Shown here piece after piece: positions 1 to 48,717 of a stretch of 48,717 bases of DNA (positions are counted from its first letter, which is position 1; every line of letters starts with the position of its first letter). The position numbers and the translations under genes were made by a program. Source of the stretch: a virus. Its lineage: Duplodnaviria; Caudoviricetes. Where the stretch lies: the IMG/VR virus record IMGVR_UViG_3300001730_000003, positions 1 through 48,717 of that record. One strand, 5' to 3'. Under the pieces are notes generated by a model that saw only the letters and a list, made by a program, of their open reading frames with translations, was not told the origin of the DNA and did no database searches.

Positions 1-474
1 ACGCATGACCCTCGTTGCATCGATTACGGCGGGGTCAGAATCATATGTCTGGCGCAGCCGGCGCTGCAACGTCTGGAAGCGGTCATTATCGCGGTAGCCC
101 ATGACAGGCCAGTATACATGCGCCTTGCCTGGACTGGACCGAACCACCATGGAAGGCGGCGGCTCGGATTGGAGCGCGCGGGACAGGTTCACCTCGGCCG
201 CCGCATTGTCCAGGTCGACAAAGTGGGCCCTGACCGCAGTTACGTTCTCCAGCGACCGGCCCACCCCGTCCAGTTCATTGACCGCGACGAAAATGCCGAG
301 CCCGCGGGTGTTCATGGTCGTGATCCATTCCCAAGAACCAAGCAAAGTTCCGCGATGCGGATGACCAAGATCACCTTTGTCAGTGGGATGTAGGGCGCGG
401 AAGTCGAGTACCGCCGTGGCAGGGTCGCCGACCAGAACCGCAATGAATGCGTGTGCATGTTCAAAACTCAGCAT
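1..474 (-). CDS. RepB-like DNA primase (AEP superfamily), N-terminal part, runs off window
   Basis: Manually translated, not in ORF track: MLSFEHAHAF...AHFVDLD...VVRSSPGKAHVYW...DATRVMR. DxD, SxxxxHxYW and DxxRxxR motifs are typical of RepB-type primases. Confidence 0.8.
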   Translation of the reverse strand, partial: MLSFEHAHAFIAVLVGDPATAVLDFRALHPTDKGDLGHPHRGTLLGSWEWITTMNTRGLGIFVAVNELDGVGRSLENVTAVRAHFVDLDNAAAEVNLSRALQSEPPPSMVVRSSPGKAHVYWPVMGYRDNDRFQTLQRRLRQTYDSDPAVIDATRVMR

Positions 475-1102
475 TGCGGACTTCTTTCAAACGCTGGATC
501 ACAGCCGGATCATCACGATATAATTCGGCAACCGCACAACACATCGCTATGAAGTCAACTTGCGGAAATTCGTTTTTGCCAAAATTAAACATCTTACAGA
601 CAACTTGAACATTGTCTGTGGTGTAACCACCGTCAGAGTTTATTCTATCTAATGATGGGGCAAACGCATTTCGCCCGACAGTTGAAAAGATGTCAAACGG
701 TACACCTGAAACTTCACATTTACCATTCGCAATCCTTTCTCCTATATTTTCAGGTGTAATGTCGAATTTTAACCCTTTTCGTTTTGCACGCGACCTTTTA
801 GCTAAATTGACTAAAGTCTTGGCTCTCTTCATTGGGTCATTGTATTGATCACGGGCCTGTTTTTTAATTCTTTTTATTACTTCCGGCCTTCTCCTGTATT
901 CTTTTGCATACTCGGGGTCTTGCTTTCGGTGATCCCTGCGTCTATTGTATGCACGAGTACACGGCTTGCAATAATTACTGACTCCGTGTGAACTCGATCT
1001 GTCTTTTGTGTAATCGTCGAAGTGCTTGTATTGCCCACATCTCGGGCACCATTTATAATCGCCGATGTATGTCAACCCTCGACCGATGCGATTGCTAGTC
1101 AC
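461..1102 (-). CDS. HNH-like (His-Me finger) putative homing endonuclease with N-terminal zinc finger
   Basis: CPRC...CKPC zinc finger, then CEVSGVPF...APSLDRINSDGGYTTDNVQVVCKMFNFGK. AT-rich. GTG at 1102 overlaps the upstream stop (GTGA). Confidence 0.75.
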   Translation of the reverse strand: MTSNRIGRGLTYIGDYKWCPRCGQYKHFDDYTKDRSSSHGVSNYCKPCTRAYNRRRDHRKQDPEYAKEYRRRPEVIKRIKKQARDQYNDPMKRAKTLVNLAKRSRAKRKGLKFDITPENIGERIANGKCEVSGVPFDIFSTVGRNAFAPSLDRINSDGGYTTDNVQVVCKMFNFGKNEFPQVDFIAMCCAVAELYRDDPAVIQRLKEVRNAEF

Positions 1103-1284
1103 TCGCTCGCACTCCCCACCCATGCCAGAACGTCCGCACGGCGCCATCGGGGCGGTCGGACGCCGTTTATGGGCGGGACGGGGCAGTTGCCTTCCTTGAC
1201 CCACTTGCGTAAGGTCTTCGGATCGACTTCGAGCAGGCGGCTCGTTTCCAGCGCTGTCAGGATCGGCTTTTCGGACATGACCAT
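1099..1284 (-). CDS. Small excisionase/MerR-like HTH DNA-binding protein
   Basis: LTALETSRLLEVDPKTLRKW...PRWRRADVLAW pattern. Confidence 0.75.
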   Translation of the reverse strand: MVMSEKPILTALETSRLLEVDPKTLRKWVKEGNCPVPPINGVRPPRWRRADVLAWVGSASE

Positions 1285-1348
1285 GTGGTAGGCTCATTCG
1301 GTCGATGCCGTCAATCCCCTTTACGCCCGATTTTTCCCGTGGTATTCG
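1285..1348. promoter_or_regulatory. Divergent sigma70-like promoter pair
   Basis: Minus strand TTGACG-N17/18-(C)TACCAC and plus strand TTTACG-N17-TATTCG, between divergent genes. Confidence 0.45.
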
Positions 1349-1376
1349 AATCACCTGACGCAACAGGAGTGATTCG

Positions 1377-1553
1377 ATGAGATACCACAGCACCGGACGC
1401 GACAACTGGACCAACCCGACCCAACGCCGGCATACTGACTTCGGTCATGGTCATATCGAAAGCATGGATGATGACGACTTGTGGGGTCGCGGCATGCTCT
1501 GGGGTGCACCGATCGCAGCAGTGGTGTGGGCGGTCGTGTGGTGGGTGGTGTAA
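1377..1553 (+). CDS. Small protein with C-terminal hydrophobic helix (58 aa)
   Basis: Manual translation MRYHSTGRDNW...GAPIAAVVWAVVWWVV; AGGAG RBS upstream. Confidence 0.6.
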   Translation: MRYHSTGRDNWTNPTQRRHTDFGHGHIESMDDDDLWGRGMLWGAPIAAVVWAVVWWVV

Positions 1554-1567
1554 CGGAGACCTGACCC

Positions 1568-1732
1568 ATGGATAGAGAGAAGCAGGACGAGAAAGACAGC
1601 GCCGTGGCCGAGGCGCTGCGTATCGCTGAGCGTTACTACATCAAGATGGGGTGGAGGTACTCAGCGCAGGATGTTGGCTCCTATGCCCGCCGGATTATGG
1701 AAGGGCTAACGGGAGGCGCAAGCCATGGATAG
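1568..1732 (+). CDS. Hypothetical protein (54 aa)
   Basis: Manual translation MDREKQDEKD...; GGAG RBS; overlaps the next gene. Confidence 0.55.
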   Translation: MDREKQDEKDSAVAEALRIAERYYIKMGWRYSAQDVGSYARRIMEGLTGGASHG

Positions 1733-2168
1733 AGACACCCTACTAAAGCAGGCAGAGCGCGTTGAAGCTGCGCAGGGGGCGGATAGGGCGCTGGATGCGG
1801 AGGTTGCCCGCCAACAGGGCATGTGCCTGCATCCAAACACGGTGAGGACAGGAGCACAAAGCGATATTGGATTTGATTGCGTCGATTGCGGAGCCGACAG
1901 TTGGGGAAACCGCTCCAAAGATGGCTTCAACCGTCGCCTGTCAGATCCAGTGCCAAACTACACGGGTAGCATCGATCTTGTCATAGCGCTGCTTCCAAAC
2001 GGGACAGGGCATGATCCTTGGTGGTTGCTTAAAGGCGCGTGGCGTGGAAAAGCCAAAGCTGAAATATGGGTGCGCAATAAAGGCAAACCGTATCGCGGCA
2101 CCGCCTCCACCCCCGCCCTCGCTCTCCTCGCTGCCTGTCTGCGCGCAATAGCTGAAGGGGAAGGGTGA
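1725..2168 (+). CDS. Phage ABA-sandwich-like protein
   Basis: DRALDAEVA...PNYTGSID...TPALALLAACLRA pattern; GGAGG RBS. Confidence 0.55.
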   Translation: MDRDTLLKQAERVEAAQGADRALDAEVARQQGMCLHPNTVRTGAQSDIGFDCVDCGADSWGNRSKDGFNRRLSDPVPNYTGSIDLVIALLPNGTGHDPWWLLKGAWRGKAKAEIWVRNKGKPYRGTASTPALALLAACLRAIAEGEG

Positions 2169-2392
2169 TGAGCATCGAGAGACGCCGCGCATTGGAAGCC
2201 CGTCTATTGGGGTTCGCAGACCTGTGTTGCGAGAACCCAATTCCGGGGGAAATGGGTGATGTGGCTTACGAGTTGATACGGCAAGCTGCGGCGCAAATCG
2301 CCAGCGACCGCAAGCGCATTGAAGAGTGCCCAGCGCGATATTCTATGCACGGTTGCCCGAACAGCTTTCGGCGTAAGGAGCATACCCCATGA
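2165..2392 (+). CDS. Hypothetical protein
   Basis: ORF coupled to its neighbours by overlapping start/stop codons. Confidence 0.55.
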   Translation: MMSIERRRALEARLLGFADLCCENPIPGEMGDVAYELIRQAAAQIASDRKRIEECPARYSMHGCPNSFRRKEHTP

Positions 2393-2673
2393 TCGAACCC
2401 TATGATGCAGAGCGCCTTAAAGGGCTGATCGAGCGGTTGAACTGTAATACGTTTAGCCATCCGGCTTATGGCGAAACTCGTAAGTCGATCATTGAAACAG
2501 ACGCAGAGCGTCGCCAAGCCGCCACCGCCCTAGCCGCACAGGCTGAGGAGATCGAGCGGCTGCGGAAGAACCTCGAAACGAGAGACAAGTTCATCGTGAA
2601 TACGGGGCGCTGGCAAGATTTCGTCGACGGCCTTCCGAGCAATACCATTCCAGGAGGCAAGCAAGATGACTGA
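2389..2673 (+). CDS. Hypothetical protein with coiled-coil segment
   Basis: ATGA overlap, AAGGAG RBS, QAEEIERLR motif. Confidence 0.6.
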   Translation: MIEPYDAERLKGLIERLNCNTFSHPAYGETRKSIIETDAERRQAATALAAQAEEIERLRKNLETRDKFIVNTGRWQDFVDGLPSNTIPGGKQDD

Positions 2674-3151
2674 GAAGCTGGAACCGTGCGACCACAAGAA
2701 TGCGCTTAAAGGTGCGTGGACTGTGATGGAGTGGCATTGCCCAGACTGCAAAGCAACCATCGACTTTGGCGACAGCAGCGTTTTGCGCGTCGAGACTTAT
2801 CCAGATGGGCGCGTAGTCAGGGTGCCTTATGATAACACCCGCCCCACGCCCGCCGCGCCTGAGGATGTGGTGGAGGCCCTGCAACAGGCAGAGGCGTGGC
2901 TACGCGAATGCGCCAACTGGATGGCCGCAAACGACATAGACATGTGTTGTCCGATGGGCGTTGCCCCTCAAGACGTTGCAGATGGAGTTCAGAAAGCCCG
3001 CGCCGCCTACGCAGCAGCCGAGGAAGCGTGGACAAGGCAGGTGGTGGAGTGGTTGTATCGCACTGAATTTGGCGACGATGCAATTGATGCCGCTAGCGTG
3101 GTTCTCGCCGACGCCATCGAACGCCGCGAACACCTCAAGGAGAACGGATAA
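2666..3151 (+). CDS. Hypothetical protein with CxxC motif
   Basis: ORF with GGAGG RBS, coupled to its neighbours. Confidence 0.6.
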   Translation: MTEKLEPCDHKNALKGAWTVMEWHCPDCKATIDFGDSSVLRVETYPDGRVVRVPYDNTRPTPAAPEDVVEALQQAEAWLRECANWMAANDIDMCCPMGVAPQDVADGVQKARAAYAAAEEAWTRQVVEWLYRTEFGDDAIDAASVVLADAIERREHLKENG

Positions 3152-3327
3152 TGAAGGTAGGCGACAAGGTTCGCAAGGTGAAGGGCTACGCGTGGCCGGG
3201 AGTCATTGTCGCGGATTTCACTAACCTAAAAGGTCAACGCCGCTTGGTGGTTGAATGTACCGTCGCCGAAGTTGCTGGCGCGCTTCATATCTACAATCCC
3301 GAACAACTGGAGCCCAGCCATGACTAA
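3151..3327 (+). CDS. DfrB/R67 dihydrofolate reductase-like SH3-fold protein (58 aa)
   Basis: Manual translation MKVGDKVRKVKGYAWPGVIVADFTNLKGQRRLVVECTVAEVAGALHIYNPEQLEPSHD. Aligns by eye with the R67 core GDRVRKKSGAAWQGQIVG...AVE...GSVQIYPVAALE. Confidence 0.65.
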   Translation: MKVGDKVRKVKGYAWPGVIVADFTNLKGQRRLVVECTVAEVAGALHIYNPEQLEPSHD

Positions 3328-3381
3328 GGTAGAGCCCACGCAGGCGGGGCTAGATGCCGCCCAAGCCATCCGCGAGCGATC

Positions 3382-3591
3382 ATGACCGACCTGTTCCGAC
3401 CAGCCTCACCCGTCCCGGCGATGCACCGATATGGCACATGGTCCATTTGCACCACCAGCACCGGCCATCTCACGCTGTGGTGCAGCGGTCGACTGATGGC
3501 CCAAGGTGCGATGAACACATTGCTCAGGTGCCGGGCAATGCCGGCCGAGTTCAGAGAGAGGCTAGGTACTGCGCGCGTTGCTCGGGAGTGA
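3382..3591 (+). CDS. Hypothetical protein
   Basis: ORF only; its 3' end overlaps the convergent TetR-like gene. Confidence 0.35.
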   Translation: MTDLFRPASPVPAMHRYGTWSICTTSTGHLTLWCSGRLMAQGAMNTLLRCRAMPAEFRERLGTARVARE

Positions 3592-3850
3592 GCAAGTCTG
3601 CCGCGGGATGCCGACCAACGATGAGTTGCGGAACGACAGTGCGATCCTGCTGCTCGACGGCCCATGTGGCGACAGCCTGGCGCAGACCGCTCGCTGATTT
3701 ACAGTGATGTAAAACTCCCGCATGGCTGATGCCGACCCGCTGCCCCACAGCACGAGCCGTTACGGCGGCTTCACCATGTGCGCGCCAGAGTTCGAGACCT
3801 GCATTGAGGATCTCGATCCGCTTCTTGGCGCCTTGAGCAACACTACCCAT
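3551..3850 (-). CDS. Short TetR-type HTH protein
   Basis: RIEILNAGLELWRAHGEAAVTARAVGQRVGISHAGVLHH matches the TetR N-terminal HTH pattern. Confidence 0.75.
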   Translation of the reverse strand: MGSVAQGAKKRIEILNAGLELWRAHGEAAVTARAVGQRVGISHAGVLHHCKSASGLRQAVATWAVEQQDRTVVPQLIVGRHPAADLLTPEQRAQYLASL

Positions 3851-3914
3851 GGGGTGGGTGATAGCGCGTGCTTACCATGGTGTCAACTGCGCTGGGGGCG
3901 AGGAAAGGTTTCGC

Positions 3915-3943
3915 TTGACGATATAGGACATATCCTATATAAA
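3915..3943 (+). promoter_or_regulatory. Sigma70 promoter with overlapping palindromic operator
   Basis: TTGACG (3915)-N17-TATAAA; perfect inverted repeat ATATAGGA-cata-TCCTATAT at 3921-3940. Confidence 0.75.
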
Positions 3944-3983
3944 TGATTCGCAGGGAATGATCCCGCCGATAGGAGAATGTAAG

Positions 3984-4313
3984 ATGGCAATCGTCTGTGC
4001 AAATTTTGAAGTTCGCAGTATTTGCGGTGATTGGTATGATGGAAAACATTCCGCAATGTATCGTGCTTATCGTGGACAGAAATTCAGCCCAAAAACTCTT
4101 CTCGATGAAACACGCGAGGCGCTGGATAACTTGGCCTTTGAAGGTGAAAAACGTAAGCGCGAAGAAGAATCTTTGAGGAAAGTGGAAAATTTTGCTGAAC
4201 ATCATACTGAGGTGGAAGCAGCAAAGAGAGCAATAGTACGTGTAGCGCAACAGGCGAGGCGGGCTAGGATTGATTGGGAAACCTTCAAGACCATTGCTGG
4301 ATACTATATGTGA
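3984..4313 (+). CDS. Hypothetical protein, AT-rich
   Basis: AGGAG RBS; first gene of the promoter/operator cassette. Confidence 0.7.
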   Translation: MAIVCANFEVRSICGDWYDGKHSAMYRAYRGQKFSPKTLLDETREALDNLAFEGEKRKREEESLRKVENFAEHHTEVEAAKRAIVRVAQQARRARIDWETFKTIAGYYM

Positions 4314-4492
4314 TGAGCCCCGCTGCATTCCGCACCGCCCGCAAAGCCCTCGGCATGACGCAGAAGCAACTTGCCGAGGCGCTACGTATGGGCGCCCACG
4401 GCTGGCAGACGATCAGCAAGTGGGAGAATAGCGGCAGCACTATTCCCGGCCCTGTCGAGGTCGCGATGGAGCATTTGCTGCACTGCAAGTGA
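4313..4492 (+). CDS. Xre/Cro-family HTH regulator
   Basis: FRTARKALGMTQKQLAEAL...TISKWEN...IPGPV; TGATG coupling. Confidence 0.85.
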   Translation: MSPAAFRTARKALGMTQKQLAEALRMGAHGWQTISKWENSGSTIPGPVEVAMEHLLHCK

Positions 4493-4497
4493 CCCAC

Positions 4498-4896
4498 CTA
4501 CCGCCACGCCCCCACATACTGCTCCACCTGGTCCGGGTGGGTCACGAAGCCGGCGATACAGCCAACCGACCGGACTAGTTCGATGAACCGTAGCTGCGCC
4601 TGTGCTCGCTTGTCCGAGGGCTGCAGTTGCCAGCCTTCTGGCTTGATCTCGAAATGACCCGCCACGCCCATCAGTTTTCCGACGTGGTGCGGTTGGATCA
4701 CGATCGGGATCGGACAGTACAGATCGCCGGACTTGAAGCGTTCGTTCTGCTGCTTGCTTTCGTTCATCAGGCCGAACCGGGTGACACGCCCGGTGTCGGT
4801 GTCGGTGAAGGCGCCCATGTTGTTGCGCATGGGAAGACCACCAATGCGGGCCAGTGCAAGGCGTGTCTGCTGCTGGACTGCGGTTTCAGATAGCAT
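4498..4896 (-). CDS. VRR-NUC domain nuclease
   Basis: SE..VQ, RNNMG, SGDL, FEIK, QAQLRFIELV..GCIAGF motifs. Confidence 0.8.
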   Translation of the reverse strand: MLSETAVQQQTRLALARIGGLPMRNNMGAFTDTDTGRVTRFGLMNESKQQNERFKSGDLYCPIPIVIQPHHVGKLMGVAGHFEIKPEGWQLQPSDKRAQAQLRFIELVRSVGCIAGFVTHPDQVEQYVGAWR

Positions 4897-5110
4897 CCCA
4901 TGCGTCCACGTATTGCTTGCCGGAACCCTTGCAGTTCACACATTTCAAAGGTTCGGTCAATGTTTCAGGTTCTGGGTGGAATTTCGTCCAATCACCGTCA
5001 CCGCCGCATTCCCAACAATCGGTTATTCCGATCCCCGGTGCAACGATTGTCACCTCTTGCTCGATGTAATTCGTACCGAAACGGGCTTCAGTAATCTGCA
5101 TGATCGGCAT
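4886..5110 (-). CDS. Small zinc-finger protein (CxxCxGxG twice)
   Basis: CWECGGDG and CVNCKGSG. Confidence 0.6.
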   Translation of the reverse strand: MPIMQITEARFGTNYIEQEVTIVAPGIGITDCWECGGDGDWTKFHPEPETLTEPLKCVNCKGSGKQYVDAWDAI

Positions 5111-5444
5111 ACCCCAACACCTCCCCCATCTGGTCCGGTCTGTACCGCACGATCCCATAGTCCATCAGCGTTTTACCTAGTATCATGTCGACCGGTGTGA
5201 CACCATTGTCACCAAGCACCGCGATCGCTTCGGCTGCTGCACGTGGCCCAGATCCGCCATATCGAGCGGCAAGATCGTGTGCCGGCTCCCACAGCGTTGG
5301 CACGCGAGGTATTATATTACCTCCAGCAGCAAGCGCAGCTTTCGCACACGCCCCATCGGGATCGATCGTGCGCAAGGTGTGACCCTGTGCTGCCAGCATG
5401 GCCGTCAGAACGGCGCAGTCTGGATCGTTTGCGTAGAAGTGCAT
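5088..5444 (-). CDS. Hypothetical protein
   Basis: ORF in operon; GGAGG RBS. Confidence 0.55.
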   Translation of the reverse strand: MHFYANDPDCAVLTAMLAAQGHTLRTIDPDGACAKAALAAGGNIIPRVPTLWEPAHDLAARYGGSGPRAAAEAIAVLGDNGVTPVDMILGKTLMDYGIVRYRPDQMGEVLGYADHADY

Positions 5445-5878
5445 GACGTTATGACCTCCAATCCTCGCGCCCACTCAGGCGCTTCGTAAAATGGTATCCC
5501 TGCATCGGTGCGTTCGACCGGATCAGGTTCGGGATCGAGGCCGACCTGCACCCTGACCCACTGGAGTTCGCGGTTCACCTCTGGTGTCACAGACTGCAGG
5601 TGTCGCACGCAGAGCGTGTTGGGCCCATGCGGGCAGCAGTGATCCACCTGAACCAGATCGTCCACTCGCAGCCCGAGGATGAATTTTGCTGCCCATCGGT
5701 GCGCTTTCCAAGATTTACCCTTGTACTTGAAGCACCCGTACCAACCCGTGTGACCCTTGCCCCGAGTACGCCCACCGACCCACAGGACGCAGCCGGTCAT
5801 CGGGTCGAACCGGCAATAATTGAGAAAGCGCGTCAGTGGGTCGGGGTGGGGCAGGTATCGGCCGCGGTGGTCACGCAT
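5405..5878 (-). CDS. HNH endonuclease (HNH_3-like)
   Basis: GCVLWVG...YGCF...KAHRW...VDHCC...LCVRHLQSVT..VN. Confidence 0.8.
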   Translation of the reverse strand: MRDHRGRYLPHPDPLTRFLNYCRFDPMTGCVLWVGGRTRGKGHTGWYGCFKYKGKSWKAHRWAAKFILGLRVDDLVQVDHCCPHGPNTLCVRHLQSVTPEVNRELQWVRVQVGLDPEPDPVERTDAGIPFYEAPEWARGLEVITSCTSTQTIQTAPF

Positions 5879-5880
5879 GA

Positions 5881-6708
5881 TCAAGCATCGTCCGTGAAGC
5901 AACCACATCCACCCATCTCATAACGGGCAGGAATTAGTTCGCCAGATTGCACACGTTCACGAAATTCCTTCATGTGTAGGTATTCGGTGGTTTTGTCACG
6001 TGTTACCCGAATGAAACCCCCTGCAGCATCTATCGCATGTTTATGTTTACCTTTATAGATGCCGGCATTCATTCTCTTTTGCACTTTTTGAGCAATCGAT
6101 CGCCTTGCCCATTCATTGCGCTGTTCATGCTTCATGTATAATGCCGGTCGCTTATCAAGTAACATGGCAAATTGACCCTGCCCACCACGAGGGCACATCC
6201 CACCGCAATTATTATGGATGAATCCCATATCGTATAAACGAGGCTTTCTAATCCCATATTTCTCGCAGACCAGTCGTTCGACCGCCCCACCAGATAATTT
6301 CTGTTCAGCAATAAGCGAACGTACTGGACGTGGTGCCCAGCGTGTGACTGCTCGCTCTTGTCGTTCATCTTCATCATGGCTGAAACCGATCACTACTGGA
6401 TCACCTGGTGCAGTGAGTAAATCGAGTTGACGTTGTATCAGTTCCGTTTTTAGAATACGGCTGCACGGTGCTGTGCGACTATTGCCAATGTATTCTTCAT
6501 CGACAAACACGTCCCAAGGGTCACGACCATCCTTCAAACGGATTAGCGGGCCAATATTCAATCGCTCAATATCATAGAGGAATCGATATAGATCATCGTC
6601 CTCAATGGTCGTATCAGCAAACCACATGATGAATGGTTCACCCGCTTCATGTGCGAGTAGAGCATTAGCAGCACTGGCAAGACCACCACTGAGACTAATC
6701 TGTAACAT
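5881..6708 (-). CDS. PAPS reductase-like (PP-loop) protein with Cys motifs
   Basis: SLSGGLAS PP-loop, FADT..ED.DLYRF, PCSRILK, IGF, HNNCGGMC, C-terminal GGCGCF; AT-rich. Confidence 0.7.
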   Translation of the reverse strand: MLQISLSGGLASAANALLAHEAGEPFIMWFADTTIEDDDLYRFLYDIERLNIGPLIRLKDGRDPWDVFVDEEYIGNSRTAPCSRILKTELIQRQLDLLTAPGDPVVIGFSHDEDERQERAVTRWAPRPVRSLIAEQKLSGGAVERLVCEKYGIRKPRLYDMGFIHNNCGGMCPRGGQGQFAMLLDKRPALYMKHEQRNEWARRSIAQKVQKRMNAGIYKGKHKHAIDAAGGFIRVTRDKTTEYLHMKEFRERVQSGELIPARYEMGGCGCFTDDA

Positions 6709-7034
6709 CAATTATCCTCCGGTCGATGACTTACCCAGACGGTTTGATCCGCATTTTGAATTGAATACGACTGTTGATCTAAACCCGTACAGAGCAATGC
6801 TGCCAATTGCCCGGCATGATTCATGATTTCCGTTTGTGTAGCTGGAAAACGCGGATAATTGATCAAACCCACAATTACCCCGTCTTCCCGACCGCCAGTG
6901 TAGACATATATTGTGCGTGTAACAGTGACGCAAAATCCAACATCATCGCAATATTTCGCGCAAATGTCGCACGCTGCGTCATAGTCTCCAGCAATAAAAA
7001 TCTGGACGGGGTGGCTAGGAGCGTACTTAATCAT
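6708..7034 (-). CDS. Hypothetical phage protein
   Basis: YTGGRE.G..VGLINYPRFP stretch; coupled to the PAPS reductase-like gene and similarly AT-rich. Confidence 0.65.
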   Translation of the reverse strand: MIKYAPSHPVQIFIAGDYDAACDICAKYCDDVGFCVTVTRTIYVYTGGREDGVIVGLINYPRFPATQTEIMNHAGQLAALLCTGLDQQSYSIQNADQTVWVSHRPEDN

Positions 7035-7348
7035 GCCCTTGCCTGCCATCCGAGATCCGATATGATCTCCTGCCACAATTGACTCGTCCTGCCCCACGAC
7101 ATGCCCATGATCTGACCGGCGTCATCGATCGCATGACCCGCACTGACCAGTTCGGCCAGTTGATCCTTGGTCTTGTCAGGCGTGCGATATTGACCGCTGT
7201 TCTTGAGGTTCTGCAACACGCGCATCGCCTGTCCCTTGGTCCACCCGAGGTCATAGCCTGCCTGGGTCACGGTGATGCCGGGATTGGACTTGAGCACTTG
7301 CAGCATTCGAGACATGCGCGAGCGCATCTGGGGTGTGAAATCATCCAT
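7031..7348 (-). CDS. Putative tandem HTH protein
   Basis: Two HTH-like segments (ITVTQAGYDLGW, IDDAGQIMGMS). Confidence 0.55.
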   Translation of the reverse strand: MDDFTPQMRSRMSRMLQVLKSNPGITVTQAGYDLGWTKGQAMRVLQNLKNSGQYRTPDKTKDQLAELVSAGHAIDDAGQIMGMSWGRTSQLWQEIISDLGWQARA

Positions 7349-8996
7349 TATACCATCCTTCTATCATTGTTGCGTCACGTTCGTAATCTGCCGTCGACCG
7401 ATCAGCGGCCAACATGTCCAATGCGCTCATTCCGGTCGCCAGCCACAGGCGACGATGGCTCACCTGGTCCGTGTCGCCCATATGACGGCGCACACCGGCC
7501 CATTGCTCGATTGCTGCCTGCAACCTGCCCTGGGCCGCGATCTTGTCCTGCTGCCGCTTGCGCGCCCCGGCACCTGCGACCGGGCCGGCAGCGTGCGCAA
7601 CGCGAGTCTCCATGTCACCCGGCGCCTCAAGAGCCATTGCGGCCCGCATCTGGGCAAGGCGCTCACGGTCGAGCAGCATGAGATCGCCATCCACTTGCTC
7701 CAACGAGCGTGCGCCCGGCGCGGGCAACGGTGGCTCGGCCCCGCAATACGGGCAACGTGGCAGGGCTCGCTCGTATGGACGGCTGCACTCGCCACAGGCA
7801 CGTGGTGGGATGTCGTCGGGATCAACGGCACGCTTGGCTCGCTTCTCACGTCGGTCGAGGGTCTGCGGGACCGGGCGACCGGTGATGAGCAAGGTGTGCC
7901 GCTTGTAGTTGCTCACCATGTCGATGATGAGGCCGTACTGCTTTCCTGCAAAGATGCGCAGTGCACGACCGCACATCTGCAGGTACTTGTTCAGCGACAT
8001 TGTGGGTCTGGCGAGAATGACTGCCTCGCAGGCCGGTACGTCGAATCCTTCATCGAACAGGTCCACATTGACCAATACGTGTAACCGACCATCGCGAAAG
8101 CGTCGGATCATGTCGCGGCGAACCAGTGTGTCGGTCTTGGCGCTTACGGACGCGGCGGCGATACCGGCCGCATTGAACCGCGCGGCCATGTCGTTCGCCG
8201 TTTCGACATCGGTGGCGAAGACGATCGCACGCTTGCCGGCACACCACTTGATGTACTGTTCGACGACATCGCCGACAATGTGCGACCCCTTGGACGCCGC
8301 GGTCATTTTCTTGGGGCTGAAGTCGCCCTTGGCAGTGACCGCATCGTCATCGATCGAGAAGTCTGATTCCGCGACGACATACTCGTAATCGGTGATGCCG
8401 CCCAAATCGATCAATTCGCGCATGTTCGGCCCGACGACCATCGCGTCGAACAACCCGTCAGCATGGCGCCCGGTACCCATACCATCAGCCCGGATCGTAC
8501 AGGCGGTTACGCCAAGACCACGCGCATTGGTGAACAGTCGGACGGCCTGACCCCACTGATTTTCGCGGAGCAAATGATGCGCCTCATCCAACGTCCAATC
8601 GTCGATTTGTGCAGCCCACTGCTTCAAGTCGTCCGCACGTGAAACGATGGTTTGCACCGACCCGACCGCACAACCTGCATCGGGGTTCACCAGTGACCGG
8701 CCAAATTCGGCACGGTGTTCCTGCACGATGCCTGCAATGGTGGACTTGGAGCCGATGATTCGATGCTTGATCCCACGGCGCGCCACGTGCATCGACATCT
8801 GGCCGACCAGTTCATTCCGGTGCGCAATGATGCATTGTCGTGCGCCTTGGTTGTGTCGGTCGAGTACGATGTCAGACACAATGATTGACTTGCCGCCACC
8901 GGTCGGAAGCACACCGACAACATTCTGTGCACCGGATTGCCAGTGGTCGTAAATGCCCTGCTTGAGTGCGGCCTGGTCGGGTCTGAGAGTGATCAA
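7341..8996 (-). CDS. SF2 DEAH-box helicase
   Basis: LRPDQ, LPTGGGKS, DEAHH, TA, FDEGFDVP, QMCGRALR; C-terminal zinc finger. Confidence 0.95.
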   Translation of the reverse strand: MITLRPDQAALKQGIYDHWQSGAQNVVGVLPTGGGKSIIVSDIVLDRHNQGARQCIIAHRNELVGQMSMHVARRGIKHRIIGSKSTIAGIVQEHRAEFGRSLVNPDAGCAVGSVQTIVSRADDLKQWAAQIDDWTLDEAHHLLRENQWGQAVRLFTNARGLGVTACTIRADGMGTGRHADGLFDAMVVGPNMRELIDLGGITDYEYVVAESDFSIDDDAVTAKGDFSPKKMTAASKGSHIVGDVVEQYIKWCAGKRAIVFATDVETANDMAARFNAAGIAAASVSAKTDTLVRRDMIRRFRDGRLHVLVNVDLFDEGFDVPACEAVILARPTMSLNKYLQMCGRALRIFAGKQYGLIIDMVSNYKRHTLLITGRPVPQTLDRREKRAKRAVDPDDIPPRACGECSRPYERALPRCPYCGAEPPLPAPGARSLEQVDGDLMLLDRERLAQMRAAMALEAPGDMETRVAHAAGPVAGAGARKRQQDKIAAQGRLQAAIEQWAGVRRHMGDTDQVSHRRLWLATGMSALDMLAADRSTADYERDATMIEGWYNG

Positions 8997-9000
8997 TGAT

Positions 9001-9417
9001 TTACACCCGCCCCAAAACCATCACCTGCCACACATCGCCCGCTCCTGGCCCAATGAGCGGTTCATCGGTCCATGACGGGTTCCATTCGATCTTGCCGCCC
9101 TTGCACACGACCACATGGCCCCCACCGCCCCGAGTGCCGCCGAACAGCAGATATACGGAGGTGGGGTTGAGTTGGGCCATGTGGTCCAGAATCAGTTCGA
9201 GTGGTTCACCCGGCAGGTGCATGATGAACGGCGCCTCACCGAACGGTGCGAGCCAGTCGCGCAACCGCTGCATCGCCACGGACGGTTCCGGGTTGTCGTG
9301 CATGAAGTGCGACACCTGCGTGTAGTCGAGTTCCATGACCGACGCGACACAAGCGCGCAGACAGTCGCCGTATGTGTGAGGTGGGTCATGTTTGACCCGA
9401 CAGTGTTCGTAGTTCAC
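9001..9417 (-). CDS. Putative papain-like/C39-like cysteine peptidase-fold protein
   Basis: GDCLRACVAS...GHVVV...IEWNP gives a candidate Cys/His/Asn arrangement. Confidence 0.45.
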   Translation of the reverse strand: MNYEHCRVKHDPPHTYGDCLRACVASVMELDYTQVSHFMHDNPEPSVAMQRLRDWLAPFGEAPFIMHLPGEPLELILDHMAQLNPTSVYLLFGGTRGGGGHVVVCKGGKIEWNPSWTDEPLIGPGAGDVWQVMVLGRV

Positions 9418-9420
9418 AGA

Positions 9421-9819
9421 TTAGACACCCCACTCGGTGTTACCGTACAGGACAGATTGAAACACCATGATGCGATCCTGCTTGTTCATCAGGTTCAACC
9501 GTGTGCATATTCGCGTGGCAATCTTGTGCTTTTGCGCGAAGTCGGTGTTAGTCGTAACAATCAAGTTCTCATTGCTTTTTCGCCACGACATGAACGTGTC
9601 CCGAGCCAAATCTTGATAGTGTTCGGTTGCACCCTCCCAATGCCATTTCTGCTCGTCGAGATAACCGACAAGTTCGGACAGATTTCTATGACTATCGACC
9701 ACAACGAGAAAATCAGCATCTGTGTCGATAGGTGCAGGATTACATGTGACCCGACTGCCACACGCGGTTACTTCTGCACCAAATTCAGCATGTAGTTTAG
9801 CGATGAAATTGTCATCCAT
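9421..9819 (-). CDS. Minimal Pol-beta-type nucleotidyltransferase-like protein
   Basis: GS-x10-DxD-hhh signature (CGSRVTCNPAPIDTDADFLVV); AT-rich. Confidence 0.6.
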   Translation of the reverse strand: MDDNFIAKLHAEFGAEVTACGSRVTCNPAPIDTDADFLVVVDSHRNLSELVGYLDEQKWHWEGATEHYQDLARDTFMSWRKSNENLIVTTNTDFAQKHKIATRICTRLNLMNKQDRIMVFQSVLYGNTEWGV

Positions 9820-9821
9820 GT

Positions 9822-10430
9822 CTATTCTCCTACCCGTAACCACCCCGGCATTTCGGCGGGTGCATGATACAACCCGTCCTGTTTCTGCGGCAGGAAAAAT
9901 CCCACCCAATCAGCCGTCGTCACGTCTCGCATCATCGTGCACCGTTGGTTCGGATCGATGATACGCTCGAACACGACATCACCGGACGGGCTGACAGAGG
10001 CAAGCGCTGCGATCGATGCCGCATCCCAGACCATGGCGCTTCCGACACCCGGTGCATTGAGCGGTTCGCGGCAGGGTGCGATCACCTCGCGCCACCGCCC
10101 GAGTTCACCGTTCACAGGCACGTAGAGATTTTCTTGCGTCGACCATCCGTAGCTGGTCTTGACGGTGGTGTAGGCGAGCATATCGTTCGGGACGATCGAG
10201 ACGGTGCCACCGAGGCCGGCTTCAGTCTCGCACTGACGCACCAGATCGCCCGACAGCCGCAAGTGGAACGTGCCTTCGAACTGCGGCACGATCTGCTCAA
10301 TGGCGAGCAATTTGCGGTCGCACGAGATTACCATGCCCGACTCGAGTCGTAATGCCTGGAAATTGGGATCTTTGGCACGCCGGACGAGTGTTGCGTGTCG
10401 GGCGATGGTTTCTGCGGGGATCTGGATCAC
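9822..10430 (-). CDS. Hypothetical protein, possibly beta-clamp-like
   Basis: GTG start coupled to the upstream stop; VISCDRKLLAIE resembles the ATDGHRL clamp motif. Confidence 0.35.
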   Translation of the reverse strand: MIQIPAETIARHATLVRRAKDPNFQALRLESGMVISCDRKLLAIEQIVPQFEGTFHLRLSGDLVRQCETEAGLGGTVSIVPNDMLAYTTVKTSYGWSTQENLYVPVNGELGRWREVIAPCREPLNAPGVGSAMVWDAASIAALASVSPSGDVVFERIIDPNQRCTMMRDVTTADWVGFFLPQKQDGLYHAPAEMPGWLRVGE

Positions 10431-10606
10431 AGCTGGTAATCCTTGACTAGAAGCCGGAGAACCGAAATGTTGTCGTCCAGAGTTTCGTTGCAGTCGCTGA
10501 GTGCTTGATTTACCCCTGCCAATATCTTCGTCAGCAGGGCATTGCATAGCAGGGAGACCATCAGTGCCCCTGTCACAAACCCCATCCAATAACCCGGCCA
10601 GCCCAT
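10427..10606 (-). CDS. Small membrane-anchored protein
   Basis: AAGGAG RBS; hydrophobic N-terminus. Confidence 0.55.
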   Translation of the reverse strand: MGWPGYWMGFVTGALMVSLLCNALLTKILAGVNQALSDCNETLDDNISVLRLLVKDYQL

Positions 10607-10631
10607 TTCGAATCTCCTTGTCACTCTATGC

Positions 10632-10682
10632 TTACCGTTGTGAAAGTTTCCGCTTTACATGTCAACCCGCCTGACGTACCAC
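10632..10682. promoter_or_regulatory. Overlapping divergent promoters
   Basis: Core tttacatgtcaa gives plus TTTACA-N17-TACCAC and minus TTGACA-N17-CACAAC at a strand switch. Confidence 0.5.
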
Positions 10683-10720
10683 GGTGAAGCAAATGACGCA
10701 CGATGATGGAGTGACTGAAA

Positions 10721-11470
10721 ATGACGAAACTGACCCTTACGATCGAGGGTGATGCCACGGCAATTGCTCGTGTGCTCGCTGCGATCGATCCAGAGGCACC
10801 CGTACCGGGAAACGCCCCTTCCACGTCCACTGGCGGTGGTACTCCGGTCGCCCCGGTATCGCCGCCCAACGCGCCGAGTTCGGCTGCTCCGACCCCGAGT
10901 GCACCGTCCCTGCCCACGCCGCCCACCTCGACCACATCGCCCGATGATGACGATGAAGGAGACGATGGCCCGGCTGCACCGGATGCTCCCGAGACCGATT
11001 CGGCCGGTCTGCGCTGGGACGAACGCATTCATGCCGGCAACAAGGCGACCAAGGCGGACGGAACGTGGAAGCGGCGCCGCAATGTCAGCGACGAACTCGT
11101 GGCCCAGGTCGAGCAGGAATTGCGCGGTGGTGCAGCGCCGCCACCGCCCGCTGCAACCACACCGACCGCGCCGATGCCGGCCCCTGTGGCGGCACCCGCG
11201 CCCGCTCCGGCACCTGTCCCGCAGCCGATCGCTGCACCGACCCCGCCGCCTGCTCCGGTTGACCCTGCGACGATCGATTTCCCCGGCTTCCTCGGCAAGC
11301 TGTCCGAACTCGGCACATCGGGTAAGGTCGATACCGACTACCTGACCGATCTGACACAGCGTGCTGCGGCGGCGTGGCAGCGCCCGCTGCAATCACTCAC
11401 CGATCTCGGCACCAACCCGGACATGATTCCGTGGGTCGTGCAGACGATGATCAACGAACAGCGCTGGTGA
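10721..11470 (+). CDS. Pro-rich phage protein with WDERIH domain
   Basis: D..GL.WDERIH......ADGTWKRRRNV motif seen in siphovirus replication clusters. Confidence 0.75.
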   Translation: MTKLTLTIEGDATAIARVLAAIDPEAPVPGNAPSTSTGGGTPVAPVSPPNAPSSAAPTPSAPSLPTPPTSTTSPDDDDEGDDGPAAPDAPETDSAGLRWDERIHAGNKATKADGTWKRRRNVSDELVAQVEQELRGGAAPPPPAATTPTAPMPAPVAAPAPAPAPVPQPIAAPTPPPAPVDPATIDFPGFLGKLSELGTSGKVDTDYLTDLTQRAAAAWQRPLQSLTDLGTNPDMIPWVVQTMINEQRW

Positions 11471-11522
11471 ACACATGGACCGGGTGTGCTGAGTGGTGCA
11501 CCCGGTCCAATGGAGGTGTGAG

Positions 11523-11801
11523 ATGAGCCCCGAGACGTGGGAAACCATCAACCAATGGTGCGACGACACGTTCGGTCCCGCCACAGTCGAGCAGATCATA
11601 GAGCGGGCACGCGAAGAGTTCGACGAACTTGAGGATATTGATTGCGACCCGGCAATAGAAGCTGCCGACGTTGTGATTTGCCTCTGCCGCATCCCCGGAT
11701 TTGCGGACGCCTTGCAGCGCAAGATGGCGATCAATCGCAAGCGCAAGTGGCGCCTAGTTGGCAATGGTTCGGGCTATCACATACCGGATGGTGAGCAATG
11801 A
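11523..11801 (+). CDS. MazG-like/DUF550 dNTP pyrophosphohydrolase
   Basis: W...TFG, EEFDEL, EAADV, KMAINRKRKW. Confidence 0.75.
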   Translation: MSPETWETINQWCDDTFGPATVEQIIERAREEFDELEDIDCDPAIEAADVVICLCRIPGFADALQRKMAINRKRKWRLVGNGSGYHIPDGEQ

Positions 11802-12847
11802 TCTCCACCACAGCTACCGACCTTCCCAGGGTCATGCAGTGCCTCGGGTCGACCGAAATGGTCCCGGCGCTGCCCCCGTCCGTAACGGACGAAGCGCGCG
11901 CCGAAGGCACCGCAGCACACTGGCTCGCTCAGGAGATGTTCGACGGGCGAGACGTGCGGGCCGGGATGCGCGCACATAACGGCCACGTCATCACTGACGC
12001 GATGATCGAGTACACGTCGCAGTACGTCAGTGCGCTCGATTGCGGGCAGATGGAGGTCAACACGTCATGGGGTGAGGTGCGAGGCAGAGCGGACCATGTG
12101 GTCTGTCGCGACGCCAGCACACTCACCATAGACGAGTTCAAGACCGGATTTCGCACTGTCGAGCCTTACGAGAACTGGACCCTTCTGTCCCACGCGATCG
12201 GGTGGTGCATTTCGAACCAGTCTGCCCCGGATCGAATCGTGCTTCGGGTGCACCAACCGCGCGCATTCCACCACAAGGGGCCACTGCGCGAGTGGTGCAT
12301 CGACTACCAGATGCTCATGTCCTACCATGCGCGCATCGTGGATCGTCTTTCGCAGGCGCCCGAGACGCTGCAGACCGGCCCCATGTGCATAAAGTGCCCG
12401 GCTCTTGCAGATTGCCCGGCAGCGCGTGAACGCGACATGCGGGCGATCGATGCGACTGCGCAGACGTTCAGCGACGATCTGCCAGATCCGGTGCTTGCGC
12501 AGCAGTACGACCTGCTCGAATATGCCGTGAAGGCGATGGAGGCCCGACGCGATGCGCTTGGTGAACTGATGACCCACCGTATCGGTGAGGGTCACGCGTT
12601 CCAAGGTTTCGGGCTCAAGCCGCGCTACGGACACACGAAGTGGAACACCGGCCTGACGGGTGGATTGGTGCGCGCGATCACCGGCATCGACTGCTCCAAG
12701 GACGGGCTGGTGACGCCGGCCGAAGCGAAGCGCCGCGGTGTACCCGATGCAGTGATTGAGCAGATGACAACTCGCCCGATGATCGGGCAGAAATTGACCA
12801 GGATCGATGAAGATCGTGAAGCGAGGGAGGCGTTTGGAAATGGATGA
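11798..12847 (+). CDS. Cas4-like PD-(D/E)XK exonuclease (DUF2800-like)
   Basis: CLGS, EGTAAH, GRAD, DEFKTG, VHQPR, CIKCPALADC. Confidence 0.85.
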   Translation: MISTTATDLPRVMQCLGSTEMVPALPPSVTDEARAEGTAAHWLAQEMFDGRDVRAGMRAHNGHVITDAMIEYTSQYVSALDCGQMEVNTSWGEVRGRADHVVCRDASTLTIDEFKTGFRTVEPYENWTLLSHAIGWCISNQSAPDRIVLRVHQPRAFHHKGPLREWCIDYQMLMSYHARIVDRLSQAPETLQTGPMCIKCPALADCPAARERDMRAIDATAQTFSDDLPDPVLAQQYDLLEYAVKAMEARRDALGELMTHRIGEGHAFQGFGLKPRYGHTKWNTGLTGGLVRAITGIDCSKDGLVTPAEAKRRGVPDAVIEQMTTRPMIGQKLTRIDEDREAREAFGNG

Positions 12848-13184
12848 TGTCACACCGAATCGCTTGCTCAAGGATGATGCACTTCGCCAGTTGACGTTCG
12901 ATGCGATCAAGCAAGATCATGACCGAATGATTGAGTTGTTGAAGAAAACATATCTTCACAAGGAAGTCACTCTGATCAACACATATCCGAAGAAATCGCG
13001 TGGAAGGGCAGCCTACATCGAAGGTATCATCATTGACCGTGGCGAACCATTGTTTCTCTGCATGGTCCTACACTCGGGCAGCGAAACTGAATTTCTCAAT
13101 TCGGAGGGTGGACGCGAACATATCGTTCGTGGTCGGAATTCATTATCATGGACGATGAGGGTGAGCAGTCATGAAAATGTGTAA
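12840..13184 (+). CDS. Hypothetical protein (possible frameshift near 13108)
   Basis: ORF with GGAGG RBS; see rejected list. Confidence 0.55.
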   Translation: MDDVTPNRLLKDDALRQLTFDAIKQDHDRMIELLKKTYLHKEVTLINTYPKKSRGRAAYIEGIIIDRGEPLFLCMVLHSGSETEFLNSEGGREHIVRGRNSLSWTMRVSSHENV

Positions 13185-13482
13185 GTTCCCCGGTGCTCGT
13201 GCCATCGGTGCACCGAAAGGGTGGGATCAGACCCTAGATGGTGAATGTGGTGCGGTTTTCGTCACCGATGCCGTCGATACGCTATCGGGGCAAAACTTCA
13301 TGTATTCGGTCTACAAGCCGACTGCGGAAGACCTTGAAGCACTAAATAATGGTGGCGTGGTTCGGCTTGGCATCATGGGTTTCAGTCACCCGGTGTTCAA
13401 CATGTCCGTGCTCGGCCCGAAATTGGCCGAATCGTGCGATGTTGAAACGGTGTGGGACATGGGTCCGGTGATTGAAGAATGA
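13171..13482 (+). CDS. Hypothetical phage protein
   Basis: GAPKGWD...GECG..., YKPTAEDLEALNNGG.V.L stretch. Confidence 0.7.
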   Translation: MKMCKFPGARAIGAPKGWDQTLDGECGAVFVTDAVDTLSGQNFMYSVYKPTAEDLEALNNGGVVRLGIMGFSHPVFNMSVLGPKLAESCDVETVWDMGPVIEE

Positions 13483-13688
13483 CGTGGTTTCAGCAACAGC
13501 GACAGGACTTCATTCGTGCCAACCTGCAAACATACGGGATGATTCGACGACAGCAGGTCGTAGATAAATTCAAAGTGACAACACAGGTCGCATCGACCGA
13601 CATTCAACAATTCATTGCCGACCATCCTGACCTGATCGATTATGATCGGTCGGCTAAATGCTACACGTTCGATCAGACGCAACTCTAG
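13479..13688 (+). CDS. Small winged-helix protein resembling the WYL-regulator N-terminus
   Basis: RQDFI...G.IRRQQVVDKF.V....AS.DI..F...P..I.YD.SAKCY. Confidence 0.55.
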   Translation: MTWFQQQRQDFIRANLQTYGMIRRQQVVDKFKVTTQVASTDIQQFIADHPDLIDYDRSAKCYTFDQTQL

Positions 13689-13701
13689 GAGTATCAGAGT
13701 C

Positions 13702-14649
13702 ATGAGTGAGAATGGATCAGAGTTCACCACCACGGTCGGTCGGATCGTGTTTGGTCATCCTGGCGAGACGCGGGACAAGAAGAAGGATGGTCAGCCCGTC
13801 CTCGATCAGACCACGCAGCAGCCGATCAAACAGACCGTGTTCGGCGTGGCGTTCCCCAAGGCCGAGTTCGACCAGCACATCAAGCCGTGGCTCGAATACG
13901 AAGCCGGGACGACTTTCAGCAACGGCATCCCGCCGCAGTTTGCGTGGAAGTACGTCGACGGCGATCGCGCCGATGCACCGTGGAACCAGCAGCGCAATCA
14001 GGCCGGCACCCCGTACAATCAGCGTCCGGGCTATGCGGGTCATTATGTCCTGACGTTTTCGACCGAACTGCCCGGCATGCCGCAGATGTTCGTGCTGAAC
14101 AACGGTGCCTATTTCCAGATCGGCAAGGACCAGATCAAGTGCGGTGACTACGTGCGGATCAAGGTGAACGCGAAGGCTCACGGCGGCAACTCGCCCGGCC
14201 TGTACGTGAACCCGATGCTGCTCGAAAAGGTCGGTGACGGCGAGGCTATTCAGACCGGTGGTGGTGCAGGCGACCCGATGGCGGCGTTCGGCGGTCAGGC
14301 CGCTCAGTTGCCGCCTGGGGTCAGTGCACCGACTGTGGGTCAGCCGCCTGCTGCTCCTGCACCGCAGACACCGCAGCAGCCCGCATACGCACCGCCAGCC
14401 CCTCAGGCCCCGGCACCCGCACCGGGAAACCCGCCACAGGCCCCGGCACCCGCACCGGGAAACCCGCCACAGGCACATGCTGCTCCGGCTGCGGCACCTG
14501 GTTACACGGCGGCACCCCCTCCGGCTTCCCCGTCCTCTGCCCCGCCTGCCCCGCAGATGCCGCCACCGGCCACTGACTTCATTCCGGGTGCACCTCAGGC
14601 CCCGCAGCCGCCCGCGGCACCCTATCCGGGCATGCCCGCCCCGCGATGA
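13702..14649 (+). CDS. ssDNA-binding protein (DUF2815-like) with Pro-rich tail
   Basis: GRIVFG, DGD, GYAGHYV, IKCGDYVR, GLYVN; located between exonuclease and polymerase. Confidence 0.75.
   Translation: MSENGSEFTTTVGRIVFGHPGETRDKKKDGQPVLDQTTQQPIKQTVFGVAFPKAEFDQHIKPWLEYEAGTTFSNGIPPQFAWKYVDGDRADAPWNQQRNQAGTPYNQRPGYAGHYVLTFSTELPGMPQMFVLNNGAYFQIGKDQIKCGDYVRIKVNAKAHGGNSPGLYVNPMLLEKVGDGEAIQTGGGAGDPMAAFGGQAAQLPPGVSAPTVGQPPAAPAPQTPQQPAYAPPAPQAPAPAPGNPPQAPAPAPGNPPQAHAAPAAAPGYTAAPPPASPSSAPPAPQMPPPATDFIPGAPQAPQPPAAPYPGMPAPR
14404..14474 (+). repeat. 33-bp in-frame tandem duplication (QAPAPAPGNPP twice)
   Basis: caggccccggcacccgcaccgggaaacccgcca at 14404 and 14437. Confidence 0.95.
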
Positions 14650-14751
14650 AATAGGGGCATGCCAGAAGTGTGGAGCGCGATGGACAGAACCCTGTCGCGC
14701 TCCATCGGGGATGCTCCAGTACGAAGACTGTGTGCCTTTTTAGGGTGAGAC

Positions 14752-15075
14752 ATGACCGAAATCGAAGAACTGCAAGATCGCATTAATGAACTGAATGATG
14801 ACTGTGCTGCAATCACGGCCCAACTCGACCATGCTAAGGCGTTGGGGGACATAAACCCGCTGTGGGCCGCGCGGGCACGTACAGCATTACGGTTCAAGCG
14901 GATCGACTTCAACAATGCACAGCGTGAATTGTCCATTCTGCGCAAGGCTGAGCGATCTCGCGTACACTTCCGCACGAAGTTCTACGATGTGTGCAAGCGT
15001 GAACTCGAACCGTCCGACATGGACGATCTGGTGCAAATGGCGCGTGATGCGTCGGGATATAGAGGTGAGTTGTGA
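14752..15075 (+). CDS. Hypothetical coiled-coil protein
   Basis: ORF in operon. Confidence 0.65.
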   Translation: MTEIEELQDRINELNDDCAAITAQLDHAKALGDINPLWAARARTALRFKRIDFNNAQRELSILRKAERSRVHFRTKFYDVCKRELEPSDMDDLVQMARDASGYRGEL

Positions 15076-15575
15076 CAGCACAAGACAGACAGCATGGCGG
15101 TGATCACTACAAGCGCATGAGTGTCGAACCGTGGTCGGTTGTCGATACCTGGCCGCTCGAACAGCGAATCGGCTTCTATCGCGGCAACGCACTGAAATAC
15201 GTGATGCGTATGTCCGACAAGGACGCGCCCGCCGACAATATCGGCAAAGCGGCTCACTATTGCGAGAAGTTGACCGAAGTGTTGCGTGAGGCCGACAGTG
15301 AGCCGGAATTGCCGCTCAGGGACGCTATCAGCGATCCGCGCATCATGATCGAGCCGAAGTGTCAAACGACCGTTGATGCACCGCCTGATGCATACTGTCT
15401 CGTATCCACACCGGATGCATTCTTTACCGACAACACGCCCTGCATACGATGCGGTCCAGGCCCATGCACAGCCGGCCACACCGACCCGCGCATCCCGACC
15501 GTGATCTGCCCGGTCACTGAGGTCAATTGCGGCCAGGCGTGCAATCCGGGCGAGTGCAGGAAGCAGCGGAAATGA
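15072..15575 (+). CDS. DUF3310-domain protein with Cys-rich C-terminus
   Basis: QHGGDHYK, GFYRGNALKYVMR...K, KAAHY. Confidence 0.8.
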   Translation: MTAQDRQHGGDHYKRMSVEPWSVVDTWPLEQRIGFYRGNALKYVMRMSDKDAPADNIGKAAHYCEKLTEVLREADSEPELPLRDAISDPRIMIEPKCQTTVDAPPDAYCLVSTPDAFFTDNTPCIRCGPGPCTAGHTDPRIPTVICPVTEVNCGQACNPGECRKQRK

Positions 15576-15733
15576 ACATCGCGGTCGGCCTGTTCGTATG
15601 CGCCGTCATCTGGTCCGCAGTGGACAATTGGATCACCCGGCGCGCAATTGACCATTTGCAGGCGCGCATGGACATCTGGTCGGTGCAGTGCGGCAAGGTG
15701 CTGGATGAGGTGCGTGAGAAAGGTAGTGAATAA
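15572..15733 (+). CDS. Small membrane-anchored protein
   Basis: ATGA overlap; MNIAVGLFVCAVIW. Confidence 0.5.
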   Translation: MNIAVGLFVCAVIWSAVDNWITRRAIDHLQARMDIWSVQCGKVLDEVREKGSE

Positions 15734-16289
15734 AAAACAGAAGCACTGTAACAAATCGATCGATGATTTCTATATCGATCAGAGGCGTGGTGATGGACAT
15801 TACCCGATTTGTAAATCATGTCACCGGGAGTACTCACGCGAAAGATACAAAAACAACGAGCATGTGAGAAAACAAAGTAGTGATAGATCAAAGCGTCTGA
15901 GGGAAACTAACGAGGGTCGAGATGCTATAGCACGCAGAGGCGATAAATACTATTCATCAATTCACGGTAGAGCAAAAACACTTTGGCGCGGTGCACATGC
16001 GAGGGATGCATCTGCAACGCTCACTTTGGAAAAAGTCACTGAAATGCTGCAGAGAGGTGTCTGTTCTGTCACGGGAATACCTTTCGATCTTTCGAGTGGG
16101 TACAGGCGCAGAACCGGAAGAAATATGAACCCATTAGCACCATCGCTCGACCAGATAGTTGCCGGTGCAGGTTACACCAATGAAAATACTCGAATTGTGA
16201 TCTGGCATTACAACTGGATGAAGGGTCAATTCACTGATTTCGAGACATATTTAATGGCTAAGGCCATAGTTGCGAGTTTTGAAAAATGA
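15726..16289 (+). CDS. HNH-like putative homing endonuclease, same family as 461-1102
   Basis: CKSC, CSVTGIPF, APSLDQI..G.GYTNEN.RIV...YNWMK; AT-rich. Confidence 0.75.
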   Translation: MNKKQKHCNKSIDDFYIDQRRGDGHYPICKSCHREYSRERYKNNEHVRKQSSDRSKRLRETNEGRDAIARRGDKYYSSIHGRAKTLWRGAHARDASATLTLEKVTEMLQRGVCSVTGIPFDLSSGYRRRTGRNMNPLAPSLDQIVAGAGYTNENTRIVIWHYNWMKGQFTDFETYLMAKAIVASFEK

Positions 16290-18343
16290 CAATGCGTAAC
16301 ATGACCTTAGACAATGCACAAGTTTATGACATTGAAGTTTTTCCAAATTTAATGACCCTGACCGCTGAACACCTCTGGTCCGATACGGTCGCGACGTGGG
16401 AAATCTCCCCATGGCGCGACGATCGGCAGCAGTTGATGCAGTGGTTCACGTGGCTCAGTCAGACGCAGACGCCCATGATTGGCTTCAACTCAGAAATGTA
16501 TGACTACGTTATATGCCATTTCATCCTGCACAACCCGCAATGCACCAACGCGGACATCTACGCCAAGAGCAAGTCCATTATCGGCAGTAACGACAGATTC
16601 GGTCATACCATCTGGCCACGCGACCGGTTCGCGCCGCAGATCGACCTCCTCAAAGTGCACCACTTCGATAATCAGGCCAAGCGCACCAGTCTCAAGGCGC
16701 TACAGGTCAACATGCGATCGGACAGTGTGCGTGAAAGCCGCCTCGGGTTTGACGATCCGGTGCAGCAACACGACATCGACGGTGAGGTGATTCCGTACAA
16801 CCTGCACGATGTGCGCGAGACGAAGAAATTTGCCCATCACAGCATGGGCGCGCTGGAGTTCCGTCTGGGGCTGGTGGAGCAGTTCGGGGTTGAGTGTCTG
16901 TCATGGAACGACACCAAGATCGGTGAGAAGATGCTGGAAGCACGTCTCGGTGAGGACGTATGCTACGAGCGCGTGCAATCCGGCGAGTGGCCCGATGGGC
17001 GCCCCAGGTTCCGCAAGACGCGCCGGCAGACGCAACGTGACCGGATCGCTCTGCGTGACATCATTTTCCCTTACGTCCGGTTTGACAATCCCGAGTTCCA
17101 ACGCGTGCATCAGTTCATGCTGGAGCAGGTGTTGACACCCGATGATCTCGACGGCCCCGAGAGCACCAAAATCAAAACCAAAGGCGTATTCACCGACCTG
17201 TCCGCTTCGGTCGGTGGGCTCACCTTCCACTTCGGGACGGGTGGTGTGCATGCCTCAGTCGAGCGGCAGCGCTACGTGGCGACCGATGAGTGGATTATTC
17301 GGGACATCGACGTTGCGGCCCTGTACCCGTCCATTGCGATCGTGAACCGCCTCGCCCCGCAACATCTCGGGGAAGCGTTCGTTGCCGAGTACGCGAAGAT
17401 CCCGGCAGAGCGCAAATTGCACGCCAAGGGGACGTATCTGAACGCATCGCTCAAGCTGGCCGCAAATGGTGCGTGGGGCAAGTCGAACAGCATCTATTCA
17501 TGCTTCTATGACCCGCAGTACGCCATGACGATCCCGATCAACGGGCAGTTGATGATCTGCATGCTCGCGGAGAAACTGGTTGAGGTGCCTTCGTTGTCGC
17601 TCGTGCAGTGCAACACGGACGGAATCTCGTACATGATCCATCGTGACCATCTGGACCAAGCGAAGCAGATCGAGCAATGGTGGCAGGATTACACGCAGTT
17701 GGTGCTTGAGGACGTGCAGTACCAAAGCATGGCAATCAGAGACGTGAACAATTACATTGCGGTCGACACCAAGGGTAAGCAGAAACTCAAGGGTGCCTAC
17801 TGGTTCCCCGACCCGACCGATTACGTCAACAGCATCAGCAATGCCAGCCCGCCTGCATGGCACAAATCACTCGATTGTCCCATTGTCCAACGCGCAGCAG
17901 TGATGGCGATGGTTGACAACATTCCACCGGAAGTCACCATACGCTGCCACACGGACCCATTCGATTTCATGCTGCGAGCGAAGTGCGACCGGTCCAGTCG
18001 GCTGATGCTCGGTGAACAGGAAATGCAACGGGTCATGCGCTATTACATCGCCAAGCACGGTGAACCGCTGGTCAAGATCAGCCCACCTGCTGCAGGTGGG
18101 GTCGTCGGACAATGGAAGCGCGCGAACGGTGTGACCAAAGCCGAGTACGAACGGGTTATGGCTGAGACTGGTGGTGCGTGGGATGAGCGCGTATGCACCA
18201 AGAACAAGTCGGTGTATGAGGACCGCAAGATCGCGTTTCAAGCAGGGTGGCAAGTGGCTGACTGCACGGTCGCATCGGACTTCCAATGGGGCAACCTGAA
18301 CTACGAGTGGTACATTGCTGAAAGCAGGAAGTTGATTATTTAG
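16286..18343 (+). CDS. Family B DNA polymerase
   Basis: Exo motifs YDIE, GFNS..YD, YNLHDV; polymerase motifs DVAALYPS, KLAANGAWGK, NTDG. Confidence 0.93.
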   Translation: MTMRNMTLDNAQVYDIEVFPNLMTLTAEHLWSDTVATWEISPWRDDRQQLMQWFTWLSQTQTPMIGFNSEMYDYVICHFILHNPQCTNADIYAKSKSIIGSNDRFGHTIWPRDRFAPQIDLLKVHHFDNQAKRTSLKALQVNMRSDSVRESRLGFDDPVQQHDIDGEVIPYNLHDVRETKKFAHHSMGALEFRLGLVEQFGVECLSWNDTKIGEKMLEARLGEDVCYERVQSGEWPDGRPRFRKTRRQTQRDRIALRDIIFPYVRFDNPEFQRVHQFMLEQVLTPDDLDGPESTKIKTKGVFTDLSASVGGLTFHFGTGGVHASVERQRYVATDEWIIRDIDVAALYPSIAIVNRLAPQHLGEAFVAEYAKIPAERKLHAKGTYLNASLKLAANGAWGKSNSIYSCFYDPQYAMTIPINGQLMICMLAEKLVEVPSLSLVQCNTDGISYMIHRDHLDQAKQIEQWWQDYTQLVLEDVQYQSMAIRDVNNYIAVDTKGKQKLKGAYWFPDPTDYVNSISNASPPAWHKSLDCPIVQRAAVMAMVDNIPPEVTIRCHTDPFDFMLRAKCDRSSRLMLGEQEMQRVMRYYIAKHGEPLVKISPPAAGGVVGQWKRANGVTKAEYERVMAETGGAWDERVCTKNKSVYEDRKIAFQAGWQVADCTVASDFQWGNLNYEWYIAESRKLII

Positions 18344-18387
18344 CTTGCACGTGGTAGGTGATTCGCGTGACGCATAGGAGTGAAGTG

Positions 18388-18552
18388 ATGAAGTGGGTCC
18401 TAGTCAATATCCCGAACATTAATTGTCGCTGCAGTTTGATACCGGTTGCGACCAGTGCAAAGCGCGAAGTCATCCGGTGTGAACCAATCCCCGGCCCCAA
18501 CGGTACAATCCGCTATGTTCAGGATTGGGTCGATCTGACACACTTCGGATGA
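18388..18552 (+). CDS. Small hypothetical protein (INCRC motif)
   Basis: AGGAG RBS; 54 aa. Confidence 0.45.
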   Translation: MKWVLVNIPNINCRCSLIPVATSAKREVIRCEPIPGPNGTIRYVQDWVDLTHFG

Positions 18553-18572
18553 ATGCCGCTCAGACTGTGACC

Positions 18573-18878
18573 CTAATCCTTTGGCCTCGCAGCGTTCACC
18601 ATCGCCTCACACCGCTGCATGATGCCGATAGCATCGGCCGTCCGACCGTTCGCCTTCGCCAGTTGCCCCTCGGACGCCACGTAAGCAGCAGCCCAGGCTT
18701 TCACCTGCCCCAGCAGATCCAATCCGTCCGTCTGAGGCACAGGAGCCCCCTTGACGCCCTCGGACCAACTTTCAGGGATGAGCCGCGCGCACGACGCAGG
18801 CGGGGTCGTCACGGTGACTGTCTTGCACGCACAGAGCATCAAGCACGGCATTGCGGACAGCAGCATCATCTTTCGCAT
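18573..18878 (-). CDS. o-spanin-like lipoprotein
   Basis: Signal peptide with LCAC lipobox; overlaps the 3' end of the i-spanin. Confidence 0.7.
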   Translation of the reverse strand: MRKMMLLSAMPCLMLCACKTVTVTTPPASCARLIPESWSEGVKGAPVPQTDGLDLLGQVKAWAAAYVASEGQLAKANGRTADAIGIMQRCEAMVNAARPKD

Positions 18879-19137
18879 TGTCGATCTCCTTTGTGGCATC
18901 GGCTACCGCTCGATCGATTTCTTTTTCGGTAGCCTCTCGACCTTCGAGCGTGGATATCGCGTCCTGAGCCGCGCCGGCAATCGCTTCACCGGATCGGGTC
19001 GTCTGCCGTGCCTGTTCGCCCGCATCGCTGCCGTCACCCGCGCTGCAACGCCCGAGAACGAACACGATGCCGAGCAGCGCGAGGATTGCAGCACCGATCC
19101 AGACCGGCCGGGGAACACCTGTGAGCATCGAGAGCAT
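18772..19137 (-). CDS. i-spanin-like protein
   Basis: N-terminal TM helix plus helical domain, downstream of the endolysin. Confidence 0.7.
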   Translation of the reverse strand: MLSMLTGVPRPVWIGAAILALLGIVFVLGRCSAGDGSDAGEQARQTTRSGEAIAGAAQDAISTLEGREATEKEIDRAVADATKEIDNAKDDAAVRNAVLDALCVQDSHRDDPACVVRAAHP

Positions 19138-19140
19138 GGG

Positions 19141-19557
19141 TCATTTATCCTCCGTTACGTGCACCGGGTCATTTGGTCGACCTGTCGGGCCTTTGCCGAT
19201 GTCGGCGCTAAGCCCCGTCTTCGATGCAGAGAAATGGATGCGCCCGCCTGTCAGGACGATTACAACGAGAGCGAGCAAGCACAAGTCGAGCGTACCGATC
19301 AACAGGACGAATGGAACGCTCATCGCCTTCAGCTGGATCGTCATCAACCCGACACATGCCTGCACTGCAAATTCCGGTCGCCCACCTGCGTATTTCGACG
19401 CGCCAAGTGCCTGCGTGCACCACTCGGACGACTGGAAGATGTCGACCATCTTCCAACCCATGACCATCAGGAACGCGCTCGTTACAGCGACGGCGACGAG
19501 TGCCCATGTGCGAATGGCCGCACGCTTGGTCTGCGGGTTCTCACCATCCGCCATCAC
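19141..19557 (-). CDS. Two-TM holin-like membrane protein
   Basis: Two hydrophobic helices; between endolysin and spanins. Confidence 0.55.
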   Translation of the reverse strand: MMADGENPQTKRAAIRTWALVAVAVTSAFLMVMGWKMVDIFQSSEWCTQALGASKYAGGRPEFAVQACVGLMTIQLKAMSVPFVLLIGTLDLCLLALVVIVLTGGRIHFSASKTGLSADIGKGPTGRPNDPVHVTEDK

Positions 19558-20107
19558 GCAACGCTCGCTCGAATGCCTGCGCGTAATCCTCGATCAGATC
19601 AGCCTTGTCACGACCGTTGATAATGGTGCGTGCATCCATGTACTGCTTGCGTGAGGCAACACCCTCCGATGGCAGGCAAGTGCTGAGTTTGACCCCGGTG
19701 AACCATCCTTCTTCCATGCCGCGGCGCATGATGAACGCGGCAATGTCGGGTCGCATTGCCAAGTCGGGATTTGCGATCAACTCGCCTGCCTTGATCATGC
19801 CGACTGCGGCGCATTGCGCATCAGCTTTGCGGTAGTTACCTTCCCATGTGAGTTGGACGTACCCCCGCCCATACCACGGCCAATAACGAAGGTTCTTGCG
19901 GCGCCATTCCTCGGACAGCCAGTACGCTTCACGGACGGGCTGCATGGTTGCGTTGGTCTCATGCCATGCCGTTGCAAGCATGTACGACGTATAGGCGAGC
20001 GGCGAACCTTCCGCGGCTGCAAGTACATCGTTGATTCCATCGACCTGGGTCTGACTGAGGCCACCGAGCCGGCTTCGCACCGTCTGGAAAAATGCACCTT
20101 CATCCAT
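19541..20107 (-). CDS. Endolysin, GH19 chitinase/lysozyme-like
   Basis: YMLATAWHET, YGRGYVQLTWEGNY, AR.IING.D; an alternative in-frame start lies at 20206. Confidence 0.9.
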   Translation of the reverse strand: MDEGAFFQTVRSRLGGLSQTQVDGINDVLAAAEGSPLAYTSYMLATAWHETNATMQPVREAYWLSEEWRRKNLRYWPWYGRGYVQLTWEGNYRKADAQCAAVGMIKAGELIANPDLAMRPDIAAFIMRRGMEEGWFTGVKLSTCLPSEGVASRKQYMDARTIINGRDKADLIEDYAQAFERALRDGGW

Positions 20108-20209
20108 ACCTTCAGTCCTCCAAATCCACTCCCAGCGACCGGGCAAGACGGTCAGCGCGATCTTCAGCAGCCTTGAGACGGTGGGAGACCATGAGACAGG
20201 AATCATGCT

Positions 20210-20416
20210 TCAGCCTTCGGACCAGATGCCCAAACGCTTCTCCAATGCTGCGATGCGAATGTCCTTGGCCGCCTCGATCGACGCCAGTTTCGCTTCCAGA
20301 GCGGTCATGCGTTCCCTCATGGGGCGAACCAATGTTGCAAAGCATGCTGTCCATCCTGCCCCGAAGATCGAGACAAAGACCGGGATTGTCAACGCCCCGA
20401 GATCGATATCCGGCAT
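20210..20416 (-). CDS. Single-TM coiled-coil protein, holin-like
   Basis: TM helix plus coiled coil, directly upstream of the endolysin. Confidence 0.55.
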   Translation of the reverse strand: MPDIDLGALTIPVFVSIFGAGWTACFATLVRPMRERMTALEAKLASIEAAKDIRIAALEKRLGIWSEG

Positions 20417-20435
20417 GGCCCAAAACCCCCGTCAT

Positions 20436-20864
20436 TCATGCCTCCTGCGGACACCTGAAGGGTCCGTGCGAATTTGCGCTCAATGCGCGCTGGATCTGAG
20501 GCCACGGGCCTGCGATGAGAAACTGAACAATCACAATCCAGTACAGTGCAATCCATTTGTCACGTGTATCAGATTGCTCGTAGAGCCACCAGACCACGGG
20601 GTACAGTAAAATGATGAGCCAATCGGACCAATGGGGTTGAACAAATTTAACTTGCGGAGCGAAGCGAGAGCACAAAACGGTTGCGATGACCATGATGTCG
20701 GTGATTCGGGACAGTTCGTCGGGGAACTGATTCAGCGTTATCTGGTAGCTGCCTTCAATCAGCCCCCATTGGAGTAGCAGGGCCAGTGCGACCGGTCTCC
20801 ACAGCGATCCAGGTGCGACCCAGATCACCGCGAGCCCAAACATGCACCAGCCCCACCAAATCAT
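20436..20864 (-). CDS. Multi-pass membrane protein
   Basis: About 4-5 hydrophobic, Trp-rich segments. Confidence 0.7.
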   Translation of the reverse strand: MIWWGWCMFGLAVIWVAPGSLWRPVALALLLQWGLIEGSYQITLNQFPDELSRITDIMVIATVLCSRFAPQVKFVQPHWSDWLIILLYPVVWWLYEQSDTRDKWIALYWIVIVQFLIAGPWPQIQRALSANSHGPFRCPQEA

Positions 20865-21082
20865 CAGAGATCGTCGGGCGGCGGTGGACCGTTGCCGCTG
20901 CCTGCACCGCCGCCTTGTGGCTTCGGCTCTACAGACTGCACCACGATCTCATCCGGCAGACCCAGCGCCTCGCCATGCTCCGCAACCGCAGCCGCAAGCG
21001 CCGCGTGGTGGGCCTTCTGCGCCTTCTCTACCGCCAGAAGCGTGCGCAGGATGCGCTTTGCGTGCTCTGCCTTGGTCATCAT
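20864..21082 (-). CDS. Small protein with Gly/Pro-rich C-terminal tail
   Basis: GGAG RBS; ends EPKPQGGGAGSGNGPPPPDDL; TGATG-coupled to the membrane protein. Confidence 0.65.
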   Translation of the reverse strand: MMTKAEHAKRILRTLLAVEKAQKAHHAALAAAVAEHGEALGLPDEIVVQSVEPKPQGGGAGSGNGPPPPDDL

Positions 21083-21155
21083 GGGTTCGTATCTCCGAAA
21101 CAAGTGATCGTCGCGCTGCCCAGCCTGGCGGAGGTGAGCAGGATTTCGGTCAGGA

Positions 21156-21983
21156 TCATGCGAACCTGTCGTAATTCAGCGCGATGTCCTGAGTCGCCCA
21201 ATACTCGGCATCGAAATTGTCGGGATCGATGCGGAAGAGATTGGCCTTGTGAACGACGACGGACAGATCGGCGTTGTAGCCGGAAGGAGCACCGATACGC
21301 GGGGTTGTCGCCGTGCCGTCGTCGAGCGGATTAACGAACGGATATGTGCCGGAATACTCGGCGACGATGTTTGCACCCTTCAGGAACTGCGCAGTGTAAG
21401 TTCCGCTGCCCGTTCTGCGGACAACAACGGTCAGCAGCGTGGCCGTATTGAGGGTCAGCGGGCCGTAATCGTGGCCCTTGTCGCTGTTCACGCGCCCGAT
21501 GCGAAATCTGGTGTAGTTACCAGTGCTGTACCTAGTAGAAAGCGACCACTGGCAATAGGTGGTCGTGAAACGCGCATAGCCTGCAACGCCGCGCGTTGCC
21601 GTCGCGTCATCATAGGCGAGCTGCTTGACCCATAGTGCCAGGACGAAAGACGGTTCGCTGCCGAGGTTGAGCAGGTCGAACACATCCGGGAGGTCGAATA
21701 CTTCGCCGCTGGTTCCGGTGGTGAATTTCAGACCCTTTGCAGCTGTCTGCCCGGCGCCGAAAATACCACTGCAGACGGCAGGGTCACCGCCATCGACAAG
21801 GTTCGCAACTTCATCGGTCAGTGCGAAGCTGTCCGCCGTCTCAACCGCTGTGGCAAAGTCATGAACCGCCTGATGACCGGCGTACAGGCGCCCATTCGGA
21901 TCGCTCTGTTCAAGGTGCGGAAAAGCGTAAACGGTCGGGGTCGGGATGCTGCCGGCGCCGACAAGGCTAACGGAACGTGTCAT
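21156..21983 (-). CDS. Tail-associated beta-sandwich (LamG/ConA-like) protein
   Basis: Beta-rich, SFVLALWVK strand; follows the receptor-binding gene. Confidence 0.5.
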   Translation of the reverse strand: MTRSVSLVGAGSIPTPTVYAFPHLEQSDPNGRLYAGHQAVHDFATAVETADSFALTDEVANLVDGGDPAVCSGIFGAGQTAAKGLKFTTGTSGEVFDLPDVFDLLNLGSEPSFVLALWVKQLAYDDATATRGVAGYARFTTTYCQWSLSTRYSTGNYTRFRIGRVNSDKGHDYGPLTLNTATLLTVVVRRTGSGTYTAQFLKGANIVAEYSGTYPFVNPLDDGTATTPRIGAPSGYNADLSVVVHKANLFRIDPDNFDAEYWATQDIALNYDRFA

Positions 21984-21995
21984 TCATCTATCCTT

Positions 21996-23897
21996 TCAGA
22001 TCCAGCCAAGCGCGGCGGCGCGGGGTGCGTAGAGATTGGCGTTGAGCCACTGAAAAACAGCACTGGTGTAATGCGTGATGTCGCTGGCATTGCGGAAACT
22101 GCGCGGAACAGTGTCCGCCGCGATGTCGGCGGTGTCGTAGGAATTGAGCGTGACGCCGATAGCCGCAGCAATCGTGGTCGCGTGCGCGATCAGATAGCCG
22201 CGCTCGTCGACGAAGCGCTCGCCGAACAGCGTCTTGCCGCGCGCATTGATGCCGGTCATCAGCTTCCATCCCTGAGTGCCGGACGTCTCGCCTGCTGTGG
22301 GGTTTGTGCCATAGGCGCCAGTTGTCGTGACGCCGCGATGCAGCACGCGGGCGAACTGCGTGGTCTGGATGCTGTCGATCGCCAGCGCCGCTTTCTCCCA
22401 TGCATCAATGCGTGTGGCTACCTCAGTATCGGTCAGCGTGGAGGTCGTGATTGGTGCGCCGCTGGCATCGATCTGGTTGCGCCCGAAGCAAGCCATGATC
22501 GTGCGGTTGCGGTAACTGGCGAGCGCGTCAGGGATAAACGGCGTGCCCGGCGCGATCTTCACAGCGGAACCCGCAGTCGTGCGCGTCAGGATCGTCGACG
22601 TATCGGCGCCGTGGTTGCCGGTCACATTGTTGCCGGACCACGTACAATGCACGCCGCCGATTGTCCCCGCGATGGAAATGTCACCGCTTCGGCCGGAATT
22701 GTAGAGCGCATCGGTGTTGTACGCGGTCACGCCTACCGTACCCGATGCCGGGATTTCATTGCCCGTGACGCTCAGCAGCGCGGGGCGAATACCGAGCCGG
22801 GCGAGGATTTCCTCGGCGGTCTGGCTCCCTACGCCGAAGTTCACGACATCGAAGCCCCCGAGCGCATAAATCAGATAGCGCAAATCCTGCAGCGCCGTCA
22901 TGCTGTCGCCTACAGCCACCCAGCGGCGCTCAGGATATTTGCGCGGCAGGTCGCCGCTGGCGATCAGCGAATTGTGTAGAGCGCGGGAAAACGCATAGGA
23001 CGGCACGCCTTCGAACCGACCGTTTTCATCGACCCGCAGCGCGGAGGCATTGGCGGCGAGGATGCGCAGAAGCCCCGCCTCCGTCGTCGGGAAGGATAGC
23101 CCCTGTTCCGACAGGCGCTCTTTCATTCGGCGCACGGCATCCTGCCCCCAGTGCGCGATGAAACCGTAGTCTGACGGATCGAAGTCGAGCACTCTGGCGT
23201 TTGCGGCAGCGAGCGAAGGAAAACTGCCGGATAGTAACGCGAGGGCCGCAACCAGCATGCGCTCGTTCGCCGTCATGATCTTGGCGTCGGCAGTCTCCTC
23301 GATCTGGCTCGCATCGCCGTAGTAAGATGAATATCGGACCCAATCACTTTCGCTGGACGAGTATTCAAAGCGCCCTGAATTTGGAGTACCTCCGCCTGCC
23401 GGGTTGTAATCACCAGTTACGGGCGTGTGCGTGCCGGTGTCGGATGGATAGACGGTCGTGCGGTCGCCGTCTTCCATGCCGGTGAAGGACGACAGGGCGG
23501 ACCATGTGGCGAAACCGTTGGAAAGCGACTTGATATCAGCATCGGCAGAGGCGCGCGTAGAGGCTTCGCCAGAGACGATATCGTGAAGTGCCGTGGTGAG
23601 TGTCCACGATCCCGCACCGCTAGCGCCAGACTTGGTATACAGGTCGTTGTTTGCGTCCGTACTGTCGCCATAGACCCAGCCAATTGCAGGCGCATCGTAG
23701 GCAAGATCGAGTTCAAGTTCCGCGCGGGTGGCGTAGGCTACATCAATAGCGCTGATGAGAGCTGATTGTGAAATACCGTCAAGATATTCCGCCCGCATTT
23801 CCGTAGCTGCGGCAAGAACTACTTCACGTGAAGGTTTGTAGCTTTCAGATGGCGGGTCGCCGTAAAGTGCAACTCGAAGGGTGTCGATGGCGGACAT
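21996..23897 (-). CDS. Tail fibre/receptor-binding protein with SGNH hydrolase domain
   Basis: SGNH blocks VAVGDSMT, FGVGSQT, FGRN, DITH; position after the main tail protein. Confidence 0.8.
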   Translation of the reverse strand: MSAIDTLRVALYGDPPSESYKPSREVVLAAATEMRAEYLDGISQSALISAIDVAYATRAELELDLAYDAPAIGWVYGDSTDANNDLYTKSGASGAGSWTLTTALHDIVSGEASTRASADADIKSLSNGFATWSALSSFTGMEDGDRTTVYPSDTGTHTPVTGDYNPAGGGTPNSGRFEYSSSESDWVRYSSYYGDASQIEETADAKIMTANERMLVAALALLSGSFPSLAAANARVLDFDPSDYGFIAHWGQDAVRRMKERLSEQGLSFPTTEAGLLRILAANASALRVDENGRFEGVPSYAFSRALHNSLIASGDLPRKYPERRWVAVGDSMTALQDLRYLIYALGGFDVVNFGVGSQTAEEILARLGIRPALLSVTGNEIPASGTVGVTAYNTDALYNSGRSGDISIAGTIGGVHCTWSGNNVTGNHGADTSTILTRTTAGSAVKIAPGTPFIPDALASYRNRTIMACFGRNQIDASGAPITTSTLTDTEVATRIDAWEKAALAIDSIQTTQFARVLHRGVTTTGAYGTNPTAGETSGTQGWKLMTGINARGKTLFGERFVDERGYLIAHATTIAAAIGVTLNSYDTADIAADTVPRSFRNASDITHYTSAVFQWLNANLYAPRAAALGWI

Positions 23898-23924
23898 CTG
23901 TGACCTTTCCAGAAATTCGAATGG

Positions 23925-23953
23925 AGCCTATCACCGGGCAACGAGAGACGCAA
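23925..23953 (-). promoter_or_regulatory. Putative promoter of the receptor-binding gene
   Basis: Minus strand TTGCGT-N17-TAGGCT in the intergenic gap. Confidence 0.4.
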
Positions 23954-23957
23954 GAAA

Positions 23958-26105
23958 CTACGAGGAAGTTCCCGTAATAGAACCGATCGTGGCGGACGAA
24001 ATCGATTCGTCGCTGTTGTAAGCGATCAACCAGTAATAATATGTCCCGGCTGCTACAGTATCAGTGTATGTCTCATTTGCACCAAGTGCACCAGTGATAT
24101 CACCGCTTATATCGGTCGCGCTTCCGAAAGTATCACTGGTGAACCTGTAGATTATCACATGGTCGAAACGCACATCGTTCGGGTTGCGCCATGTGATTAC
24201 TACTTCACCAGTGCCATCACTCGCAGCAAAATTTGTCGGCGAACTCAATGTCGGGACAACAGCACCAAGCGAGTATGGTGGGTCATACCATGCGGTCGAT
24301 GCGCCACCCGGCGTTACTGTGCGCCATCTGATGTATTGCGCAACACCGCTGTCCACAGCACCGCTGTAAGCGAACAGCGTGTCCATATCGACACTCATGT
24401 CCGCCCATTGATCTGCGCTAGTGTCAGTCCAATCCGCTTGTGCGATGTATTGAAACTCGTACAGAATGTCTTCACGTGGTGGGCTGTCGAACGATGCTTC
24501 GATTCGTCCATTGTTGTACCCGATGGTCACACCTGTCGGAAGACTGAGGGACACGCTGCCTGCGGACGATGACGATGCGGGGCGCGGGAGTTCCTCACCA
24601 GTAAGCAAATCGAACCTGCTCGCGTCGATCGGCACCAGTCCTAGCGTGCAGAACATACCGCTTTCATCGACTTCGACCGGCGACATGATTTCATAATCAC
24701 CTGCGAACTGGTTGTCATACACGATGTCAACGATGCGTTCTTGCAATGCGCGAATACCGCGCAATCCGACAGTCGGGCCAATCTTGTGCGTCGGCTGCGA
24801 ACGAAGCCCGACGGACTTGGCTAAACGCATTGCCTGATTGTGATTGAAGCATGTCGGGATATCGATTTTGAGGAACGTGACACCTTCGCCCGACACGTAA
24901 TAGTTCGGGTTGTACCACGGTGCTGACGGCTGCATGGTGTAGTTGGCATTGTGGTCAGTATATCGAACGATTACACCCTGCGTCTCACTTTCACCATCCT
25001 GCGCCTCGACACTTGCCATGGTGATGATGTCTCGATTGCGCCCGAAACTAAGCGTAGGCGCTTCGTAGTCGCCCACATCGATATAAGTCTTCCCGTCATC
25101 GTCAAACATCAGTTGTGCATCGCCAGCAAGCAGGATATTATTTTCAACGGTCACACGATCAGTATTGTCCGGTGCAGCCACAGCACATTCATAGCGTGCC
25201 TGCGTGCTCTCGATACCGACAACAGACTCATCGCAGATATCAGCCTCGGTAGCGATGATGTCCCAATTGACATCGCTTTCAGACTTCTTGCGTCCGAACG
25301 GGTGTGTGCGCCACCAAGCCCATATCAGGGCTAGATTGCGCGACGGTTTGTATGTCGTCCGATCACCGAGCGTCTGCGTTTCATCGCGCGGATCGTACAT
25401 GTTGGACCAATCGGCAAAAATTGCCAGATTCGGTTCACCGAGCCCAAGTGGTCCACGCCATTTATACACCTTGTAACGATTTCTCAGCTTGATAGCACGA
25501 CCGCGCATCACACTGTAAGTTGTACCGACAAGCATGTGTGAAACAGTCGGCCACTTCGATGGGAATGCTGCGGCCAGTTCAGTTGCGGCACTCGGTACAG
25601 GATCGCTCTCGGTGTATGTATGCGTCCAAATTTTCCAATATATCTTACCATCGTCAGTGAAGTCACTTGTCGTAACATCATTGCTGGCATTCACAGTCAC
25701 CAGATTGTTGTCCAAGTAATATGCCGGGGTAGATGTCAAAATACTGTCGCAATGAACGATGATCCACCACAAGTTCCCACCACTATCGACCTCTGCGAAT
25801 ACGCACGCACCACCCTGCAGCACTGGCCCGGCGCATATCCATCGGGTCGCTTCCTCGAGTCGGACGTTGATCTTCTGTCGCCCCATGTCGAGCGATCTGC
25901 CGAACAATGCCTGACTGAGCAGTGCACCACCGAGGGCGATAGCGACTGTGCCGACAGCAACGATGATCGATGCTGCAAAAGTCGCAGAAGCGGACCCGAT
26001 CGCTGCACCTGTGATCGCAGCACCCAAACCCGGTGCAAAATAGTTCAACGCAATGATCGCACCGATCTGGACGACTGCGAGCAGGATCTTGCCGACTTTT
26101 GCCAT
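23958..26105 (-). CDS. Tail tip/host-specificity protein with C-terminal FN3-like domain
   Basis: YDPR, NQAMRLAK, YTDTV..GTYYYW; position in the tail module. Confidence 0.8.
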   Translation of the reverse strand: MAKVGKILLAVVQIGAIIALNYFAPGLGAAITGAAIGSASATFAASIIVAVGTVAIALGGALLSQALFGRSLDMGRQKINVRLEEATRWICAGPVLQGGACVFAEVDSGGNLWWIIVHCDSILTSTPAYYLDNNLVTVNASNDVTTSDFTDDGKIYWKIWTHTYTESDPVPSAATELAAAFPSKWPTVSHMLVGTTYSVMRGRAIKLRNRYKVYKWRGPLGLGEPNLAIFADWSNMYDPRDETQTLGDRTTYKPSRNLALIWAWWRTHPFGRKKSESDVNWDIIATEADICDESVVGIESTQARYECAVAAPDNTDRVTVENNILLAGDAQLMFDDDGKTYIDVGDYEAPTLSFGRNRDIITMASVEAQDGESETQGVIVRYTDHNANYTMQPSAPWYNPNYYVSGEGVTFLKIDIPTCFNHNQAMRLAKSVGLRSQPTHKIGPTVGLRGIRALQERIVDIVYDNQFAGDYEIMSPVEVDESGMFCTLGLVPIDASRFDLLTGEELPRPASSSSAGSVSLSLPTGVTIGYNNGRIEASFDSPPREDILYEFQYIAQADWTDTSADQWADMSVDMDTLFAYSGAVDSGVAQYIRWRTVTPGGASTAWYDPPYSLGAVVPTLSSPTNFAASDGTGEVVITWRNPNDVRFDHVIIYRFTSDTFGSATDISGDITGALGANETYTDTVAAGTYYYWLIAYNSDESISSATIGSITGTSS

Positions 26106-26106
26106 T

Positions 26107-26490
26107 TCAAACCTTCCAGGCGGCGACGACCCGCACGAACCGACGATTGATTTCGACCGTACCACGCTCCAATCGGACGGCAAAGCCTTCTCCGGTGCAA
26201 AGCGCACCTACCTCGACCTCCCCGAGATCGATCACTGCCACGTCGCCACGGTCGGGTTTGCCCGTCAGCGGAAGCCCGACCAGATCGATCAAGCCTGCAT
26301 GCCCACCATGATCGTCCACGTGCCGCATCGCACCTGCTTCATCGTCATAGGTACCTCTGAACAGGCTCGCCACATCAAGGTGCCCTGCCGCCGCGAGATA
26401 GTCGCCTACGGACAGCAAGCAGTCCGATACGCCCCAGACGTGCGACCCGCGGCGCCATTCGGCCAGCGTGCGATCGACATGATCCATCAT
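26107..26490 (-). CDS. Tail assembly NlpC/P60-like protein
   Basis: WGVSDC, FRGTY, RGDVAV, AAWKV. Confidence 0.75.
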   Translation of the reverse strand: MMDHVDRTLAEWRRGSHVWGVSDCLLSVGDYLAAAGHLDVASLFRGTYDDEAGAMRHVDDHGGHAGLIDLVGLPLTGKPDRGDVAVIDLGEVEVGALCTGEGFAVRLERGTVEINRRFVRVVAAWKV

Positions 26491-27170
26491 TCGATCGTGA
26501 ATGTCTTGTTGGCGAGATCGGTCACGTATTCACAGCCAAGATCCGCTTGACTCGTTACCCCGAGTTGCCGTGCATATTCACGCTGGATGGTGTCAGTATA
26601 AGTGCGATTGGGTACACGTGAACGACCGAAATTTGCATCCTTCGCCGTCACCGACACTGTGTAAGAGCGAACCATGGTGCCCGCTTCGTTCAGTGTAACA
26701 CCTTCTGCGAAAGTCGGTGAAAACATCGTCAGTTGCTTGAAAAACTTAATCGGTGTCGTCGGTCGCAATCCCTCACCGTCCTTGAATATGGCGAGATAGC
26801 AAGTGAGGTTGCGGTTATAGACCCGCGACTGATCCGCTTTGAGCGCTTCATACAACTCTCCAGCACTCTCGCCCGGAATGTCCGGTATAGTCATCTTGAA
26901 CTGATATGCCGCACTCGACCCGTCACGACCGTCTTGCAGTCGCGGTGTCTGGTGAATATCCTGATCTCGCTCGTTGATCGTACCCAACCATTCAAGCGTA
27001 CCACTCGGATCGGACGGGTCGTTGGTAAACAGTCGACCCTTGCCTTGCCACATGTATGTCGGGTAATCGATGAAATCGTAAAACCATAGCCTACGCACTA
27101 CGACGCGAATATCGGACAGTACATCTTCATCGCCCAGATATTCTTCAAGGAGAGTATCGAAATCGCTCAT
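26487..27170 (-). CDS. Minor tail protein
   Basis: W.G.G motif, RTYTD..Q; synteny. Confidence 0.7.
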   Translation of the reverse strand: MSDFDTLLEEYLGDEDVLSDIRVVVRRLWFYDFIDYPTYMWQGKGRLFTNDPSDPSGTLEWLGTINERDQDIHQTPRLQDGRDGSSAAYQFKMTIPDIPGESAGELYEALKADQSRVYNRNLTCYLAIFKDGEGLRPTTPIKFFKQLTMFSPTFAEGVTLNEAGTMVRSYTVSVTAKDANFGRSRVPNRTYTDTIQREYARQLGVTSQADLGCEYVTDLANKTFTIE

Positions 27171-27832
27171 ACGACAGCCTCCGCAAAGACGATCTTGCCG
27201 ATCTGGATCGCGCCATTATTCTCAGCATCGTAAGTGGTTCGTACCGACTCCATGTTGCTTATCGTACCGAGGAAGTACGGCCTGAAGTACGCGGAATCAT
27301 TCACAGCGACATTGTTGCGAAGCGGCGGCTTCACCGTCATCGTGACTTGATCGGTTGCCGTATCATATGAAACGGCCATGATCTTATAGCAGTTGTTCAT
27401 ATGACCGATCACATGACCGCGGCGAGCGATGTCGCCCCAACCGCTCATATCGACGATGACTGTAGTTTCTCCCTCCAGAGCAGTCGCAGCAAATGTCGCG
27501 GTGATGTCACCAGACCACTTCACATCACCGGACCACAGGATGCCGTCTTCCCATGTCACGGAAGGCGATTTCGCACTGAGCACTTGCGGTGTCGGTGCTA
27601 GCCTGACCCGGAATACCTCACCGTTGCCCATTGACATAAGCCAACTGGTCGTGGGGTAGTCCCACTCCTGCACCTGAAGCGCAATCTGCATTTCAAGCAC
27701 GCTTCGGCCGCCCGGCTCAGGTGACAGCATGCGGACGAAGCCGGCAGTGTACCCACCCTCAGCAGCCGCCCCAGGCGCATGGAAAACCTGCTTGCTCACC
27801 GGAACGGTTGGGAAGTCGTAGATAGTTGTCAT
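27167..27832 (-). CDS. Distal tail protein-like
   Basis: Directly after the tape measure gene; V.PPLR motif. Confidence 0.65.
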   Translation of the reverse strand: MTTIYDFPTVPVSKQVFHAPGAAAEGGYTAGFVRMLSPEPGGRSVLEMQIALQVQEWDYPTTSWLMSMGNGEVFRVRLAPTPQVLSAKSPSVTWEDGILWSGDVKWSGDITATFAATALEGETTVIVDMSGWGDIARRGHVIGHMNNCYKIMAVSYDTATDQVTMTVKPPLRNNVAVNDSAYFRPYFLGTISNMESVRTTYDAENNGAIQIGKIVFAEAVV

Positions 27833-30576
27833 CCGGTGGTTCCGTTCCGCTGATAGTCGTTAAGGGTTTGAGGCATTTCACGAAGTGCATCCTGTTTCGC
27901 CTGAATTGCAAGCTGGCGCATTGTCTGGATCGCATCGTTGGTGCTGAATCCTTCGATTGTGAAACTCTGTTGCACAGTGATCTGCTGCACAGGCGCCGCA
28001 CTACGACCGCCCTGCACCTGCACACCAAGCGACCCATCACGACCGCGCTTGAGCGGCATGATCGCTTCCGGGCCAGCTTCGCCCATCAGGCCCGTACCCG
28101 ATGCGAACTTAAACAGAGTCGGGCTGTCGACGATCGAGTTGGTGAACGAGCCACCCTTGGAAAATGGGGTGATACCGTTGTCGTTTGCAGCGCCGAATGT
28201 ACCGCCGTTTGCCCATTTCGTCGGAGAACTGATGATCTCCCAAGGTGATTTACCCTTAGGTGCAACGAGGCCCTTGCTGCCTCCACCACCCAAAATGCTA
28301 CCCATGATACCACCGCCAGATCCGCCAAAAATCGCATCGAGCGCACTATTAAGTGCCATGTCGAGCGCCCGGTCGATGATACGGTTCAACGCGTTCAGGA
28401 CTGCGTTGGCGAACGCGGTGAACACATTCTGCCCCTGTCGCACGTTCTGCACCCACTCGGTGAAAACACCTTTGATGGTATCTTTGAGGAACTGCATTGT
28501 TTCTGCCAGGCGATCGATTTCATAGCGCTGTGCAGCATATGCTGCACCCGACGCTTCGATCGCTTTGATCTCATCTGGTGTCAGTTCGATGTGCTTACGC
28601 TTCGCAGCCACCAACCTCTCAGTCACGTAGGCGTACTGAATCGCTGCTTCGCCGGTCAGGCCAATCGCTGCGCGTTCACGATCTAGTTGCAACTGAAGAA
28701 TGTCGGCATCTTCGATCAACTTCTGCATGAACTGCGCGCGATCACGTTGTACAGTCTTATCAGCTATTGCCCCGGCTGCGGAATCGAACAGTGGCGTGCG
28801 AGCGTTGATATCGGCTTCGGACATGCCGGCAGAGCGCGCCTTGGCGAGCATTTCCGCCTTAGCTGCAGCATAGGCGAGTTCCCGCCCATATTTACCGATC
28901 AGATCGATTTCGTTCTGTAACCCGCGCAGTGTCGCCTGGTTGTCTTTGAACAATCCCTTCATGAACTCTGCGTTGTCTGCTGCTACTTTGGCATCGGCAT
29001 ACGCACCAGCAAGTTCCGCAACCTTCTGGCGAACACCCTCCGTGATCGGAATACCCTTCTGCTGTATCTGATTCAGCAGTTTGGTCTGCTGAGTCATCAT
29101 TGCTGCAGACCTTGCGGTGACATCGATGCCTGCCGCCAGTGCACGAGTCTTTTCAACTGCGATGTCGGCTTGCGCACCTGTGAACACATCCATCAGTTTT
29201 TCAGCGTCGGTTTTTCCACCCTTGCGCTTACTCGGCGTTATGAGGCTGTCGGTCAGTTTGCCTTGCGCGATGGACGTGAGAACGTCGTTGTTCGCGAACT
29301 CGTCCTGTCGCGCACGAGCAAGATCGAGCACTGCATTCTTGGTTTCGATGATGTCACGACCGGCCAACTGACCCGCTTTACCCAACGCATCAATGTTCGC
29401 GATGGTTTTGTCCGTGATGTCATTGAGACCCTTGAGCGTCAAACCGTTGTCATTCACCTTCGAGGTGAACTCGCCAAGCGTGTTGCTTAACGGCTTCAAG
29501 CGCCTGCGCAGATCGTCAACATTCTCGGTTGTCAACTGTGACATCGAAGTCACATCGCCGAACTCACCAGCGGCCATGGCTGGGCCATAGTTGCTCATGG
29601 TTTCGAGGAACGTGGGTTTCGCCACACCCTTGATCGCACTCGTCGCTTCCAGTCGTGCCCGCTGAGCAATCAGAATGTTCTGCTGAGCCTGTAGCTTGAT
29701 GGACTGTGCGAGCACGCTGTTCTGCTGCTCCATCTTGCCCGTAGTGATGTCGAACAGGCTCGCGAGCATCGACTGTGCGTTGCCGAACGCATCAGCTTGG
29801 CGCGCACCCTTCTCAAGTGTGTCGGCAAGTTCATCTGCGGCATTACCGGCGTCGAACGCTTTCATGCCCCACTGGATAAGCAGAGCGATGCCGGCCGTCA
29901 GAGCGATAGCGAACAAGTTGATCGGGCTCAGCAACTGAAGGATGCCTTTGCCGAGATTAGCCAAGCCGCCGCTCATTGCAGCACCCAACTGCGTTCCCTG
30001 CTGCAGTGCGATGAGCATCGGATTCATGCCCGCTGCTGCGGTAACACCGACATCCTGGAACTGTGCAGCGACGTTCCCTGGCGTTGCCTGCATGCGGTTG
30101 ATGTTGTCCGATGCGGATTTACCGAGCCGATCAAGTGCAGACTTGGACTGGTTTGCCGCTGGAGGCACGCCTTTCATGGTCGCATTGAACCGGCGCCACG
30201 CTGCGACATGGGCGTCCAGTTGACCGGTCGCACCGGATGCCGATGCGGCCACCTTGTTCAGATTCACCGCAGTCGACGATGCAGCACTGCCGGCACTCAG
30301 CATCGCTTTAGCGCTCAACGTCGCAGACCCGGCGATTTCCGAAACTGTGCTGCTGACCAATGTCGCACCCTGTGCTGCCCGACTGAGGCCACGGGTTAGG
30401 CCGGGTAGACCTGCAGCCGCCGTCCTAAGTCCGCTCGACATGCGACTTGTCGATGTGCTGGTAGCATTTGCAGCACCCGCCGCATCCTTGGCCGCTTTAC
30501 TCAGATCGCGCAGATCCTTCGAAGCGTCCTTGATCGGCTGTGTGGCAGCACTGAAGCCAAGTTCTGCGACGTTCAT
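27829..30576 (-). CDS. Tail tape measure protein (lambda-like)
   Basis: 915 aa, Ala-rich; NVAAQFQDVGV...P.LIALQQGTQL; C-terminal GLMGEAGPEAIMPL. Confidence 0.95.
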   Translation of the reverse strand: MNVAELGFSAATQPIKDASKDLRDLSKAAKDAAGAANATSTSTSRMSSGLRTAAAGLPGLTRGLSRAAQGATLVSSTVSEIAGSATLSAKAMLSAGSAASSTAVNLNKVAASASGATGQLDAHVAAWRRFNATMKGVPPAANQSKSALDRLGKSASDNINRMQATPGNVAAQFQDVGVTAAAGMNPMLIALQQGTQLGAAMSGGLANLGKGILQLLSPINLFAIALTAGIALLIQWGMKAFDAGNAADELADTLEKGARQADAFGNAQSMLASLFDITTGKMEQQNSVLAQSIKLQAQQNILIAQRARLEATSAIKGVAKPTFLETMSNYGPAMAAGEFGDVTSMSQLTTENVDDLRRRLKPLSNTLGEFTSKVNDNGLTLKGLNDITDKTIANIDALGKAGQLAGRDIIETKNAVLDLARARQDEFANNDVLTSIAQGKLTDSLITPSKRKGGKTDAEKLMDVFTGAQADIAVEKTRALAAGIDVTARSAAMMTQQTKLLNQIQQKGIPITEGVRQKVAELAGAYADAKVAADNAEFMKGLFKDNQATLRGLQNEIDLIGKYGRELAYAAAKAEMLAKARSAGMSEADINARTPLFDSAAGAIADKTVQRDRAQFMQKLIEDADILQLQLDRERAAIGLTGEAAIQYAYVTERLVAAKRKHIELTPDEIKAIEASGAAYAAQRYEIDRLAETMQFLKDTIKGVFTEWVQNVRQGQNVFTAFANAVLNALNRIIDRALDMALNSALDAIFGGSGGGIMGSILGGGGSKGLVAPKGKSPWEIISSPTKWANGGTFGAANDNGITPFSKGGSFTNSIVDSPTLFKFASGTGLMGEAGPEAIMPLKRGRDGSLGVQVQGGRSAAPVQQITVQQSFTIEGFSTNDAIQTMRQLAIQAKQDALREMPQTLNDYQRNGTTG

Positions 30577-30582
30577 CAGCGG

Positions 30583-30963
30583 CTACCTCTTGTTGCGATG
30601 TTCTTCCTCGCGTGCCTGATAATCGACGAGTTCCTTGTTCGTCTCGTCGCAATAAGCAGCGTCCATCGCACCGAGAATAGCATACTCGGACGGATAGACA
30701 ATCTCGCCCGTTGCAGCGACCCATGCAACGAACTCGGACGGGGGTATCGGTGTGCACACCCCGTCCTTGGTTCGCTGGAGTCTGTCGGACAGGTCGAAGT
30801 ACCATTCCCATATGTGGGCGCCCTCGGGCGGTACGATCAACTCTGGGCTGGTGCGGTCGACTGCTGCGTTTCTTTCCCGACGATTCTTGTCCATGTCCAG
30901 GGGCTTCATGTCATATCGCACGAGCACCCGTATCGCTGTGACAAGATCGTCGGTCAGAGTTGA
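30583..30963 (-). CDS. Tail assembly chaperone, frameshift (gpT-like) segment
   Basis: Open in the -1 frame from the slippery site at 30963-30969; IWEWYFDL, MDAAY. Confidence 0.75.
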   Translation of the reverse strand, partial: STLTDDLVTAIRVLVRYDMKPLDMDKNRRERNAAVDRTSPELIVPPEGAHIWEWYFDLSDRLQRTKDGVCTPIPPSEFVAWVAATGEIVYPSEYAILGAMDAAYCDETNKELVDYQAREEEHRNKR

Positions 30964-31379
30964 AAAAAATCCTTTTCCTCGTCGAGTTCAGTCGCGATCT
31001 GCCGACGCATCCACTGCAACCTGTCGATCACCCGGAAGAAGTTGCGCTGATTGAAGTCGGGCACTTCACCGTCGAAATCAGGCATCGCGTCAGGGTCATA
31101 CCCATCGTCGCCCTCGCTGCCGGTCGGATTGTACCAGTGCCAACCTTCACAGGCATTGAACATGAGGGTGTTTTCGTTTTGCTCGATGTCGGACGCCTTG
31201 AGCGGGCTGCCCTTCATCGCCGCCTTATTGCGCTTGTCCGTCATCTGACGCTTGAGCGCCTTCAGCTTCGGGTCATCGATCGAGCAAAGATCGATGCGAA
31301 TGCCGATAGGGTCATCCGTCACGGGGTGTTTGATTTCGATCTCTCGCGCAGTCGGGACGAGATTGCTGATGTCTGCCAT
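30954..31379 (-). CDS. Tail assembly chaperone (gpG-like)
   Basis: HPVT..PIG, ends KDFFQL; between tail tube and tape measure. Confidence 0.8.
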   Translation of the reverse strand: MADISNLVPTAREIEIKHPVTDDPIGIRIDLCSIDDPKLKALKRQMTDKRNKAAMKGSPLKASDIEQNENTLMFNACEGWHWYNPTGSEGDDGYDPDAMPDFDGEVPDFNQRNFFRVIDRLQWMRRQIATELDEEKDFFQL

Positions 31380-31392
31380 AGTGCGTCACTCC

Positions 31393-31428
31393 AAAAGAAA
31401 AGGCGGTGGCAAATTGCACCACCGCCTC
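31393..31428 (-). terminator. Intrinsic terminator-like hairpin after the tail tube gene
   Basis: Minus strand AGGCGGTGG-TGCAATTTG-CCACCGCCT followed by TTTCTTTT. Confidence 0.65.
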
Positions 31429-31512
31429 GAAACTGTCAATGTGGTAAGTGGGGCGGTATTCAGTGCGGCATGCTGATCCGCGCTTACTGACCGCCCCATG
31501 GCGTCACGCGCT

Positions 31513-32034
31513 TTACGGCGTGCCGTCGACCGGAGCGACCTTGATCTGGCGCTGCTGCAGACCGAGCGTGAAGATTTCCAGATCGAAATCCTCGTTGCGA
31601 CCGTTCGGTTCGCGCGGGCCGGCGACCAGGCCACGATTGTAACGAATGGTCGGGCTGCTGCCAACGAGCGCGTTCGGTGCGTCGTTACCCTCGGTCTTGA
31701 AGGCGTAATTGTAGTTGGTTGCGGCAGCGGTGCGCAGAGCGGTCTGACCGGTATCGCTCGGGCGGCGCTCGACTTCGATTTCGGGCGAGCCGGCGTCAGT
31801 CATACCCTTGGCCTTCTGGATCACGTCGGTGTCCCACGTGTCGTAGGTCAGGATGTTCGTATTGTCGCCCGTCTCGCCGAAGTTGCCGACACCCTTGATC
31901 TGGACCCAAGTGAGCCCTTCGAAGCCGCTCTGGTCGAGGTCGGTCGGTTGCGGGGTGGTGCAGATGTACAGCTTCCAGCCTGAATGGCTGTTGGCGAACC
32001 CGGCCAGCGCGGCCATTCCAAGCAGTGCTTTCAT
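31513..32034 (-). CDS. Major tail tube protein
   Basis: KLYICTT, LTWVQIKGVG.FGE.G, KAKG..DAG, D.GQ.AL; AGGAG RBS. Confidence 0.85.
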   Translation of the reverse strand: MKALLGMAALAGFANSHSGWKLYICTTPQPTDLDQSGFEGLTWVQIKGVGNFGETGDNTNILTYDTWDTDVIQKAKGMTDAGSPEIEVERRPSDTGQTALRTAAATNYNYAFKTEGNDAPNALVGSSPTIRYNRGLVAGPREPNGRNEDFDLEIFTLGLQQRQIKVAPVDGTP

Positions 32035-32038
32035 CGTG

Positions 32039-32455
32039 TTAACTCCTGGACGACAGATAGTAGATCGAACATGGGTAGAGTCGCTCGTCGCCTTCGCGCA
32101 ATACCCCTGTGAAATCGGGAATATCATAGACCTTGACATCGGACAAGATACGGTTCTTGTCGAAATACTCGACGATCGACGACAGCACACCGAGCGGGCT
32201 GTAAACCCCGGTCATCGTGTTCGGCCAATGCAGCACCAGTCGCAGGATGCCCTGATAGCGCTTCTCGTTGCCCCAGAAGTCACCGCGGCGATTGTTCGGC
32301 AACCAGACGATTTCGAGCCACTTCTGGTCGTTTGGCTTGGTGAACGCCACGTCCAGATACATGACCGGCAGTGATGGTGTCCCGCTCGCCGCAACAGCCG
32401 CAGTGACCGCCTTCTGCAAGGTGCTGATGATCGCAGAGTCGTCCATGAGTGGCAT
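32039..32455 (-). CDS. Tail terminator protein
   Basis: F.KP...KWL, YQGIL...L.WP; synteny. Confidence 0.7.
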   Translation of the reverse strand: MPLMDDSAIISTLQKAVTAAVAASGTPSLPVMYLDVAFTKPNDQKWLEIVWLPNNRRGDFWGNEKRYQGILRLVLHWPNTMTGVYSPLGVLSSIVEYFDKNRILSDVKVYDIPDFTGVLREGDERLYPCSIYYLSSRS

Positions 32456-32892
32456 CAGCGGTCTCCTGCGGCCCGACGCAGGCGCATCACGGCGTCGTCG
32501 ACGTACTTCTGCCAGTTTTGCACCGGGGCGTCCAGAAATCCATCGTAGGTGTTGCGGACTTCGGCATAATTGGCCGTCCACCCGTAGTAGAACACATCGC
32601 CCGGTTCGAGCGATGCGAGCACAGTGGTCACAGCATCACCGTCCCACGAGAACTGCCCGTTGACCGCATCGACCGGGCGCACGTTCGGTCCGCTGGGCAT
32701 CGATCCGAGCGCGGCACGACCGCTTGCAGACAGGAAACCGGTCTTGTAACGCATGCGCCCGCCGCGATCAGTCGTGGTCTGTGCATCGTTAGTCAGATTG
32801 TCGATGGCATCGCGAGCAACCATGAGCGCCCGTTCTTCGGCATCTGCGACCCAATTCTCGACAGTCGCGACGAATTGCTTGTTATCGGTCAT
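32455..32892 (-). CDS. HK97 gp10-like tail completion protein
   Basis: KTGFLSAS, GWTANYA, QNWQ.YV. Confidence 0.75.
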   Translation of the reverse strand: MTDNKQFVATVENWVADAEERALMVARDAIDNLTNDAQTTTDRGGRMRYKTGFLSASGRAALGSMPSGPNVRPVDAVNGQFSWDGDAVTTVLASLEPGDVFYYGWTANYAEVRNTYDGFLDAPVQNWQKYVDDAVMRLRRAAGDR

Positions 32893-33905
32893 CTCGCGCC
32901 CTCGAACCAATCCACTTTATAGCGCACCCGACACCGGCATCCAATCACTTCCTGACCGCCCGCCCCGAGCGATGTGTCGCCAGGGTGGAGCATATGTGCG
33001 CCAGTGACCGGCGACACGAACGCCTCATCGATCCCGACTGCCATTCCGTCCAGTTCCCGATGCGATGTGCGCGTGTGACCGTCATGCCGCGCAATCCATA
33101 TCTTCTGCACCTGCGAACGGGTGAGGCGACCTACTTCGACCGATTGCTTGATCGACAGCCACTCGGACTTGTTCAGCGCTGCAAGTGTCTCGGTGCGCCC
33201 GATCTGCTCGCCGCGGAACTTGAGTGCATTGTCGCGATACCGAGCGACCAGCTTGCCCACCGTGTCTGCCGGCAGCGGCTTCCCGCTCTCGATCGCCTTG
33301 AGCACAGTCTTGTCGAACCGCTTGTCGCGCAGACCCATGTCCAGATAGCCGGCATCGAGCGACAGGAGACGCTGGCGAGCGTTCGCGGCCCACTGCTGCT
33401 CACGTTGCCCCAGACCGATCGTGCCGCCCGTCCTGCGCCCTGTCTGCGGGTCAATGCGCCCGACTAGATCCAGAGCGGTATTGCGAGGATTGCGACCTTC
33501 GGCAAGACCTTGCTGGAGCGCCGCTTGCACAGCAGTGCGCGCATCACCTGTGATGTTCACGATGAGGCTGCTGCTCTCGTGAAACAACCATTCTTCGGCT
33601 CGCTTGTCGCGCATGTTGAACCTCGGCACCATCGTCACTCCATCACCTGCCGGGATGCGGACGGGCATCAACAGCAGCGCAGCCTGCCCACCTTGACCGA
33701 ACACGGACTGGATGGCTGCAATGAGCGGATTATACACGGGCTCCGTGATTCCGAGTGCACGAAATGCGCGATCGACATCATTCGCTTCAAGTGCAACGAT
33801 GACTTCCTTGAGCACCACATCATCAACAATCGTCTGGATTGCTTCACGAAACGCCTGCGCGATCTGCGGTGCAAGCTGAGCAAGCAGTTGCTCGAAACGG
33901 TCCAT
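32889..33905 (-). CDS. Mu gpF/SPP1 gp7-like head morphogenesis protein
   Basis: IGRTE, KIW...D..TR.SH..LDG, HPGD, IGCRC. Confidence 0.88.
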   Translation of the reverse strand: MDRFEQLLAQLAPQIAQAFREAIQTIVDDVVLKEVIVALEANDVDRAFRALGITEPVYNPLIAAIQSVFGQGGQAALLLMPVRIPAGDGVTMVPRFNMRDKRAEEWLFHESSSLIVNITGDARTAVQAALQQGLAEGRNPRNTALDLVGRIDPQTGRRTGGTIGLGQREQQWAANARQRLLSLDAGYLDMGLRDKRFDKTVLKAIESGKPLPADTVGKLVARYRDNALKFRGEQIGRTETLAALNKSEWLSIKQSVEVGRLTRSQVQKIWIARHDGHTRTSHRELDGMAVGIDEAFVSPVTGAHMLHPGDTSLGAGGQEVIGCRCRVRYKVDWFEGAR

Positions 33906-34270
33906 TATCGCCTCGCAAACGTCCGGTACGTGACAGGTGTACCCGCTGCCGGGATCGGGTCAAGTCGGACGATCTTGTGGCGTGATCCGTCGATGTCGAC
34001 GAACCCGCCGACTACAGGTACGACACTCAACGATCCCGGTATGGACAATTGCTTGTCGGTACTAACGATGTTGGTGCCATCAACATACTTGGTGCTGACG
34101 GTGCGCGCGAAACCATTGAACGGGTAACTCGTGACAGTGACAGTGCCCGGTGCGTCCGGTGTCGAACCTGCTGCGGCTTCTTCGACAACGTATGCGAGCG
34201 AACCTTGCTTCAGATCGGGGTCTGCTGCAAGTTCGTCGAAAATCGTCTGTGCGTCAGAATATACACTCAT
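33905..34270 (-). CDS. Head closure protein
   Basis: YVDGT.I...D, PIPAAG.PV; synteny. Confidence 0.7.
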   Translation of the reverse strand: MSVYSDAQTIFDELAADPDLKQGSLAYVVEEAAAGSTPDAPGTVTVTSYPFNGFARTVSTKYVDGTNIVSTDKQLSIPGSLSVVPVVGGFVDIDGSRHKIVRLDPIPAAGTPVTYRTFARR

Positions 34271-34275
34271 AAGTA

Positions 34276-34304
34276 TTGACCACCTTGCAAGCATGCGTTA
34301 GTTG
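34276..34304 (+). promoter_or_regulatory. Antisense-oriented sigma70-like promoter
   Basis: TTGACC-N17-TAGTTG. Confidence 0.5.
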
Positions 34305-34319
34305 TGCGTCACCTCAAAC

Positions 34320-34385
34320 ATGGAGCAGATCAAGGGCAACCCCGACCTCGCCGGCGCCGATACGCTCGTCTTCCGCACCAAGTAG
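34320..34385 (+). CDS. Putative 21-aa peptide MEQIKGNPDLAGADTLVFRTK
   Basis: Between promoter and terminator; all codons but one end in G/C. Confidence 0.45.
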   Translation: MEQIKGNPDLAGADTLVFRTK

Positions 34386-34407
34386 CCCCACGCCAGTCGG
34401 GTCGCAT

Positions 34408-34441
34408 GGGCCGCTGCATCACTCGGTGCAGCGGCCCTTTT
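34408..34441 (+). terminator. Intrinsic terminator
   Basis: GGGCCGCTGCA-tcactcgg-TGCAGCGGCCC followed by TTTT. Confidence 0.7.
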
Positions 34442-34932
34442 CATGCTCGATAAGACGCCCCGGACAGATTGGATCGACCGCCACTGTCGATCAGTACGGA
34501 CATGATCTCGGCGACGATCGGGAACTGCTTCTGCACGTCCGACGCCGACCGGTCGGCATAGCGCACGCTCAGCGCACCGTCGATCGATACGCTGGTGTAC
34601 TTGCTCGGAGTGTAGTCGACGCTCATTGCGCCGGGCGACTGCAGTTCGCGCAGTGCCAGTTCATAGGTCGCGTTGATCACCGCGGTCGGGATTGTGTCGT
34701 CTGCGATCGCGTACCCGTACACGTCCCACGCACCGATGCGCGGCCAGTCGCGTACTTGATCCTGACCACCCGTCTTGTAGCCCATGAAGTCTGCACGATA
34801 CTGTGCGTCGAGCCATTCGGACGCGACGACCAGGGCCGCATCTATCTCGCCGCTCGTATAATCCGACACGTCGCGACCACGTTCGGTGTGATAGGTCGAG
34901 AACCCACCGTTGGTGCCATACACGTCAGGCAT
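34441..34932 (-). CDS. Head-tail adaptor (DnaT-like family)
   Basis: Y...RG, AL..ASEWLD, Q...WPR, IP.AV..ATYELA. Confidence 0.8.
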   Translation of the reverse strand: MPDVYGTNGGFSTYHTERGRDVSDYTSGEIDAALVVASEWLDAQYRADFMGYKTGGQDQVRDWPRIGAWDVYGYAIADDTIPTAVINATYELALRELQSPGAMSVDYTPSKYTSVSIDGALSVRYADRSASDVQKQFPIVAEIMSVLIDSGGRSNLSGASYRA

Positions 34933-35263
34933 TGGTCAGCGCTTCGATCGCCTTGCCGGCTGCAGCCTGCGTCTTGTAGCCTTCCGGGTCGATACCTTCG
35001 ACATCCGTGATCGGCTTGCCGTGTTCGTCGACGACGATGAATTTGTTGTTGCCCTCTTTCATGACGAGCATGTTGGGCAGCGTGACATCGCTGACGGGCG
35101 AGACCGGGGCGACAGCGGCCGGCGTCGGGATCTTCGCGGTCCACTCGGACCACACGCGCTCCTTGGCAGGCTTCTCCTGGTCGAGATCGAACTGCTTCTG
35201 GTCCACGCGGACGGGGCCGTCGACACCTGCCTGCTTGCAAAGAACAACTCCACGTTCGGTCAT
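34925..35263 (-). CDS. Hypothetical virion-associated protein
   Basis: AGGAG RBS; directly after the capsid gene. Confidence 0.65.
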   Translation of the reverse strand: MTERGVVLCKQAGVDGPVRVDQKQFDLDQEKPAKERVWSEWTAKIPTPAAVAPVSPVSDVTLPNMLVMKEGNNKFIVVDEHGKPITDVEGIDPEGYKTQAAAGKAIEALTNA

Positions 35264-35359
35264 GCGTCATCTCCTTCCCCACGAACGTATCGAACAAATG
35301 ACCCCGGTGCCATGGGAAACACCGGGGCCACCGTGACGCACTCCTGTTGGAGTGATCTG

Positions 35360-36613
35360 TTAGCCGAGCAGCAGGGCCATATGCTCCGTCTTCACGGCCT
35401 TCCAGCCCCACGCCGCTGCGACTTCGTAGCGCACCTTGCGATAGAGCGGATAGACCGAGACCTCGAACATCATGCCCGAGCGCGAGTCGGTGATCATCAT
35501 ACGGTCCATCGCTGCGTCACCTTCCTGCGGCAGCGCCGGGGCGCGGGTCGCAAGGACGATGGCGTTCTGCGAGAAGCCGACACCGCCGACATCGTAGCTG
35601 TCACCAACCGTGATGGCAGTGGCCGATGCCGGAATGGCCTGCATCAGACCCGGAGCCGCGATGGTGATGGTGCCACCACCCGACACGTCCGCATCACCCG
35701 AAGTGACGACGTACTTGTGCGGATCGCCGGCAAAGGTGATCACGTCGTCCGCAAGGATCGTGCCGGTGCCGGCCGATGCAAGGGTGATCGTGGTCGAGCC
35801 GACCGCGTAACCTGCGTTGTTGGTCGTGGCACTTGCACCCGTACCCTTCGTGTGGCTCGACACCATCTGTGCCGATTCCTTGAAGGACATGTTGTGCAGA
35901 TCGACCAGTTCACCTTGGCGCAGCGTCATGATCGAACCGGCTTCGTTCGCCTTGGTAAGCTGCGTGTTGGTGCGCAGGTTGGCACCTACCGTGGTGTTGA
36001 TCACGACCGAGCGACCCGATGCCGGGGCACCGTTGTCATCGAGCACCTTGCGAAGCTGAGCGCTGTCACCGACACCCGAACCGAACGGGGTGGTACCTGC
36101 CGTGCCGGCTGCACGCGAGACCGCGGCGATTGCGGCAGCGGTGCCGTCACCTTCCATCTCGTTCGTCAGGGCGCGAAGGGCCTGTGCGAACATGTCGGAC
36201 TGGACGTTCATGTAGCCCGGACCATTGGTATTCAGCCCGCGCTGTTCCTCACCGACGAAACCGAACTCGGCGCCGCGCGACTTGGTGATGGTGAGCGAGC
36301 CGGTGCCAATGGTCTGGCCGGTCGGGTCGGGGATCACGTTGGACGGGGTGACGTTGAACAGGTTAGCAGCGGGCGCGATGTGATACACCGTGTCCTGACC
36401 GACTGCAGCACGTTCGGCGGTTGCGGAACGCGAGACAGACGGGATCATGCCGACCAGTTCGCGCGACACGACATCGAGACCTTCGTACAGGTCGGGAATG
36501 AGGCCGGTGAGCGTGTTGTCGTAGCCGATCTTGTAATCGGACAGGTGGCCGATCATGGGCGCAGCGCGCGAAGCGAGAATGGCAGTCATGCCACCCGAAA
36601 CGAGACGAGTCAT
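35360..36613 (-). CDS. Major capsid protein (P22 coat-like)
   Basis: NTLTGLIPDLY..LDVVSRELVG, FAQALRAL.NE.E, WGWKAVK.EH; GAGG RBS. Confidence 0.9.
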   Translation of the reverse strand: MTRLVSGGMTAILASRAAPMIGHLSDYKIGYDNTLTGLIPDLYEGLDVVSRELVGMIPSVSRSATAERAAVGQDTVYHIAPAANLFNVTPSNVIPDPTGQTIGTGSLTITKSRGAEFGFVGEEQRGLNTNGPGYMNVQSDMFAQALRALTNEMEGDGTAAAIAAVSRAAGTAGTTPFGSGVGDSAQLRKVLDDNGAPASGRSVVINTTVGANLRTNTQLTKANEAGSIMTLRQGELVDLHNMSFKESAQMVSSHTKGTGASATTNNAGYAVGSTTITLASAGTGTILADDVITFAGDPHKYVVTSGDADVSGGGTITIAAPGLMQAIPASATAITVGDSYDVGGVGFSQNAIVLATRAPALPQEGDAAMDRMMITDSRSGMMFEVSVYPLYRKVRYEVAAAWGWKAVKTEHMALLLG

Positions 36614-36648
36614 GTGAACCTCACGGTTGAATAGCGATTTCTGGAAGA

Positions 36649-36714
36649 TCGTCACGGTCATCCAACCGGTTCTTCGATCGAGCAGTCGTCACGGTCATCC
36701 AACCGGTTCTTCGA
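36649..36714 (-). repeat. Two 29-bp direct repeats in the capsid 5' leader
   Basis: tcgtcacggtcatccaaccggttcttcga at 36649 and 36686; the minus strand forms a CGGT-TGGATG-ACCG hairpin. Confidence 0.9.
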
Positions 36715-36723
36715 CTTGAGCGC

Positions 36724-36752
36724 AGAGTGACACAATGGTTCAAATGCGTCAA
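36724..36752 (-). promoter_or_regulatory. Putative capsid promoter
   Basis: Minus strand TTGACG-N17-CACTCT, directly after the hairpin at 36753-36780. Confidence 0.5.
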
Positions 36753-36780
36753 GCCCCGCATGATGTGAGTCATGCGGGGC
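36753..36780. terminator. Strong hairpin closing the ncRNA locus
   Basis: gccccgcatga-tgtgag-tcatgcggggc, 11 bp perfect. Confidence 0.6.
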
Positions 36781-37145
36781 TATCATCCGTGCCAACGGAA
36801 ACTCGTCCGACCGACACCGATCGACCGCTTATGTGGTTGGAGCCACTGCAAATCTCTCAGTGGTGGGGCAAGGTCGTCTCTCTGCTTTTATCCCACTTTG
36901 CTCATCGCCCCTTGCGGTTCCACCCGCTACTCACGACGCATCTCGAAACTCACGGGTCCACCGGGCACCACCCGGCCGATGTACGGGGAATTGAACCCCG
37001 GCGCACCTCGCGGCTTTGCGCGGACCCTCTGTATGCTTCGGATCAGCCGGATTCGAACCGACCCTTCCATCCTGTCTCTGGAATCGAACCAGAAGGTGAT
37101 CAACCCCGTCATCCAGACGCACCCGAAGCATACAGAGGGTGTGGA
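36780..37145 (-). ncRNA. Unclassified structured RNA with three T-arm motifs
   Basis: T-arms at 36984-37000, 37046-37062 and 37077-37093; 18-bp perfect stem 37024-37041/37123-37140. Boundaries approximate. Confidence 0.7.
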
Positions 37146-37159
37146 AACCCACTCAGTAT

Positions 37160-37510
37160 AGTGGCCCGTTCTGTTCCAAGGTGGGCCAGTCCCGTCAGTG
37201 CTTACGCAGCAATGCGTACATCCTGAATGTCGTTGTCATTGGCGACATTTATGGTTTCGGTCCTGTTGAAGTCGGGCCTCACTTGATCGCGCTCAATTTC
37301 AGTCGCTCGGATCGATCCTGGTTCACCCCCGTCAACTACTGTCTGCCCTGTCTTATCGATTTAGCGCTTGTGGCAGGGACTACGGTATGTGCCTTAGCCA
37401 GACAGTAGATGGTGGAGGTGGCGGGATTCGCACCCGCGTCTCCGATTGTCCTACGTTGATCGAATTACGATCATTACCCGGTTGCCCGGATTTCGCGGGG
37501 TGCGGCTCGG
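37160..37510 (-). ncRNA. ssrA: Two-piece (circularly permuted) tmRNA
   Basis: Acceptor piece ends GCGGGTGCGAATCCCGC-CACCTCC-ACCA (37437-37410). A stem-closed intervening segment follows. The coding piece starts GGGGGTG at 37330 (G3:U70 pair). Tag ANDNDIQDVRIAA-stop at 37243-37202. Outer ends approximate. Confidence 0.92.
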
Positions 37511-37511
37511 G

Positions 37512-37775
37512 TCACTACTCCCGTCCGCTATCCAAAGTAGTGATCCACATGGGTATGAGCCATGTGGCGATGGAACCCCTGGATATGCACCGAGTTTAAA
37601 CCACTGTACGCATCACATTGGCCTTCTGTGACACTTGCGGCTCGGTGCATACCGAGAGATTCAGTCGTTTTTGTAGTGTAGGGTGGCGTACTCGATCCTC
37701 CACCACCCCTGAAATCTTGCGCCCCACCACTACTAAGGACTACTCCGCATTCCAATGGATCGATCAGAATGCGAT
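37512..37775 (-). ncRNA. Structured non-coding segment upstream of the tmRNA
   Basis: Five consecutive stem-loops, e.g. TATGCACCGAG/CTCGGTGCATA, CCACATGG/CCATGTGG, TCACTACT/AGTAGTGA. Confidence 0.5.
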
Positions 37776-37783
37776 ATGCGAAT

Positions 37784-37837
37784 CACCTACCCTACTATGT
37801 GGTAAGTGTCAAGTGGGTCGGTACAGCACCGACCCAC
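37784..37837 (-). promoter_or_regulatory. Hairpin after the scaffold stop, followed by putative promoter of the RNA locus
   Basis: gtgggtcggt-acagc-accgacccac (37813-37837), then TTGACA-N17-TAGGTG on the minus strand. Confidence 0.55.
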
Positions 37838-37839
37838 CA

Positions 37840-38664
37840 TCAATCCACGATGGTCATTTCGCCCGCACGCTGCGCCTTGGCCGCAGCGGCCTGCTGGGCC
37901 GGGTTCATCCCGTCGAACTCGGCGCGAGTGATGCGACGGCCCGACTGGCTGCGATTGCCACCCTGGCCGCTGTTTCCGCTGCCCTCGTGACCCATCGGCT
38001 TGAGGATCGAGTCCTTGTACTGATAGCTGTCGACCATCATGGACAGGGCCTCGTCGAACGATGCGACCGACGCCATGTTCTTGCTCGAATAGAGCACATT
38101 GCCGTCACTGTCGTAGGGCACCAGTTTGCCATCCTCGACCTTGAACCGGTCGCCGAACTCCTTCTGGAACAGCGTCGGCGGGATCGCGACACGATCGCGG
38201 ACGAACTCGCTCTGCGAGAAAGCCGTGCTGCGGATCTGGTCGTCGAGCCGCGACTGGAGTTCCTGCGCACGCTTCTCGGCGTCGGTCAGCCTGCCCTGGA
38301 ACTGCTGCGTGATCGACTGCCGCACTTCCTCCAGTTTGCCGCTCTCGACCATCTTGTCCAGATCGACGCCGGCCAGCTTGTCCACCGCGGCGCGGGCGGC
38401 TTCGGGGTCAAGCCCTTCGAACTTCTTCAGGTTGGTCTCAGCCGCCTGCAGCCGTTCACGGAAGTTGCGGTTCTCACCGAGCATCTGAGGGATGGTGTTG
38501 CCGCGCACCACCAGTTCCTTGCCCTCACCGTCGACGAATACCGGGTCGCCGCTATCGTTGAGCACCAGCGCGCCGCTCTCATCCTTCTTCCAACCGGCCT
38601 TGTTCTCGAAACCGACCATCATGGTCGTGGTGAGCAGTGCCACCACACGGTTCATCTTCATCAT
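37840..38664 (-). CDS. Capsid scaffolding protein
   Basis: WKKDESG..V...G.PVFV..G.E, coiled coil, GSG..G tail; between portal and capsid. Confidence 0.85.
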   Translation of the reverse strand: MMKMNRVVALLTTTMMVGFENKAGWKKDESGALVLNDSGDPVFVDGEGKELVVRGNTIPQMLGENRNFRERLQAAETNLKKFEGLDPEAARAAVDKLAGVDLDKMVESGKLEEVRQSITQQFQGRLTDAEKRAQELQSRLDDQIRSTAFSQSEFVRDRVAIPPTLFQKEFGDRFKVEDGKLVPYDSDGNVLYSSKNMASVASFDEALSMMVDSYQYKDSILKPMGHEGSGNSGQGGNRSQSGRRITRAEFDGMNPAQQAAAAKAQRAGEMTIVD

Positions 38665-38669
38665 ATGCG

Positions 38670-40277
38670 TCACTCCATCGTTTGTGCGTCACTTTGCACG
38701 GTATCTGGCCCATCACCGGGTAATTCGTCAAGCAGTCGTCGTTCTTCGGTGTCACTGCTGAAATTACTGGACAGCACACCGCGGCGCTTCATTTCGTCCC
38801 ACAGTGTCTCCTGAGAGATGTCAGGCTGCTTGTCGGCACTGCGCTCGCGCATGCGCAGCAGCGCGTCCAGATCCTCGCCTTCGCTGTAATCGTCGAAGTT
38901 GATGTGCACGTACACTTCCGGGTCGTAATCCGTGATCCCAAGCCATGCAGCGGTGAGCACCAAAGCGTTCTCCAGCGCATCCTTGAGGATCACTGCCCAA
39001 CCCTTGACCGTGCTCTTGGCCTTGCCGGCTGCAACCATAGCAGTGATGACGGTGATGTTCCCCGACTGCGCTGTGAGAGGCTGCTTGCCCAACTCGCGCA
39101 ACTCGCGGATCATCGCCTCATTCTCGGACGCGAGGAACTTGAGGCTTTCTGCCGAGGGCTCCACATATGACCACGTGCCGACTCGACCGGTGGCACCATC
39201 GGGTTTGCTGTAGAGCACCCGGCTCGGGCCGACAGCCAGACGCTTCGGGTTCCCGCTCGCATCCTTCTCAGCCTGGATGCCGTTCGCGGCGAGCATAGGA
39301 AATGCGGTCAGCTTCTTGGCGAACTTCAGGTCACTCTCGCCCTGGTACAGTTCAACCTGCAGATCGAGCGCATCCTTGAGTTGCGGCGAGACGCGCCATG
39401 TGCGTCCCTCACGGCGCCCGGTCACGAACGGCACGACCGGAATGCGACCGATACTGACGCGACCGCTGTCGATCTTGAGGAAGTGCGTGCGATCATCACC
39501 CTCGCCGACCGGTTGCTCCTGCTTCTCGAACAGGTTCCACACCACCGACCCATCGTCATTGCGAATGAACTCGCGAATGTGGTCCGGTTTGCCCGGCTCG
39601 AACACCTTGAAGTATGTGATCACCTCGCGCGTGGCGATGACCTTGCTCTGCACGTCGATCACGTTGCGGGCGAGAATATGGGACCAGTACGGGCGCAGCC
39701 CCAGCTTGATCTCATCAGCCCGGTTGACCGGTCGCGGTGTGCCCGGTGCAGGCTTGTCGAAATCGACCAGAATCCAGTCGAGCGCGTTGTTGATCCCGTT
39801 GAAGAACGTCGCGCCGGCAAACACGGTGATGTTGTTGCCCGAGCCATCCACATCCTCGACAAACTGCTTGATCGTGTCGGGCGGATTGGACATTTCCTCG
39901 CTCTTGGTGAGCATGACCGGCTGTTCGAATGGTTTGCCCGAGAGACCTTCCACGATGTCCCGGTACACGTTCGTCATCTTGGTGCACTTGAGGCGGAACT
40001 GGTAGTCGCGATTGTCCTCGTCGACGAACTTGGGCAGGTATTCCTCACCCTTCGCGCGCATGCCGTCGATACCGTCGAGAACGTCGTCCACCTTGTCCCA
40101 GAACGGGAGCATATGCTTGCTGTCGGCCGATCGGCGCAGCATCGGGTCGGTCCACTCGGCTGCGCCACCACCGTGCGCCCGGCCCTCGCGGGTCTGCGAA
40201 ACGATCTCGGGCGTGATCGGTACACCGCTGGCAAAGCCGGTCAGAGCGGTGGAATTGAGCAATGCGCGCATCTGCAT
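38670..40277 (-). CDS. Portal protein (DUF4055-like)
   Basis: G...MR..GE.YLPK..E....Y..RL, IP.VPF, ISQETL..E..RRG. Confidence 0.9.
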   Translation of the reverse strand: MQMRALLNSTALTGFASGVPITPEIVSQTREGRAHGGGAAEWTDPMLRRSADSKHMLPFWDKVDDVLDGIDGMRAKGEEYLPKFVDEDNRDYQFRLKCTKMTNVYRDIVEGLSGKPFEQPVMLTKSEEMSNPPDTIKQFVEDVDGSGNNITVFAGATFFNGINNALDWILVDFDKPAPGTPRPVNRADEIKLGLRPYWSHILARNVIDVQSKVIATREVITYFKVFEPGKPDHIREFIRNDDGSVVWNLFEKQEQPVGEGDDRTHFLKIDSGRVSIGRIPVVPFVTGRREGRTWRVSPQLKDALDLQVELYQGESDLKFAKKLTAFPMLAANGIQAEKDASGNPKRLAVGPSRVLYSKPDGATGRVGTWSYVEPSAESLKFLASENEAMIRELRELGKQPLTAQSGNITVITAMVAAGKAKSTVKGWAVILKDALENALVLTAAWLGITDYDPEVYVHINFDDYSEGEDLDALLRMRERSADKQPDISQETLWDEMKRRGVLSSNFSSDTEERRLLDELPGDGPDTVQSDAQTME

Positions 40278-40486
40278 CAGGTCAACCTCAAACGTCCGTA
40301 GCCAGACCCGCCATCGCGCCTGCCGCCATAAAACTCGACCTTACCCAAGTCTCGTAATGCATTCCACGTTTTTCGTTCGACCGGGGCACTTTCTCCCTGT
40401 GCCAGCGCAACACCGAACTTGTCGAACACTGCGTCGCCACCTCTATCAGTGAGCCATTTCAGAGCGGACTGTTGTGCTTTGGTCAT
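40277..40486 (-). CDS. Small hypothetical protein inserted between terminase and portal
   Basis: MTKAQQSALKWL...TWNALRDLGKVE, wHTH-like; has its own promoter/palindrome. Confidence 0.6.
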   Translation of the reverse strand: MTKAQQSALKWLTDRGGDAVFDKFGVALAQGESAPVERKTWNALRDLGKVEFYGGRRDGGSGYGRLRLT

Positions 40487-40490
40487 AACA

Positions 40491-40524
40491 TGTCAGTTCT
40501 AACACTGACAGTCGGCGGTATCAA
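40491..40524 (-). promoter_or_regulatory. Promoter with overlapping inverted repeat
   Basis: TTGATA-N17-TAGAAC; TGTCAGT-N6-ACTGACA at 40491-40510. Confidence 0.55.
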
Positions 40525-42254
40525 CCTCCATACGACCCCACTTCCGCACTCGACCCACCTTCCGGCGCCGGGAAATATGCCATTACCGCAGCATCGCCCA
40601 TGTTCGGGCTCTTGGTCCCTTTCGGGGTCTTGTCCACAACCATCTTCAACGATGCAGCGCTTTGGCTCTTGGTGGGCTGCGACAACTCCTGCTTCAATTT
40701 CTCAAGTGCACCATATCCCATGGTGCTGTCGATACTCACCAGTTCGTCGATGTCATATTCGATCACGTCGCCCGCACGGTGCGCCTGTACAGCCTTCCAC
40801 GTCTTGTAGAACCTAGTACGCATGGACCACCATGCCTGTGCTTTCATGTTGTGGAAGAAGTCGCGGTTGTACGGTGACTTGTCATCGTCCGGTACAAGGT
40901 GGGCGAACGGTTCGACCACTTTCGCCCCTGCATGCCACGGGATCATGCGGTAGTCGGACTCATGGATTTCTCCAGCCGCGACCAGACGATTGTACTCGCT
41001 GCGGACTGCACTGCCTACACCGATGCAGTCGTATTGAATATCGAGATCACGTCGCCCGATCTCGCGCAAGTGACCCAACATGTGCCGTGTCGTCACGCCT
41101 GGGTCACGTTCGCCCCACTCGGCTGCACTGCGCAAGATGACACCCTGCCGCAATACGAGTGCGTTCTTGTCCAGACCTTCGTCGGCCACGTCGAGCCCCG
41201 CCATCCAGTTACCCGGATAGGCGTGCTTCATCACCGGGAGCAACAGGTGCGCGTCGACAGATGCTTCGATCCACTCGCGGCTGATGATGACTCCCTCAAC
41301 TGCGGCGCTGTGATTGCGTTCGACTTCCTGCGCGAAGATGTGCAGCATGCCTTGCGACTCGTACTGCGCGCGGCGCCTGTCGAACCACTCCTGCGTCTTT
41401 TCCGGGTGGTCGCGCCAGTCGAAGATGAACACCCGCGTCTTGCCCGGCTCGATCGTCTTGCATGGTTCCCAGATCACGCCGGTCTCGCGCTTGCGGTGAA
41501 ACGGGTTGCCGGTGCCGTTCACGGACGAGATATCGACGCGTACACGGGTATTGTCGCCCAAGGACGCCTCGATCGTTTCAGGTCGCTCAATGTGGGCCGC
41601 TTCGTCCACAGCGTACCACGTCTTGCGCCCGCCTCGCCCGATACCGTCACCCGCCTCGCCTGTTGCCGAGGCATCGTTGTCGTTATTGATAAACTTGAGC
41701 TGCCCGGACGTGACATCCTTCGGTTTCCAGATGTCGGGCAGTCGGTCGATCATGCGGCGCAATTTCTCGAATATCGAGTCCATGTCGCCCAGCTTGTCGA
41801 CGAGATCCTGCTTGCGGCTACCCCAGCCGACCGCGACACCCTCACGGAACAAGATATTGTGCGCAGTGTACGCGATGGTGAGCCATGACACGCCTGCATC
41901 GCGGCATTTCTCGACCAGACCACCTTCCTGGTCGCGCTGCAGATCCTCAAGGAACTGGATGTACTCGGCCTGGCGCTCAAACAGTATGAACGGCATCCAT
42001 TTCAACCGTGCCTTGCGCGGGTCGTATGTGTCGCACCAGTGCGTGATCCACTCTGCGGGTCGAGTGCTGTAATACGCGCGGGCGCTGGCGAGGGCCGCAG
42101 GATCGGACCTGAGACGGGTCAGCATGTCCATGCGCCACAAGAGCGCGCCGCGGTAGTCAGGGGGCCACTGCTCGCGCCCACACGGCCTCGGGCGCCATAG
42201 TGCGGTGCTTGGCGGTTCGGGCGGCGGAGGCGGGTCGAACAGGTCGGCTTGCAT
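40521..42254 (-). CDS. terL: Terminase large subunit
   Basis: EKCRDAGVSW, GRGGR, VDEAA, GLDVADEG.D, SPN.GDA. Confidence 0.93.
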   Translation of the reverse strand: MQADLFDPPPPPEPPSTALWRPRPCGREQWPPDYRGALLWRMDMLTRLRSDPAALASARAYYSTRPAEWITHWCDTYDPRKARLKWMPFILFERQAEYIQFLEDLQRDQEGGLVEKCRDAGVSWLTIAYTAHNILFREGVAVGWGSRKQDLVDKLGDMDSIFEKLRRMIDRLPDIWKPKDVTSGQLKFINNDNDASATGEAGDGIGRGGRKTWYAVDEAAHIERPETIEASLGDNTRVRVDISSVNGTGNPFHRKRETGVIWEPCKTIEPGKTRVFIFDWRDHPEKTQEWFDRRRAQYESQGMLHIFAQEVERNHSAAVEGVIISREWIEASVDAHLLLPVMKHAYPGNWMAGLDVADEGLDKNALVLRQGVILRSAAEWGERDPGVTTRHMLGHLREIGRRDLDIQYDCIGVGSAVRSEYNRLVAAGEIHESDYRMIPWHAGAKVVEPFAHLVPDDDKSPYNRDFFHNMKAQAWWSMRTRFYKTWKAVQAHRAGDVIEYDIDELVSIDSTMGYGALEKLKQELSQPTKSQSAASLKMVVDKTPKGTKSPNMGDAAVMAYFPAPEGGSSAEVGSYGG

Positions 42255-42257
42255 GGG

Positions 42258-42488
42258 TCAGGGTGCGTTACCCACCACGCTTTTAGCATACTCCAACGCA
42301 CCCAACATGCGCCATCGATCGTCGAATGTGGCCCATCGTTCGAAATTCCCACCCTTGCGGTCATTCAGCACGACGACGCACTCGCTGATCTCGCCGCGTT
42401 CCATGCGGTCGGCCAGTTCGCGCAAATACGCGGCATCTTCGGACCATTGGTCGGCGCGCGGGTCGCGCAGGGGTGTGATGTGGGTCAT
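42258..42488 (-). CDS. Hypothetical protein
   Basis: ATGA-coupled ORF; LGALE motif. Confidence 0.6.
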   Translation of the reverse strand: MTHITPLRDPRADQWSEDAAYLRELADRMERGEISECVVVLNDRKGGNFERWATFDDRWRMLGALEYAKSVVGNAP

Positions 42489-42715
42489 GTCGTCCCCGCA
42501 CTGGTGAGCGACCATACGATCATTACAACGTATGGTGTCGGTACGCGCTGAACTTCGCCATTGCGCTCAAGGCGTTTCATTTGCCTCAACACCCATGGTG
42601 TCCGCACTGAGAAACCTTCTAATTGTAGGCGGTTTTTGATGACGTAGGTTGGTGCTGACCCTCCCCACCTGCGGAGAGCATCAAGGATTTCCTGATCGCT
42701 CGGTCTCTTGCTCAC
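42485..42715 (-). CDS. Small winged-helix-like protein
   Basis: AGGAG RBS plus GTG; TYVIKNRL...VLRQMKRLERNGEV. Confidence 0.6.
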   Translation of the reverse strand: MSKRPSDQEILDALRRWGGSAPTYVIKNRLQLEGFSVRTPWVLRQMKRLERNGEVQRVPTPYVVMIVWSLTSAGTT

Positions 42716-42792
42716 AGCGGGGTCTCCTGCATCTACTTGACAACCTGTAAGCGATGCGGCATCAGTATGCAAGAGCGGGGCCTGTGTCCCGC

Positions 42793-43443
42793 TCACCCAT
42801 CCCCCAGCATCCTCGAATACGCCTCACCCGCATCCTCCACACTCGCATCTGCTGCGACCTGGGGCGCCTGGGTCATTCCGGGGCCACGTTGCGCCCAATA
42901 CGGGTTGTCCGCATCGGCAGCACCGATGAACCGGCCGATGCGGTCGAGTGCGGCCATCTTGTCCCAGAACTGGATCTTGTACTTCGTTCGACCACGCGCG
43001 CCATCCATGGACGCGGCGGGCATCTCGATTTCGAGCGATTTCACAGCCTTCCACTTCCCCGGGTCGACGCGGGTCATGTCGGGCAATAACTCGCGCTCTC
43101 CGGTCAACGCGTTCACCTGCACGCTGAAGAAGTCGGAAATGTCGCTACTCGCCACATTCATCACCTCGCCCAGCCACCACTCGACACTGAGATCCTGCTG
43201 ACTGGACAGGGCACTGATGCGCTCGTGCAGCGCCGCGGTCACGAACGGGCGCTGCAACACTGCCCGCGCCTCGTCGTCGATCAGCCCCTCCGGTACCTGC
43301 CAGTCACGGTCGAGCACCGCACTGATGCGTTCCTGCTTGAGATGCGCCGTCGCCTGCATGTGATTGACCAGCAGGTCCACAATGGCGCGCTCGGACGTGG
43401 TGAGGCGATTGTACGCCGGCTCGATGCGAATGGGGTGCGTCAT
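42793..43443 (-). CDS. terS: Terminase small subunit
   Basis: VLQRPFV.AA, VASSDI.DFF, KIQFWDKMAALDRIGR; upstream of terL. Confidence 0.8.
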   Translation of the reverse strand: MTHPIRIEPAYNRLTTSERAIVDLLVNHMQATAHLKQERISAVLDRDWQVPEGLIDDEARAVLQRPFVTAALHERISALSSQQDLSVEWWLGEVMNVASSDISDFFSVQVNALTGERELLPDMTRVDPGKWKAVKSLEIEMPAASMDGARGRTKYKIQFWDKMAALDRIGRFIGAADADNPYWAQRGPGMTQAPQVAADASVEDAGEAYSRMLGDG

Positions 43444-43449
43444 TCAGAC

Positions 43450-43479
43450 ATAATGCTGCGGATAGTGCACTTGCGTCAA
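43450..43479 (-). promoter_or_regulatory. Putative promoter of the packaging/structural operon
   Basis: Minus strand TTGACG-N18-CATTAT just before terS. Confidence 0.5.
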
Positions 43480-43528
43480 GTGGGTCATGATGGTACTTAC
43501 ATCAGTGTAACTAGAGGAGTGAGTCGAG

Positions 43529-43666
43529 ATGGGTATGGTGTTAGGTTTGGCGACAGGATGGTTCATTGGGCAAACCATCCTAAACCCTACAGGTGACATG
43601 ATCTTCGGTTGTGGTCTACTGCTTCTCACGTGCGTGTTGCACCTGTGGCTCGATGTCAATGCTTGA
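43529..43666 (+). CDS. Small two-helix membrane protein (45 aa)
   Basis: Manual translation MGMVLGLATGWFIG...; GAGGAG RBS. Confidence 0.5.
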   Translation: MGMVLGLATGWFIGQTILNPTGDMIFGCGLLLLTCVLHLWLDVNA

Positions 43667-43850
43667 CCCGACCAAACCGCTACGCACCTCCACAGGTCTG
43701 CCTGTGCGGGTGATCGATAGCGACGGGACATGGTTGTTCGCATGCGTCGACGAGCAGCATTACACCGTATGGGACCAACGGACAGGTGTCTATGCGGGCG
43801 TGTCGGGATTGTGGGGCGGGGTTACGATGGAGCAGTGTGATGATCAGTGA
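43659..43850 (+). CDS. Hypothetical phage protein
   Basis: MLDPTKPLRTSTGLPVRVI. Confidence 0.55.
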   Translation: MLDPTKPLRTSTGLPVRVIDSDGTWLFACVDEQHYTVWDQRTGVYAGVSGLWGGVTMEQCDDQ

Positions 43851-44127
43851 CAAACTCAAAGCGTATCTACAGGACTGGCTCGATTGGGTCGAGCGTGGTG
43901 CACCGGACTGGAAACCTTATTATAGGGTGTCTGGTCTGCGGAACAATACCGTATTTTACGATGTATCCCTTCATGATCAACTTCATAGTGAACTCATGCA
44001 AATGTTCAACGGTAAACCTTACCCGTTTGGCTTCAAAGAGTACTACGAGCGCAGCAATAATGCCACACAGCACCTCGATCCGAACCGTATTGCGTGGGTG
44101 AGAGAGCAACTCGCGATGGACGAGTGA
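43840..44127 (+). CDS. Hypothetical phage protein
   Basis: GGAG RBS; followed by a terminator. Confidence 0.65.
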   Translation: MISDKLKAYLQDWLDWVERGAPDWKPYYRVSGLRNNTVFYDVSLHDQLHSELMQMFNGKPYPFGFKEYYERSNNATQHLDPNRIAWVREQLAMDE

Positions 44128-44139
44128 TACCTCACCCTT

Positions 44140-44173
44140 AGCGCCTCGGGTCATTCCGAGGCGTTTTTTTTTT
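44140..44173 (+). terminator. Intrinsic terminator
   Basis: CGCCTCGG-gtcatt-CCGAGGCG followed by a long T run. Confidence 0.85.
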
Positions 44174-44939
44174 GCGTGGTGGGATGTTGAGCCGGCCCGC
44201 ATCCCTTCGGTGCCTCGCTGCCGTCTGATCGTTTCCTGCACCCGTACCAGGGTGGGGCATGTGGTTCAAGTGGTGCATACAGGTGTGTAAGGAGAGGTTG
44301 GTGCAGATTCTCAAAATTTTCGGATTGGGGCAAAGGTAATAATATTGCGTGGGGGTAGGGGGTTGTTTCAACTTGCCGCAATTATCTTGCGTGAACTGAC
44401 CTAACCTATTGATTTCATTGGTTTATTTGAGACGGGTGCGCCAAGGGGGAGGAATGGAGCCAGTCGAGCCCCGCATGCCCCACCCCAGGCCAGCCGGCCA
44501 ATGTGTACCATCTGGCCCACGCGCCCCGGCATTTAACATAATGTGCATTATCAACCTTGCAGCAATGCGGAATTGTACACATTGCGCAATTCGGGGCGCG
44601 TGGGCCTGGATCGAGCGGCCACGCCCACGATGCCACACATGCCGCATATTGCGTCAATCGGTGCAATATGGCGCATTTGTGAGGTCATTATTTAGGCACT
44701 GTAGCAATTGTAGCATGTTGTCGCGTTCAGTATTAACTAATAGCACCTAGGACGTATCATTAATGCTTATTTCGCGATTTCACCCAACCGCACCAAGTGG
44801 ACCGAACGGACAAACCCGATTGCATTCCCGCAGAGATTCCTATACATTATGGATATTCATTATTATCTATTATAGATTGAATTCTCTCTCGAATGCTGAA
44901 AACGTACTTATTGATAACCTCTTATAGATAGGAACCAAA

Positions 44940-45431
44940 ATGCACCAAGATGCCCCAATGCTCGCCACGCTTACTGACCTGCAAGCAAGCCATTGTGTTG
45001 TGGAATACGGCATGATGATAGCCGGAGCCCCGCCGCGAACCATGCTCATTGAAGTCTGTAAACTGTCCGACGTGTTCCTGATGGTGGAAGCGCGGCGGAA
45101 TAGCGAATGGCGCAAATCGATCGCTCGCCCCGATATCAATGCAGTTACGATCCACGTGCGCCATATGGGCGACAAGGCGGAGTGCGAATCTCTGCGCGGT
45201 CGCATGCTTTACGATATAACTCAAGCCGGCGGTGACGTACCTATTTGCAATGCTTACGGCACCAATGTGAACAATAAGGCCCAAGCAATCGCCTGCAGCA
45301 ATGGCGAGACGTATCGGACGCAATCGGAGGCAGCTGAGCGCACTGGCGTTACACAGTCCGCAGTGAGTCAGTGTTGCGCCGGCAAGCTGAAGAGCGTGAA
45401 GGGGTTGGTATTCTGGCGCGTGACTGAGTGA
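44940..45431 (+). CDS. Protein with C-terminal NUMOD1-like HTH (degenerate endonuclease-like)
   Basis: CSNGETYRTQSEAAERTGVTQSAVSQCCAGKLKSVKGLVF. Confidence 0.7.
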   Translation: MHQDAPMLATLTDLQASHCVVEYGMMIAGAPPRTMLIEVCKLSDVFLMVEARRNSEWRKSIARPDINAVTIHVRHMGDKAECESLRGRMLYDITQAGGDVPICNAYGTNVNNKAQAIACSNGETYRTQSEAAERTGVTQSAVSQCCAGKLKSVKGLVFWRVTE

Positions 45432-45573
45432 TTGCACCGAACTCCCCGAACGACAGCCCCACTTACATTGATGCAATGTGCAATCGCTGACATATGGTCG
45501 TGCACGCAGAGGTTGCATCAGATGCTACAATATGCGACACAATGAGCAACGCAAACGAATCGGAGTAACCGAC

Positions 45574-45783
45574 ATGACGCTTAATTCCATCACCGCCGAA
45601 CGCTATACGGTTGAAACCGTCCATGGCGCGCGCGTGATTTCTAGCGCGATAAGCTGCTATCCTGAGAGTGACGGCAGCATGGTTTACACTGTCCCGTTTC
45701 GTCTGCCCGATGCCGGAGTTTCGGACATATTCCGCATGGACGTCTGGATTGACGTTGATGGCCGCATTTATGGGGAGTGGTGA
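45574..45783 (+). CDS. Hypothetical early protein
   Basis: GGAGTAACCGAC-ATG leader. Confidence 0.65.
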   Translation: MTLNSITAERYTVETVHGARVISSAISCYPESDGSMVYTVPFRLPDAGVSDIFRMDVWIDVDGRIYGEW

Positions 45784-45784
45784 C

Positions 45785-45964
45785 ATGACTCAGGCAGACA
45801 TCGAACGCATGATGCACTTGGCGCACAAGGCTGATGCCCGTGCAAGCGGCTACAGAATGGCTGGCGATAGCCTGAGGGCGCGCAAATGGGGTATGACCGC
45901 CCGCGCGCTCCATGATGCCGCTAGGCATATGTCCGAAGCGCTCCGGCTGGAGCAAGGCGCATGA
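45785..45964 (+). CDS. Hypothetical early protein
   Basis: GGAG RBS; coupled to the next gene. Confidence 0.55.
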   Translation: MTQADIERMMHLAHKADARASGYRMAGDSLRARKWGMTARALHDAARHMSEALRLEQGA

Positions 45965-46083
45965 CCGCCGCATGGCTCACCATTGGCACCATAGCCGTGG
46001 CGCTGGCCTGGATCGAGATCCGCCGCGCATTGCAACCGGGAAGTGCGTTGCGACAGATATTAGAGACGATAATTGAGGAGTAA
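45961..46083 (+). CDS. Small membrane peptide (40 aa)
   Basis: ATGA overlap; MTAAWLTIGTIAVALAWIE. Confidence 0.5.
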   Translation: MTAAWLTIGTIAVALAWIEIRRALQPGSALRQILETIIEE

Positions 46084-46088
46084 CCGAT

Positions 46089-46757
46089 ATGGACCGAGAG
46101 ACACGCAAGGGCGCATGGATCATTCGCGCCACTATTGAGCATGACGACTCACATGGCGCGCCATGGATCGAAGATGACGGTCATGGACCGGTCAGCGATT
46201 GGACGATGCGCGTAAAGCTACCCGGTGAATTAGTCCTATCAGGCGATGGGCGCGCCTCATGTGGTACGGATCACAGCAAGCGCTATTACGACTTCGCCGA
46301 AGCATGCCGGATTGCGCGACGGGATGGATGGGGGCCAAGCCCGTACAGTGATGCAGTGGAGCGCGGCGCCAACGGCCTGCACAAGCGACACATGCAATTT
46401 TTTGACGGTCGCACACTGCTATGCGCTGACTCGGACTGGCACGATTGCCCGAATGCATCGTATGCACAATGCTATGAGCGACTGCGCGCCATGACATCGC
46501 CGCGCCAATATGCAGCAATGGCTGCGCGCGACGATTACGAACGGTTGCGCGCCTGGTGCAATGACGAATGGTCCTATGTAGGCGTGATTGTCACCGTCTC
46601 ACATGCTGTCACCGGCATTGAATTAGGTAGTGCATCTCTTTGGGGTATTGAGTCCGATGCTGGCGACTACCTGGAAGAGATTGTGCGCGACTTGGAACCC
46701 GAAGCAATTGAGGACGCACGCAACACACTGGCCGTTATGATGGAGCGCGCAGAATGA
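46089..46757 (+). CDS. Hypothetical early protein
   Basis: GGAGTAACCGAT-ATG leader; W..DEW.YVGV.V, SLWGIESD. Confidence 0.75.
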   Translation: MDRETRKGAWIIRATIEHDDSHGAPWIEDDGHGPVSDWTMRVKLPGELVLSGDGRASCGTDHSKRYYDFAEACRIARRDGWGPSPYSDAVERGANGLHKRHMQFFDGRTLLCADSDWHDCPNASYAQCYERLRAMTSPRQYAAMAARDDYERLRAWCNDEWSYVGVIVTVSHAVTGIELGSASLWGIESDAGDYLEEIVRDLEPEAIEDARNTLAVMMERAE

Positions 46758-46963
46758 GACTCACCCCTGACCAAGCACGCGCCATATGCAACGTGTTTTG
46801 CATCCCGTTCAATCGTGACTTTCACACGCTTAATTCGCAGCATGTGCAAAACATATTGGACGCGGCAACGGCTAACAAGTACCGCAAGCCACGAAACGCA
46901 AACGGATCAACCGCGCGCTATTATTATTCGTATCTAATGCACGCATGTAATCGGAGTAACTGA
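46754..46963 (+). CDS. Hypothetical early protein
   Basis: ATGA overlap. Confidence 0.65.
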   Translation: MRLTPDQARAICNVFCIPFNRDFHTLNSQHVQNILDAATANKYRKPRNANGSTARYYYSYLMHACNRSN

Positions 46964-46964
46964 T

Positions 46965-47312
46965 ATGACACACGACGATATCTGGAACAATGATTCCCCC
47001 GTGCGAGACATTCTCGACATTGACGTCCCGTCCTGGATCGATCAGGACATATCGTGTGCTGACATCATCGCGATATGTGAAGGTGGCTGCGCAAGTGGCG
47101 CATACATGCCCGCTGTGACATATCATGCTGTATCGGACACCATGTCCCGCGATGGTGACGACGTGTTGCAATACATCGATGATCAAATGGGCGAATTGCC
47201 GCAACCGCCACGCGATAGCGGCTGGAGTGCACTGGCGTGTTTCTATCTCAGTTATGCAGTAGAATTGTGGGCCAGCGCTGCAATGTCTGAACTGGAGGGC
47301 CTGGAAGCATGA
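46965..47312 (+). CDS. Acidic early protein, possible Ocr-like DNA mimic
   Basis: Asp/Glu-rich with no Lys; GGCASGAYMPAVTY motif. Confidence 0.5.
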   Translation: MTHDDIWNNDSPVRDILDIDVPSWIDQDISCADIIAICEGGCASGAYMPAVTYHAVSDTMSRDGDDVLQYIDDQMGELPQPPRDSGWSALACFYLSYAVELWASAAMSELEGLEA

Positions 47313-47509
47313 CACCCTGGGCCCACAACCTGCGCAAATCATTCGCCACGCTATCCAAACATCACGCAACCGGCCGCTTTGACCGCGCGCGCGCCCTAAG
47401 GCTGTTGCGCAACAATGCACGGGATGCCGGTTTGCATGGCGCTGCAGCGGCCGGACAAGCACGGCAATGGCTTAACCGCTGGATGGCAATCAACGGGGTT
47501 GAGGAGTGA
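47309..47509 (+). CDS. Hypothetical basic protein
   Basis: ATGA overlap. Confidence 0.55.
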   Translation: MTPWAHNLRKSFATLSKHHATGRFDRARALRLLRNNARDAGLHGAAAAGQARQWLNRWMAINGVEE

Positions 47510-47739
47510 TTCGGATGACTCAATTTTTATGGCAATGGGAAGATTACAAGCCGCGCGAAGATTCAGACATGACCCGCGAACGTGCAAACCGCTTATTACG
47601 AGCATGGCGCGCAGGCATGCGCAAGCCGCGCAACGGTAGGCCGATGTTCCAAGTCAAGCTATATCGCCATATCGACAATTGGCGAGAATATCGCGTCACC
47701 AGCAAATATGGCGAGTCTGCCAGTATGTGGATACGCTAA
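47506..47739 (+). CDS. Hypothetical protein
   Basis: GTGA overlap; alternative ATG at 47569. Confidence 0.5.
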   Translation: MIRMTQFLWQWEDYKPREDSDMTRERANRLLRAWRAGMRKPRNGRPMFQVKLYRHIDNWREYRVTSKYGESASMWIR

Positions 47740-47909
47740 CAGTCTCCCTACATGCCCCGGCTGCATCACACGACACGCCGGGGCATGATTGGACACTGTA
47801 ACAACCGGAGTAACTGAGACATGACCGGCTTAGGCACTGTAATTCGTCCCGTGCGCAGCAATGGCTTGTGTCTTGATGTGCCCGGCTGGAACTGAGAGGA
47901 GCAAATGGT

Positions 47910-48128
47910 ATGAAAATCACAATGCTAGTGGGCGCGCATGCATATGCATGCATCGATGAGAACGGCCGCAAAACTGACATTCTGTTATCACCCGGTAAAT
48001 CGGCACAGCAATCATTGCGCGAATATGCCGAAAGTGAGCGGGCACGCGCATTGCGCATTTTGAGCATGGCCGAAATTGCAGAACGCGCGGCCGATCACAT
48101 CGACTCGAATGGATATGGTGCAGCATGA
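47910..48128 (+). CDS. Hypothetical protein
   Basis: GAGGAG RBS. Confidence 0.65.
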   Translation: MKITMLVGAHAYACIDENGRKTDILLSPGKSAQQSLREYAESERARALRILSMAEIAERAADHIDSNGYGAA

Positions 48129-48337
48129 TCGCAACCGTCACAGACTCGTATCTCCTAGGCATCAAAGAGGGCCGCGCATTGCTGCGCAGCCTGCCCGAAT
48201 CGCCCACATTGGACGAATTGCACCGCTTTGCCGCGAATTGCACCGATCTGCTAGCGATGGGTCAGTCTCGCGAGATGGCGGACATGTACCGCGGCGAGCG
48301 GGATTTCTGGCGTAATCAGATTGAGAGGAGTCAGTGA
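48125..48337 (+). CDS. Hypothetical protein
   Basis: ATGA overlap. Confidence 0.65.
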   Translation: MIATVTDSYLLGIKEGRALLRSLPESPTLDELHRFAANCTDLLAMGQSREMADMYRGERDFWRNQIERSQ

Positions 48338-48504
48338 TGACAGTAGCGCAGGCAAAGCGGCTTTTCAGGAACTTGACCGGCAAACGATGGCGCGAAGGCT
48401 GCACAACGTCCGAAACGGCCGACGGTGCAATATACGCATATGATCCGGGCATGCGCTTGCTCGCGCGCCGAGATCCAGACGGTACGGTGCATCGCTGCAC
48501 CTAA
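48337..48504 (+). CDS. Hypothetical protein (55 aa)
   Basis: Manual translation MTVAQAKRLF...; GAGGAG RBS; TGATG coupling. Confidence 0.55.
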   Translation: MTVAQAKRLFRNLTGKRWREGCTTSETADGAIYAYDPGMRLLARRDPDGTVHRCT

Positions 48505-48527
48505 CCAACCCAGCCCGCTAAGTAATA

Positions 48528-48570
48528 GTGGCGCGCTAGTCCAATCCGGGCCAGCGCGCCATTTTTGTTT
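48528..48570 (+). terminator. Intrinsic terminator
   Basis: TGGCGCGCT...AGCGCGCCA followed by TTTTTGTTT. Confidence 0.7.
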
Positions 48571-48616
48571 AGGGAACGAGTAACGCCATGTTCGATTAGC
48601 ACCGACTGGACCATAT

Positions 48617-48717
48617 GCACCCTGCCCCGCTCTGGGGCTGCACGCGCTCGACTGCGCACCCTGCCCCGCTCTGGGGCCGCACGCGCTCGACTGCGCACCC
48701 TGCCCCGCTCTGGGGCT
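48617..48717. repeat. 39-bp tandem repeat, about 2.6 copies, runs off window
   Basis: Unit gcaccctgccccgctctggggc(t/c)gcacgcgctcgactgc with internal GCCCC-gctct-GGGGC hairpin. Confidence 0.95.

Follow-up and report, generated by a model that had tools for sequence, protein, structure and literature searches.

Why do several otherwise unrelated structural proteins of a tailed phage begin with the same short stretch of amino acids, and what becomes of that stretch? The question is raised by IMG/VR record IMGVR_UViG_3300001730_000003 (the window: the whole analysed stretch of 48,717 nt, estimated to be 89% complete), where the N-termini of the portal, scaffold, major capsid and tail tube proteins begin at 40277, 38664, 36613 and 32034, all on the minus strand. 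A sequence-only reading had quoted these starts and N-termini, and we re-read them identically. We believe that the four proteins are encoded with a leader that ends in Ala or Gly followed by Phe, Tyr or His, and that this leader is likely removed by the phage's own predicted peptidase, encoded at 9001-9417.

Three of the leaders are short. The portal leader (residues 1-15, 40233-40277) ends in TGF and opens a 535-aa protein (38670-40277; DUF4055) that matches phrog_145 from residue 48 with an E-value of 4e-83. The scaffold leader (residues 1-19, 38608-38664) ends in VGF and belongs to a 274-aa protein (37840-38664) with matches to DUF6651, phrog_784 and phrog_206. The tail tube leader (residues 1-13, 31996-32034) ends in AGF, in a 173-aa major tail protein (31513-32034) that matches phrog_158 from residue 15; in the predicted structure it is a low-confidence helix outside the beta core. 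The capsid leader (residues 1-31, 36521-36613) is longer, off the fixed spacing of the other three, and ends in IGY followed by DNTLTGLIP. It precedes a 417-aa major capsid protein (35360-36613; phrog_283, E 6e-80) whose GenBank relatives are annotated as P22-coat-like. The phrog_283 alignment begins at residue 32, directly after GY, at profile position 2; the sequence-only reading had also placed the start of the capsid core there. Each of the four starts has a Shine-Dalgarno-like GAGG, GGAG or AGGAG 5-8 nt upstream, as had also been noted.

A six-frame search for ALLx4[LM]xGF finds it at three places and no others, the N-termini of the portal, scaffold and tail tube, and the looser [AV]LL.{4}[LM].G[FY] likewise gives three six-frame matches over the whole window, on the same three proteins, those in which the sequence-only reading had seen the motif. 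Its remark that the three use different codons is partly right, but Ala is GCA in all three and GCA CTG CT is common to scaffold and tube. When 66 hand-picked ORFs were shuffled, the exact pattern appeared by chance in 3 of 2000 shuffles, with one match each. In a test that allows for the motif having been noticed after the fact, any 5-residue gapped motif common to three N-termini was found in 3 of 40 shuffles. The motif evidence from the window alone is only suggestive, and it is conservation among relatives that establishes the leader as a real feature.

The leader is kept across a Rigallicvirus-like group that includes the Rhizobium phages P106B and RHph_X2_24, so the conservation check proposed earlier came out in its favor. 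We found [AG] then [FYH] at a constant distance from the core in 118/118 anchored tube homologues (120 listed of 589; the two that could not be anchored are leader-bearing as well), and this junction occupies the position of the start Met in leaderless relatives. The spacing of the ALL...L part, which had been described as fixed, is fixed among the window's three proteins, but both the part itself and its spacing vary among relatives; it is [AG][FYH] that is near-invariant. Typically the leader has a basic start, an Ala/Leu-rich middle, often a Pro, and then A-[FYH]-x. Among the 18 leader-group genomes, a scaffold extension with a terminal aromatic residue and a capsid extension are present in all 18 (one capsid extension is divergent), while the portal leader, judged by eye, is clear in 12 including the window and doubtful in three. 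Single leaders are missing from the tube in G001 and G011, from the portal in G004, G013 and G015, and from the scaffold in G077, so individual leaders are dispensable. In relatives the tag extends to the ssDNA-binding protein and a small unannotated protein. To call this a virion-protein system, as had been done, is correct for the four proteins here but too narrow for the group. Additional tagged proteins came from a leader scoring matrix and a regular expression, which we used as leads only: they missed some true leaders, and the regular expression also gave false matches.

Could translation simply begin after the leader? The next in-frame ATG, GTG or TTG past the junction lies at residue 34 in the scaffold, 49 in the capsid and 71 in the tube. 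These all fall within conserved cores, which makes the leaders unavoidable in these three proteins and rules out downstream initiation for them. In the portal, initiation may occur at Met46, which precedes the core. A removable leader, as in the Prp/L27 case that the sequence-only reading cited, fits because the leader is conserved, replaces the start Met and has no bypass in scaffold, capsid or tube. Searches of the PDB with peptidase, tube and capsid profiles gave no useful match, so no solved virion shows the mature N-termini. We also found no NCBIfam family for any of eight proteins, and a prophage scan of bacterial genomes gave three MAG loci with no usable host.

The candidate enzyme is a 138-aa protein (phrog_5845, minus strand) encoded by a stand-alone ORF between a 255-aa gene and the helicase, in the replication module; in P106B the gene is P106B_57. 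It sits at least 22 kb from the proposed substrates and outside the interval considered in the sequence-only reading. Its structure model (pLDDT 96) best matches the ComA C39 domain (PEP 5xe8; VIA Z 9.3, rmsd 3.0, 114 aligned), with further matches to PeiR (Z 8.9), PCAT1 (8vp3, 8.9) and LahT (6mpz, 7.7), and most of the 50 listed structural matches are papain-fold proteins. Cys19, His101 and Asn or Asp at position 113 (Asn in the window's protein) are present in 101/101 homologues, and by conservation and position these residues form the predicted catalytic set. We consider the product a predicted papain-fold cysteine peptidase on the strength of a modest structural match. Its identity to C39 structures is 11-13%, Foldseek with the model returned no match at E<=0.001, and no Pfam peptidase family matches any of the 101 members. 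The C39 family itself (PF03412) matched 0/101 members at E<=0.1, and the sole lead to it was an Atlas score of 0.89 to a cluster with 19% PF03412 carriers. Position 6, whose residue may form the oxyanion hole, is Cys in 100/101 leader-group members and Gln in distant homologues from Mallos, Lumi and L290. A complex prediction of the peptidase with tube residues 1-32 scored 0.01, to which we give no weight either way.

The peptidase gene is present in 19/20 leader-bearing and 1/20 leaderless records, counting records at least 90% complete or GenBank genomes. The one leader-bearing miss is G015, a contig that begins inside the helicase, so that the peptidase slot is off the contig. The peptidase is the only real gene among all window frames to show a pattern of 15/17 against 0/11; the DUF6950 protein (26107-26490), which we had tried as the enzyme and rejected, is in 6/17 leader genomes against 1/11, a distribution that does not follow the leader. 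In six close relatives without leaders the terminase, polymerase, helicase and both flanking genes are all retained, with no peptidase between the flanks. On the helicase tree the gene-less lineages are nested within the gene-bearing clade. Three records found through the helicase alone fit the rule, as G084 has both gene and leader while G081 and G083 have neither. The 19/20 and 1/20 counts do not amount to 40 independent points, because the trees need only two changes of leader state (terminase and capsid) and three of gene state (helicase). The history would be about one gain and two losses, and a single loss may be compatible with the terminase tree. With 4434 clusters at E<=0.001, the peptidase family reaches far beyond the leader group, and its tree is mostly without resolution. 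The family has members in Me-ZS1, Mallos, Lumi, G075 and G076, where the proteins inspected have no such leader. The sequence-only reading had named the 9001-9417 product among several candidate enzymes and left the choice between a host and a phage protease open. We believe that fold, predicted catalytic residues, co-occurrence and synteny favor this product.

The closest precedent is Prp (MEROPS C108). This enzyme is encoded by the host, in Firmicutes and a small number of other phyla, and its motif is MLxx(D/N)LQ(F/L)F|A (PMC9405229); it cuts F|A in the leaders of the 80alpha capsid and scaffold proteins, and its motif occurs also on the phi13 major tail protein (PMC5744158). The earlier analogy to Prp holds in outline: both cases have a short common N-terminal leader with an aromatic end on unrelated virion proteins in a phage without a prohead protease. 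The leader is shared with L27 there, and here it is common to portal, scaffold, capsid and tube. The candidate enzyme itself is not Prp. The leaders here are a hydrophobic run plus [AG][FYH], with no LQ and no match to the (D/N)LQ(F/L)F|A motif, and it is the phage that encodes the candidate, for which a papain fold is predicted, in a group whose cultured members infect rhizobia. Prp (PF04327) was absent from all five phage records searched (the window and four relatives). The same family matched 3/14 control genomes, Caulobacter not among the three.

Other proteases offer partial parallels. Phage Cp-1 encodes a cysteine protease of clan CR that removes an N-terminal extension from its capsid protein (PMC9405229). 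That is alike in being phage-encoded and, as predicted here, in its type of target, but by that account it is of the Prp clan with one named substrate and an extension of about 40 residues, whereas here a C39-like predicted fold is paired with a portable tag found on proteins of head and tail and on others outside the virion. The C39 peptidases (PF03412) are the closest folds, and their set of a Cys at a helix start with His and Asp/Asn on strands is found in our model. They also remove helical N-terminal leaders. However, our candidate has no ABC exporter fusion and no Pfam match, and their leaders end in GG or GA, while the proposed substrates are large cytoplasmic phage proteins with leaders ending in [AG][FYH]. 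The prohead proteases of HK97 (S78) and lambda (gpC, S49) are serine proteases encoded in head modules and packaged in the prohead. They share with the predicted system the phage-encoded removal of N-terminal propeptides from head proteins; neither family was found here, and here the tag reaches the tail tube and replication proteins. S78 and S49 each matched none of the five phage records, in agreement with the earlier statement that the head module has no prohead protease. Other prohead protease families were covered only by a Pfam/PHROG scan of 38 ORFs, which gave a single 'head maturation protease' match, on the Mu-F domain of 32889-33905. Our literature search found no description of this leader or enzyme; the original P106B and Cp-1 reports and Wall et al. 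2015 lay outside its scope, and any virion proteomics in them could be relevant here.

The leader could instead be cut off by the host, through an alphaproteobacterial counterpart of Prp (TldD/E or an M16 processing peptidase, for example), with the 138-aa gene acting on some other target and merely traveling with the clade. Phage 80alpha does have a tag of this kind processed by its host's enzyme (PMC5744158), leaderless phages also have peptidase homologues, and there are only about two independent co-losses. Yet both nested leader losses coincide with loss of the peptidase from an otherwise intact gene block, no other gene in the window tracks the leader that way, and Prp is absent from the phages and has no match in the Caulobacter control genome. 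We regard this explanation as unlikely. We hold it to be slightly more improbable that the leader stays uncut, as a retained or transient binding tag for a chaperone, the Sec machinery or the membrane that places or times assembly. The leader does resemble a short signal peptide and is modelled as a helix, and the 80alpha scaffold N-terminus is required while its cleavage is not (PMC5744158). Conservation, though, is sharply confined to a junction of two residues where the ancestral protein began, which is how a cut site would look, and leader and predicted protease occur together; the leader could in any case serve as a tag and be cut as well.

It is very improbable that the 138-aa protein is a chaperone that binds the leader, or that it works on the leader by other chemistry, such as the acyl transfer or ligation known from some papain-fold proteins. 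Some of its structural neighbours (CtaG, AziU3/U2, CcbD and a lyase) carry descriptions other than protease, and the leader group has Cys rather than Gln at position 6, but the top-scoring folds belong to enzymes that remove leaders or hydrolyse amides, and the Cys-His-Asp/Asn set does not vary. Least credible of all, and barely so, is that the leaders are Sec signal peptides cut by signal peptidase I, an enzyme that requires small residues at positions -1 and -3 relative to its cleavage site. The G-F-A junction of the window's tube and portal would fit this small-x-small rule, and some capsid leaders of relatives (L001, L010) are long and hydrophobic. The rule fails for most tube homologues and scaffolds, however: among 118 tubes the residue after the aromatic is Ala/Ser in only 36, Phe in 71 and Val/Leu in 11, and in most scaffolds it is Asp, Glu or Asn. 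Capsids, scaffolds and ssDNA-binding proteins must also act in the cytoplasm. The signal-peptide-like targeting offered earlier as an alternative keeps its resemblance, but these residues disfavor the signal-peptidase route as a general mechanism.

If the phage's own peptidase removes the leader, the enzyme would be made with the replication genes and so be present in the cytoplasm by the time of late gene expression. It would then act on soluble precursors or early assemblies, unlike a packaged prohead protease, which would explain how head and tail proteins and, in relatives, proteins outside the virion come to share one tag. The likeliest cut would be at the bond that follows the aromatic residue (GF|A, GF|E, GY|D), because the N-terminus would then equal that of leaderless relatives after Met removal. 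The cut may also lie one residue before or after that point, and if it fell behind the small residue, processing would look like that of C39 double-glycine leaders. In the weakest step of the proposal, the leader's job is probably transient, keeping self-polymerising proteins soluble or chaperone-bound until it is clipped. Mutants of 80alpha with uncleavable capsid and scaffold are viable (PMC5744158), so cleavage need not be the purpose of such a tag. As a wider reading, which seems to us evenly poised, this would be a self-contained propeptide system of a private C39-like peptidase and a portable leader that nearly any phage protein could bear, be it head, tail, ssDNA-binding or accessory. 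It would give host-independent, post-translational control of the timing of folding, assembly or visibility to host sensors, and a large group of alphaproteobacterial phages would have acquired it a single time, with two or more later losses of leader and peptidase together.

If the proposal is true, phrog_5845, a phage protein family so far without annotation, would gain a function, and a small pair of protease and tag, orthogonal to common hosts, would become available. The purpose of the common leader on the 80alpha capsid and scaffold is called unclear in PMC5744158, and the host's need for Prp makes it difficult to investigate. Here the phage itself encodes the tag and, probably, the enzyme for it, some natural relatives have neither, and there are two cultured carriers, which makes leader function directly testable. 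In both of these, P106B and RHph_X2_24, all four proteins bear the leader.

The pattern [AV]LL.{4}[LM].G[FY] has exactly three matches in the six frames of the whole window, and these are the N-termini of the minus-strand portal (start 40277), scaffold (38664) and tail tube (32034), as the sequence-only reading had proposed. The capsid (minus strand, start 36613) has a 31-residue extension ending in GY, and the match to its family profile, phrog_283, begins right after it, so the suggestion that the capsid core starts there held up. The ribosome-binding sites were also confirmed, with a Shine-Dalgarno-like site 5–8 nt upstream of each of the four starts. The exact pattern recurred in 3 of 2000 shuffles of the 66 ORFs. 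A test allowing for choice of the motif afterwards was reached in 3 of 40 shuffles, so relatives were needed to establish the leader. Past the leader, the next start codon falls within the conserved core (residue 34 of the scaffold, 49 of the capsid and 71 of the tube), so translation of these three proteins in intact form has to include some or all of the leader. Initiation downstream, which the sequence-only reading had raised against itself, is thus out for them, but the portal has a possible alternative start at Met46. In a predicted model of the tube, the leader lies apart from the beta core as a helix of low confidence.

The window (48,717 bases) is the entire virus record, with an estimated completeness of 89%. 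Pfam and PHROG profile matches give a minus-strand siphovirus head and tail module of terminase, portal (phrog_145), scaffold (DUF6651), capsid, connectors and tail tube (phrog_158). By capsid, the nearest cultured kin are the Rhizobium phages RHph_X2_24 (64%) and P106B (60%), genus Rigallicvirus.

Both of these phages have the leader on all four proteins. Of 589 tube homologues we took the 120 best, and all 118 of these that could be anchored have Gly/Ala followed by Phe/Tyr/His at a constant spacing from the core; the residue that follows is Phe in 71, Ala in 35, Val in 6, Leu in 5 and Ser in 1. The motif is therefore conserved in related phages, a point on which the earlier proposal depended. 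In the leader-bearing Rigallicvirus-like group we scored 18 complete or almost complete genomes by eye. Scaffold and capsid extensions occur in 18/18 each (with a few variant junctions, e.g. PY and VF), tube leaders in 15 plus one doubtful case, and clear portal leaders in 12 with three doubtful, the capsid and tube counts being partly circular because capsid or tube leaders defined the group. Scaffold homologues form two sets, leader-bearing and leaderless. The leader occupies the place of the start Met, since the corresponding proteins of leaderless relatives begin M-ANTL, M-ANTN or M-x-WK.

The leader is a real feature, and it is also portable. It heads a Gp2.5-like ssDNA-binding protein in two relatives, G037 (L247-L249) and G039 (L253-L255), and an unannotated family of 136–177 residues in P106B (locus L039) and several others, neither being a known virion protein. 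A small post-capsid protein carries it in G038 and G039. The window's own ssDNA-binding protein has no leader. One fragment, L009, keeps the leader on the scaffold and has none on capsid or portal, and the relative G077 has the reverse pattern. The former echoes Staphylococcus phage 80alpha, in which it is the scaffold's N-terminus that is essential.

The sequence-only reading had listed the product of 9001-9417 (minus strand, 138 residues) among candidate proteases. Its homologues keep Cys19, His101 and Asn/Asp113 in 101 of 101 cases. The predicted model (pLDDT 96) has its closest structural match in the ComA C39 domain (Z 9.3, rmsd 3.0, 114 residues), followed by PeiR (8.9), PCAT1 (8.9) and LahT (7.7). 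These points favor the candidate, but Foldseek gave only weak matches, likewise of C39/papain kind, and no Pfam peptidase family matches the protein. Its predicted fold and catalytic residues are like those of C39 leader peptidases, but it has neither Pfam C39 membership nor a transporter.

This gene tracks the leader. A peptidase profile was run against 44 and 37 records, and we kept the 40 that are GenBank genomes or reach 90% completeness. Of the 20 with leaders, 19 have the gene, against 1 of the 20 without, some of the leaderless assignments resting on the capsid alone. The single leader-bearing miss, G015, is a contig that begins inside the helicase, so the peptidase slot is off the contig. 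In a comparison of 28 genomes, 15 of the 17 with leaders and none of the 11 others have the peptidase gene, and no other real window gene shows this distribution. Six leaderless close kin, which are related to one another, have terminase, polymerase, helicase, exonuclease and both flanking genes with no peptidase between the flanks, and in two of them the flanks nearly touch. Records found via helicase alone added three scorable cases, all of which fit (G084 with gene and leader; G081 and G083 with neither), and G074 and G077, found via the peptidase, have capsid leaders. The terminase and capsid trees require two changes of leader state and the helicase tree (45 of 81 rows used) three of gene state. 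Together this suggests roughly one gain plus two nested losses; the terminase tree alone also allows a single loss.

The peptidase belongs to a large family, with 4434 clusters at 50% identity. Homologues occur in the unrelated phages Me-ZS1 (40966-41358 of its record), Mallos (L110:6690-7361, immediately before the portal gene) and Lumi (L112:13966-14397) and in the records G075 and G076, and we saw no such leaders on the proteins inspected in these five. The position of the leader group's Cys6 is Gln in the Mallos, Lumi and L290 homologues, so these may form a separate subfamily, which the peptidase tree left undecided.

We think it likely that the phage makes portal, scaffold, capsid and tube as precursors and strips off the leader before or during assembly, using a predicted cytoplasmic peptidase of its own whose gene lies in the replication module. 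Papain-type enzymes prefer an aromatic residue at P2, which would fit a cut one residue beyond the aromatic; a cut one residue before it would resemble C39. Alignment against the leaderless forms, together with the F|A site of Prp as an analogy (PMC5744158), makes a cut directly after the aromatic residue the most likely. Until removal, the leader may transiently hold self-assembling proteins or serve as a chaperone handle; a role of this type was proposed for the 80alpha scaffold, whose N-terminus is essential and its cleavage not (PMC5744158).

The analogy with Prp, which trims the 80alpha capsid and scaffold, stands for the way of working only, as the window's leaders do not match the Prp motif and no Prp is encoded. 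A search of the window and four relatives turned up no Prp, S78 or S49 protease, in agreement with the earlier remark that the head module has no prohead protease. Prp is itself a host enzyme, and removal of the leader by a host protease seems improbable here, though it is the strongest competitor to a phage peptidase. We give slightly less credence to an uncut tag. Non-hydrolytic chemistry is very unlikely, and cleavage by a signal peptidase, raised earlier, least likely of all. Our literature search, in which subscription papers were thinly covered, found no description of this leader-peptidase system.

A permuted (two-piece) tmRNA gene of alphaproteobacterial type lies at 37111-37502 (minus strand) between the genes for scaffold and capsid. 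Its tag reading frame is intact and ends in AA, and the gene fits a Rhizobium-like host. It looks recently acquired, as a search of 59 loci belonging to about 20 relatives found no tmRNA. Immediately after it is a predicted tRNA-Ser(CGA) (37038-37121, minus strand), not called by Rfam at the gathering threshold and flanked on both sides by a perfect 18-nt inverted repeat (37024-37041 and 37123-37140). Two identical 29-nt repeats spaced 37 nt apart (36649-36714) lie shortly before the capsid start and are a possible regulatory site. The contig end (48617-48717) is a tandem repeat of a 39-nt unit, about 2.6 copies, which may be why the assembly broke. Two endonuclease VII-like genes (phrog_1035; 461-1414, minus strand, and 15648-16289, plus strand) adjoin a primase-like fragment and the polymerase, and are probably homing endonucleases.
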